A stretch of 64,000 nucleotides of DNA from Podarcis vaucheri (lineage: Eukaryota), in the NCBI GenBank assembly GCA_965113315.1, contig OZ220373.1; one strand, written 5' to 3'. Shown one piece after another: positions 1 through 64,000 of this stretch. Every line of letters begins with the position of its first letter. Position 1 is the first letter of the stretch. The position numbers and the translations under genes were made by a program. The notes under the pieces were generated by a model that saw only the letters and a program-made list of their open reading frames with translations, was not told the origin of the DNA and did no database searches.

Positions 1-3000
1 TCTAAGATACCAAAGCCCACAGAGCAGTAGCTGTAAAAAACAATGCACATCACTTACTGATAATGTTTTTATCATTGAGGAAACCTGTTTCTCTTGGAAA
101 CTGTTTCCATGTGCATTCATAGGAAGCAACCTAATAAACTTGACTCTGTCTTAGCCAGGAGCTACCAAAACAGCAGAGGTCAATAGGGGATATAGATAGT
201 TGACCCCTAGGTTTGGGTAGCCAACTTGGGTGTTCTCCAGATGGTGCTGAATTATACCCCCAATCAGACTTGTTAAATACAAGTCTTTATTAATATTACT
301 ACTAGTAGCATTACAATACTAGTCTGGAGAATTGCAATAGCTCTTTAGGGAGCTGGTGGTGATTTGAAAGGCGATTCTCGTGTTCTCTGTTATCAAACAA
401 GTCATGCAGGGGTTTTTTCAAGAAACAATACCAAATCTTGCAAGACCCATTTCATAGAGATGGAAGTGGGGCGAGCCTTGACTCTCGGGCTGCTTTCGAC
501 ACACTGAAAAAACTAACTCTTGTGCCTCTAACCTCAAAAGGGCAGTTCAAAAAATTGCAATTCACTTGTGCTTCCTCTGCTGCTGCCCTTTTAGAATGTC
601 TGAAGCCAATCTAAAAATAGGGAGAGTCATTGCTGTGTCGCAAAACCCTGGCATGAAATTTCTTCTCACCCAAAATGAAAAATAAAAATCTCTTCTGCTT
701 CCACACTTAACCTGTCTCATGAGGGTCGGGGAATAGAGCCTGTTTTTCAACACATACACCGCAGCAATGGAAGACGCATGAGTTATGATGAAGGCTTAGT
801 TTCTTAGGAAACGTATGTACCATGTAATTTAAAATATCATACAATTATGTATCCAAGTATAGAAACACAATGGATGAAATTCACCCTTTACAGTTCAGAG
901 CCCAAATACTGGGATGATGCGACAGGAACTTCTTGGAATTTGTGAGCTGCGAATAGAGTCTAATCCCTCTTCACTTAAAAATAAAAATAAAAAGGGCAAA
1001 TAGGCTGAAATTGCAACCCCAGTGAACAGCTTTCCTCTTACACAACAGAGTGAAGATTTCAGTCTTTCTGGGTGATTCATTTGCAATCAAAGAGCAACTT
1101 CGAATTCAAAAAAGCCTAGAAGTGAGTTGCCTGTGTGTAGTTTATTCTTGCACAAAGCCTCCAATAGCAACTTCTTGTTTTTATTTATTTCATTTCTATC
1201 CCACCTTTCTTCCATAAGCAAACTCAAGGTTGCATGCATTGGGTTCCCAGGAAACTATCTCCCATCCAGGCACTGAGGGCTCACACCTGATTAGCTTCCA
1301 CAAAGGCGCTGCCTTTGTGTCTTTGGGCCTTGGGATTTCCGTTACGTAGTAGGAACTGGAGATTTTGGGTAGTAAATAGTACACAATACAAAGCAGTCTC
1401 AGATCATCACTGCTCCCCTAAAATCAAGACCATACACACAAAATGGCAAGCTGTTTTTGAAAAATAATTACCGGTATTTTGAATTTCATACCTGCCAAGA
1501 CCCAAACAGGCAAATGTAAGTGTCTACAAAATGAACCTATGTCAAAGTGGATGCAATAATTCCATTTCCAAGTCGCTTTAGTGAACAGGCTAGCGTGAAG
1601 CCATTTGAGCTGGCAGGGTGCTAAGAGATTTGGAGAGCCACACACATGGCCGCCTGCCCACATCCTTTCCTTTTTGTAGGATCAGCAGGGTTCCTGTAGT
1701 CTTTCATCATGGTCACGTATCAAAGTGAATTTGAGGGGAATGCTTGGTTTACCATGCATGTAGGGAAAATGTACAACTGTGTTCCTTTGCAACTCCAGTT
1801 TATTTCAGCTGGGCTTGCTTACACTTAAGAAAAAGGTGGATTGTTCCCTATAGCTTTTAAATGTTCAAGCTCTATGCTAGGGCAGAGTGAGGTGGCAAGA
1901 ATTGGGAGGATATAAAAAGCATTTCTGGATACGGCTAGGGAATAATACACACAGGTGGGAAAATGAGCTTATAGAAAAGGGGGCAGGCAGACAACTGGAA
2001 AAGGTGTGGATGACCTAGTCATTACGTTACAATAAAGAGAAAAGAAGCTTGTCCATGAATACCCGTCACTCTAAAAGCCGGGCTTGCAGTGCTTTTCTAT
2101 TTATGGATAATGCATATGCAAACAAGTTATCATAAAATAGCACCAATTTGCCTAAGAAGCATAGAGTAAAGCAGCTGGTTCTCAACTGCACTTCATTTGA
2201 ACAAGCAGTTTTGTATCTGTCTTGAGGCCAGTTAAGTCAATGGAAAACTCTTGTTTCAATGATCTTGTGCTATATGAAAACATATGTAGAACCTCAGAAA
2301 CCCTTCGGCCAATCTTGGGTTGCCTGCCATGAACATCCTTTTAATTGTTCCCATAATAATTTCTTTTTCATTACAATGGGGCTTGTGCAGAGAGTTTCCC
2401 AGTGGAATGTGTCCATTATGCCATGCTATCTGTCTTCTTTGCCAGAATTACCAGTGACTGCTGCCATGTTCAATTTGCATGCATTTCAAAAATCACAGAA
2501 CAGATCAAATACAAATTTGTAAGGGGATCTTTTTGGTATTTCCGAACCATGCAAACACTGGCAATTTGGAAAAAGAGCACCTGAAATGCTTTGCAGTCAT
2601 TGACTCCAATGTAGTGCAGTGCAGAAATGGTCTTGCTTTCTAATTTCAACCTGTCATGACCTTAAAAATACATTATGGTAAAGTGACCTTCATAGCTGCA
2701 TTTCCTTATAAGCTTTCAGAATCTTTTGCAGCCCAAATAAATGTATAATTGCTATCAGATGTTTTGGCTGATGTGCACATGAATCCTTTCTAGACTATCA
2801 AAATAGCATTTCATAACCCCTATTCCCTGGGAAATACATTTCTGGCCTTGTTCTTCTTTCCTTATAAACCCAGAAAAATGGCTAAACAGGTATCATATTT
2901 CCCCCCTACAAATCATTTCTGAGTCCTGATTACCTTGTTAATTTCCTTTCTCATTGTTGAAAGCTGTCAGGCCAAACTGAGTGGTGAACTCAGTCCCTGT

Positions 3001-4050
3001 CTGCTATACTGGTAATGGTGGCGGGGGCAGAGTGCATAGGACTGATGCAGCTTGGAAGGACCTGGTGTTCCTGTGATCAGATGGACACCTCAATTCATGA
3101 CTGCATCCATATGTATTTTGGAACCTGCCCTAAACTGAGTCATACCACCGGTCTATCTATTGTCTACTCTGACTACAGGCAGTTCTCCAGTATATCAGGC
3201 ACAGATACTAGCATAACTACATGATCAAACATGGGACCTTTCACAAGCAAAGGATAGGCCCTCCCTACAATGGTGAAGGCCATTGCAAGTGCAGAAGGTA
3301 AAGTGCATGTGAAACACAACTGAACTACTGCTAACATACACTTAACCTTAGGATCTAGGTACAGTATTTCAGTTCTCCAATTGCACTTTGTACTAAGGCA
3401 TGGACACTGATCTCGTCAAGCGTGTACTGTTTTTTAATTCTCAGAAGCAGATACTCAATCCTTTCCTTCTTCCTGCTTCTGAATAGTTTATCAGGCCATA
3501 AGAGACTCCTCTACACGTTATGAGAGTGTCATGGATTTTCAGCTTGGGCACCTGTTCTAAAGTACAGAATGGAAATTGAGAATCAGCACTTAGAGCTGCC
3601 TGATGTGAACCTGCTACTTTAGATACACAGCCACTTCTCTAAGAGATATATCGTTTTCTGTGATGATGTCTCTTGTGTAAAGGCCTTCTTCTCTAGCCTC
3701 ATGCTGAGAATAAAAATGGACACATCAATACCAGCATTTTAAAAAGTCCTGTTGCATTTTCTTCAAAGAGGTTATGGCAATGTAGGTGATTGCTCCATCT
3801 CTGCTCCTTTACTCCAAACAAAGGCTAAAGGATGGTGTCTGGTCCAAGGTTAGCCAGTGAGCTTGCTGGCTGAGTAATGATTTGAACCTCAATCTCCCTG
3901 CTCCTCACCTTATCCTCTAACCACTCCACCACACTGGATCATTTTAGGTATGTTGCAGGCAGACCACAGAGGTAACATTGACTGAAATCTCATGAACATC
4001 AGAAGATGTGGGTGTTTCCACAAAGCGTGTTCTCCCTAACAGAGAGCACG

Positions 4051-4818
4051 TGTTGCGGTTGGGGAGACAGGCCACCCTACAGTGACTCGGCAAATTGTTA
4101 GCAACCCAAGCACTAAAGGGTTAATTGGGTTGCTGGGGAGTTCTAATTTGGCAATTTGGAGGAGGGGCCAGAGGCTATAAATACAGGGGCCAGATGAGGG
4201 AATGTCCTCTTGGCCGTTTTGAACCGGATCACCCGCCCTCCCTCCCTTTTATCAGGGTGGTTTTGATTGCTTGACCTTGCTATGCCTGTCATGGGGTCGT
4301 TCGCCTTTGAGCGGGGGCCTGGTAGGAATTTTGCCATTTGGCTGATTGGCTGGTGCCATTTGGTTTTCGCCTACTGCGTAGCAAATCGTCACAACTTGTA
4401 AGGTTGGCGGTTAGGCATTGGTTAAATGGTGCTTGGAGGGGTAAGTGCCTACCCCTCCAAATGATGCGAATGGGAATTCCGTTAAAGGAAATCCAGGGGC
4501 TTGCCATTCTTTCGTCCTTGTCCCCGGAGTCGGACTTGGGCCGGGCAAGCCCCACCGGAACATGAGGGTGAGAGGTGTTAGTCTGATTCCCAGCTTCATT
4601 CTCACCCAATACTTGTTTCCCACGCTGGCTTCCGTTGGTGTCCGGAAGGCCAGCCCTGTCCCTGAGGGCAAGGACAGATAGTCATAACCAATGCCTAAGC
4701 AACCACTCACGTATTTTGTATTTGAATAAAGTTGTGGCCAAAATTATGCCAAAAACCTTAAACAAAAATTGAAGTGTGAAGTGTGAGTTATTTGGGGGGT
4801 GGCTTGTGGGACTCAACA
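4051..4818 (+). mobile_element. Solo LTR (about 770 bp), antisense to MEF2C
   Basis: TGTTG...CAACA termini, TATAAATA at 4176-4183, AATAAA at 4725-4730 and raised CpG. CACG occurs on both sides (4047-4050 and 4817-4820, the latter overlapping the terminal CA). Confidence 0.8.
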
Positions 4819-7800
4819 CGCAAATGTGAAAACACAATGTGGAGATATTAAAACACACACTCTTTTTAAAAATAAAAACAAACTGATGCCCAATGCTGCC
4901 CTTTCAAAGGTTTGCTCTAAATGTGGGTTCTGTCAGAAAAGGGGCATGCCTTATTCAGCCCAACTTGCAACTTCTCTCTCAGATGGCTGCAATGTGTGGC
5001 CACCCCAGGAAAAAGGGAACTGTTGTAAAAGCTAACACAATAAAAAGTGGTCCATTGCATATCAAAAGGAGGTGGCCCTTGGAGGCGGCCCTTGGTGAGA
5101 TCACACAGGAGATCATACAGGCTTAGGACTGAGACACTCAGACAATGTAGCATGGTAACTGGTGTGCAAACTAGGAACTGTGGCATTCACATACCCGCTG
5201 TCTTGAGCACACAGATTGTGCAGATTGTCTTCACTGTAAAAAAGCCCTGTTGCGCTCTTGAAATGGCCTAGCCAAAGGCCAGCCCACATATCACTGTGTG
5301 CACTGCAAGCATTCGGCTGTCACACAACAGCTTCAGCTCTAGGTATGAGCAAGCATGCAGAGCAGTTACTATGCTGGAGATAGTTGTGTTGATTTGGGCT
5401 GACCCCAATGCCTTTCATCATGAAATTTTAAAGCTAGTTTGCTCTCCACATTTTCATTTCAACTGCCAGCCATAAACTATGGGACATATGCATTTGGAAA
5501 CACACAAAGCCCCTTCACACACTGCTGAAAAGAAACACATTTACCCCTCTTCTTGTTAATACTTGGGGTATGGGAAATTCAGTCTATTTCTGGTTCATAT
5601 CACTTTCCTTTGTGTTGATCCATAAATCAGTTCTGCTTAATTTCTGCATTAATCTACTTTAAAAAAAATCTGCACAAAATAATCATATTTAAATACGTAT
5701 TTTTTCATTCAATCCCCCCCAAACCACATGCATGTTTTATTGTTTTATCTTTTGTAAATTGCTTTGAGGTTTTTTGGGTTGTTGGTTTTTTTTTACAATC
5801 AAGTGATGTATACATTTTATGAACTAAATAATAATACATACATACTTAAGTGTATTTTTCTCTCAAAACACACATTTCTAAATGTATTCTAGCCTAAGAT
5901 ATGGATTTGTAAACATTATTTGATAATTTTTAAGAGACAAGTGATTGTAAACTCCAGAGATGTATGATATCTTCAGGATAGCTACATTCTGATCCATACA
6001 TTATTAGCCTGGGAGGCGCAGATCAGGTCAGTTCACACTGGAATTTGCAAAGCCTGTTCACATTCTCCAACAAAGAAAAAAACGGGCACCTGCGCACAGA
6101 ACTGCTTTGTTCATGGTGACCACTTTTCTCCATTGCCTGAAGCACAGAACTGCATAACTTCAGCTCCTGTTCATAGCAAACTGAAGGACAGTAGCTCAGT
6201 GGTACAGCATCAGCTTTGAATGCAGAATGTCCCAGGTCCAATAACTGGCCTCTCTAGGAAGGGCTGCAAATGTCTCTTGCCTAAAACTCCATTGTCAGGG
6301 CAGATGGATTGTTGCAGATTCCTATGCTCCAAATGGAGACAGATGAGATGCTAGTCACAAACACCAGCCCTGCAGAGGGTGGAATGGCCATGCACAGTTT
6401 CCTTGATGTCTAGACAAGCTGAACAGATTTGTTCAACAGGAGTGGGAAAGGCCACTGGCAGTGTTGTATGAGGCTGCTCAGTATTTAACACCGATGCAAT
6501 ACTTTATTGGCCCAGAGGAAGGGCAGAAGCAGAGATCGGGAATAATTTGAGTGAACGCAATCTTGACAAGGAAGAATATCACAGCAAAGGGGAGACAAAC
6601 TGACCCTGTCCATCAGCCAAAGATGGAACAGCTGCAGGAAACATGCTTTCCCCCTTCCTGCCAGAAAGAACACTCTGCTCCAAGGGCCAGTTTCAGAAGC
6701 AAGAGGGGGGAAACACTTTGACAAGGGAACAAGAGTCATGAACTGCTATTCAAGCAAGAACACCAGCAAGGGAAGACCAGCCTGGCCCAAACAAGGTAGA
6801 AGTTGATGTTGTTCACTGCTTTATTTTGTCCCAGAAGAAGTGATCACCTCCTCTGCCTTTCCCCTCCACTCTTCTTCCCTTGTCCGTCTTTCTAGTTAGT
6901 TATCTGAAAAATGGGGCTAAAAACATGTACTAACTAAGCAATAAGTAAATAAACAAGCTTTTTACCACATCTACCCTGGAGGTGGTGCTAGATGCTTCGA
7001 TTGAGTCCATTCACAAAAATATGCCACCATGTATAATTCAGATTAGAAAAGTATGTTGCCAGACATGGATTTCTGATTTTTTAAATAAAAAAGTAAATTT
7101 GATACTGCTGTTCTTGCTGCTATTGTTTCTGCTATTCTCGACGTGCTCTTCCCCACTTTTACACAGAAAAGTCAGACTCTGAAATTGCTGAGATGCAATA
7201 CAGGCAAGACCAGGGGTACATTTTCAATTCCGACAAACTGTTGTAAGCATCTCAGGTGCACAGTAATCTGACCCCACAAATACCCCCCACACTGCAATTA
7301 GCCTTTTAAAAAAAGCCTTCTATTGGCCAAATGTGGCTCGTTCAGCAGAGGGAAGGACGGGGGGGGGGGAGACCCTGTGGGCATTAGGTAAAGCCTCTGA
7401 GGGCACATAGCAACCTATGTGGCTTGACATAGCTTGGAAGGGCTGTGATAATAATTCCAGAATTAAAGGGTGGAATTCAATGAAATGAAGCTTCTCCCAC
7501 TATTACCTTACCTCCCACTGTTATCAATGACTAGCAGCAGATTCACAGCAAACAAAATAAACACTTCTTTACATTTCACGGACTGAATGAAATTCCCTTG
7601 CATTAAATGTGGGCACTGCTATTAGGTCAGATAGCTTTAAAAGGTGAGTGAACAAGTCCATGATGGCTCTACAGAACTTCATGCACAGAGGCAGTGTGAG
7701 AGGAAGCCACAGTAGAGAATTATTGCCCTCAGTGCCAGAAATGTCTGGTTGGCCTCCATGGAAAACAGGATGTTAAGCTTACAGTAGATGGACCTTTGGT

Positions 7801-10245
7801 CTGCTCCAATATGACTCCACATTGCAAGAGGAGATGTATCTGCTGAAATTCTACCCACTCACAAAAGGCACAGGACCTCAGTTCTTTCTTAAATCTGGAT
7901 ACCTTATTGGAATCCCATTTGAAAAGAGATTATCTCTTTTAGTTTCCCTACCATAGTTTAACAAAGAAAGAGGAAAGGTCTTCGGTGGCAAGGTTTCCAC
8001 CTGGTGAAAAAAGAAGGGTTGGAGATTTCACAAGACCACTGAGTCAGTAAAAGGCTATAGCTGTTTCATTATTGAGCAATACCTCCGTGTCAGAGCTTGG
8101 CTTGCTAAAATCACAGTGGCAGCTTCAAAGCTCTCCTTCCGACATATGGAATTAGGCAAGTGAGAAGAGCGTGAGTGGAAAGGGAAACACAAGTGCGCAT
8201 GCATTCAATTAAAAATTGAATACACATGTTAAGCATTTTGGAAAAAAAGTGCTCTGAAATGGAACACTGGTCCAATTTGGAGCTGTTCTGGTCTCCTGGG
8301 TAAAACATTAAGTTTCCCAAAAGTTTGCGAAAGCATGACTTTTACTACAAAGGCCAGATCAATTCAGTAAAGTGTTCTTTAACGTACATGAAAGATCTGC
8401 TCCCATAGGAATGAGTTACAAAAAGTCTATTTTTTTTTTCCAAATTGTGGCAGAAATTCTGAAGAGCAAATGTCTCCCATCTGGATGTCAGCTTTTGCAC
8501 ATGTAATGGACTGTGTGTACACAAGTGGTTGGGCACATTCTGCATATAGAGAATACATATTTTTTTCCAGGCACAGATTTTTGTGTCTCCTAGTACTCAA
8601 ATTGTTTGTGCCAAATGACTGCCTGTTCACTTCTGGAAGTGTAATCCAATGTTGCAGATCACTTGGGCTGGCATGGTGAGAACAAGAGGCTTGCAAAACA
8701 GACCAAATGGCACATCTAGAACATGGAACGTTACCTCTCTTTGGGCCCATCCACACTTCTGCTTGTTCCATGCTATGCATCTGGATTTTCCCAGACTTTT
8801 TAGCAATTTCTGCCTGGACACTGTTTACAAGCTCTGAATACCGGCTATGTCTGGAAAATTCCAGACATACGGCAACCCTAAGTAACTTTCTGTCCATACA
8901 GATTCATGCATTGCTTCAGTGTCCAAAAAGGCACAACTGGAACAATCTTATCTCAAGTATGGGGTAAATTAGCATAGCCTACAAGCTTTAAAGGACAGTT
9001 TACAGATTTGGTTTAAGTGAGAGCCATGGTAAGTTGACATACTCCTCTCCCTGTAAGCTTGGTCCCCACCGTTAGGTAACTGCCTAACTTGAAAGAGATA
9101 AGGAGCTCAGGTTTTCATAATGACCCCTGCAGTATGCTATCGTGTGTGAATTTGTCTGAAGTTTCTTCTCTTAAAAACTGTGCCTTTATGAGAATGAAAT
9201 CACCTATGGATTTCCCCCCCTAAATCAGTGTCACAAACACAATGCTACAGAATTTAACATTGGCCCCTGTGATATCTAAAAGACTGCACGTTTATTGTGA
9301 CATAAGCTTTCACAGAGCAGAGTCTAATCCACATTTATGACAAGGTATATTTGTTAAACCTTTTAAGATGTCACAGGGATCTTGGTTGTTTTGCCTAGAA
9401 AACAAGTGCCCTTCTGAAATTTGCGACCAAATATAGTACACGCAAACAATACTTAATTGTACTTATGTAATGCTTACAGTATTCATGTGAAGTTTGCCCC
9501 TTTATGTCTGTGCAAACAAAAAGCTACATGCAGAGTTATTTCTCTTTAAGTATCTGGCAAGGCATATGACTGTTAGAAATTCTGTCTTGGTTAAAACAAA
9601 ATTTAGCGCTTGTTAAAGCGTTAAGAGGAATGCTGATGGGGTCAAAGCAAATCTTCTGATAAAGCTGTAAAAATCACCTCCAACACGCCAACGTGACTGA
9701 ATGCTACCATTAGGCTCTCATGCAGTCTGTTTTCCTGCAACCAGCAATTAGCTACGTAACCCTTCAGTGTGGTAACTGAGTTTAGAGCATAGCTTTAATA
9801 ATAGTGGTAGCAGGATGCATGTTCTCTAATTCAACTTGAAGCCATTCTTTTTTCCTCCCTTTAGACCCACAGAAAGTTGCCTGTGAGTATGTTAAACTGC
9901 CCACAGCGAGGTTCCCAGATGTCTTCTAAATACATTTTGGGGGGTAGGTAGTGTGGTAAACCAGAATTCTGAAAATCTCCTGTATGTAACGTACATTTTT
10001 TAACTTCCTTCTTTAGGCTTTGCCTCTGGTTTGTCAAATAATCTTTTTAAGGAACTTCACACACCTCAGGACCAAAATATATACATTGGTGCGGTATGTC
10101 CTACATGCAATTTGGTTTCAAGTGGGAGCTATTAAAATAGGTCCCCCACTGAATTTGCATTTTTGGAAGAAACCAGAACTGAAAGGGTTAGGATGTGTTA
10201 CTGCAGTGGTTATCAGCAGACAGCCATCTAACCTTTGGTACTTAC

Positions 10246-10383
10246 NNNNNNNNNNNNNNNNNNNNNNNNNNNNNNNNNNNNNNNNNNNNNNNNNNNNNNN
10301 NNNNNNNNNNNNNNNNNNNNNNNNNNNNNNNNNNNNNNNNNNNNNNNNNNNNNNNNNNNNNNNNNNNNNNNNNNNNNNNNNNN
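10246..10383 (-). CDS. MEF2C: Inferred MEF2C alpha2 exon hidden in the N-run (sequence not visible)
   Basis: N-run 10246-10417 is followed on the minus strand immediately by gtaagtac. A 138-nt alpha2 exon would leave a 62-nt intron after alpha1. The 10383 boundary is inferred from the known exon size. Confidence 0.75.
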
Positions 10384-10418
10384 NNNNNNNNNNNNNNNNN
10401 NNNNNNNNNNNNNNNNNA

Positions 10419-10661
<243 letters not shown>

Positions 10662-11689
10662 TCAGGCTTCCTGGTGGTTGAAAGCTGTTACATTTTACAT
10701 CAGGGAGAGAAAGAGGAGAGAAACGCATTAGGTCAACAAACTACAGCTCTTGTTACCAGCGGCAAAGAGAGAAGCCACGGTGACCTCGTCTGAATCTGGA
10801 GTCAGTCAATAAATGCAGAGAGTATACAATCTAATAAAATGTCTACGCTACCATCTGTGATTATGCCTGCAATGGAAACATCAGTGGGTTAAAAATTTCA
10901 GCATTCACATCTTTTTTAGCACACAGAAAGGGTAATGGATTTGATCAAGTAGGGAGCTGCTAGCACTTCTCTGTGAACAGAATGATGATCCCAGAAACAA
11001 CAACAGGCAGTTTTCAAGGTAGTGCAGTTTTAAGCCTGTAATAGCTTTTGTGTCTCTTGCTACTTCTCAGGGCAGGACTGAAATACAGAAGTTAAGTCAG
11101 GATACACTGTCCAGTTAAGTCAGTATTGCCCAGGTTACAATTTCAAGTCACTAGGCTACTCTCACCCTTACAGCCTAATTATAACACAAGAAGAGACCTT
11201 TAAAAGATCTTTAAATACAAACAACACATTATTAATTATGTTTATCAAAGAAGACATTGAATGAGCTTCGAAATGGATAGAACTCCTGGATGCAGATTCT
11301 TTCTTTGTCCCACACACAAGCTCTAAATTCAACAGAAAAATTGATGTATTTACTTATAAGTAATGCTAAAGCATAACTGAACAGCTCAACATGCCTGTGT
11401 CTACATATACACAACGTACACTTTTCTCTTACTAAGATCTTAAATACAGGAGTGCATGGGGGGGGTAGTCCTCTTTTTGTTTCTTTTATTTCCTTATTTC
11501 TGTGTCTCTTTTAGGATTTCTAAAATCTATCTGTTGATAGAATATGATGATAAAGTGATACTTGCAATCAATTAAATTAACCCACATTAAAAAAAAAAAT
11601 TAATCCCATGCTGACAGAAACATAGCATTGATGCGACATGAGCCACTCTATGGGGGATGCTTGAAAGCCACGATGCCACCACTGCCTTT

Positions 11690-11880
11690 CCTTCAAGGAG
11701 CTCAAGCTGGTATGTATGGATCTCCCCTCCCCTCCCTTCTCATTTTATCTTCTCAGAACCCTGAAGGTAAGCTTGGCTAAAAGACAGTGACTGGCCCAAG
11801 ATCACCCGCTGAACTTCACAATGGTGTGGGCATTTGAGCATGGATTTCCCCCTCACTATTACACCACATTGGATCACCAC
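11690..11880 (-). mobile_element. MIR/CORE-like SINE remnant
   Basis: cattttat..gtgactggcccaagatcacc..gcatttgagc pattern. Similar remnants at about 3835-3935, 22395-22500 and 62000-62130. Confidence 0.5.
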
Positions 11881-13434
11881 ATCACTAGCACAATATCTGG
11901 GACCATCAGATACATGCCTCAAGCCAGTTGAAATATCTCTGCTTTAACTTGAATTTAAACAGTAGGCAAAATGGCTAAAGGGGAGGAAAAAACTGCTAGA
12001 GATGTTGTTGTTACTGAAGTCCCTTGCATGGTTGTCTGAAGAAGGAATCAAACAGCACTAAGGTAGTAAAGTTTGTTCCTTGTCTTCCTTGTCTTGTCTT
12101 GTCTTGTTATTTTTTTCTGACAGCCTCAAGCTCTTTTAATTTTTTGAACTTTCTCTTTTTAATTTGACTATAAAATTAAAATGTCTCTCCAGCTTGTTTG
12201 TGATAATTTTCTCTGAATGCCTCTTTTTAAAGAATAAGACTATTATCAGGGGACCCATACCTGGATGTACAGTAAGTCCTATTAAACACAGTGGGAACCT
12301 TGCAAGGAAACACTGTATAGCAGCAAGATTGTGAAGTCCTGGACTGCTCATTGTGAATTTTGTATATTTTAGTTTCTTGTATTACCCAGGAAAATGATTT
12401 TTTAAAAAATCTACTCCTAGAGTCACTTTTGAACTCCATCAGGTGAACAGTAATCTAATGGGTCTCTTCTTTTCAGATTTCAGTAGCCTGGATAATCAAC
12501 ACAACAAAACCACAAGGGCTCAAAGTGTCACTCTTTTAAAAATCCTTCCTCGTGACACAGTGTGTAGGAAGGGAACAAACCCTCAAGTGCTGGGGGGAAG
12601 CCTATTTCCCTTGGTCATTGCTTCTTGCTGCAGATCTGAAATGTCTTTCTCTGTCATTGAAGGCCAGCCAGGTCTTACGCTCCTTGCTCCCATTAGGAAG
12701 ATTTATGTCTCAAGTAACTCAAGGAGGCAGAAATCTGTGCAGTATATTCCCAGTCCACCTCTACTGTGAGTACAGAGGCTGCCACTGTATTTGGTAATGC
12801 AGAAAGTTCAATAAAGGTGTTAGATAGCATTTCTGAGCAGTAGCTCTTAGTCACTCAAAACGCTGTTTAAAAACTGGTGCGTTTTATGATGTAGTTTTAA
12901 AAGATATAAATTTTTAGGATTTCAATTGAACAAACTCATCAGTGACAATTCAATGCAGTCAAAGTGGCCAGATCTACACTCAATATTCAGCAACAGTGCT
13001 TGCTTATTTAAGTAAGCACAGCACAGGCAATGTGACAAGCTGATAATTTAACATCTGCAAAGCTACCCATAGATGCAAACTGGAATTGGGAAAAGATATG
13101 TGCTTTTGCTTTGCTTTCATTTTTTGAACACCATCTATTAGCAAGGTGGACTGTAAACAATTGCTACAGCTGCCACTGCCTCCATATCACATTGTCATTT
13201 CCGGTATGGCTACTAAAGAGTCAGGTTGTACTGATCAAGTGACCGTTTGGCTCCAGTCATTGATTCCTAATGTATGGTTTGAATCCCAGTGAAGTCATTG
13301 TTTGAACAGAATGACCTCTATTTGTGCAATGGAGCTTTCCCTCCCCTCCCTTCCCTTCCCCTCTCCTCTCCTCTTCCATGTGCTACTCACAGTCAACCAA
13401 ATCTGCTCTGGATAGCTGGGGAAATGCCAGAGCA

Positions 13435-13628
13435 TGGGGTTGCCATATTTCCAAAAGTAAAAGCAAGGGAAAAGTTACTGAGCTTTTTTTAAGACAAACG
13501 CCAAAAAAAGATTGACTTGCCTAAGATCCAGGACAAAGCACCCGCCTTTTGGAAATCCCTCCCAGACATCAATTCCACCTTTGAAATCCCAGTAATGTCC
13601 GGGAAAATCCGGACATATGGCAGCCCTA
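13435..13628. mobile_element. hAT-type MITE
   Basis: TIRs tggggttgccatat / atatggcagcccta and perfect 8-bp TSD ccagagca (13427-13434, 13629-13636). A related half copy ends at about 8880. Confidence 0.88.
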
Positions 13629-13736
13629 CCAGAGCATATTTGGGGTATTTGTGCAGGGGCAGGAGAAAGAGTGAAAGTTGTTCTGCTCACACAATGACTT
13701 TGTTGGCTGCAACCATATATCTGAGCTTATTACGCA

Positions 13737-13897
13737 GACTCCTATGGCACAATGGGGCAGTGTGTCTGGCTGTTAACCAAAAGGTTGCTGGTTCGAGCCC
13801 ACCCAGGGACAGCAGTGGGCAGGATTCCTGCATTGCAGAGGGGCTGAACTAGATAACTCTTGGGATCCCTTCCAACTCTCCAATTCTATGATTCTAT
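13737..13897 (+). mobile_element. Short SINE with tRNA-Asn(GTT)-derived head and CR1-type 3' tail (possibly Squam2)
   Basis: ctgttaaccaaaaggttgctggttcgagcccacccagggac resembles vertebrate tRNA-Asn. It is followed by cccttccaactc..attctatgattctat, the CR1 terminal repeat. Confidence 0.8.
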
Positions 13898-16120
13898 ACC
13901 TCTGAATCTCATTTCAAATTCCAGGATGTTCATAATGCTCTAATGCAATATATTTTCTCAACCTTCTGCCTTAATATTAACAGGTTTGAAGTGGTAAAGT
14001 AAAATTTAAACATTACTGAACCCCAACTTATAATCATTAAGGAAAATCACCAACTTTCAAGAGGAAATAGAAAAGATTAAAAGTTTTCCTTATTTTTCTA
14101 TCTCTATTTTTTCTCTTTGCTTCTTTCCTTTTTCTTCATGTTTTTATCTTAGATTAATGTTGGAAGAAAAAAGATATTTGAGACTAAGTTTTGTGCTTCT
14201 CTTTATAAACTCTAATAAAAATTATTTTTAAAAAGGGGAAGTCAACAACTGACAAAAATGACGACAACAACGTTCGTAGGGAACAGTTTCCTAGGATGGA
14301 AACTTCTTCTGCGCAAGTCTCCTTGAACCGGAATGCAAGACACACAACCCCTCTCTTGATCTCAAGAGACTTAATGCAGGATACATATCTGGTGGGCTAT
14401 GCCCACAGACACACCAACATCCTGGGGCACTGGCAGGGATTGAGTTTAGTCATCCAGACATTCATCAAGAGCCTCTGTGGGGAGGAGGGAGTGAACGAGG
14501 GCACATCAAGTGATCTGAAAACATGCAAGCTGGCTCCCTGTTCCGTGAGAGCTCAGCAGTATACAATCTGACATAAGGCTACATCACTAGGCATCAGCAA
14601 TTTTACTTATCCTAGATATCCACACCTGTCAGCGACTCTGCACCTGTTGTCTATTCTGGCAAAGACCAAATGACAGCAGCCAATCGCCGTTGCTTCTGCT
14701 GCAACATGGCCATAGATGGCTTTTCTCAGTTGTGTCTCTGCAGACTGGGGCTGCTAATCTCTGTGGATTTCAGCAGTCTGCTTTTTGTACTTGTAACGTT
14801 GTCACAATTTTCAGCTCTTCACTGTGCTAAGTGTTTAAGAACATAATATTCATGATTTTTAACTTGTTTAAAAAAATACAGGATTACTTTCCACAATAGT
14901 TGTATGTATTGTCCATTCCCCAATGTTTCATTCTACACCTCACTCTGCAGTATATCATGGGGATACTGAAGCCATATCCAAATAGGGTTTCCTTCGTCTC
15001 AGTGGCAAATAGTGTGTGGGCCTTGCTATTGATGAGATCTACACTGTGGTGCAAAGAATTAAAAAACCCCACCCCACCCCTAGCCTTGTATGCCAGGGTC
15101 TAGAAACCAAATCAGGGAACCCATGCAGAATTTTTGAGAAAAGAAAAAACCCTTGGTGGGAGGGTAAAAACTACAATCCTTGTGACTGGCATATTGCATA
15201 GTTTTCACCCTCCCACCACTTTATCACATTAAAAGGAGAGAGGCACTGAATTCTTTCCCCGCTTCCTGCAGTTGGTGGTTCCAGACCCTTTATCCCTTTA
15301 CTTCTGGTGCCAGTCCCTGAATTGAGTTGGGAAAGGAGAAAGTGGGCAGTGGCAGCTGTGAATTCAGTGCTTCTCTGTCCTTACACAGATAAAGTAAGCT
15401 CCTCCATCCCCAGCGTCAGAAGCAGACGAGAAGGTGCATGGAAATAAATGCGTATGCACCACCTCTTACTGAGCCTGATGCTGAGCATCTACTTAATAGG
15501 AAGCCACGGCATATCCTGACTCCCAAATGCGTGCACCTGCACAACACACACACACATCTGCAAGCACAGGTCTGTCTCAGTTACACTTTCCATGTTTAAG
15601 TTTGCACTTGAGGAACAAAGTCTGGTGCACGTACATCTGGGGGAAAAAAGCATGTGCCACAAGTTTTACAGAAAAGAAGTTTTCCTTTATTATTTATATC
15701 CAGCTTTTCTGTTAAAATGAGAAGCAAAGCTGCTTATGATAAAAATTAAATGTATCATATTTTGTATGGACATATTTAAAATACCCCACCAGTTCTTTTC
15801 TTAAAAAAGAATTTTAAAAAGTGGTTTTTTTCACTCTCTCAAGCTGCGGCTACCTCTAGGGTGGAAACATCAGAATTATCCTTTGCCAGCAACTATTTTT
15901 AGAGCAGGAAATGATGTGTGATGCAGCCAGCAGAAACTGAACGGCAGAATATAATTACTAGAGCCTGACTCCCCCCCCACCCCACTTTAGACTTTGGAAG
16001 TAATACAGTCACTCTTGTATAACAGGCCGTGGAATTCTAAGTAACCAATATTTTGGTTTTGCATTTCATCTAGAGGGCTACACACTTCCAGAGATGGCAC
16101 TGAAGGCAGAGGCCAGGCAA

Positions 16121-16133
16121 TGCTGACTCAGCA
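16121..16133. promoter_or_regulatory. Perfect T-MARE (Maf/AP-1) element
   Basis: TGCTGACTCAGCA exact match. Confidence 0.55.
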
Positions 16134-17802
16134 GAAAGCCTGCCACCAACCGAGATACCAACCCCACTTTTGACAGCACCTGGCTGTTCCTTAGAAGTTT
16201 CTTTTTAAAAAATGGTTCTTAGAGGCAAGCTTTTCTTTGGGATAATTCTCTCCACCCCCCCTCCTGCCTGCTCTACATTATTTTTACAACATAAGAATAA
16301 TGAATTGCTAGATGGACATTAGGAAGTGCAACTATGGACTCCCTTGAAAAAAACACCCTTCTGCTTTCTCTGCTCTAAACACCACACACAAAAATGGCAC
16401 AAGGGTCCATTTTTGTGTTTGCCAGTCAACACGCATGTAGCTCCTCAGAAACAGTCAGTGCTCATCACAGCAGGCTGTCTGCTTACTTGTTCATAACGGT
16501 TGCAACATACCAGTGAATAAATCCACAGAATTGATTCTAGTAAATTACAAAATTCTTCTCCTGCAATGAATACACCTAATGGAATCTATGCACCTTCAAA
16601 AAAACAACAACCCCCCCCCAACCCCTGCGTGTAAGATCACAAGCCTGGTCTTTAAACAGCTATTAAGAGTTGTAGGCGTTTTATCTGCTCATTATAATGT
16701 CTTTAGTTTACAATGTGTCTGCTCACAGACATTCCCGGGAGAGAGCTGAACTAAAAAAATCCAAACGTTGCAAACAGAAACATTTATAATTCTCAGTTAA
16801 ATGTCTATTATGAAAATGATGAGAGGGAGAGAAGGAATTGTGCAGTGTAAAAGGTGTGACATGTAGCCCAACTGTCCACCTAGCTCACTAGGAGACGCTC
16901 TTCCCCATGTCCCTCCACCATGACAGATAAGTAATACACTAGATGGGACTCTTTGCAATAGTGCTCAAGTCATGGAACTCATTGACCAGAGGGCAAAATG
17001 GCTCTTGGTGATATTTAGTTAGTATATGGAAATGTCCTTTTTTCAATGGGCCTAACTCTGGTTGGTGTTGGATCTGCTAGCCTAATAACTTCCCTCTTCT
17101 TGCTGAAACTGTTTATCTTTACTATTACTTTATAATATGTAACACTTACACTGTATATTAGGTGTGCTTATAAGGTGCTTGGGGTATCTCAAGAATGAGA
17201 TGGGGAAATTTAAGTAACAATGACAATCCACATCAAGGGTAGGCAACTTGTGGCCCTCTATATGTTGCTGGACTCCAGCTCCCATCTGCCTTAGCCAGCA
17301 TGACCAACAGACATGGATGATGGGAGTTGTAGTCTAACAACATGTAGGAGAACCACAGGTTCCCCATCTTGATCTAGAGAGACACTGCCAACCAGAGTGG
17401 CAATTTAGTCCAGATAACTGGAATAAATATACAGTATTGTACAATTCGGCATAAGGCAGTTTGGTAAGTTAATATGACTGAGCCGATATTAACAGTGAGG
17501 GGCGAGAATTAGTCATCTACTACATTAATAAAGTGAGAGGGAGCAGTTCTTTGGTTAAAGCTACAAAACCACAACCTGGGTGTAGTTCGGGACATACTGT
17601 GCTTCTCAACAAAGCCCTACCGACATAGACCAGGGCTTTGGGCACACCACTATCACATTTATCACACTACACAGTCACAGAACTTTTCAGTGCCTTCTCC
17701 TTCCAATATTGTTCCTTCACATTTTATAAATAAGGAGGAATTCCTCACCAGAATGCCATACCCTTCAACATTTCTCTGATGAAAATATGGATGTCTTATC
17801 CT

Positions 17803-17975
17803 ATTATTGTTATAATTATTATACCCTGCCCATCTGACTGGGTTGCCCCAGCCACTCTGAACAGCTTCCAACATAATTGAAAACATAATCAAACACTAAA
17901 CATTTTAAAACTTCCCTATACAGGGCTACTACCTTCAGATATCTTCTAAAGCTTGTATAGTTATTTATCTCCTTG
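17803..17975 (-). mobile_element. 3' end of the same L2 family, flanked by a duplicated 40-bp block (17756-17795 and 17995-18034) of a MITE-like repeat
   Basis: tttataccctgcccatctgactgggttgccccagccactctg is the reverse complement of the tail at 31580-31630. Confidence 0.75.
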
Positions 17976-19047
17976 GCTCAGGAGTTGCATTGCTCCATAC
18001 CCTCCAACATTTCTCTGATGAAAATAGGGACATCCTAGGGACAAGTGGGACATTCCAGGATCAAATCAGAAACCGGGATGACTTCTGTAAATCCGGGACT
18101 GTCCCTGGAAAATAGGGACTCTGGAATGCTAATCATGACCATTATGGTCTTCTCTGCAAAATATAAATTTTGCAAGCATGTGCAAGAAGAGGGAAGATCT
18201 GTTTAGTTTTAGGAAGATATTGTTAGATATGTTGTTAGATGAAAACTGATTCAGTAAAATATAAACTTTCATTTAAACATATGAAGTTCTTCTACTCATT
18301 AAATCCTATGTGGAAAGATAACTGATTGGATCCCTCTGTTCACACAACAAAGGCATTTTCAGCAAACTCCTCCCTCCATATGCACCTCTCCCCTGCCAAT
18401 ATTGGGGAAACCCAGCCAGATGGGCGGGGTATAAATATAACAACAATAATGCACATCATTCCCAACTCCAGGATAGGTTTTTGGATGTAGTGAGATGGCA
18501 GAAAGCAACAGGGAAGTAGGAAAGCATTGTTAGAATCATGTAATAAAAGCTAAAAGCACGGCTGGTTTACTAAGTTGAAAAGAAATACAGGGTCAACACC
18601 CCTGCTGTTTCTCATAGCTTCGTAAAGCAACAGGCAAGTGAAATTAACAAGATTTTGGCCAATTATACTGCTGGTATTCAGAACTCCAGGAGCAGCTGTG
18701 AAATAGTCAAGGGGCCAATTTTCATGTTTTTGTAGCTATCTGAGAAGATACGAAGAGCAGCAAGAGAAAAAGAAAGCGGATCTACTCGGTGAGAAGAACA
18801 CAAATGTAATGATTCTATGCTGTTTATTTGGAAATACAGCGTAATGATAATTATAATGCATGGCTGTGTCCACACTGGGCAATTATAGTGGAATAGCCAC
18901 ACTTTTCCCCCATTCAGTCCACACAACACTGTTGTACACTGCTCCAGCATCTGCCCCCCACCTCCCCCCAACCCCCTTGCTTTAAAAAACTCAGTGGAAC
19001 AACTTTTGCCTATCACAATACTATTCTATTTGGTTATGGTCTGTATA

Positions 19048-19416
19048 GGCTTTACACACACTATACCCTTAAAGCACATTTGAAGATCATTCTTTGCCTC
19101 AAAGAATTCTGGGCATTGCAACTTGTTAACAATTGCTGGGATTTGTAACTCTGAAAGGTGGTGGTTCCCAATTGGTGGTCCGTGGTCCCATTCACATAAT
19201 AAAAGCTACAACAGAGATATAAAAATTTCCAAAAGAAGGCTTTGGCTTGGCTTTGGAAAACTGGGGGCTCTAAAGCACTTAGCTAATTGGGAACCACCGC
19301 TGTAAGGTATAAGAGTTACAAATTCCAGCAACCATTAACAAGCTACAAATCCCAGAATTCTTTGAAGGAAAGAACGTGTTGTAAATGTGTTTCAAACGTA
19401 TAGTGTCTACACAGTC
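19048..19416. mobile_element. Long-TIR palindromic MITE with a nested hAT MITE at 19159-19299
   Basis: Outer arms aagaattctggg..ttgttaa..gctgggatttgtaactct / agagttacaaattccagc..ttaacaa..cccagaattctt. Inner TIR ggtggttcccaatt / aattgggaaccacc with TSD ctg(a/t)aagg. Confidence 0.75.
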
Positions 19417-21539
19417 ATAGATTGCTCTAGAAATTTCTTTCACTATGGCCTTTCTTTCTTCTCTCTAGAAACCAAATCTGTGACTTTAATCATTTCTTTT
19501 CCAGGTAACATGGTTGTTGTTTCCCCTGTCCTAAAAAATGCAGGGGCCAATCAAGATCAGGAATGGGGGGGGGGAGATAATATCTAACATTTTCTCCCCA
19601 TACAATAGTCCAAAATGAAAGGCATCTTCCCGCCAACAAATGAAGCTGGAGAAAGGGGGACTGCCCTCTTAGCTACAAAGTGTTAGAAGTCTGGAAGTGA
19701 TCTGCTATACCACTTCCAGTTTAACGCAGAATGCAGTGCAGTAATAATTAAAAAGCAAAAAGCAACATATTTACTCTGCCATTTAAAACTGTATAAGATT
19801 GTACTATTTTTGTTCAGCTTCTCAAACACATTTATTTGCAAGAATAAGCTAGTTCAAGAGGTTCAGATCCAGCGCTACAAGTCACTGAACTTCTATTCTT
19901 TGTGGTCATATTGGCTGAAATATTTGAATTCCTGGATAAACCTGGTTCACCTAAATTTCAGGAAGATTCTCCACCTAACCACTAACCTCACAGCTTTGGT
20001 GGTGGTTATTTCAGAGAAGAAATCAATCAGTCAGAGAAACAGTTCTGGCTTTAAAGATTTCCTACCAAGTGGAAGGAACATTTGGTAGTTTCCGTGTGAG
20101 GGGCTATAACATCTGAATCATCGTTTCAATCAGCCCAATTCATTTCAGTGGAACTTCCTTTCAAATGGATATATGCAGGGTCATAGCTCTAAACACACCC
20201 TGCTCCTTAAGTTACATGTTGTTGCTTCAAATCTTCATCCTGGCCATAGCAGGGTATGACTAATATAGCCAGCTGTAACCTTCGTATGAATTTAACTGTG
20301 AGCAAGTGAGATAAATAAACTGCACAGAGAAAATACATGGTTCTCCTGACTTAGCTGTTCGTCCAAAACATCTGAACAATATGGTTCTCCTACATCGCTC
20401 TGAACAGACAGAAATGCCACTCCATCAGTTTTGGAGTTTATCGAACAGGATCCTGTCTTTCATAAATCCAATAACGGCAAATATTATGGTTCAGAAATGG
20501 TTGTTAATTGTTGTCCCATCAGGGAAGAAGAAATGGCTCAGCATAAAATTGTTGTCAAAGCGGTTTCAAGACTTATTTAAGGCTGCATTGAGATGGCAGC
20601 TGCTCACATTGCTGGCTGTGCAATATTGTGATCAAGTAGAAGTGAACGAAAAGGGACAGTGGGCAGGGGAGACACAGCAAGGCACTATTTGTGCGCGTGC
20701 GCACAATACATTATGAATTGTGCCCAATTCATCATTTCAGTAGTACCATGTCCATCGCCCACATTAGGTACCTGTTATACTGCCTGGACAGTTGTGGATA
20801 ACAAAGTGCTCAACAAAGGCTTGGTTCACACATCACATTAAACTATACTTCTACTAAAGCACTGGTGGGAAACTGGATCTGGCCAGTGGGTCAGATCCCC
20901 AATACCTCCACCTTAGTTGGCCAACTTTGACAGGTGGGTCAATCACTTGATAAAGGAGCTACCACTAACCGCTTATCAGCTGCTTGGCAGTTACAGGGAA
21001 GCCCTTCAAAGTTTGCTTGGAGGACACTATTTAGATTCAAGCTGCTGCTTCGATACAAAGCATATTTCCTTCTGCAGATTATCTGGGGGAAGGAGGGGAT
21101 GCTACGTTTGAAGTCCAAACAGAGTATTTCCCCCTCAGCAGAGGAAGCAGCTGCAATGTTTGCAGAGATAAAAATATTCCATTTGGAAGAAGCAGCTTGA
21201 ATCCAAACCACTTGCTCCAAACATAGAAAGTGAGATTCCACATCCCCCCCGCCAACCGCAATGGGGAGTTTCTGACACGGAGCTCCCTACTGCAGCCAAT
21301 CCCAGGAGAGGTCCCATTCTTTTCCAATCAGCTGACCAGCACCGAAAGGAAGCCCCACTTGCAAAGTAGCTAACCAGACAAGGAGTTGTCGCGGGAGCAC
21401 AGTTTTCTGTGGACTGAATTCCAAGCTCCAAAATTGTCCAGGGAATTCCTATTTCATCCAAAAAAATCAGCTAAATATGCTGCAGTATTTAAAAAGAAAA
21501 ACAAAGCATAAGGGAAGGCATGAAAATAATAATGCCTTT

Positions 21540-21830
21540 CAGTGGTGCACCCACATTCGAAATACCTGTTGCCCCATGTGAAAAGTGTTATCCCAGCATT
21601 GGAAAAGAACAACCAAAATGATGAAGGGGTTGAATCACCTTCCTACGAAAGAAGAGTGAAGCCTCTGAGGTTTTTTCGCTTAGAAGAAAGAAGACTATGG
21701 GGAGTCATGACAGAACTTTATAAAATTAGGAATGGTATATATATTTTGGATGGGGACAGATCTTTCTCCTCTCTCAAAAACTAAAGCTCAGGACACACCA
21801 TGAAATTGTGCAGGTTCAGAAAATACATTA
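21540..21830 (+). mobile_element. Old CR1 ORF2 fragment
   Basis: Degenerate SYERRVKPLRFFRLEERRLWGVMTELYKI, a CR1 C-terminal motif. Confidence 0.75.
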
Positions 21831-22990
21831 TATGCAATGCAAAATAAAATGGGATCCTTTGTCATGTAGTGTAGTGTGTTGTTAAGGGGTGAGGGGATCG
21901 CACAGCCCTGCTAGTAAGACTTCTCAGCTACTTGTACTTTGTACTATTGGTTCAGGAAGTGCAGCTCTAGTCAGAACTGTCAAATCTTGTTATCTGCAGG
22001 GGGGCTGACAGTTCAAGGCCTCTGCTAATGAAGACAATTAGGTGAAACCATTTATACCTGACAACATTTAGAAGCTATAAATGGAGACATCTGGAGAGAA
22101 GGAAATAGAGAAACACCTTTTAAATCCCTAGACAAAGCTTCAGAAAAAATAATTTTTCTTGAACTGAGGAAGAGTACTGTGTATCTTGCAAGCCAACATA
22201 CAACAAACATAGTGAGTACTGGATGCTCCTTATGGAAGCTGTTATTTTAGCGATACATCAACAGCAAGAAGGCTGGTGTTTTGACGCAAATATGGGGTTG
22301 TTTTTCCCGAGACTAACAATGTCACTGTCTGCTGAAGGGACTGACCACAGTTAAGCATCTGCAGATATACTTTTGTTTCACAAAACGGAAACTGGGGCTG
22401 CGAGAGAGTTAATGAATGGCTAAAGTCACGCAAGGAGCCCATAGCTGAGTAAAAAATTGAATCTCTCTGTTTTTAAGATCCATGTCTAAAGTCTGCCTTA
22501 ACTCTATACAAACCTACAAAGGCTGCCATTACACACCTCATTTTCATTCACATTAATTGTAGCTGTCTCTGCTTTCTCCTTACCTTCTCTTGACAGCCAC
22601 TTTACTCCTCTGCCATTAATATCTAACAGTCTGTTGCAACTTAAATATCCTCTGATCTTCTCTCTCTCTGCCCCCACTTCATGCTGGGGAAAAACAGTTG
22701 AAAATCCTGTCTGCTTGTGAGGGACAGAGATAGGCAATGCTCCCTGCAATGTTGCTCTTGCTTCTACAAAACCCCTTTCCCTGTCTTTTTTCACCTATAG
22801 CTTTGTTCACACATTACAATGAATAAAGGTACAAGCTATCTCTACACGCATGTGCTTGTGCGAAAGAGTGCACACTTGTTGATTTGTATGGCTCAATGTT
22901 TTGTGTACACTTGTAGAATGTAACATGCAGACACCTACTGTATGAGTACATAGCATGCCCTGCCTTCATACTGTATTTATGCCTTGTCTA

Positions 22991-23353
22991 AAAGGTAAAG
23001 GTACGCCTGCCCGTACGGGCCAGTCGTGTCCAACTCTAGAGTTGTGCGCCCATCTCACTTAAGAGGCCGGGGGCCAGCGCTGTCCAGAGACACTTCTGGG
23101 TCATGTGGCCAGCGTGACGAAGCTGCTCTGGCGAGCCAGCACCAGCGCAGCACATGGAAACGCCGTTTACCTTCCCGCTATAAAGCGGTACCTATTTATC
23201 TACTTGCACTTAGGGGTACTTTCGAACTGCTAGGTGGGCAGGAGCTGGGACTGAAAGACGGGAGCTCACCCCGCCGCGGGGATTCGAACCGCCGACCATG
23301 CGATCGGCAAACCCTAGGTGCTGAGGTTTTACCCACAGTGCCACCCGCGTCCC
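22991..23353 (-). mobile_element. Full-length Sauria SINE (Squam1)
   Basis: 5' GGGACGCGGGTGGCACTGTGG, B box GGTTCGAATCC (23280-23290), ACCTTT-repeat tail, and 12-bp TSD atgccttgtcta at 22979-22990 and 23356-23367. Confidence 0.93.
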
Positions 23354-26100
23354 ACATGCCTTGTCTACCTAATTCCATATCTCTCGTCTACATAATTCCA
23401 TAGCTCTCTTTTGTTGCATACTAGGCTAACTGTGGATCCAGATAGTATTAATGCACATCCAAACAACCTGAGTGGATTGACACTGCGCTGCAAGCTAGCT
23501 GCACATCATATGCACATATACACACAGATGCAGAAATGACCCACAGAATCCAAAACGCAACCAGAGAGATAAAAGACATGATTAGTCTTACTGAGTCTGC
23601 ATGGTTTTTACAGCACTGGATTGGGACATCCCATGACATGATTTTTCCTGTCTTATGGAATCAAAGAACCATGTAATATAACCACCACCACCACCCCCAA
23701 CAGCATCCTGCTGCTTTGGAGCAGAAGAGAAGGAACCAAAGCTGCCACATGAAAGGAAGCCACAATGGCAATAAAAAGCCTTGCAGGGTGGGATGGAAGT
23801 TGTTCAGTAGGTGTGTTCCAGGAAATATACATTTTAGGAATCAATGTCATGTTCATATAGCATTAAAATAAAAATAAAAAATGTGACTGCTAACCTACAC
23901 ATTTTATAACTGGTGGGGATTGGGGAGGGGGCAAGAGCTGCGAATTTGCTGGTACAAGTTTGAACACACTAAAACCATGTAATAACCAATATCAAGTCCC
24001 TCAATTACAGGCATTGGAAGCATACATTATGTGCTTTTTACGTTCGGTCATATTCTACATATGGTCCTATTGTGGCAGTGAAATTTCTCTCTCTCTCTCC
24101 ACACACAGCACACAATCCATTAGGAATTGCTTCTCCGTCAAGATTTTGATCTCCTTTGAGTCAATCTATAGCAGCTGCATGTTGTTTAAAATACTCTTAT
24201 CGACTATTCTATAATTTACTTCCTTTGAACAGCCTCTGTGGTGTAATGCTTGATCAAAGAAATAAACTCATGCTTTAACAACCCTAACGTAAAGTGCATG
24301 CACTTTTTTATATATAATAGAGCTCTATAAAATGTAATTATAGTTGTCTATAGGTTGCACAGGATGATGTAAATAAGTAGGTTTGAGACTTTTATAATGC
24401 ATGCATATCCAATACATCAAAGATTTTCACCCTTAATGCCAGCTTCTATTGCAAAGACATTAAATTATTCAAAATAAAGTTGGGCAGACTTCTTTTACTG
24501 GTACATTTACTTGGTCATTAATTTCTAAGCATAAAAGAAGATCTAGGCTGATCTGCTGAAATGATAAAGCATCTGGATACAAATCATTATTGTATATTTA
24601 AACAGCATTGAACAATTAATACTTAAGCATTAATAATAATTTAGAATTGTTTATTCTGAATATAGTTCACTGTGAATCATTGACCCTACGATTATTAAGT
24701 ATTCGGGTTAATCAAGCAAATGTAACTGAAACTTTTACATAACTATGATTTTTATAATTTGTGTTAATTTCATCTTGAGCTTTAGGTAAACCCATTTAGA
24801 GACCTCTCAGAAGGCAAATGGAGTCCAATCAATAACATCTACTTAATTCATAAAGTATGGATGCAAATTATGCAGAACACAGATAAATAATTAACATTTG
24901 TTTACTGTAACAAAGGGGGAAGTCAGCATATTTTGAAGTTTAACCAAGTTTTTTGCCAAAAGTATAAAAAATGAAGGAAAGGATCCTAAGTCAAGAGCAA
25001 GTTATTCACCCTGAATTTAGGAAAACTATGAAGGTGGTTACATTTGAAGAAAAACAGTGAATCATTCTGCCACTTCTTGTGGATATAGTTGTACAATGGC
25101 CAGGACTCTGTTTTAACAGCTGCCCCCTTCCCCTTTTTAAAAATGTTAAGACACTGGCCCTCATGGTCGGAGAGAAAAACCTGGAAACATGTCAACTCTA
25201 TCTGCTGAAGTCTTCAAAATTAAGCCCTGAGCCAAGTTCTTAACTGACATGGCTCCCACCAACCTGCCCCTTCCCACCTGCACTACTCCCAACAACTGCA
25301 GTCTGATAAGTTCTCTCTGCCCTCCTAATATCTGCTGGTTGCTGTAGAGAATTACCTGTTAGCCCATCTGTTTAGCCACATTGCTGATGCTTTTCGTTAC
25401 ATTTTATAGATATTTATGGGCTAATTTTATTGCATTTTATACTTGTAAGCTTCCCTATTGCATTTTATGAAAGAGAAGATTAGGATTTTTCCAATAAACA
25501 AATAAATCAAAGACAGCCACTCTTCAATTCCCTGGGCTTTTGATCCAACCCAAATGGCACGTTATACATCTTAATGAGCCGAAACCAGGCTTATTACAAC
25601 CAAGGTATCTTAGTGTTGAAAAATAAATTATAAACATCCAGAAAAATTTACTTTAAAAGTTTAGAAGTTTTGCTGAGAATGCTTAAGCTTTCATACAAAC
25701 TCCTCTATGGTTTGTATTACATCTGCAGCAATGTTTTGGCTAATAAGAGTTAGTGTCATAACATTAAACCACAGATACCCATCTGAGAGTGGAGGAGAGG
25801 AGCAAATAACCCAGCAATGTTGTGAGCACTTCACCTGCATCAGGGCCACTGTGGGGTTTGGCTACCAGACTATATACCAGAAACAAACAAACAAAAATCT
25901 TCAGAGATTACGTTAACACTCAGTGGCCTAGTTTTCATAGCTGTCTCATTCCTCCCTGGCTGCTGTTGCTGTTGCACAGCACCGAGCTAAGCCACGGGTT
26001 AGCTTAGCATGGTGTGCAAACTTGGACTCATCGTTTAGCTTGCCTGTTCAAACCACAAGCCATAAACCAAGAACAAACCTTGGTTACAGTACGTGGTTAA

Positions 26101-26108
<8 letters not shown>

Positions 26109-26148
<40 letters not shown>
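26109..26148. repeat. (CA)n microsatellite
   Basis: Perfect dinucleotide run. Confidence 0.95.
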
Positions 26149-26150
<2 letters not shown>

Positions 26151-27876
26151 TGATGTGGCACTTCTAAGCATCTGTTGAATAGTACCTATAAACAAATTCC
26201 ACATAAACAAGATTTGCATCTATCATGCATAACAGGAATGTCTTAATGATAAAACATAGAAAAATGAATTTGCTGCTAAAAAAAAGTTGTCTCTGCAACA
26301 CAGCACTAAGGAGATCACTATCTAGGTTGGAAATAGTTGCACAAGGTTGTGTGTCCTATTTTTCCATGCAAGCAGTTAAGATTCAATATGGGAATTCAGC
26401 CTTGGTAATTACTAATACACCACACAGACACAATCACACCCTGTTTACTGCATAAAGAGGTCACTTGTGGTCTGCCTTGCCTCCATCACAAAAAGCAGTA
26501 GCTGGGGGTGGGGGATGAGGGAGGGTTGCAACATGCAATGACAAAATTCCTCATAAGCAGGAAAGAGACTAAAAGAGTTAATGTGCATAGATACAAGGGC
26601 TCTGATTCTTCTGGGGTGATTTAAGTCCCCTCTCATCAATTATTGTCCTTTGTCTTCAGAGTCTTATCATCAGCCGCATTTACAGGAACTGCGCATAATA
26701 ATACACAGTCCCATGTAACCTCCTGAACTCTGCTGACATTTCTACACACCCAGCTGGTATATTTGTCAAGATTACTTTTAATTAAAAGTACTCCAAAAAC
26801 AAAAGCTCAAGGAAAGCCGTTTGAAAGCACGCTGAAGCTTTAAGATTTCTGCTAGTGCTCTGTGTAAGTAAAAAAGGAAAGGAAATGAAAGGAGAGGAAA
26901 ATCAAGGTCCACTCAGAACATAAAATGCCTCCTTCTCAATCCACCCTCCAAACCTTGACTTATTTATTAATGTCTCTCCCACACTGTATGTGAATCAATA
27001 TGGCATTGATTTTGTGTTATCAGAACCAAGTGTTTTGTGTTATCGGAACTAACATGTTTCCAAACCAAGAGCTTTTTACATACATACACCTCAAAGTTCT
27101 GGTTCTCTGTGGAAGAACCCAAAACAAATGCAAGCAGGAGGAGGAATCTGCCTAAATATGGTATAGAGGTGCCTAATGGTCCCTCAAATTAAAAGAATAC
27201 TTTTTATTCCAGTTCCTTCATTTAATGCTACTTCATAAACAGATCCCTTAGCTCCTGGGTTTTGAACATGGAATGCGAAAAAACGAAAAACCACTCTGAG
27301 GCGATGCAAGAGTTAATTAGGAAATTATAGCAACCCACCAATTTAAAACTCAAAAAAAGAAATGCCATTTCTCTCACTTGGGCAAGTGTTGAAAGCAAGG
27401 CCCGCACGTATCCCAGCGTCAACGAGTTATTAAATTTATAAAATGTTAGGTTGTATCTCAGTTGCACACACTTGCAGTATGTATCTGAGAAACCCTTTTT
27501 TTAAAAAAAAAAATATCATTTTTTAACTCTGAGGAAAGCAGGACCAGGGCTGAAGGAGAGACGGAGGAAGGCTTTAGGAAAAGCCAGCTATTTTTGACAG
27601 CAAGTTAGCTTCTGTGAAACAAAGCCTTGTCTTTCATAAAATGTTTACGACTCTGAGAAAAAAAATATATCCTTGGGCTAAAATGTTTATTGGCACCTAG
27701 CAGTCTGAAGAGAGCAAGTGAGGCCTGTGGCTCCCCCCTCCCCCTTTTTTTTGGAGGGCACTTTATCATCGGCCTGCATTCTCAAAGGGATCTCTGAATG
27801 AATAGAGCTGGATTACTCAGCCTCCGAGTCCACGCCCCATTCCTCTCCATTTTCCTTGGCAAGACTGAGAGCAAAC

Positions 27877-27908
27877 CTATTTTTAGCTAGGTGGTTTTCT
27901 ATTTTTAG
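27877..27908. promoter_or_regulatory. Tandem perfect MEF2 sites
   Basis: CTATTTTTAG at 27877-27886 and 27899-27908. Confidence 0.6.
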
Positions 27909-28787
27909 GCAACTACCAGTTAGAGACATTTGTTAGGAAAAATTAAAAAAAGAAGAAGGAGCAAAGCAGCACAAAAGGGGGAGGGGGAAATCGGAGCTTC
28001 CTTTTTCTCATATTGTAAAGCAAGCTTTTCAACCTGTAACTCTAGGCATTTCAGCTGCTTCCAATCTTGGAAAAAAAGAAAACTCAAAAGTTCAAGGATT
28101 TAAAAATAAACCTAGCCTCTGGCAAATAGACCAAAACACAACAAGCTGTTACTATGTGAAACAGTGACTACAAAAACAAAGAACCTTATCCAATGATGAG
28201 ATTAGGAGGGAGTGGAGAGAAAAAACCCAGAACAAAACAGTAGACCTATTAGGTTATAAGAATGTTGCACAAATGTGCAAGATTTCCCCCCCTGCTCCTG
28301 AGCCAGCTTATCATATGCCTTGAAGAAGAAACACTTATCTGTGAAGCAGAACGAGCAGAGCATGATGCAGACTCAAGACCTTGCTCTTTATATGCTGTTA
28401 ATTTTAAAGCACTCCATCCTACTTTTGCCTCATAGGATGACTAACGAGAGTGGAAAAGTTAGGACAAATGCATGGGTCCTGCTTGCATAAACTTACTTTC
28501 CCTCCCACAAAAATTAAGGCAGCTTCCAAAGCCCGCCCCCCCTTCAGCTTTTACACTGTCTCTGTGGTTGCCTAACAGTAGTCAAAATCAACACAAGAGC
28601 CTTACGGCACCTTAAAGACGAACACATTTATTACACCATAAGCTTTCTTTGGAACAAAATCCCCTTCATCACAGTGATTCTCGTTTCTCTTGCAGCACGA
28701 AACTAATATGGTGACTTCGCTGGAAGCTTATTGTGTTAGAATGTTGTTTTGTTCCACAGTTAATGGTTCTGAGTTTACTGCCCAAGT

Positions 28788-29033
28788 CATGGGTAAGCAA
28801 GCTAAGGCCCGGGGGCCATATCTGTCCCAATCGCTTTCCAAATCCGGCCTGTGGATGGTCCGGGAATCAGCGTGTTTTTACATAAGTAGAATGCGTGCTT
28901 TTATTTAAAATGCATCTCTGGGTTATTTGTGGGGCATAGGAATTCGTTCATTCCCCCCCTCCATCAAAATAAAGTCTGGCCCCCCACAAGGTCTGAGGGG
29001 CGGTGGACAGGTGAAAAAGTTTTCAGACCCCTG
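28788..29033. mobile_element. hAT-type MITE, uninterrupted sibling of 34996-35563
   Basis: Reverse-complement similarity (ttttatttaaaatgcatctctgggttatttgtggggcataggaattc). ccaagtc is repeated at both flanks. Confidence 0.85.
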
Positions 29034-29042
29034 CCAAGTCAC

Positions 29043-29200
29043 AGGAACATAGGAAGCTGCCTTATACTGAGTCAGACCATTGGGCAGTATTGTCTACATT
29101 GATGGCATGTGGCTCTCCATGGTTTGGGACAGTGGTCTTTCACCACCCTACATGGAGATGCTGGGGACTGGACATGGGACAGATGTTCTGTCTCTGAGCT
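29043..29200 (-). mobile_element. tRNA-derived SINE, Squam3-like
   Basis: aggaacataggaagctgccttatactgagtcagaccattgg tail; related copies occur elsewhere in the window. Confidence 0.7.
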
Positions 29201-29269
29201 ATGGACATTCCTTATCTTTCTTTCTCCTATGCCTCCCAAATTCAGTCAGTTGCCAAGTCATGTTGCTTC

Positions 29270-29710
29270 TCGCTTTACACCATTCCTATCAATTCCTTCA
29301 GCAAAAACACTTGCCCATATCCTGGTTGTATCTTGCCTTGACTACTGCAGTCTTCTTTCCTTTGTTCTTCCATTGTCTCACCTTTTCCCACTTGCATCCA
29401 TTCAGAATAGTGTGCCAAAATTATTCACTTCTCTTGTCACTCTGGCCATGTGATAAATCTCTGCACCAGCTTCCTGTCCATTTCCAGATACTGTACAAAC
29501 CTCTTGTTCTCAAATTCACCCCACCCCGGCCTTTTCCCTCCTTATCTCTCTGTACTTATTTCCTGACACATCCCTTCCTGTGACCTTTGCTTGTCCAACT
29601 CTACATCCTCAGCTCTGCAAAAGTCTCCTGCTTTCCTTTGCCCCTTACACCTGGAACCACCTCCTGCAATGCCTCAATAAAGCTCACCTTTTCTGGGAAA
29701 CCATTGGATG
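29270..29710 (+). mobile_element. Ancient L2 LINE fragment
   Basis: AKTLAHILVVSCLDYCSLL..IQNS in ORF 29109..29453 matches the L2 LVxSRLDYCN motif. Confidence 0.75.
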
Positions 29711-31276
29711 AACTCCTTAGGGAGGAATTCAATGTGGCACTAGGACAATCATTCTGACAGTGCAAGCATTATAGCTTGCCAGGCAGAACAATCATTGCTC
29801 TCACACCCACAAGCTGTTCTGGGGTGGCCTGATCCCCCTCAGCTAATTTCAAGGGCACAGGGATCATGCAGAGTGGGGGGGGGGAGGAGCCCCTTTGTGC
29901 TAGCAGAAGTCGTGGCATAGGTTTCCACTAAAGGGACTCATCAGTTGAATCCTACCCAGATAGCAGCTTCACAGAGGATGGGGAGGTGTTGGTGAGATGC
30001 TTTGCTTCATTGCATAGTGAGATGTGCACATTCCTGGGACTCTGTGCATCTCATGGTACAGGGAAGATGCACCCATTTTGTTCCAGATGTGATGGAGAAG
30101 CATATCTTCCCTGCATTTTCGTCATGTGCAAGGCCACTCAGAGCAAGAGAACAAAGGTTCACAAGTTGAAATAGTGAGAGGTGCTTATTTACTATGGATA
30201 TACAGATAAGAGTCTTAATTGATATAAAAAAAGGCTTTCAGAAGCTAATTAACCTCTCAGCTAGTCATTAGCTCTGTGACCTTTAGAAATAATTGACAGA
30301 GGGGATTTCTTCCTCCTTCATCTCATTCATAACCTCCTACCAGGTAACTAATCTTAGGTATGCTATAGGATCCATTGCAATAAAGGTCTGAGGCAACAAA
30401 ATGTAGTAAGCCAATCAGCAAAATGGGATGGTGTCATTTCTTTCACACATAATGTATCACTTATGCAGCAAGTCACATGGATATGTGCTCTTTAAGCAAT
30501 CTAAATGGCAGCTAGTGCAGAATGGTTGCCAACTTCTCAGAATACTGAAGTTGTGACATTGAACCCTGCATTATCCTATACCAGAGGGTTCTTTCCCTCC
30601 CTCAACAGCTCATGTCTGTTAAGACTATATTGTTGCTTATATCAAATCTCTCTTTAATTTTCAGCAACAACTGAACTTCACAGTGAAGGACTTCATCACT
30701 CAATGTAAAGCACACAGACCTCTTAAGAAATGTCCATTGTAAACTGGCACTGGTTTCATATTCCTCCAGAAAATATGGGTTCTCTTTCCAGTGCCAACAG
30801 TCACATTTACAAACTTGTTTTGCTTATATCTCACATACACAAGGATTTTTTCATGGCAGTGACACAACAGTTAACTTTTGCTAGAGGTATATGCATTCAG
30901 CCAAGCATTCTTCTTAAAAAACATCTACGTCTACTGCTGCTAATAAGAGGTCTTAGCAGTGTGTATATCCAGCAGTGACCAACATCACTGCTGCTTACCC
31001 AGACAGAGCTGGCAAAGTCCCAGGTTGCGGCAGTCTCACCAGGGCACCCTGTGTGGCTTCCACCTTACTGCTGTGCTCCCCTGCCCCAGGTGCATCCAGG
31101 TAAGCAGCAATGATACCAGTGTCATGAGCGTGACTCCAGGGCTCCATCCTATGGTGCTACTGTGTATATCCTCTCATCAGAAATTAACTGGCAGATGAGA
31201 GAGTGTCATGCCACATCAAGTCTCCCGTGAGAGACTGATCCATGGGGCTACTTTATCACTAGTAATAATATTTATC

Positions 31277-31632
31277 CCCTGAAGGAGCGTCTCCACCCCC
31301 ATCGTTCTGCCCGGACAGTGAGGTCCAGCTCCAAGGGCCTTCTGGCATTTCCCTTGCTGTGAGAAGCCAAGTTACAAGGAACCAGACAGAGGGCCTTCTC
31401 GGTAGTGGCACCTGCCCTGTGGAACGCCCTCCCACCAGATGTCAAAGAGAAGGACAACTACCAGACTTTTAGAAGACATCTGAAGGCAGCCCTCTTTAGG
31501 GCAGCTTTTAATATTTAACAGACCACTGTATTTTATTTTTTATTTTTTTAGACCACTGTATTTTAATACTTTGTTGGAAGCCGCCCAGAGTGGCTGGGGA
31601 AACTCAGCCAGATGGGCGGGGTATAAATAATA
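31277..31632 (+). mobile_element. L2-clade LINE 3' end
   Basis: gccttctcggtagtggcacctgccctgtggaacgccctcc (AFSV.AP.LWN.LP motif), ending aagccgcccagagtggctgggg..gatgggcggggtataaataa. Confidence 0.82.
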
Positions 31633-31678
31633 TATTCTATTCTAATAATCATGGTCATCAGGAATAGAACTACCACCC

Positions 31679-31870
31679 TACAGTAAGAGCTGTTCGACAG
31701 TGGAATTTGCTGCCAAGGAGTGTGGTGGAGTCTCCTACTTTGGAGGTCTTTAAGCAGAGGCTTGACAACCATATGTCAGGAGTGCTCTGATGGTGTTTCC
31801 TGCTTGGCAGGGGGTTGGACTCGATGGCCCTTGTGGTCTCTTCCAACTCTATGATTCTATGATTCTATGA
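31679..31870 (+). mobile_element. CR1 LINE 3' end
   Basis: ggagtctcctactttggaggtctttaagcagagg...ttccaactctatgattctatgattctatga (ATTCTATG repeats). Confidence 0.9.
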
Positions 31871-33922
31871 TCCTACTGAGTCTTTGAGAGTGTCGGCATG
31901 ACACATGAAGAAAAAAAGTATGACTGTACTATGGTGAACACGCTGCTGAGAGAGAGTTGCCCTTTGGTTCAAGGATCACTCTCAGTTAGATCAGCCACAT
32001 TTGTCAGGCACAGCTAATGAGAAAGAATTGCAGTTTTTGCAAGTTATGAGCCTTAGCACATGCTCACTTGGCAACAAATCCCATGGAAATAAGTGAGACT
32101 TGATTTCAGGTACATAGAACATGGATACATTATTATTCATGAAAGAGGGCATGAGATTGTAAACTCACTGAGCTATCTTACACACTTCATATATCCATTA
32201 CGATCTACACCAGTGGTTTTAAATTTCCTGTCTTCAGGGAACCCTTTCTACACTGATTTATTTATCTCCTTTATTTATTGTCAAGGAACCTCTGCACACT
32301 GAAGAAATATGAGGCATATTCCAGAACATGAACTCAGTTTACACAGGTTATAAAATGGGCTTACAGTGGATTTCACTAGAGCCCTGAGTGCACTGAGAGT
32401 GGCCCTGCCTACTGGACAAGCGAAACTCTTCTTTGGCTGATGGTAGAAAAGATTGGTAGTGCTGAGCAAATACATGTCAGTGAAACCTGTTACTCACCAT
32501 CTCATTGTTGACTTTTCAGAAATTACAGGCTCCTAAATGGAAATATAAATATGAGGGTTTTGTCCACATGGTTTCAGGGGTGGACTTCGGTAATATGGTG
32601 CCCTGAGTGAGAACAAAATTCAGTGCCTCCCCTAAATATTTATTATTTTCATAATAATTCCTTATTTATTTATTATAATTTTGCAACCCCCTCAGCACCT
32701 CCCACGCTGCCCTAAATCCAGCGCTGCCTCTTCCTTTTTCTCCTTTGCCTTAATTTATTACTTCTAGGGCTTATCCAACAACTGTATCCCTTGGTTTCAA
32801 ATCCTGCTTTGTAGACAGAGATTAAACTACAGTTTTCCAGATTGGATACACCAGGAAGCTGCAATTTAATAACCATGACAGAACCGTTAAAGTTCAGTGG
32901 ATGAGGATGCAGCACTCAGGCACCATGGTTTCTTAGAACAAGCATGTTTCCTCTAAACTAGACCATTATTTCCGTAATGCTTACAACAGCTCTGTACAGT
33001 GGATCAGTCATATTCTCAGCATGTTGCAGAACTGGACATAGCAGCACTGAGATTGAAGTGTGCTGAAAATTACTTTAGTGAATTGATGGCCAAAGTGAAT
33101 TTGACATGGCAACTTTCTGGCTCACACGTCACACTCATAATATACACATTTCCCCCTAACATGATGTATTAATGTACATTATTTTCATTAATATATGCAT
33201 TTTTATGTATACTTTCTTCTAATATATCCATTTTGATAAGCATTGTGTTGTTGGCAAACTGCATCATAGAATTAAGAGAAGTGAGTATCTCATTGAATAA
33301 TTATGTTTCATTTCATGCAGTGATGTGAGAAGTGTGAATTAGGCAATTTCTCATTAAAAATAAAATAAATAAAAATTGAATTTCTCCCCCATCTCTAGAT
33401 AACTGTATGGGAGCATCAAAACTGTTCAGTAGATTGAGTTGTTGTGAGTTTCCAAAATGTTTGAAGGGGATATGGGAATGTCTGTGTTGTTGTGTCTTTG
33501 TGTCTGCGTTTGTGTAATTAAGGAGAGAACTGCTGAGACGGAGGTTCTAGAAGGGAGAGAAATGAAATATTTCAGGGAAGCAGGGAATCTGAACTATGAA
33601 GTAGCAGCCATGGACTTGGTAGAAAGGAGTGGATTGGCGAGGACAGGAAAGGGTGAAGCTTTGTGAGAATACCAGAGAAATAAAAGATTGATTGGCTGGA
33701 GGTAACAAAAAGGGTGAGTGATGGTCTGGAAGGAAGAGAGAAGAATGATTTATGTGAAAGACGAGAAAGAATGGAAATGAAGAAACAAGAAAGACCAATG
33801 TACAGGGGGTGGGAAAGGTTTGCAATACTCTGTATAACAAGGGATGGGAATTGAGGAGGCAGTCATAGAGAAGAAAACACAAGATGTTAAAGTGCTACAA
33901 TTAAGCAAATGCATTAAAAGTA

Positions 33923-34123
33923 CAGTGGTAGCTCGTGGTCCATTCTTAACCCGAAACCGTTCTTAACCTGAGGCATGCTTTTGCTAATGGGGCCTCCCGC
34001 TGCCACCGCGACGATGGTGTGCAATTTCCGTTCTCATCCTGGGGCAAAGTTCTCAACCCGAGGTACTACTTCTGAGTTAGCAGAGTTTGTAACCCGAAGT
34101 GTTTGTAACCCAAGGCACCACTG
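33923..34123. mobile_element. Tc1/mariner (Tigger-like) MITE
   Basis: ta-cagtggt...accactg-ta: TIRs with a TA target duplication. Confidence 0.85.
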
Positions 34124-34995
34124 TACAACAAATGAAAATGTGGTGTTGGGGGATTGGGATGGACAAATAAAACTGTTATCCTGAAATCATTAAAAAGCCC
34201 AGATAATTTCACACCAGATGCTAAAGCCTTCAGATTCCTAAAGCAAATTCATTTCATAGGTAAAACTTTTTTTTAAAAAAAGTCTGTTTCCTGCCTTTAT
34301 AGTTTTGTCTAAACTAGTAAGGGCAACACTCAGAGTTTCCAAATGTATATTTTGATTCACTCTTAAGTGGGAGGAATGATTTTGTTAGCAATTTCAGTAA
34401 TAACTATTATTATTTAGAAGGTCAAAAAGTTAATCTGTGATGATTATTTTTTGCTCTGCCATGTCTAATACCTGAATTTGCTGTGAAAACCCTGTCAGAT
34501 AAACAAAGGATATCAAATCTCTATTTTCTGAAAAACCTGGGAGTCAAGGGCACATAGTCCCACTGCAGTTTTTCTCTGACATTTGATAGCAAGTACTCTG
34601 TGTTATTAGCTCCAGCAGAATCCATTGAAGATGAATAATAAATAAAATAGCTTTTAAAATAAAAGGATGCACATTGCCAGAGTGTGTTGTAGGGAGCAAT
34701 CATATTTGGATCTTGAGAACTGAAAACACACTTAGTTCCCTAACCCCTCCATGCAGTTCCCACATATATACTTTACAAGCGAAATTGTGTCTAATTATCC
34801 TACTCTGACCAAGGCCATGCTTCTAAGCTGCTCAGTTTGAATAGGCTAAGAATTGAAACTTCATTTTAGAAAGAAGCAGAACATTAGTCTATAGGCTGAT
34901 CACCACACACGTGCTCAGCATCACTGTGAAGTAAAGACTCAACCACATACCAGATGCCAATATGTGGCAAAAAAGCAGTATGGATTCTGTTAAAA

Positions 34996-35563
34996 CAGAG
35001 GTCAGCAATTTTTTTCAGCAGGGGACCGGACTATATTTTGGAAAAAATAAATAAAAATGAATTCCTATGCCCCACAAATAACCCAGAGATCAGTGGCGTA
35101 GCGTGGGGGGTGGAGAGGGGGCCGGCCGCACCGGGCGCAACATCTGGGGGGGTACGCTCGCACTCGCAGCTCTCTGCCCCTACCTGGCTCACTCACTCTC
35201 TCTTACTGCAGTGCTGGCTGTGGAGGGGGTGGGTGCCAGGCGTGTGGTGCGGAGAGAGAGCGAGGAACTATCTGGGGGAGGGACAGTGCAGCAGCCGCCC
35301 AGCGCAGCGCTGAGCGTGGGAGAGAACCACACCAGACCAGACCAGGCAGCAGCAAGAAGAAGCTGGCAGGTTAGGGGGCGCAAATTACTTGCCTTGCCCC
35401 GGGTGCTGACAACCCACGCTACGCCGCTGCCAGAGATGCATTTTAAATAAAAGCACACATTCTTCTCATGTAAAAACATGCTGATTCCTGGACTGTCCGC
35501 AGGCCAGATTTAGAAGGCGATTGGGCCGTATCCGGTGCCCGGGCCTTAGTTTGCCTACCTATG
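34996..35563. mobile_element. hAT-type MITE (host of a nested insertion)
   Basis: 8-bp TSD tgttaaa(a/g) at 34988-34995 and 35564-35571. A sibling copy lies at 28788-29033 in the opposite orientation. Confidence 0.85.
35091..35429. mobile_element. Young GC-rich hAT MITE nested in the previous element
   Basis: TIRs cagtggcgtagcgtggg / cccacgctacgccgctg and perfect 8-bp TSD ccagagat (35083-35090, 35430-35437). Confidence 0.92.
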
Positions 35564-35579
35564 TGTTAAAGTCTGTTAA

Positions 35580-35743
35580 NNNNNNNNNNNNNNNNNNNNN
35601 NNNNNNNNNNNNNNNNNNNNNNNNNNNNNNNNNNNNNNNNNNNNNNNNNNNNNNNNNNNNNNNNNNNNNNNNNNNNNNNNNNNNNNNNNNNNNNNNNNNN
35701 NNNNNNNNNNNNNNNNNNNNNNNNNNNNNNNNNNNNNNNNNNN
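35580..35743. other. 164-nt N-run (gap or masked segment)
   Basis: Run of n in the sequence. Confidence 0.98.
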
Positions 35744-36537
35744 AGTATGAGAAGATAAATATCATTTTCTTGGGAGAACAGTTTGCTCATTTTGGGTTAG
35801 CATTACAGTATATGTGAATGAGATCAATGTCAAACAATGCTGGATACCTTAAAAGAAGATGATTTCTGGTTTTGTGTAGGATAGGGCTTTCTTTTTTTGC
35901 ATTTCCCTGGTGCATTTAAATATTTAAAAGACAGCAATTCTTTATTCTGCACTAAGACATGTACTCAAGCTACTTTTGTGTGTGAAGCTGCCTGCCTCTT
36001 CAGCTTTTGTTTTCTTGCTTCATTGTACTAGCAACAGTGATGCTAATTATCAAGTAAAACAATATAATTACACTGAAGTTTCCCCCCCTCCTTTCCCCTA
36101 ATGTAAAGATTCTACCCCCCAAAAAAACACCCACACACGCTGCAAAACTATTTCCTCTGACCCTGAAACAGTGCTGAATCCAGAGTGACCTCTGCACTCT
36201 GTATTTCAGTCTGAATATAGAAAATCACATCCTTTCAAGTTAGTAAGCTATTTTAGCTGCCAGCAAGCCATATGGAAGAAACAGTACTCAAGGCATTTTG
36301 TCTCTCTTTTGTGTGATTATCGCTTAACCATTTGAATCTACCAAAATGATTGCCAACGTGTTCCTGCAGCTTTTGCTTTTTTGGTAGAAAGAGCCTGAAA
36401 CCTTTGTTGACACAAATCTATGAACAGCCACAACTTCACGGCCACCAAACTCACTACTGCACATCCTGTCACAAAGCATAGTTGCCACATATTATTTACT
36501 GGCCAGGCTGAGTGGTTGAAGAACTAGCATATTAGCT

Positions 36538-36739
36538 AAGGTAAAAGGTAAAGGACCCCTGGATAGTTAAGTCCAGTCAAAAGCGTCTGTGGGGTGCGGC
36601 GCTCATCTCACTTCAGGCTGAGGGAGCCGGTGTTTGTCCACAGAAAAGCTTTCCGGGTCATGTGGCCAGCATGACTAAACCACTTCTGGTGGAACAGAAC
36701 ACTGTGACGGAAACCAGAGCACACGTCGTTTACCTTCCC
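36538..36739 (-). mobile_element. Sauria SINE, 3' half
   Basis: aaggtaaaaggtaaagg tail plus gggtcatgtggccagc and cgtttaccttccc blocks shared with the copy at 22991. Confidence 0.88.
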
Positions 36740-37564
36740 TAGTACTCAGATTGCTGAGCAGACTCTGAACCTTCAAATAATGTGCTACCCATGCATTCCC
36801 TAAGCCTTAACCATGGTGTCTGGTCAGCCAAAGAGTTGGTACAGTTATCACAGGGAAGGAGAGCACAAACTTCTTCTTCTTTATGGGACTGCTTTGTGCA
36901 CTTTTGGATTTGCATTAAAGCATAAAACCAAGAGTGCAGGAAGCCACCAAGCAGACAGGCACTTAAATTCTGGCTCCACTGAAATCAGCAGCAAAACTCC
37001 CATAGATCGTTACATTGAAATAAGTATTTCTCAAAGACGGTTAAGGCTGGTTAGGGTGACTCACCTATCTGTTTACATCTTTACTTAAAAGTACTGCCAT
37101 AAGATTACAGAGTAAATCAATGGCAGCAAACAAGAAATACAATGCATTTGGGAATCAATGCTCTTCTGGGTTTTCCTTTTCGTTATTTGCAAAGCAACAA
37201 AATATTTATTTCAAACCACACTGAACAATACATTAAGGACAAATGTGTAAAAGGCCTGGTTTACTTTGCACCGTAAGATTTTTACATGATCTTTAACTTG
37301 CACTCACATTAGAAAACCTATTGGATAGCTATCTAGCGACCTACCTATCTCTCTAATGTCAATCCATCGTTTTAAGAAGGTGATGGCTTGTATTATTATG
37401 CTTGACAGTAAGAAAGGGTTTCTGCACTGAATGGAAGTGACTTCTTTATAAATATAAAATGGAAGCAAAATTGATTAAAGAACTCAAACAGTGACTCAAA
37501 TAGTATATTGCTTTGTCCTGTATTCCACAGTTTTGTGAGTTGTAGAAAGAAACACATGTAGCTA

Positions 37565-37933
<369 letters not shown>

Positions 37934-37979
37934 TTACCTTGCAGTTGATATAATTTCTGGGCTTGAACAAATTCAGGAG

Positions 37980-38007
37980 GGAAGTGAAACAGCCAACCTA
38001 AATATAG
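37980..38007 (+). promoter_or_regulatory. ETS-IRF composite element next to a MEF2 site
   Basis: GGAAGTGAAAC (37980-37990) and CTAAATATAG (37998-38007). Confidence 0.5.
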
Positions 38008-38948
38008 TACCAACAAATAATATAAATATCTCTGACGTTTAAGTAACTGAGGAAAGACATATGAACAATGCTTAATGCTCAAGAAAGGCGAGAAGCATAA
38101 TGATTAATCTGGGCTGGGTGTCTCTGCTCTTATTTACAAGTTCAAAACACTGGCATTAGAACCCTCTGCGTAATAAGGCAATTCAGCATACTTGGTTGCC
38201 AATACACAAACTGTTTCATGTATTTTCAGACTCATGAACTTTTGCTTCTCACTTACTAAAATTTGCAACCTTGAGTGTAGCCCTAGCAATAGCAATATTT
38301 TAAAGGTACTCTCTTCTGAGGGAAGAGCAGACTCCTTTACATATGCCGCCAATCTGACTCCATTTTAGCTTTGAGAAACCCTCAAATATACAAAGGATAA
38401 TGCTTTCATTTTATTATTTATATTTCATTTAGAGATATTTACATTTCATATATTGTAACATTCTATTATTTATATTTATTTTGTTTTTTTAAAAAACTTG
38501 TATCTGTTTTAATTTATGTCATGAGCTATTGAGTCCTGAACCGGGAGAGGCAGAATATCAACAAACAAACAATTCTGCTTAACATCTGCCAACGTCAGCA
38601 AATATTAATGAAGAAGCTAATATAAGCACTTATGATCCAGGCATATATATGCACTTGTACATTAAATTAAAAATGAAGTAGCAGTGAACTAGAGCCCTGT
38701 ACTCTTCTTCCACCCTATCTTTCCAATTTCTTCCTCCTAATTTTTGTCTCTGCCTGAGACAATAAAAAATGAGTTTACTAGTTATGATACTGTTGAAGTA
38801 AAATAACCAGAGCTTGCCAAATTCATGCCATTTAATAATAATAATAATCTTATAATAGCTGTTTTGAAAAGGGGATCCATTTATAGATACAGGGATACAC
38901 AACAAGGGCCAATTCACATTTGATATTTAGAGCACAAGTACAAAAATG

Positions 38949-39530
38949 TAGGAATATAGAAAGCTGCCTTATACCGTGTCAGAACATTGGACCATATAGC
39001 TCAGTATCACCTCTAATGTAGGTCTGGTTTGCACATATGATAAACCATGGTTTATTAAACTATGGCTTATTAAACCATGACTTAGAGTTGGGTATGAACT
39101 TAACTTAGCAACTGAACTATGTTTTATTAACTATGATTAAAGGTTGTTTGTTAATCATGTTTCGTAAGCAGCTTATAAACCTTAGTTCATGTAAACCATA
39201 GCTGAGCATTAAGTGTAAACCTGGACCCCCTTCTTAGCTAAGAAACTGTCATTGCTACAGAGCCGTGCTTGAAGAGTAGCAAAAAAATTTCAAACTATTC
39301 TCAATGTTCAGCTGCTCTTGCTGGAGCTTTTAACCACTCTGTGATGTAATAAGCCAAGGTTGAAGTGATCATCTGCTAGACAACTCAGCTTTAACTATTG
39401 TTTATTAAATTATAATTAAAATTAGCTATAATGTTAACTACGGTTTAGTACTATGTGTGAACCAGAGAACTGATTGACAGGGGCCATCAAGGGCCTCAAA
39501 CAGGGGCCTTTCTCAGTCCAAACTGGATAT
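38949..39530 (-). mobile_element. Squam3-like SINE split by a TIR element
   Basis: The tail taggaatatagaaagctgccttatacc.. stops near 39020 and the body resumes at about 39467. Confidence 0.6.
39023..39466. mobile_element. Palindromic non-autonomous DNA transposon (Harbinger-like MITE)
   Basis: Termini tctggtttgcacat / atgtgtgaaccaga with internal aaccatggtt-type repeats. Confidence 0.6.
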
Positions 39531-40730
39531 CCTCTCCCAGTACACATCACAACAGTGGAGAATTCTGCATCCTACTTGGGACAGGGAGAACGGAAATAGT
39601 GCCCAGGCAAATGCATTTCTTTGTACATTAATTTTTTGTTGCTCTACCTTGTATTGCCTTAACAGGAGGAAGATGTGCACATAAAAGCTGGATAACTTTA
39701 TTGCCTATTTTAAAGTGACCCTGTCCACAATAAAAACAACAAAAAGCTCTTCAGTATAAAACAGTATGTTCACTCTTTCTTCATATAGTATTGCTTGTTT
39801 GTGAGATAAAGTCCCCTGCAAGTTTTTACAGCAATTTGCCAAATCAAAGACAGCTATAGCAAAAATCATAGCACTACAGTGCACACGGGGCAAGGCTACT
39901 TAATGATATGCTAGTTACTATCAGCTCTTTAATGCTATAAGTAAAAGTACCTCTGCACATGGATCTCTGCTAGACGTAAAAGACTCTACTGTACATGGCT
40001 CACAAAGCTGTCGTTTTATCTTCTTACATGCCTAATGCAGGCTAATGCTAACAGCAGCCCCAGTCTGCCATGAAATCTCGGCCGGTCATGCCATGGAAAA
40101 CGTGACATTAAGTCTGTCTAATCCCACCAGCTAGTCCATCTAAAAGAAATGTGGCCAGATGCCAATTTAGTGCACATTTATTTTCCACAACAAAACCCAA
40201 ATGATGTTCTGTGTTGCCATCTCAATATTCCTGTTCCCATTACAAAATTATTTTTTACCAAAGGGTTGCAACACCAGGATGGTACTCTCTCTCTTTCTCT
40301 CCCCCCTTTCAGGGATGGTTTGAACCCAGTTTACAGCTACTAACTATGCAACAATTTTGATGGACTGCAACATACGACAGCTATTATCTATTTGCCAATA
40401 TGTATGCAGCAGTGTTGGAGTCCAGTAGCAAATGATCTGAGAACAGGTTTGAACAACTGAACAGTCGTTCAATAGTGGGACTGAATCGGCTTAACTGGGC
40501 TATGGACTGCACTACCTGATGACCACAGCTTCCTTAGAAAATATGCTGGGTTTGAAGAAAGCTTCTATCCTTACCCCAACCCCTAGTCCATCGTTTCTTT
40601 TTGTCTCTACGATGATTGACTGCAAAGGGTGACAAGCAGTTGTGTAAAAATGGTGGCATAGCTTGCCATGCAGGAGAAAAGCCACTCATCCTATAATCAC
40701 TTATGCTGTAGGTATTAGAAGTACATAGAT

Positions 40731-41884
40731 CCCAACAGTGGTTAAAAAGAAAAATATGGAAAAAAAATTGGGCCACATATAAAGATTTGTTAATAGAAGT
40801 TGAAAATAAGGTAAAATTAAAGTCTTTTGAAGAGTTGAAAGGAAAATTGACCGATTGGTTGCAATATCATCAATTGCAGAATGTTTTTAAGGATGATGTT
40901 AAAAATAATGGCTTTGCAAATACTAAGTCAAAACTGGAGACTGAATTGTTAGAATGTAAAGGTAAATTTTTGTCAAAGGTGCATAATCTATTGTTAGAAT
41001 GGCATACTAAAGATGAACAAGTTAAGATGTTTATGATAAAATGGGCTAAGGATTTTGGATATAATATTCAATTAGAGGCTTGGGAAAAGCTATGGAAAAA
41101 AGGAATTAAATTCACTGCATGTACAGCCTTAAAGGAAAATATAATGAAGATGATGTATAGATGGTATTTGACACCAAATAAATTAGCAAAAATGTATAGG
41201 ACAAGTGATAATATGTGTTGGAAATGTAAAGCAAAAGAAGGGAATTTTGACTTTATGTGCTGGACTTGTTCCAAGGTTAAAGCTTACTGGGACATGATAT
41301 ATAATGAGCTTAAAAAAATGTTTTAAAATACATTTCATAAAAAAACAGAAGCTTTTTTTGTTGGGTATAATAGAAGAAATTCCCAAGAATGACTATAATA
41401 TATTTCTCTATGCCACAACGGCTGCAAGGACTCTTTTAGCCCAGAAATGGAAGCAACAAGAAGTACCAACATTAGAAGAATGGCAAACTAAAATGATTGA
41501 ATATGCAGAACTGGCAAGACTGACTGGGAAAATCCGAGGCTAGCGAGACCAACTGTTTGAAAAAGACCGGAGTAAATTTTTAATATGTTTGAAAGAACAT
41601 TGTAAATGCTTGACAACACTAACAGGCTGACTTAAAGGTTTGTTTGTTTTTTTGTTTTTTTGCAAAGTAGAGGTAGAAACCTGTTTACAATTATTAAAAA
41701 AAAGAATAAAAGGAGGTAAATAGGGGGAATTTGAAATGCTAAAGAAATTATGTAAGGATGTAAGAAAGTAGTTAGGGGGAAGGGGGAAGTCGAAGACTCG
41801 AGAGAGTCAAAATATATGTGATGATAAGAAAAAATGTTAACTGTTTGGTTTTAAAAATGAAATTCAATAAATATTATATGAAAA
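40731..41884 (+). mobile_element. 5'-truncated L1-clade LINE (ORF2 C-terminus, 3' UTR, A tail)
   Basis: ORFs 40787..41326 and 41304..41543 join across a frameshift and give KMMYRWYLTP..CWKC..CWTC (zf-RVT-type Cys motif). AATAAA and an A tail follow. TSD aagtacat(a/g)gat at 40719-40730 and 41885-41896. Confidence 0.9.
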
Positions 41885-44800
41885 AAGTACATGGATTCCT
41901 TATCTTTCCTTCTGTGTGTTTTTTAAAAACTGAACACAAGCACAGTCTCTACAACTCCATTGTTATGTAAGCATGCTGAATTTTATGTTTATCTAATTGT
42001 ATGAGTGCACACAGGAAGGCAGATTGTACACATGTTGAATGTAAGATATGAACCCTAAAGTGTGGTTTAAATGGTTCACTAGTCTGTATTAAATGATCTA
42101 GGCAAAGCTCCTGAACTCATGAAGGCAAGCTGACTTACACAACTGGAATTGATAAAAATGCTCAAGTATGCATGCATGATGGTGTGGAGGGAGTCAAACC
42201 ATCATTTTGAACCCATCAGACCTGGTAACTTTGAACTTAATGCTGTTTTAAGACTGTCTCTGCTTCACAGGAAGTGGCAATACATGACTTGAGTACAGCC
42301 CAGGACATGGAATGAGTAGGATGCACGAACCCCACATACTGTGCTGCATCTCAAGCTATTTTCAATCAGACTTGCAGACCACAGCACTGGAGGAGGAGTG
42401 TCTGCATATAGTATGGTTTCTGTTGCAGAGAAACCTCAGAATTTACAGCTTCTCGCCATCAAAGTACACTTTGGGACAAAAATATCTTTAAGGCCACTGT
42501 TTGTGTTTACAGTTAGGTCCTCCTGAACATTTAGGAGACCACATAAATATGCTACACAGCACATACTAATTTTCATAAGACGTGTCACAGACCATTGCAA
42601 ATGATTTCTTTTCATCACAATTAAAAAGATGAAATGAATAAAAGTTTCATTTAATTTTTTCTCTTTAAAATGTAATCTTAATTGCTCATTGATTCATTAT
42701 CATCTTCTCCAAATGTATTATATCACGATGCTACCATTGTTCACAGAGAGATAAAACTGTTTTTATGCATCACGGTTTCTAAAGTGAAAGAGAAATTTCA
42801 CAATTCTTTTAAAATATGCCACTCATTTAGAGTTAAAAACTTAAAGACATTTTTGCACTTAACACAATATCATCATAAATCATTAATATCTCATACTTTT
42901 ACAATAACTTGTCATACAAATGAATCTATTCTTTTAGTAACAGTTGATGGTTCAAAGACTTCAGAAACTATTTGGAACATCTTGAAAGGTATTTAAGAAT
43001 GAATTTTCTTTTTTTCCATTATTCATACTTTAAAAACAAAAGTATATTATCTTTTGAATGCACATTACATTAATAATAAAATCAATATTAAATTTTTAAA
43101 AGTTGTGGAATTGGTCTCCAGTCTACTCAATTAGCTATTCAGCTAATTATAATTAGCTGATAAGCATAGATTGAGATGGCAGACATTGACTTTAATTTGG
43201 GAAAACTTTGCTGAGTATATAGTTTTCATGAATTTTTAAAACACGTCGTCTCTTTGTCTCAGTCCATGTTCAGGAATATGGATCTAGCTCATGAAAATTT
43301 TCATTTGCTGTACTAATGGGTACGCACGAAAACTTTGCAATGGGGTAGCCAACGTGTTGTTGGACTACAGCATGGACTACAGTCATGCTGACTGGGGCCA
43401 ATGAGAGATGTAGTCCAACAACCTCTGTAGGGTACTGTGTTAGCTATCCCTACCCTACTGGCTACACTAAATTTTCTGTACGTTTGTTCATATTACTCAG
43501 CGCCATACACAACTATATACAAAACTGGAAGCAGCTGATCTGTATGTACAGGTCTAAACTTAGGCATGATGGTGCTTAAACAAAACAGTGAAATGCATTG
43601 GATCCTAGAGGAATGAGCCCACCTAGCCACTGAGTAAGATGAGTCCATCTTAATCAGTGGATGACCTACTGTCTGCACAAAGGATGAATGTGGTCTGTGT
43701 GCTATGCTGAAATGTTTTTCGATCATTCTCTATCCCCACATTTTTTATCATTTATCACTCTCTACCAACAGATGAGAAAAGAAATTACATGTGTCCATTA
43801 TCAAAGGGGTGAGGGGCGGGGGATTGCTGTATTTACCATACATTCAAGTTTGACAAGGGATGTTTGTGGATGCCCTTTTTTTCATTCCACAAATCATCTA
43901 TCCAGTGGTCTGCACTCTGCAGCCTTCATGGGTACTGTCTTTCCTGAAAACCCCATAATATCCTCAGCTGAGCTTCAGTCTGAGGAAGAAATAATTTGAG
44001 AAACTGGAGTACGGGTTGCAGCTCAGCATTAGTATATACATATAAATATAGTTCTGCAATGAGACTCTTCGTAAGGGCATGCACAAAGAAGCTCTCTAAA
44101 TATCCGAAGAGCGTCTACAGGCAACATAGTGCAATCTGATCTTCAGAAAACAGTTTAGCCAGGAGGGTAGCCAGGTCGTCTGAGGTTCACACCCTGAGAT
44201 TCTGAAGGCAGAGCATGGAGCCTCAAAAGTATGACCCAGTTCCTACTCTGGAGAAGCAACTACTTTTTCTGATTTCCATCTCTGGTGCAAGTTATTGCCC
44301 TATTTCCAAGTGTTGTTGATTATTCCTCTATTATGCCACTTCCATACAGAGTCAAAAAGTACTGAGAGTTGAAGATTATGACAGGGAGAAGGGTCTGATT
44401 GTAACAAAAAAATTGCCTAAGTTCTTACCCAGAAGACCCATGAGAAATAAGTTAACATGCTTGTGCCTTCTTCTTTTGCAGAGAGCCAGAACTGAGGCAA
44501 CTGCAAGGAAAGTTTAAAAAAGGTCAGGCTCAAGTTTGATTTTGCTACATTGTGGGTGTGTATCATTTCTTGGGATTTGAAAACTGATAGGGGTATTTTT
44601 GTCTGTGCACCCATGTCAGAATGAGTGTGTTCACTTTCCTGTTTGCCTGCATGCTTGGGTTTGCGGTCCTGCAAGTGGTTCCTCTGCCTCTCTCTCTCTC
44701 TTTTGCTCCCCCCCTTTTGTGATTGAATCATGGATAGAAGATGCAGTTAGGGTATGAAGCAAAACAGTTTCCCCATCACTGCAAAATAATGGGAGATGCT

Positions 44801-47800
44801 GCACTTGTGGAATGTCAAGTCTTCATTTAAGTATACCTTATCCCATTTTGGTATGACTGGGCCCAGTACAGTCCCAGAATGGCTCAGAGCTTCAAGAACC
44901 ATCCAACTTTCACCAGTATGAGAACATAGCCTTATACTGAATCAGCCTATGTAGCTCGACATTGTCTACACTGAGTGGCACCAGCTGTGCAGGATTTCAG
45001 ACACGGTTATCTCTCAGTCTTCCTGGAGATACAGGAGGCTGAACCTGGAACATTCTGCAAAATTTCTACCACTGACCAACAGCCCTATATCATTTCTACT
45101 GCTTCTTGCTTTAGTCAACTATTTCTGCTTACTTCATGTTTTCTATTCGCTAATCCACTTTTCAGTCTCCCTCAATTAGCAACCCAAATTCTGGCCACTC
45201 TTCCTGAAGCACCATTCTGCTGCAACATCTCCTGTGCTCCAGAACATTCCAGTGCACTTAATCAGGCCTTCCAAAAGTGCCCTTCACTTCCACTGTGAGC
45301 ACTGGTCTTCCTGGAAGAATGTCAATGCTGCCAAGGAAACACACACAACTAACATGGGCTCAGATACTGAAGAAAATTTTGAAGCTGTCCAGGCCTGTAG
45401 GTTACCCTGTAGCAACAACTTGAGTAGAAGGATCTGCTTTGAACACAGAATGTCTCAAATTCAGTTCCCTGTATCTCCAGATAGATCTGCTGAATCCCCA
45501 GGGAGCAAGATAGGCCAATGCTCCGACATGGTTCAATACAACTTCCAATGTTCCTAAAGATGAATTTCAAATTAAAAGTATTCTCATAGAGCACTTCGTT
45601 ATTCTACCACTCAGAATTAATATCAGTCTACACATTACATTATGTTCAAGGCTTCCCCGTGTTGACTGCCATAACAAGGGTTGTATTGTCTAGTGTGGTT
45701 TGCCGCACGGATCATCAGGATTTTGTGGAGTCTTTCTGCACAAGCAACAGATGCTGCTAAGAACATCTGGTACTGGCATAAAAACTCCCTATGCATTCCA
45801 GAGGATCCGAGTAGCAACAATGGTGAGGATACAGCAATGGTGAGGATAATCATCGGGTGGAAATCTGCTACACATGAATAAAGGAACGTGTAAACCAGCT
45901 CTTACTTGGAGAGCAAAGCAGGTGCTAGGCAACCTCTAAGTATATCACACGTCACTAAGTTTCAACTGAGTCCCTCCTTACTCTGCCACCAGGCACGGCA
46001 AAATAGAAAAGACAACTAAAACTTCACAGCTCACTAACACTCAAAACACGCAAAAGGAATTCACATGACAGTCATTGGTTATAAGACATCACTGCATCCG
46101 GCCGCCTGTAGATAGTTGAAAACACCCTCGGTCTTCTAATAATGCTACTGAAATGGCACAAAACCAACTGAAGTAAATCCCCAACATCCTTTTTTAAAAG
46201 GCAACTTCAGAAAGGGGAATTTGTAGCTACGAAGCCACTGTGAGTGTGTGTGTGTGTGTGCGCACGCGCGCGCACTAAAATTACCTCTACCTGCAACTTG
46301 CCTTCATCAAATCCTCTCTCTTCTACCCTTGACTTATTTTTCTTTCTTCTGCAGGGTTCCATATACATTAACCCTTTTTCTCTGACTCGGAAAGTGTAAG
46401 CAAGTAAATGATGAAAGCAATGGGGAGCACAGCAGCTTGCTCACTGGGGCTCTCTAGCTAGAGAGCAAGGCAAAGCAATGGCAAGAAGGAGCTGAAGATA
46501 TGGACAACAGAGCTGGGGAGTCCCACTAAGAAGAAGGGAACATGATAAGAGAGGGGAACCACACTAAGGATATATTGCCAGCTGCACCCCCTGAAAACAA
46601 CAACACTACAGAGCATTCACATGACCATCTGAGCTTGTGGTTTTTAAAAGTTCATTCTCATTCATGCTGCTGGCCTGCTACAATCTAAGTTGATCATAGA
46701 CAATCCACCCTAGCTTTTTGAGCAGTTGGGATGACATGCCAAAAGCCAGTCTGTCTTCACTTTACACATGGTGTGCAGCTTTCAAGTTCCTGGCTCAACC
46801 TTGGGCTGCATCAGTGAAAAACAGCACAGGCAAGCATGGGCTCAAGTGGTCATGAATGAGTCCTTAGTCCTTAAATAGCACTGGTGGAAGATGGGTCCTT
46901 GAAATAGCACCAGTGGAAGATGGCCCTAGTGAAAGTGAACAGGACTAGAACTTGTTGAAATATAAATCTGTACACAAACTGCAATATGATCCTATGCGTA
47001 CGGTAATTGTAGACAGAGATCAAGTAGCATTTTGCTTTGTAGTGAATGAAGCTTCCCTGTTTTGCAGGCAGGCCCCCCTCACATATAACTTTGTAAAACA
47101 TAACAAATTTGACTTCTTCCACCTAGAAGCCACCCCAACAATTTGTGGTAGCAAAAAAGGAACAGCACTTGGCCATTGTTTATGTTTATCTAAAATTACA
47201 GATGACATACCGTGCCACTCCTAGCTTTAATTGGCTCCGTGTAGGAGCAAAAATTACTGGTGAAAGGTAAAAGCCACAAATCTACCCACTTTGTCATCTG
47301 CTCTTGTGGTGATAGGGAATGATACAGGGTGCAGTTGTTGTTGTCGTCATTGCCCCTCCTCTGCCCCCACTCCCCGGACTATTCCTGTCTCTCCCTTTAG
47401 TAAGCTGGCAGAATAATTTTGACCATCCCATAATAACAGTGCTGATGTCCACCAAGTGTGTGGAGGGAGAAGGGACTCACTGTGACCTTTTAAATCCTTT
47501 TTCACTCTACAAACTAGAGCCATTATACCATGGCATTTCTATAGAGACATAAGCGTACAATGTGTAGGTAGGAATTATGTCTGCTAAATACTTTGCATAT
47601 TTAAATAAAGCTTCTTTGCTTTAAAATAATTTTATAAGGATTACAAAAGACTTTGAAGGGCCAGTTTAACATTGCTTGCCATGCTGCCCTGGATCTGGAC
47701 TAACAGTGCAGTCCTAACCATGTCTACAATTCCTGCTAGATTCAATGGGGCTTACTCTCAGGTAAGTGGAATTAGGATTGCAGGCTGAGTTATTTGCATT

Positions 47801-49460
47801 TGATTCCCATGACAATCAGCAGGATTTAAGCTTAATCCAGGATGACTAACTTTTCACATAGATTTCAACAAGCCCCAAGTGTGACTAATCCATTCTGGAT
47901 CCAATTCTTTACTGTTGTTCAACTGTTGTTTTCCATTCCTTATCTATTTCTATATATTTCCCCACCAAAGCCAGAAAGTCTCTTTACTCCAGAATATCAC
48001 ACTTTTGCATGTGTTTGCTAAAAAAGCATCCAAAGCAGTTAAGCACAATTAGCTTTCATAAAAAGCTGTACATGACTTTCTGCAGTAATGAGATTCCCAA
48101 GTTTGCATCTCCTTGTGTGTGTGTCTGTGTTTTCAAATCATGATTTAACAAAGGCTCCTTTTCTACCAGCTTTATGGTTACACTCCGCAGCAGTGATGGG
48201 CCGAAGCATCATTGAAGGATTCCCCCCTGACAAATCCTCCTTTGTGTAACGACTGGGCAGGACCCATTAAATGAAAGGATCTTTAAAAAGAGCAGCCAGG
48301 CACACTTCATCAGCCTGCTGCCCTGTTCTTATAATCCTTCTGGATAATTCACAGGGACAAGACAGGCTGCGAAGAGAACATTGTCACCAGTACAAGCATA
48401 GATTGCTGATCCCTAGCTGCCTGAGAGATGCTGTAAAGCTGTGGCTGTAATATATCGCACACGTACCCCACCTTGCAAGCAGCCAATTGACAAGTTTGCT
48501 AAGTATTAAGATGTACACTGATTTAGTGTCACTGACTTCAACGGAAATGAATGGACTCAGAACTAAATTCTGTATGCCAGTTCAACTGCGCAATGGATTA
48601 CACAGGCAGCGTTCAAAACTCCCATTGTTCTAGGTGCATTTTGCAACTGGGAATTTCATTAGCGAGAGCAATTTCAGAGCTCTGGGTGCAGTACTGAGCC
48701 TAAGATTTCAGATTAAAACTGCCACTGCTGGAGCTGAGGGTGTGGGAGGAGAAATTCCTGTCTGCTCAACTTCCAGGAGATCACTGCAGCAACAAGCAAG
48801 CTGATAGATTCTGCCTCTCAGTTGGCCTTACAGAAAGACAGCATTTTGAGGGACCCACATAAGAATATTAAGGAGGTGGGCAGAGAAAGCATGGCTTTGT
48901 TTTTGTTTTTGCAGTCTTCATACTAGACCATGTGAAAAATGAACATAGGATTTAAGCTGAAGTTCATTCATTTTCAGCTTTGTATTTGTGTTATAAAAAA
49001 CGTGCACCTAGACATTCCATTGTGGCACCCATAACCTAGGTTTAAGGTGCTGTTTAGCTCCTAGCTTTCATATCTCAGTTTCTAACACTGTAGACAGGAT
49101 GTGATAAAGCAGAACAGTCTAGAACATCATAGAAAAGGTCTTCTCTCTTTCTGTCTCATTAGAATAGTAGCAAACTAATAATGGAGCATGGAGTTAACCA
49201 AACTGTTCAAATTGACCCTCTATCTAGTAAAAAAACAAAAACAAAACAAAAACAACAACCAGTACATGTCCTAAGTTTTCAAATACAGGATTGCTGATCT
49301 CTGTTATGACACTTGCCTTCAAGAGTAACAGGAAGAGAGATAGTTCACAGGTATGTTAATTAACAGGTGTTTTAGGAATCCAGAATTTAAAAGGTTTAGA
49401 AGTATTTCATATCTCTTGTTCTCCCATATTCTAAAACAATTCTTTCTTAGTTTCTTTCTT

Positions 49461-49465
<5 letters not shown>

Positions 49466-49494
<29 letters not shown>
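49466..49494. repeat. (CT)n microsatellite
   Basis: Dinucleotide run preceded by TTTC units. Confidence 0.9.
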
Positions 49495-49496
<2 letters not shown>

Positions 49497-49981
49497 CTCT
49501 CTTTTACCCCATGAGCATAAGCCAGAATAGCAGCTGCATTTTGTGGTTATGCACTGCAAGATGGAAGGACTCCGAGTTGCTTTCCTTTCCTCATGCTGTC
49601 TCATACCAACACATGCTGGCAACTGGCAATCATACATGCATGAAAAGTTAGGTGGTCAAAAGAGATACCGAATTGAACATGAATCGTGAATCTCGTGGGG
49701 TTTGAAATTGCACCTTGGAGAACTGTATGTTATAAAGTTCTAAGGAGAACATTTCATTTGCAATAGAATTCACCCGGCTTAACATTACACATGCTGCAAA
49801 TGAGTTTGTATGCTGCACACCCACCCTCATAAGCAATGAGGGTGTCATTTCAGCCGTATATTACATTTTGGCAAATACAAATAAATGTTTGGGGTGAAAA
49901 CATGTTTACTAGTTAAAACAAAGCTAAAATGTTCATGAGGTAAAGGTCAGAGAATATTTCATTCCCTACTGAGCAAATGGT

Positions 49982-50024
49982 CAGGAAGCACATTTGTCTC
50001 CATTTCCTGTCAAAACAGGAAGAG
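49982..50024 (+). promoter_or_regulatory. FOX:ETS endothelial enhancer core (likely Mef2c F10 orthologue)
   Basis: caggaagcacatttgtctccatttcctgtcaaaacaggaagag has three GGAA/TTCC ETS cores and a composite AAAACAGGAA at 50012-50021. It lies in the intron between the first two coding exons. Confidence 0.75.
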
Positions 50025-50336
50025 TGCAACTTCTTCCTCCACACAATGACTTTAGTTTTGCTTCCCACCTCCAGCTCTTACTCCCTCAGGGCCTTCCAAA
50101 TGAATTTTAGAAGTGATCATTTCTTTTGCCTGTGTCTGTGACAACTCACTGACTTGGCTTGCTTTTTACTTTGTCTACTTGATAATACTAACAATTAAAA
50201 GCAATGAGATCTAAATATAGAATTTGAAGCTAGTTCATCTAAATTGTGCTCCAATATAGTTTAGTAGTACTGCACAAACAGCATAGAGCCACGATGTTCA
50301 TAATCTGTTTATAAATTGCCTTCAAAATCTGTTTCA

Positions 50337-50337
<1 letters not shown>

Positions 50338-50379
<42 letters not shown>
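50338..50379. repeat. (CA)n microsatellite
   Basis: Perfect dinucleotide run. Confidence 0.95.
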
Positions 50380-50381
<2 letters not shown>

Positions 50382-52658
50382 AATAATACTTTGAGTTATA
50401 GGAGCATTAAAAAAAAATCAAACTGGGATCCCCGACAATAAAACTAAACATGACTTCAGGTGTGATTATGTGTGATTCCCAACGTAATTAATTGGAAAAA
50501 AAAAATGTCCTTAGGCTGAAGAAGCAAACATTGTTTTCTACTTTGAGAAAGAAATGGAATTTGTTCTTAAAAATAGAACATTTTGTTCACAGCTATCAGG
50601 AAGAAAATAAGTCTTGGTACAAATAATAGCAAGAATACAAGCTTATAGGAATCAATGCTTAGTTCATATTTTTATGACTTGGAGTATGAACTGTGGCATT
50701 AGCTTTCATAGGGAAGATTTCATTTAATGCACGAAGCAGACAGTGAAAAAGATGGGCTGTGTGTGCACACATGCTTGTAAACTGGAATTAAAAATGAGCA
50801 CACAATTGAAGCAGAGACACCATCTATCAAATCAACATAAATGACATTCAGTTAAGAAGCCCATAGATGAAGATGGATTCTGCCTCCCCCGCAAACACTT
50901 GCAGGCTTGTGCTCAATTTGCATGACACAGCATACATGAGATCATTTCTGTTTGTAGTGACCTAGCCTATTGAGTTCATGATTCAAACCAGAAGAAAGTG
51001 TGTCAGATCTGTTAATTCATTAACAGATGAATTCATCCAGCATACTTTATCTGTCTCTTAAACTCCCCCCTGAAGTATAGGTCACAAATGGAATGCCACG
51101 GAAGACTAAATCCCGCCCTCACAAGTTTCTCTTGTCCATTTCTAATGTCCAATCCGTTCATAAATACAATTTTTAAAAGGACATGTTGAATGTTCACCAC
51201 ATTCAAACCACAGAAGGGCACTGATGGTAGGTGATGGAAAAGGTGTACATATATGAACTAAGGCTGTGGCCCAATTAAAGGTATCTTCTTCACATGACTT
51301 TTAATTGTTTAACTCATGTATCACATCTTGGTTCCCTATGAATAAAAAAATAGGAAAAAAACAGTTCCCCTTCTTTATTTTTAGATGATGCCCATGTGTG
51401 TCACAACAGACGCCATATTTGAAGAGCATTCTAATGCGTGTAGGAGAGCTGGGGCAACATCTCAGTCAAGAAGATGGCTGCCACCCACTATGTTTTTGAT
51501 CTTCCTGTAATAAAAAATAATGCTCAGGGGAACGGGACTCTGCTGCCTGATTCATAAGGCCATATTTTCAGTCAGTAAGGGGGTTTTAATAGATGACGTT
51601 AACAAAACTCTAGAAGGGCAATTGCAGGGCCAGAGGCTGCTGCGGAACTTTTTTTTTTTCTACAGGTGGAGAGAGAGGTCCACCACTAGAGGCCTTCCTG
51701 ATGCAGCCGTGTAAAGACCCACCACCGTCACAGAAATGGAGTATTGTAGAGAAGTGGTCAGGGGGAAACCAAAGATCTGCAGATTTCTAAGTCCCTTTGG
51801 TTCCCCTGATATAGTGCCAAAATCAGCTCAAAGCTATACTAGCACTGGAGCTGCCAAATTAAATCCCTTCCATTTGAGTCAATGGGAGGGGGAAAGGTGG
51901 AAAGGGTAATATATAGCTGTCAATCCCTCTCTGCAACCTGGCAGGACTCCATTTTGGATCTCCTGTCACCCCACCATAGAATTGCTTTGCCAATCAACTA
52001 AAAACACTGCAGGGGTAGTATAACTACGCAATACTGTAATTTATATCATTCAGTCCTATATGTGTGGAAAGAGTTGGCAGCAGAGTTTGTTGTAGGATTT
52101 TGTTTTGGGGTCAATGTTTCACTGCAGTGTTGAAAATCTCTTCCCCATGAAAGCTCAAGCTACATTAAAATGAGTTAAGGTAACTCTTCTGAGAAAAATA
52201 TTCTAAATATCTACTGATTGTATTTTAACTCACAAGTCTTGCTCCAGTTGATATATTTCTGTTACATGTTTCCCTTCCTAACAGCAAAAACAAAGTTGCA
52301 CGAAACTTTATTGTATTGTATTTTTAATTTTGTGATTTTAAACAGTTTCGTGAGTTGCTGGGTACCATCTTGCAACTTTGTACTCCTGTGCTTAGCTACA
52401 CGAAGCAGGAATATACAAAAAGAAACAGTATCTTCATTGTGAAGGAATAAAATTATATTAAGGGTGAAATGTATGGAAAAGACAATCTCCTTCTCTGTGT
52501 TGTGAGCCAGAAGAAGTCTAACAGTGCCATCTTATGCATGCCTACTTGGATATAAATCCTACTCAGTTCTGTAACACTTACTCCCAGGTCAGTGTGAATA
52601 GGACAATAGGCCAAATATTTGTTTTCCTGGATATTATGCCACTTCTCACTTGCAAACA

Positions 52659-53035
52659 AGGAGGGGACCAAGATGATTAAGGAAACCAAGCCTTATGAGG
52701 AACAGTTGAGGGAGTTGGGTATGTTTAGCCTGAAAAAGACGATATATGATAGCCATCTTCAAATATATAAAGGGCTGTTGCATGGAAGATGGAACAAGCT
52801 TGTTTCTTCCACTCCAGAGGGTAGGACCTGAACCAATGGATTCAAGTTACAAGAAAGGAGATTCCAACTGAACATCAGAAATAACTTTCTCACGGTAGAA
52901 GCTGTTCAGCTGTGGAATGGACTCCCTTGGAAAGTGGTGGGCTCTCATTCCTTGGTGGTTTTTAAGCAGAGGTTGGATGGCCATTTGTTATGTTTGATTT
53001 AGCTGAGATTCATGTATTGCAAAGGGTTGGACTAG
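52659..53035 (+). mobile_element. CR1 LINE 3' fragment
   Basis: Encodes TKMIK..PYEEQLRELGMFSL, typical of the CR1 ORF2 C-terminus. Shares tttaagcagagg and gggttggact with the 31679 copy. Confidence 0.88.
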
Positions 53036-54287
53036 CTTAAACTCTCCTTCCTATCTGCCAGTCCCCCACTTCCCAGAAGGTTCTTCTAGCCCCTAATAGG
53101 GATGAGTGAATCAGAAAATTTCTCTTTCTTTCTGTTCCTGCTCATTTTTCTCTACATTTCCATGTCGTTTTCTGATTTTTTTAAAAAAGGGAAAATACAT
53201 TGATATTTTAGTGTACATTTATTTTAAGAGCCAAATTTTTAATGCAGTTTTGCTTAATATATACATTTTTTGCAAGCAATTCCCCCTGATACGGTGCATC
53301 TCTGTAGGTTGTTTTCACAAATGTTGGCATCTTTGTACACATTACTTGGCTGGAGAACTGCAATGAACTGGAGGAATGTGAATTTCAAAGGATGGCTGTG
53401 TTTCAGTTCTCATATTGTTTTGGAAAATGCAGATTAGGTATATTTGCCTATAAATGCAAACGGGATTAAATTTATTTCTTACCCGTTGCCCCTACATTAG
53501 TGTACTGTAGGGAAAAATACAGAGTTGGATATCTTTGATTTGTCTTTACATTTCACATATTACACTCCTTACCTGGGCATCCCCTTCTACACCTTCTGGC
53601 AAAAATAAGCTTAAAACAATAGCAAGATTTGTGGGTTGCATTCAACTAATTTCAAAGCTAAGTCCATCAATTTCAGTGAGTTCTGAGTATTACATAGCTG
53701 GATTCAAATCAGTGTTACTTCGAAACACAGGTATACTCAAAAGCAAGGGTTGCAGAACCCTGCAAATTTTACTTCAGTGAACTATCAAATCACACTAGAT
53801 TATTTTTAGCATTACTAAAAATCTGCCACAGCATATGATTTTAGGGTTCTTTAAATACACCTGAGGTCTTGAGAATCTCAGCTTCTATTTTAAAACTAGT
53901 CAAACAATTCTAACATTGTTAAGTTGTAGAGAGGGAAGATTGAGAACACAACCTTGAATGTGTGACATGCAGTCACAAAGGGAAAATGGCAAGCAAAGTT
54001 TAATGCCGTAATTGTAAATCAGTTTCATGAGTTCATCTTGCAACTGCAGGGCTAGCTTAAGAGGAAAGACAAATCCTGATGTCTTCCAGGTCAGGATTTT
54101 CACTCTCTCTACTAAATCATTGAAATCTAGAGCACATTCAGTGAGCCATTATGGATGCAAAGTTCAAGCCTCATTGATTTCAAGAGAAAAAAACAAGTCT
54201 TTCTGAAATTCACCATGGAAGTGACCAGGACTTATGCTTAGCTTTGAATGAATCGTGTCTTCTGTATATTCTTCTCACAGTAAGTGA

Positions 54288-54443
54288 AGAGTGACATAGC
54301 GCAGCTGTAGAACATCTCTTTTGCATGCAGAAGGCCCAAGATTCAACTCCTAGCATCTCCAGATATGACTGGGAATGTCCCTTCTCTGAAAACCTGCCAT
54401 TCAGTTAGGTGGGTGAATTTGGTATGAGGACACTTCCTATGTT
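54288..54443 (+). mobile_element. Squam3-like SINE
   Basis: tRNA-like head (tgcatgcagaaggcccaagattcaactcctagcatctcc) and cttcctatgtt tail. Similar copies at about 6186-6330 (+), 45410-45555 (+), 44921-45085 (-) and 3115-3260 (-). Confidence 0.65.
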
Positions 54444-56962
54444 GAGGACGTGGCCATTTCCCCTTTCCCTTACGCTTGCAATCCTTCCCGGTGCTCTTCT
54501 TCTGTAAAGAATGTGAAACTTTCCCTTATAGTGCCCAAAGAGTAAGATTATATTGTAGTTCATTTCAAGACTTCTAACTGTATCTTACTGTCTACAGTCT
54601 ACAGATCAAACACGTAGATCCTAAAACTGTACAATCTAAAATGACCAACTGTGGGTTTGATCCTGAGGAAGTTAGTTAAAATGAAACAAGCTAGTCATGA
54701 CTAAAAGCTCATCCATTGGTCCGAGAGATTTTCCACTTGCCCTGTGCTTTCTATGAACAAGTCAGAAGGATTCTCTGTTTGCCCCACTGCTTTCCCCGGG
54801 AAAACCAGCTCTTTACCGCTGAACCGGGGCAAACGTCAGTTCATGGAAAACCTGATTGAAGTTTGCTCAGATTCAGATGCAAGTAGCATGCTTCCCCAGA
54901 GAAAAGTGGCAGGGCAAGTGAAAGTGTGGACAAGCCCTTAGCCCCATTGATTTTAATGGGACTAAAGGGTGGTTAACTTAGTCTCGTGCAATACCTTGTG
55001 CAAATCTAACTGCTTTGGAAAGCCAATTCCATAAACAGAAATCATGCCCGAACCCATTGATTCAATATGAATGAGTTAAATGATTGTGCCAAACTTAACA
55101 GGCCAATGGACCTTCATATTCTGGGAAGTAAGAGTGTTCTATTTCTTGATAAAGTAACACTTGAATAAAATAATAGCTTCCGAACTATTGTCCATATTTT
55201 AAATAGTAAAAATCAAAATAAGCTTCTTTTTTGCCAAATATTAATCCCCTCAACAATTAATTTAATTTAATTTAATTTAGGCATTTTTTTTTTTTTTACA
55301 CAAACTGGCAATATTCTCATGGACAAAACAACTGATGTCTAAATGCTTAATGCTGCTCACTATTCCATTTTTAATTTAAATTCTTAGCTATAAACAATTA
55401 AAGCAAATATGGTGGCTTGGTATTGACAGAATTATTGCTTTCTGGCTTGGCCCAGGGCAACAAGTAACCTACAGGGAAAACTCAGAATGCATCAATCATA
55501 AATATTATCATTGTTTGCTTTATTTGAAACTTGATTTTCTGCCACGAAGAGGGCAAGTTATGCCTGCACTGCAGCGTTTTAAATTTCATACAAGGCTTGC
55601 TTGAAAATTAGAACAATAAATTATTTCTATGTTGGGTTCTTTCTACAAGGGGCACGTGGCTCGTCAGCTAGCGGAGGGCCATGCACGCAAGCTGGCTTCC
55701 AGCTACACAAGTTGCCCATGTTGGATTGAAATCTAAGAACACAACAAGGTGAAAGATGCAAGGAGCCCCAACACAGATAGCTGGGATGTGGGACTCTACA
55801 CACGGCTTCCAGTGAGAACTCTGCATACAGAGCTCAGCACACAGCTGGCACAGATTGGATGTGCATCGAAATGTACATAGACATCAGCACTGCACAGAGC
55901 AGATGGGAGGACGTCTTCTCATCAGTTTTATAATAAAAAGGGGGATGTGCATCCCTCGGGGATAATTCATATAGCTATTACCTGCCTGTTGCTGGTAGTC
56001 AGCAACACCTTGTTACCCACAGTTTTCTCTGGATCAGAGCCTTTTAAAGCCTTAACAGTAAAGTATGAGTGTGTTTTACGGCGACATCTGCACTATAAAA
56101 GAACGGTTTAACATGCAGTTATCATGACCTATCCTATAATATTGTGGGAAGGTTTGGATAGAGTAAAAATAATTATAACACACATGCACAAACCACTTCT
56201 TGAATAGGTAAGAAGCTACAATGTTATTTGCTTGTTTGCTTGTCTCACTTTTCTTCTTCTTCTTCTTCTTGTTGTTGTTGTTGTTATTTCTGTACTTTTC
56301 TTGCTCTGTACATTGGATTGTCTAAGCAAACACCTTTCTACTATAAGGTTGACTCTGGTTTAAAAGGGAAGTAACAAACTTTTCTTAAAGTCTTAATTCA
56401 ATTTTATGGTTGTCATATAGGTGTCAGATTTATTGGTAGTATTTCAGGACTGAAATTCTGCCTGAAAATTTTATGACTAAAAACCCTAGTCCATGACAGA
56501 TTTTTGACAGGGGGGATACAAAGAAAAATAATAAAATTTGCTTGATCAGGTCCACAACATACCCCCTTGAGCTTTTCTGGTTTATAAAATAAATATTGAA
56601 ATTGCAATTGGCAACAGTCTCAATCTAAGCAAAGTTAGTTTTGGAATTATAGTAGTTTGCAATTGATAGAAAGGAGCTGATCTTACACAACAATTGAGGT
56701 GTCACAGTGATATATCCTCAACAGAAGGATCTTGAATTATATTAAAACTAGAGAATGTTTTTTTAAAGTGTATAACATGCAACAATATGCATAAAAATAT
56801 TGAAGCTTCACAGACAATAGCATGCAAATATTACTGTAAATGTCAGATATATGATGCAGATGTGATGTTTTCGAGCCCTTTAAAACATTAACCCCAAAGC
56901 ACAGATCTGACTTATGCCATGATGTGACTGTGAAGTGCAAAGAGGATTATTTTGCAACCTAC

Positions 56963-57016
56963 CTGCCTGTTACGTTCATCCATAATCCTTGTGATCTGAA
57001 TCTTTTTTCTCCCCAT
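56963..57016 (-). CDS. MEF2C: MEF2C first coding exon, coding part (MGRKKIQITRIMDERNRQ)
   Basis: Reverse complement reads GGGGACT ATG GGG AGA AAA AAG ATT CAG ATC ACA AGG ATT ATG GAT GAA CGT AAC AGG CAG, then a gtaggt donor. 54 nt, phase 0. This is the N-terminus of the MEF2 MADS box. Confidence 0.98.
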
Positions 57017-57159
57017 AGTCCCCGTTTTTCTTCTCTCGTTCGTTCCTACACTCGTGTATTTTCTTCTTATCTTTCCTTCCTCTTTCCTGTTTCCTCAAAC
57101 CAAGAATCCTTCTTCAGCACTTACGCGATTCAATTCACAGACCCCTGCATCCGTTCCTG
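57017..57159 (-). other. MEF2C: 5' UTR part of the MEF2C first coding exon
   Basis: Purine-rich leader preceded by a pyrimidine tract and a tandem acceptor (tcatttcttttgtgtacttag/cag). The exon starts at 57159 or 57156. Confidence 0.75.
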
Positions 57160-59536
57160 CTAAGTACACAAAAGAAATGAAGTGTTAGGGAGTTATTTGG
57201 ACATAATCTTTATAGAACGATGCTACTGTGATATCTTACCAACTGGCTTAAGTGTGGTTTTGAATGCAGAACTGCTAAATAAGCAATAAAGTCAGAAATG
57301 ATTAGGCATTATTATTAGTAATTGCGCTAAACTGGATTTTTGTTTTGTTTTGTAGCTATGGCACCTCAATCCTACAGACAGTTATTCAGAAGTAAGAGAT
57401 GCTCTTTCAGTGGGGAACATACATTTTAGGCTCTGGATATAAGCGCTGAAGAAAGCTTTTAAGACATCACTAAAACAATTAAAGTGCATGCACTCATACT
57501 TCTCATAGATGCAAATTTTCTCTATTCTGTAAGACTTCCTTGGAAATATGAAAAATTACCTAAATCAGGGAGTTAATGAACCTTTCCATACCTGTGCAAG
57601 CTAAGTAATCAAGCTAATTCACTTTTGAAGGAAAACAGAAGAGGTGATAATGTTTCTTATTATGCAAACTAGGCTAGACCATTATTAAAGTACTATTTGA
57701 TATATGAGAAATGTCAGCCAAATCGAAATCCTTTAACCTTATATTCCATTTTTTAAAAGAAAGAGAATGACTGCAGATGAAATAGTTCAAGAGAAAAATA
57801 CCCCTTTAGCTCTATCATATTGAAAAGTGAGCTTTTGCTTTTTTTTACAAACTAAATATATTTGTATATATTTCCACCTACAATAAGTGTAATAATTGGT
57901 GCAGTTGTTAATATAATCCACGCATCTACCGTTCCTTCACACATAAGGGCAAAAAACTAATCACATCATAAAGAGTCATAACTGCAAAAGAAAGCTCATA
58001 AACACATGACAATGTGTTCCTAATATTCTTCCACACAAAAAATAAACCAGAGGATTCATTCAAAACTGTTGCAAAACATTACATAAAAAGCAAATCAAAA
58101 GCTGGAAAAATAAGCAAAAGGTCACAAGCGGAAGCTGTATGACAGTTATGTGGATAAAATCAAATATCTCCCTGTAGCACATTGCAAACATTAATGTTTA
58201 TTATGTATGTCTACTGAGACTGCAATCCTATACACACTCACCCAAGTGTAGCTCCCATTTAACTCAATAGGACTCACTACTGAGTAGACATACATAGGCT
58301 AAAATACAAATTTTAGCACACATAGAGAAAAATCGAAAATTGCATTTATATTTATTAGTGCCTAATTCCCCACCACCTCCACCACCACTGTGTTCCAATA
58401 AAATGATTTCTTAATTCACAAGATTGTTAAAATATGACAGTGCAATCTCAACTGTAGACTGGCTTTCCTATAGCCAACCTGTTAAATTATCCCCAAAGGT
58501 ACAGTATGTAACACTATTCTGAAGCTCTGGCCTGAAAATTCAGATCGGAAAAGCTTTCTCAAATTTTCAGTTTTGTGCTCATTTTGTTTCCGTCAGTTTA
58601 TTTTACAGCTATTCTGTGTTCTGGGCTCTTAAGAAAAAAAAATTAGAAGGCTATTACTCAGTCACAAACTCCAAATCTTATACACCATAAGTTAGTTTTT
58701 ACACTGTACCACCAAGTCTTAAGGAATCCAGTGCTAGTATCATTACTTTACAGTATAGCAGAGAAACGAAACTATCAACTCCCATCATTTCTGCAGTTTT
58801 AGGCATTTAAAATAGTTAATGAACTCACTTTTATGCAGTCTGAGTTGACAAAACAACCCTACCTGCTTTCATTACTCTTGAAACACAGAAAGAGTGCATA
58901 CGCTCAATTGTAGTAGATTCTTTTTCTTTTTCTAAAGCACTTTAAATACAATCTAAGCATGTTTTGGAAAAGCTGCATTCTCTGACATTTGCTGGTGACT
59001 AGGACAATAAGTTCATTTTGAATGTTTTTCAACTTCTCTCAGCTGGACTGCTTCCTTGGGAGTTTCTCTCCCCCCGCCGCATGTCTCCAACCCCAACAGT
59101 CAAGCTTACCTCTGATATAAAAAGCCAGGTAATTCCCATGTACGTGCAGGAAGTCTAACAGGCTTTCTCCACAACAGTAAGCCAATAGACTAATCCACAG
59201 CAAATGCATATGGAACAATTTCCCTTCCTTTCATTCACGTGGAGCCCAAGGCACTATCGGCTTACAGTCCTATGCCTGCCTAAGCTGTCGCTTTGTTGAG
59301 GGTGGAAGGTCAGAGTGGACAGATTAGAGAAGTGGTGACACGGGGTTAGCCAAGAGGAGCACTGCTTTACAGATCGAGCTGCTGGAGCCGAATGAGAAAG
59401 AGGAGGGGGGCGGGGGAGAGATCACAAAATGCTGACACTCTCGTCTGTTAGGACAAGGATGCAGAGCCCCTGGTGAAGTAACAACGTGGTGAGTCCCTCC
59501 CACACAACTAGCAGTTCCACATTTCATACTGAGCTT

Positions 59537-59589
59537 GAAGAAGAAGAAGAAGAAGAAGAAGAAGAAGAAGAAGAAGAAGAAGAAGAAGA
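59537..59589. repeat. (GAA)17 microsatellite
   Basis: Perfect trinucleotide run. Confidence 0.97.
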
Positions 59590-62500
59590 TTATAAACAGC
59601 CCGGTGTCAGGAACATTAAACATTCCACAACTACATAAAAATATTCTCCAAATAGTTCCACAAACACTTCTTGGACTCAGCAGACGTAAATCTAGGGCAA
59701 GCTCACCGGGTACATCGAAAGAACTCCAAATGTACATCATTGTAAGTTATGAGATGAATTTGAATCATTGTTCCCATTCGCAGCAACAATCTGTTGACAA
59801 GTGGTGAGGCGGGAGATTGAGGTGGGGAAAAGAAGCCTGTATGGCTTAAAAAGGAAGCATTGAGTCCAATTATTATGTTGTTGTTTCTCATATATATATA
59901 GGCTGAGGAACAAGAAACAATGTGTCAACTGTTTTAATCCGTATATACATGCTTATGCGTGTATGTAAGCCCACACCACACAGAAATACTGCAGTTCTAT
60001 AGCTAGGGAAGTTGCAGTCTAGTGCTACTGCTTTGACTAAAAAATCGTTGTTAGGATTCCCCCGCACTCTATCCAGCTTAATGTCAAAACCATATTATTT
60101 TGTCTTTTTCACGATTTCTGTCTTTAACATGCATTATTTTATTAACACCACACACAAACACACACATACATTTTTGCAAAACTGCATGAATATAGGATCC
60201 ATCTTATTTTATACGTACGGGCAAGACTCCCAACCATATAGCAAAGTACATAGAAAAGTAATTAAAATACATCATGTGACAAACAAAATAGCCATAAACC
60301 TTAAAATATTTTTAAAGATCTGTGCCAAGAGTGAAGGCGATCCAGAATTCCTTACCACCTGCCCTTGGAACTTGGAAAAGATGCTTTGAGTTGCAAAGGG
60401 TGTTATCTCAAGGTACGTACACTACAAGTGTTAGAAAAATTGCAGTGCTTCGTAAACCCTCAGACTGCATTTTAAAATAAAAAAGTGCACTAGGCAAAAC
60501 TAGCTATATGGCAAGTTAAAATTATTCCAGAAGCCCTGTCAAAATAGTGTCCACATTAAATAAACCTTCCAGGCTAATGACAGAGTTATATGTAAACAAA
60601 TGCATCTTTTTAAAAAAAATGTCGATGTTTCATTATTCAGATATTAACATTCTTCAAAATCACAGCCTTCAGCATTTTCCCCCTTTTGGAAACCCAAATA
60701 CTTTTGTAAAGATAAAATAAAATCAGACTGTTTACTAAAAAGAGGAACTTCAGTTTGGCGGGCTTCTGTTCGCTCTACGATTGCCAAAGGCACAGATAGT
60801 TGAGGGAAGAGTGATTTGAGTTCCAGTGGGCAGATGCAGCACTGCAGACAGCCATTCTTCACTCCCTCTCTCACACATTTTCCCCCTCTCTCTCCTTCTC
60901 TCTCCCTCCCGCTCACTAACACAGAAGAATCTTGACAGAATAGCAGGAAACACGCACTGAGTGGTCAGGGAAGGAGATGATGTCAGCAACCACGAACAAT
61001 AAAAGGTGTAAAGGTGCTTCCTTCCTTAAACTGTTCCAGAAGTGCAAAATGGGAACCAAAACTCTTTACTTCCTCCTGCGAACAGAACTTTCTGAATCTG
61101 CTCGGCTGCATAACACCCCAGACAGAGGTCCCTTTGAACAAGTCACCCAAGGGGCAAGAAGCAGCAGCAAAACGGAGGACTCTCAATACATCCAATTTAT
61201 AAACAAAGTGGTAGCCAGAGGGAAAACTTATTTAATGGTGATGGAAGCTTTGTTAGAAAATGCAAAAAGTGTCCCCAAAATAGCACCCCCCCCCATTTTC
61301 CCTGGGCTGTACATATTCTTACATTCAAATGTAACAGTTCTTACATTTGAAACAAAAACAAAAGAACCCTCAAGCTTGTGTCATGGGCAGAGATTGACAG
61401 CGCAGTCCTATAGATAGGTCTACTCAGAAGTAATTCTCACTAGGACTTACTCCCAAGTAAGTGTGAATAGGACTGCAATCCTATGCCCAGGCCCCCTTGA
61501 CTTCAAGTAAACTTGCCTCTGAGTAAACATCTATCAGATTGCCCTGTAAATAAAAATAAAAATCTGTTCTGTTTTCAAAGATGAACAAGGGGCTTTGCTT
61601 CTGTTCCTTCAAAAAGCACAGCCTGTACATTTGACACTAAGAGAGAAAGCCCAACTGATGCCAGAAAGAGAGCAGCAATATGACAATGGGCACAGAAAAG
61701 TCTAGTTAATATTATACAAAGAATGCTTCAACAGTTTTGCCTTATAGGACCATGAACAACCGCAGGTCATGGCGCAGCCCAACAATGAAGAACTGCAGAT
61801 GCGGAACACAGTGTTTGTATATGAGTGCTGGGTATCCTAAATTCATGCTAATCTATGGTTTGATGCTAGCCATAACACATATTGCTACACATATATTCTG
61901 CCCATCCTATTCCTGTTGATTCAGAAATAAACCCCACAGTTTCCAATGTAACCTACTCCCTAGTAATAACAATGTATAAGATCATAGCTTTCACCTCAAA
62001 ATAACACTGTGAGATAAATCAGGCTGAACGAGACAGAGATTTGCTCAAAGCCACCAAGAGTTTTACACACAGCTAAGTAGGAATCTGAACCTGGAATACT
62101 TACATCCAGTCCAGCCAGCACCACCAACGAGAAATTATTATGGGACATGATCTGTATGCTGCTGTTAAATATATAGAGGCTGGCATGGGTCAGTATAGAC
62201 GTTGCCAAATCCATTTCCCCTGGCACCAATCACACAAGGATATAACCAGAATCTGGCCCTTTTAAAACAACTTTTTCATTATACAGTTATACACTAGATG
62301 TCATTACTGCTGCACTAGATCTGTAATACACGAACAGTGCGCTCCACTATATGCAGTAATCTAATTTGGGCAGAAAGCCATTATTTTTAAAAGAAATAAA
62401 TAAAGTGAATCTGAGTCATCCGAAGATTTCAAACATCTGTCTCAAACATTCCAGTTCAGAAATTTAACATAACCTACATTTATGTGTTTTGATCTTATGA

Positions 62501-62647
62501 CTGGTCTGCCACATTAAAAGATGTGCAAGGGATTTCATTCTAATCTGCTAAATTCATCTCAGGAGAGCATGCATTTTACAACAGGAAGTTTAGCACAAAC
62601 ACTGAAGTCATACAGAAGCTGTAACCTTGCCTACAAGCATAAACACG

Positions 62648-63446
62648 TGTCAGGGCTGCCACCCAGTCCCAGCTCACATAGGACCAAGTCCGCCAGCGTT
62701 CACTTTATAAGAGTCTTTATTAAGTTACAGGTTTCATTTCCGAACTGCAGCGTGCAGCTCTACACCTTCTGCCCTAGGTCGGCGAAGACCCGTCTGAGTC
62801 CCCGCCTCTTGCACACCAGCTTAATACCCTAGCCTTGCTCCACCTCCTTCGCCTCTCCCTACGTCTCTGGGTCCTTCTGCCCCCCTGGGCCTCCTCCCTT
62901 CTACTCTCCTCTGACGCTGACCCCCCTGATCCTTCTGCCTCCTTGCGGCGGGCTTTAGGACCTGGCTCACTCTCCGGGCTGCTTACTGCTCCAGCTTCCG
63001 CTGCATTTGAACTTGGCGCGCGCGCCCAACTCTCTACTTTCCTCTTAACCGTTGCCTCGCTCTCTGAGGAGGGCGTGACCACCCCTGACTCGTGCCCTCC
63101 CTCCTGCTGACAGCCTCCGGAACCCGATGCCTGTCTACCTTCCTCCCTGCTGCTCTCAGTCTTGAGCGTGGGTCCCGATTTCCAGCTGCTGCCGCCCTCA
63201 GTTATGAGCGTGGGTCCCGACTTCCAGCTGCTACTCTCTGAATCTCCTCTGTTCCCTTCCTCCTGGGGTGTCCCCCCGGATCCCCCCCTTGCTCTGCTCA
63301 CTGGGGCTCCCTTTTGGGAGTCCTCTGACTCACTGCTTAGGCTTGGAGATCTCGGGTCGTCATCATCACTCATTTTCCCTTCGGATTCCTCCCCCTCGCT
63401 CTCTGCTTCCTCCCTTCTCTGCATCTCTGCTCCTGAACCCCTGACA
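62648..63446 (-). mobile_element. 3' LTR (799 bp) of the Gypsy/chromovirus element
   Basis: Perfect 8-bp terminal inverted repeats TGTCAGGG...CCCTGACA, polypurine tract directly upstream, TATA-like TATTAA at 62821-62826 and AATAAA at 62716-62721 (minus strand). The sequence switches abruptly to GC/CpG-rich at 62648. Confidence 0.88.
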
Positions 63447-64000
63447 TCCATCCCCCCCTCGAAGCCCCCCCTTCCCCCCTCCCCGCTTTCAGGTGTGGGT
63501 GCTGGGTGCTCCATCATCACGGGAGGGAATGCCGGATACAGTTCGCTCCCCGTGGTTGGCCGCCAACTGAAGACCTCCGAGTCTTCCTCCTCGCGGTCGC
63601 CGACGTTGACCTGTTCCGCTTCCATCTCTGTACCGCCGTGCTCGAACCCAAGGTCCTCCCCGAACACGTCCATGTCAGTCTCTGCGTCGGTCGCTCGACC
63701 TGGCATCTCCAGCCACTTCCGGCGCCATTGCTCCTCCGGTCGATCGTCCCACCAATACGAGGTGTCTGACGCCGAACCCGCCGGCGATCCGTCTGGGGAA
63801 CGGGTGCTCAGTGCGGGTTCCCCGTCCGAGTCGAATCCATGGAACGTGCTGGAAGAAAGTGTGGGCGTGAACAACCAGTCGTCGAAGAAGCTCGCTGGCA
63901 TGGGTCTGTGTGGGAAAAGGGCATGAAACTCGTCCTTGAGCAGGGGTTCCTCCAAAGCGTAGTCTGGCACCCAGCTATTGGCGCTGGCCCGGGTGCCCTC
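62774..64000 (-). CDS. C-terminal end of a chromoviral Gypsy Pol: integrase chromodomain end plus a long acidic tail; open at the window edge
   Basis: The frame is open from 64000: EGTRASANSWVPDYALEEPLLKDEFHALFPHRPMP fits the SWVP..L..FH..FP..P end of chromovirus integrase chromodomains. No stop until 62774. The GTG start at 63970 in the ORF track is internal. Confidence 0.85.
   Translation of the reverse strand, partial: EGTRASANSWVPDYALEEPLLKDEFHALFPHRPMPASFFDDWLFTPTLSSSTFHGFDSDGEPALSTRSPDGSPAGSASDTSYWWDDRPEEQWRRKWLEMPGRATDAETDMDVFGEDLGFEHGGTEMEAEQVNVGDREEEDSEVFSWRPTTGSELYPAFPPVMMEHPAPTPESGEGGRGGFEGGMDVRGSGAEMQRREEAESEGEESEGKMSDDDDPRSPSLSSESEDSQKGAPVSRARGGSGGTPQEEGNRGDSESSSWKSGPTLITEGGSSWKSGPTLKTESSREEGRQASGSGGCQQEGGHESGVVTPSSESEATVKRKVESWARAPSSNAAEAGAVSSPESEPGPKARRKEAEGSGGSASEESRREEAQGGRRTQRRRERRRRWSKARVLSWCARGGDSDGSSPT
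63447..63484 (-). other. Polypurine tract of the Gypsy element
   Basis: GGGGAGGGGGAAGGGGGGGCTTCGAGGGGGGGATGGA abuts the TGTCAGGG LTR start. Confidence 0.85.

Follow-up and report, generated by a model that had tools for sequence, protein, structure and literature searches.

The window, the whole 64,000-nt stretch of Podarcis vaucheri DNA that was analysed, contains on its minus strand the 3' portion of a chromoviral Gypsy element that is self-priming and 6,650 bp long (Table 1). As the initial annotation had supposed, position 64,000 was followed by the remainder of a single pol frame and by a matching 5' LTR. In the neighbouring stretch (L021), a gag ORF preceded a pol ORF of 1,575 codons in the -1 frame, which reached from the window to G000:C31:~35160650 and encoded protease, RT, RNase H, H2C2, rve and Tf2-1 SH3 domains in addition to the chromodomain. 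With gag, then PR-RT-RH-IN, two LTRs and 5-bp TSDs in siblings of the window copy, the element is a Ty3/Gypsy LTR retrotransposon; its chromodomain lay at the integrase C-terminus after the GPY/F region, as in chromoviruses. The 5' LTR of the window copy itself (G000:C31:~35161300) lacked the terminal TG, differed at three of its first five bases and was without a TSD. Three sequencing runs of unknown kind (contigs only) showed even cover. The window also held a MEF2-type MADS-box gene on the minus strand (start MGRKKIQI at 57016; 37565-37933, Pfam SRF-TF); the element is oriented like this gene and lies 5.6 kb upstream of its start codon, perhaps within a 5' intron.

Table 1. Features of the element within the window.
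Feature	Position	Strand	Remarks
3' part of pol ORF	62777..64000	-	408 codons in the window; 1,575 stop-to-stop overall
Chromodomain, C-terminal half	63911..64000	-	Fold retained; N, R and T in place of the three cage aromatics (HP1 alignment)
TIM/IBM-like motif	63818..63889	-	FFDDWLF helix, 8-residue Ser/Thr linker, FHGF, acidic DSDGE
SYWWDD..WRRKW segment	63713..63760	-	Conserved, predicted helix, specific to the window clade
PPT, read in frame as GEGGRGGFEGGMD	63447..63484	-	G runs slip in older copies
3' LTR	62648..63446	-	799 bp, TG..CA ends
Translated U3 and first bases of R	62777..63445	-	223 residues, low complexity, 9% hydrophobic
In-frame 42-bp tandem duplication	63149..63232 (approximate limits)	-	Distinguishes 799-bp from 757-bp LTRs; youngest subfamily
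KRKV	63035..63046	-	Conserved across subfamilies
Arg-rich stretch, then W-S-x-x-x-(V/L/I)-L-x-W-C	62813..62878	-	Sister clade: Arg-rich + LLCW
Self-priming site AGACGGGTCTT	62785..62795	-	Complementary to PBS, co-varies across subfamilies, pairs in fold
pol stop codon	62774..62776	-	TAG; in other subfamilies at the same place as TAG, TGA or TAA
AATAAA polyadenylation signal	62716..62721	-	Constant distance to stop

The element family is young and abundant. Paired LTRs of the window subfamily diverged by about 0.06%, and a first look at the wider family gave about 3,400 candidates. The frame ran to the same end in each of the 11 full-length copies taken from the top LTR matches. Among the best 150 spacer matches, the pol frame had 1,575 codons in 106, 1,561 in 9 (the 2 checked both lacked the 42-bp U3 repeat) and 1,376 in 3 (the 1 checked had a PPT slip).

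A slippery heptamer, GGGAAAC or GGGAAAT, was present at the gag/pol overlap (L021 ~5375) in 69/69 full-length copies. The -1 frameshift site of PEG10 is the same, and Gag-Pol would be made by a -1 frameshift at GGGAAAC. The PBS was complementary to 10-11 nt of the LTR, with co-variation across at least 5 sequence types, and we infer that this self-priming site marks the transcript start, near 62795. The self-priming group of the lizard element goes by the label "sushi". Priming of this kind is described for Tf1 and its relatives in the accessible part of PMC4600332.

The minus-strand pol frame was open through the PPT and into the LTR, giving a tail of 378 residues after the chromodomain LFP, of which 223 were encoded by the LTR; AATAAA started 52 nt past the stop. 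The initial annotation had described such a stop-free frame to about 50 nt before AATAAA and a tail of about 370 residues, and in both respects it agreed with what was found. It had spoken of the coding stretch as U3; judged by the self-priming site, the transcript starts near 62795, so that the stop lies about 18 nt inside R, not in U3, and all of U3 is coding.

Under dinucleotide shuffling, the LTR part stayed free of stops in 0.15% of cases and the whole tail in 0.01%, while the spacer alone was weakly significant (5%). In the remaining two sense frames, the LTR part contained 7 and 14 stops. In a sample partly picked for out-of-phase copies, 53/155 loci were out of phase at the PPT, mainly through G-run slips. 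Such copies were rare in the youngest subfamily (1/37) and did not group together on the tree, where 35 changes were counted as against 36.8 after shuffling (P 0.26); this fits repeated damage after insertion.

Selection was analysed on loci from searches with P. muralis relatives, of which 241 were placed, 211 had both LTR ends and 155 remained after flank de-duplication, a step that collapsed array-flanked copies. Counting was done on nine natural representatives drawn from 64 unbroken copies, with three copies omitted for local shifts or a large deletion. For U3 the dN/dS was 0.31 (0.25-0.39) when read as pol, and 1.34 and 0.80 when read in the other frames. The integrase core had a ratio of 0.09 and the chromodomain one of 0.07; the motif that follows the chromodomain stood at 0.16 and the spacer at 0.36. 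Because dS was as high in U3 (0.80) as in the integrase core (0.62) and only 0.07 in the PPT, U3 is constrained as protein and not only as DNA, while the PPT is constrained at the DNA level. In a DNA alignment of 153 loci, the ratio was 0.29 between subfamilies and 1.10 for private post-insertion variants; a post-stop control gave 0.55 in the pol frame, below the expected 1, from few sites and with no interval. Stop columns in U3 were absent from the pol frame in 12/12 subfamilies; the other frames had 2-7 and 6-13.

The shared length differences in spacer and U3 were +15 (109 loci), -54 (30), +6 (44) and +9 (7), all in frame, with two U3 segments measurable in only 35 loci; a -1 common to 55 loci was located after AATAAA. 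Within subfamilies, 4 "shared" non-triplet U3 indels appeared at first binning, and the two left in U3 after re-binning proved to be one slip of the reference copy and one G-run slip in two copies. Copies L153 and L261, which had no 42-bp duplication, kept the stop. These results confirmed that the U3 frame evolves as protein under purifying selection. The initial annotation had proposed a coding U3, naming as tests a ratio below 1, U3 indels in multiples of 3 and a conserved stop; neither of its refuting conditions applied, since no stop stood directly after the chromodomain, the indels were not frame-random and the substitutions were not neutral. Its description of an acidic, Ser-rich extension ending in a basic motif also held, and the basic motif was conserved. 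Its TATA-like box was rejected as a conserved element, as TATTAA varied with Leu codons across subfamilies. The cage loss, the FxGF motif, the sister clade and the array enrichment described below were no part of it.

The Pfam Chromo match had an E value of 5e-4, below the cut-off. With the chromodomain model as query, Foldseek recovered HP1/CBX chromodomains that superposed to within 1.0-1.4 A across some 47 residues, with 4.5e-3 as the best E value. The aromatic cage of type I chromodomains (Y, W, Y) was absent, its positions being N, R/K/G and T/A in 136/136 parsed copies.

Fewer than 10 residues behind the chromodomain stood the motif FFDDWLF-TPTLSxST-FxGF, with a helix predicted over ASFFDDWL. 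The FxGF residues were kept in nearly all loci (F 154/154, G 153/154, F 154/154; x = R, H, Q, L or K). FxGF is short and was noticed post hoc, after looking at the tail; shuffled tails contained F-x7-10-FxGF at 0.3-1.2% and bare FxGF at 3-7%. According to the part of PMC9987994 that is accessible, a TND-interacting motif (TIM) consists of a helix, an acidic or phosphorylated linker of 8-16 residues and an optional FxGF; FxGF is tied to LEDGF and HRP2, and TIMs are transcription-regulatory modules. The spacing F+8+FxGF equals that of the JPO2-M1 and POGZ motifs (solved LEDGF fusions). In the window clade the 8-residue linker is Ser/Thr-rich rather than acidic, with no Asp/Glu, so the match to a TIM depends on phosphorylation. 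A complex prediction for the P. muralis LEDGF IBD and a 37-residue motif peptide scored 0.15 against a mark of 0.34, in a run without alignments and with a tool unproven on peptides. A PDB sequence search with the motif region of a distant relative found nothing relevant.

The rest of the tail was acidic, Ser/Gly-rich and of low complexity, with short conserved blocks. A Pfam search of the tail gave no family, and the ESM Atlas gave only matches at 0.80 or less for the homologue P0006. The KRKV motif is presumably NLS-like.

A search of 1.84 billion representatives yielded distant proteins with a similar tail, and their families were located in the same genome. Identity between this sister clade and the window clade was 70% for RT, 64% for integrase and 26% for the tail. 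It was also self-priming, its PBS being complementary to the 5' end of R, and its PPT was read through in the same phase with the same junction, to a stop 21 nt after the self-priming site. In either clade, then, the stop followed the transcript start by 18-21 nt, while the preceding LTR stretch ranged from 328 to 703 nt, and both tails ended in an Arg-rich run and an L-x-W motif. From 29 unbroken sister-clade copies, 7 representatives, one of which was shifted over an internal stretch, gave a U3 dN/dS of 0.36 (0.26-0.46) versus 1.13 and 1.15 in the other frames. Its motifs were acidic (FWEEEF-GTTDDEED-FVGF); by a loose pattern, at least one motif occurred in 62/68 copies and two in 35/68, and some families had LxGF or FxGW in the first motif. 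The sister-clade LTRs (L324-L339), of 439-484 bp, contained no AATAAA or ATTAAA.

Among the 107 parsed of 147 database matches, F-x6-14-FxGF occurred in 0/95 relatives with an intact cage and in 4/12 with a damaged cage; these four are kin and not independent origins. Six of the 107 (P0027, P0037, P0047, P0056, P0067, P0156), all with an intact cage and P0027 from a fish, had a tail ending in SPE[YF] with the pattern GG.SV(T/M/R)...SPE(Y/F), which suggests, at the protein level, short same-phase read-through into the LTR, fish included. The entries P0022 and P0031 comprised Zootoca proteins that had a decayed chromodomain and an acidic tail, and a Vipera element that had an intact cage and a 118-residue acidic/basic tail with no FxGF.

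Young copies of the window clade were enriched in the terminal 3 Mb of six large contigs, with 48/133 found and 6.5 expected (the 133 being the best 150 spacer matches after tandems were merged and other contigs dropped). Degenerate TTAGGG arrays surrounded 20/40 of the sampled terminal copies (13/20 and 7/20). Since the array flanks of these copies were only 78-86% alike, the insertions were independent. About two thirds of the young copies lay elsewhere, including the window copy, which is in no array. Array-flanked loci numbered 30/232 without flank de-duplication and 2/155 after it, a de-duplication artefact. Local target-site preference was rejected as the cause of the bias, the profile odds being 0.7-1.1 in 56 de-duplicated copies. 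A young family of the sister clade was not enriched at contig ends (1/20 versus 36/112, Fisher p 0.013). As the clade with the better FxGF motifs is dispersed, the array bias must stem from something else; likewise, the dispersed sister clade shares the read-through, so the read-through itself is not a targeting signal.

The arrays, at the ends of C1, C17, C18 and C19 (G000), had about 55-63% perfect hexamers and were seen at spots over 1-2.4 Mb (L366, L368, L370, L376, L378, L380, L382), in both orientations on C19. Telomere-like repeats mark the centromeric regions of lacertid acrocentrics in the accessible text of PMC7290949 and PMC4529230; by this analogy, the arrays are probably centromeric. 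A 41-Mb contig (G000:C41), possibly the W chromosome, carried a large share of the older copies of both clades.

Compared with the Tf1/sushi-type chromoviruses, as far as the available text of PMC4600332 describes them, the lizard element has the same gag, PR-RT-RH-IN pol, GPY/SH3, chromodomain, TG..CA LTRs, 5-bp TSD and self-complementary PBS; it differs in having no cage aromatics, 378 additional residues and a Pol that covers all of U3. Entry of Pol into the 3' LTR, which the initial annotation had set apart from typical chromoviruses as coding for a possibly undescribed module, has been published for plant CRM group A, some Galadriel families and Beta Bingo1-4 and 7 (PMC3059260, PMC3605345, accessible parts). 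The lizard ORF resembles CRM group A (PMC3059260, accessible part) in this entry. Unlike CRM group A, which has a CR motif instead of a chromodomain and primes with tRNA-Met, the lizard element retains the chromodomain and is self-priming, and only about one third of its young copies are near array ends; unlike both CRM group A and Beta Bingo, it has a vertebrate host and a low-complexity extension over the whole U3 (223 codons). With a chromodomain situated upstream of the PPT and a PBS that is self-complementary, the element is, judged by these features, a self-priming chromovirus and not a CRM member.

The motif shares with the TIM/IBM of JPO2, POGZ, KMT2A and IWS1 (PMC9987994, accessible part) a short helix ending in F, a linker of 8-9 residues, FxGF, an acidic flank and disorder. 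It differs from these host motifs in standing on a retrotransposon Pol and, in the window clade, in its Ser/Thr-rich linker, and its binding is a prediction. Read-through into the LTR has a plant precedent. The literature searched, outside Repbase, Dfam and most subscription journals, described neither the family nor lacertid centromeric Gypsy elements; nor did it mention a vertebrate chromovirus in which the full U3 is coding, or a transposon or retrotransposon integrase with an FxGF/TIM motif.

Retroviral ORFs overlapping U3 are also known from HIV nef and MMTV sag, which are separate genes on spliced RNAs; U3 coding is common to them and the lizard element, whose U3 encodes the Pol C-terminus. 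Lentiviral integrase binds LEDGF/HRP2 through folded domains, and the lizard element would share this host tether by means of a linear motif of host-partner form. The use of LEDGF/HRP2 by lentiviral integrase is reported in the accessible part of PMC9987994.

We consider it somewhat probable that the 378-residue extension, selected as protein, is likely a disordered tail that docks to the host, that its FxGF motif, by prediction, binds a TND of LEDGF/HRP2 type, and that the extension likely tethers the integrase instead of the cage-less chromodomain. The tail would remain on integrase as a docking arm, phosphorylation of Ser/Thr may supply the acidic charge of the linker, and the FxGF, judged by its likeness to host motifs, would bind the TND of LEDGF or HRP2 type. 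Chromatin tethering would likely move from the chromodomain to the FxGF tail, the basic motifs could aid nuclear import or chromatin binding, and insertion may be biased toward TTAGGG arrays by parts of the tail that are peculiar to the clade rather than by the FxGF motif. It counts against docking that tethering by LEDGF/HRP2 predicts insertion in gene bodies, and the young copies are enriched at array ends instead. A wider proposal is doubtful, though conceivable: that a lacertid lineage swapped histone-methyl reading for LEDGF/HRP2 mimicry, convergently with lentiviruses, and that its full-U3 branch is a vertebrate counterpart of plant centromeric retrotransposons, targeting telomere-like arrays.

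The location data bear on an unlikely alternative, in which the tail is a centromere-targeting module comparable to the CR motif and the FxGF likeness is incidental. Integration would be steered into the degenerate TTAGGG arrays by the chromodomain in a new role, by the SYWWDD helix or by the part coded in U3. The terminal enrichment, the independent insertions in TTAGGG arrays, the target-site profile that does not favour arrays and the sister clade that is not enriched all suit it, as do the telomere-like centromeric repeats of lacertids (PMC7290949) and the same layout in plant CRM group A (PMC3059260), both in their accessible parts. However, some two thirds of the young copies are elsewhere, the arrays are centromeric by cytogenetic analogy only, retention instead of targeting may account for the bias, and the conservation of F-x8/9-FxGF in two clades is left unexplained. 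In a further, quite improbable reading, the element protease cuts off the extension to give a separate accessory protein serving nuclear import, a chromatin tether or regulation of the element's own transcription via elongation factors. Long low-complexity linkers separate the motifs and TIMs are transcription-regulatory (PMC9987994, accessible part), but the first motif begins less than 10 residues after the chromodomain, and no cleavage site was identified.

The remaining explanations concern nucleic acid. Read-through may matter mainly for the RNA: frameshifted ribosomes that reach to about 50 nt from the poly(A) signal would leave a shorter effective 3' UTR and weaken nonsense-mediated decay, the residues being largely filler; such a mechanism is known from retroviruses. 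The near-constant place of the stop in both clades, despite the varying LTR stretch, and the tolerance of U3 for in-frame indels (dN 0.25-0.43) are in keeping with this, but stop avoidance alone would give a dN/dS near 1, not 0.3, and short motifs are conserved despite synonymous change, so we rate it as very improbable. Hardly any credence is given to the open frame as a by-product of purine-rich, T-poor LTR DNA. T makes up only 11% of the LTR part and many older copies have lost the frame through slips in G runs, but this reading is refuted by the shuffles, the frame-specific dN/dS, the in-frame indels and the stop conserved in two clades, and the out-of-phase copies did not cluster on the tree.

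Insertion-site choice by vertebrate Gypsy elements is barely known, and this family gives two testable leads: a short motif by which, if the docking reading is true, a retrotransposon exploits the docking surface of LEDGF/HRP2 that HIV is known to use, and a bias, parallel to that of the plant CRM elements, for arrays that are probably centromeric. The element also shows an entire U3 evolving as coding sequence for protein alongside its role as promoter, which matters for LTR evolution and for annotation. On the plus strand, an antisense frame of 271 codons (63111-63926), open in 11/11 young copies, is probably a shadow of the coding frame.
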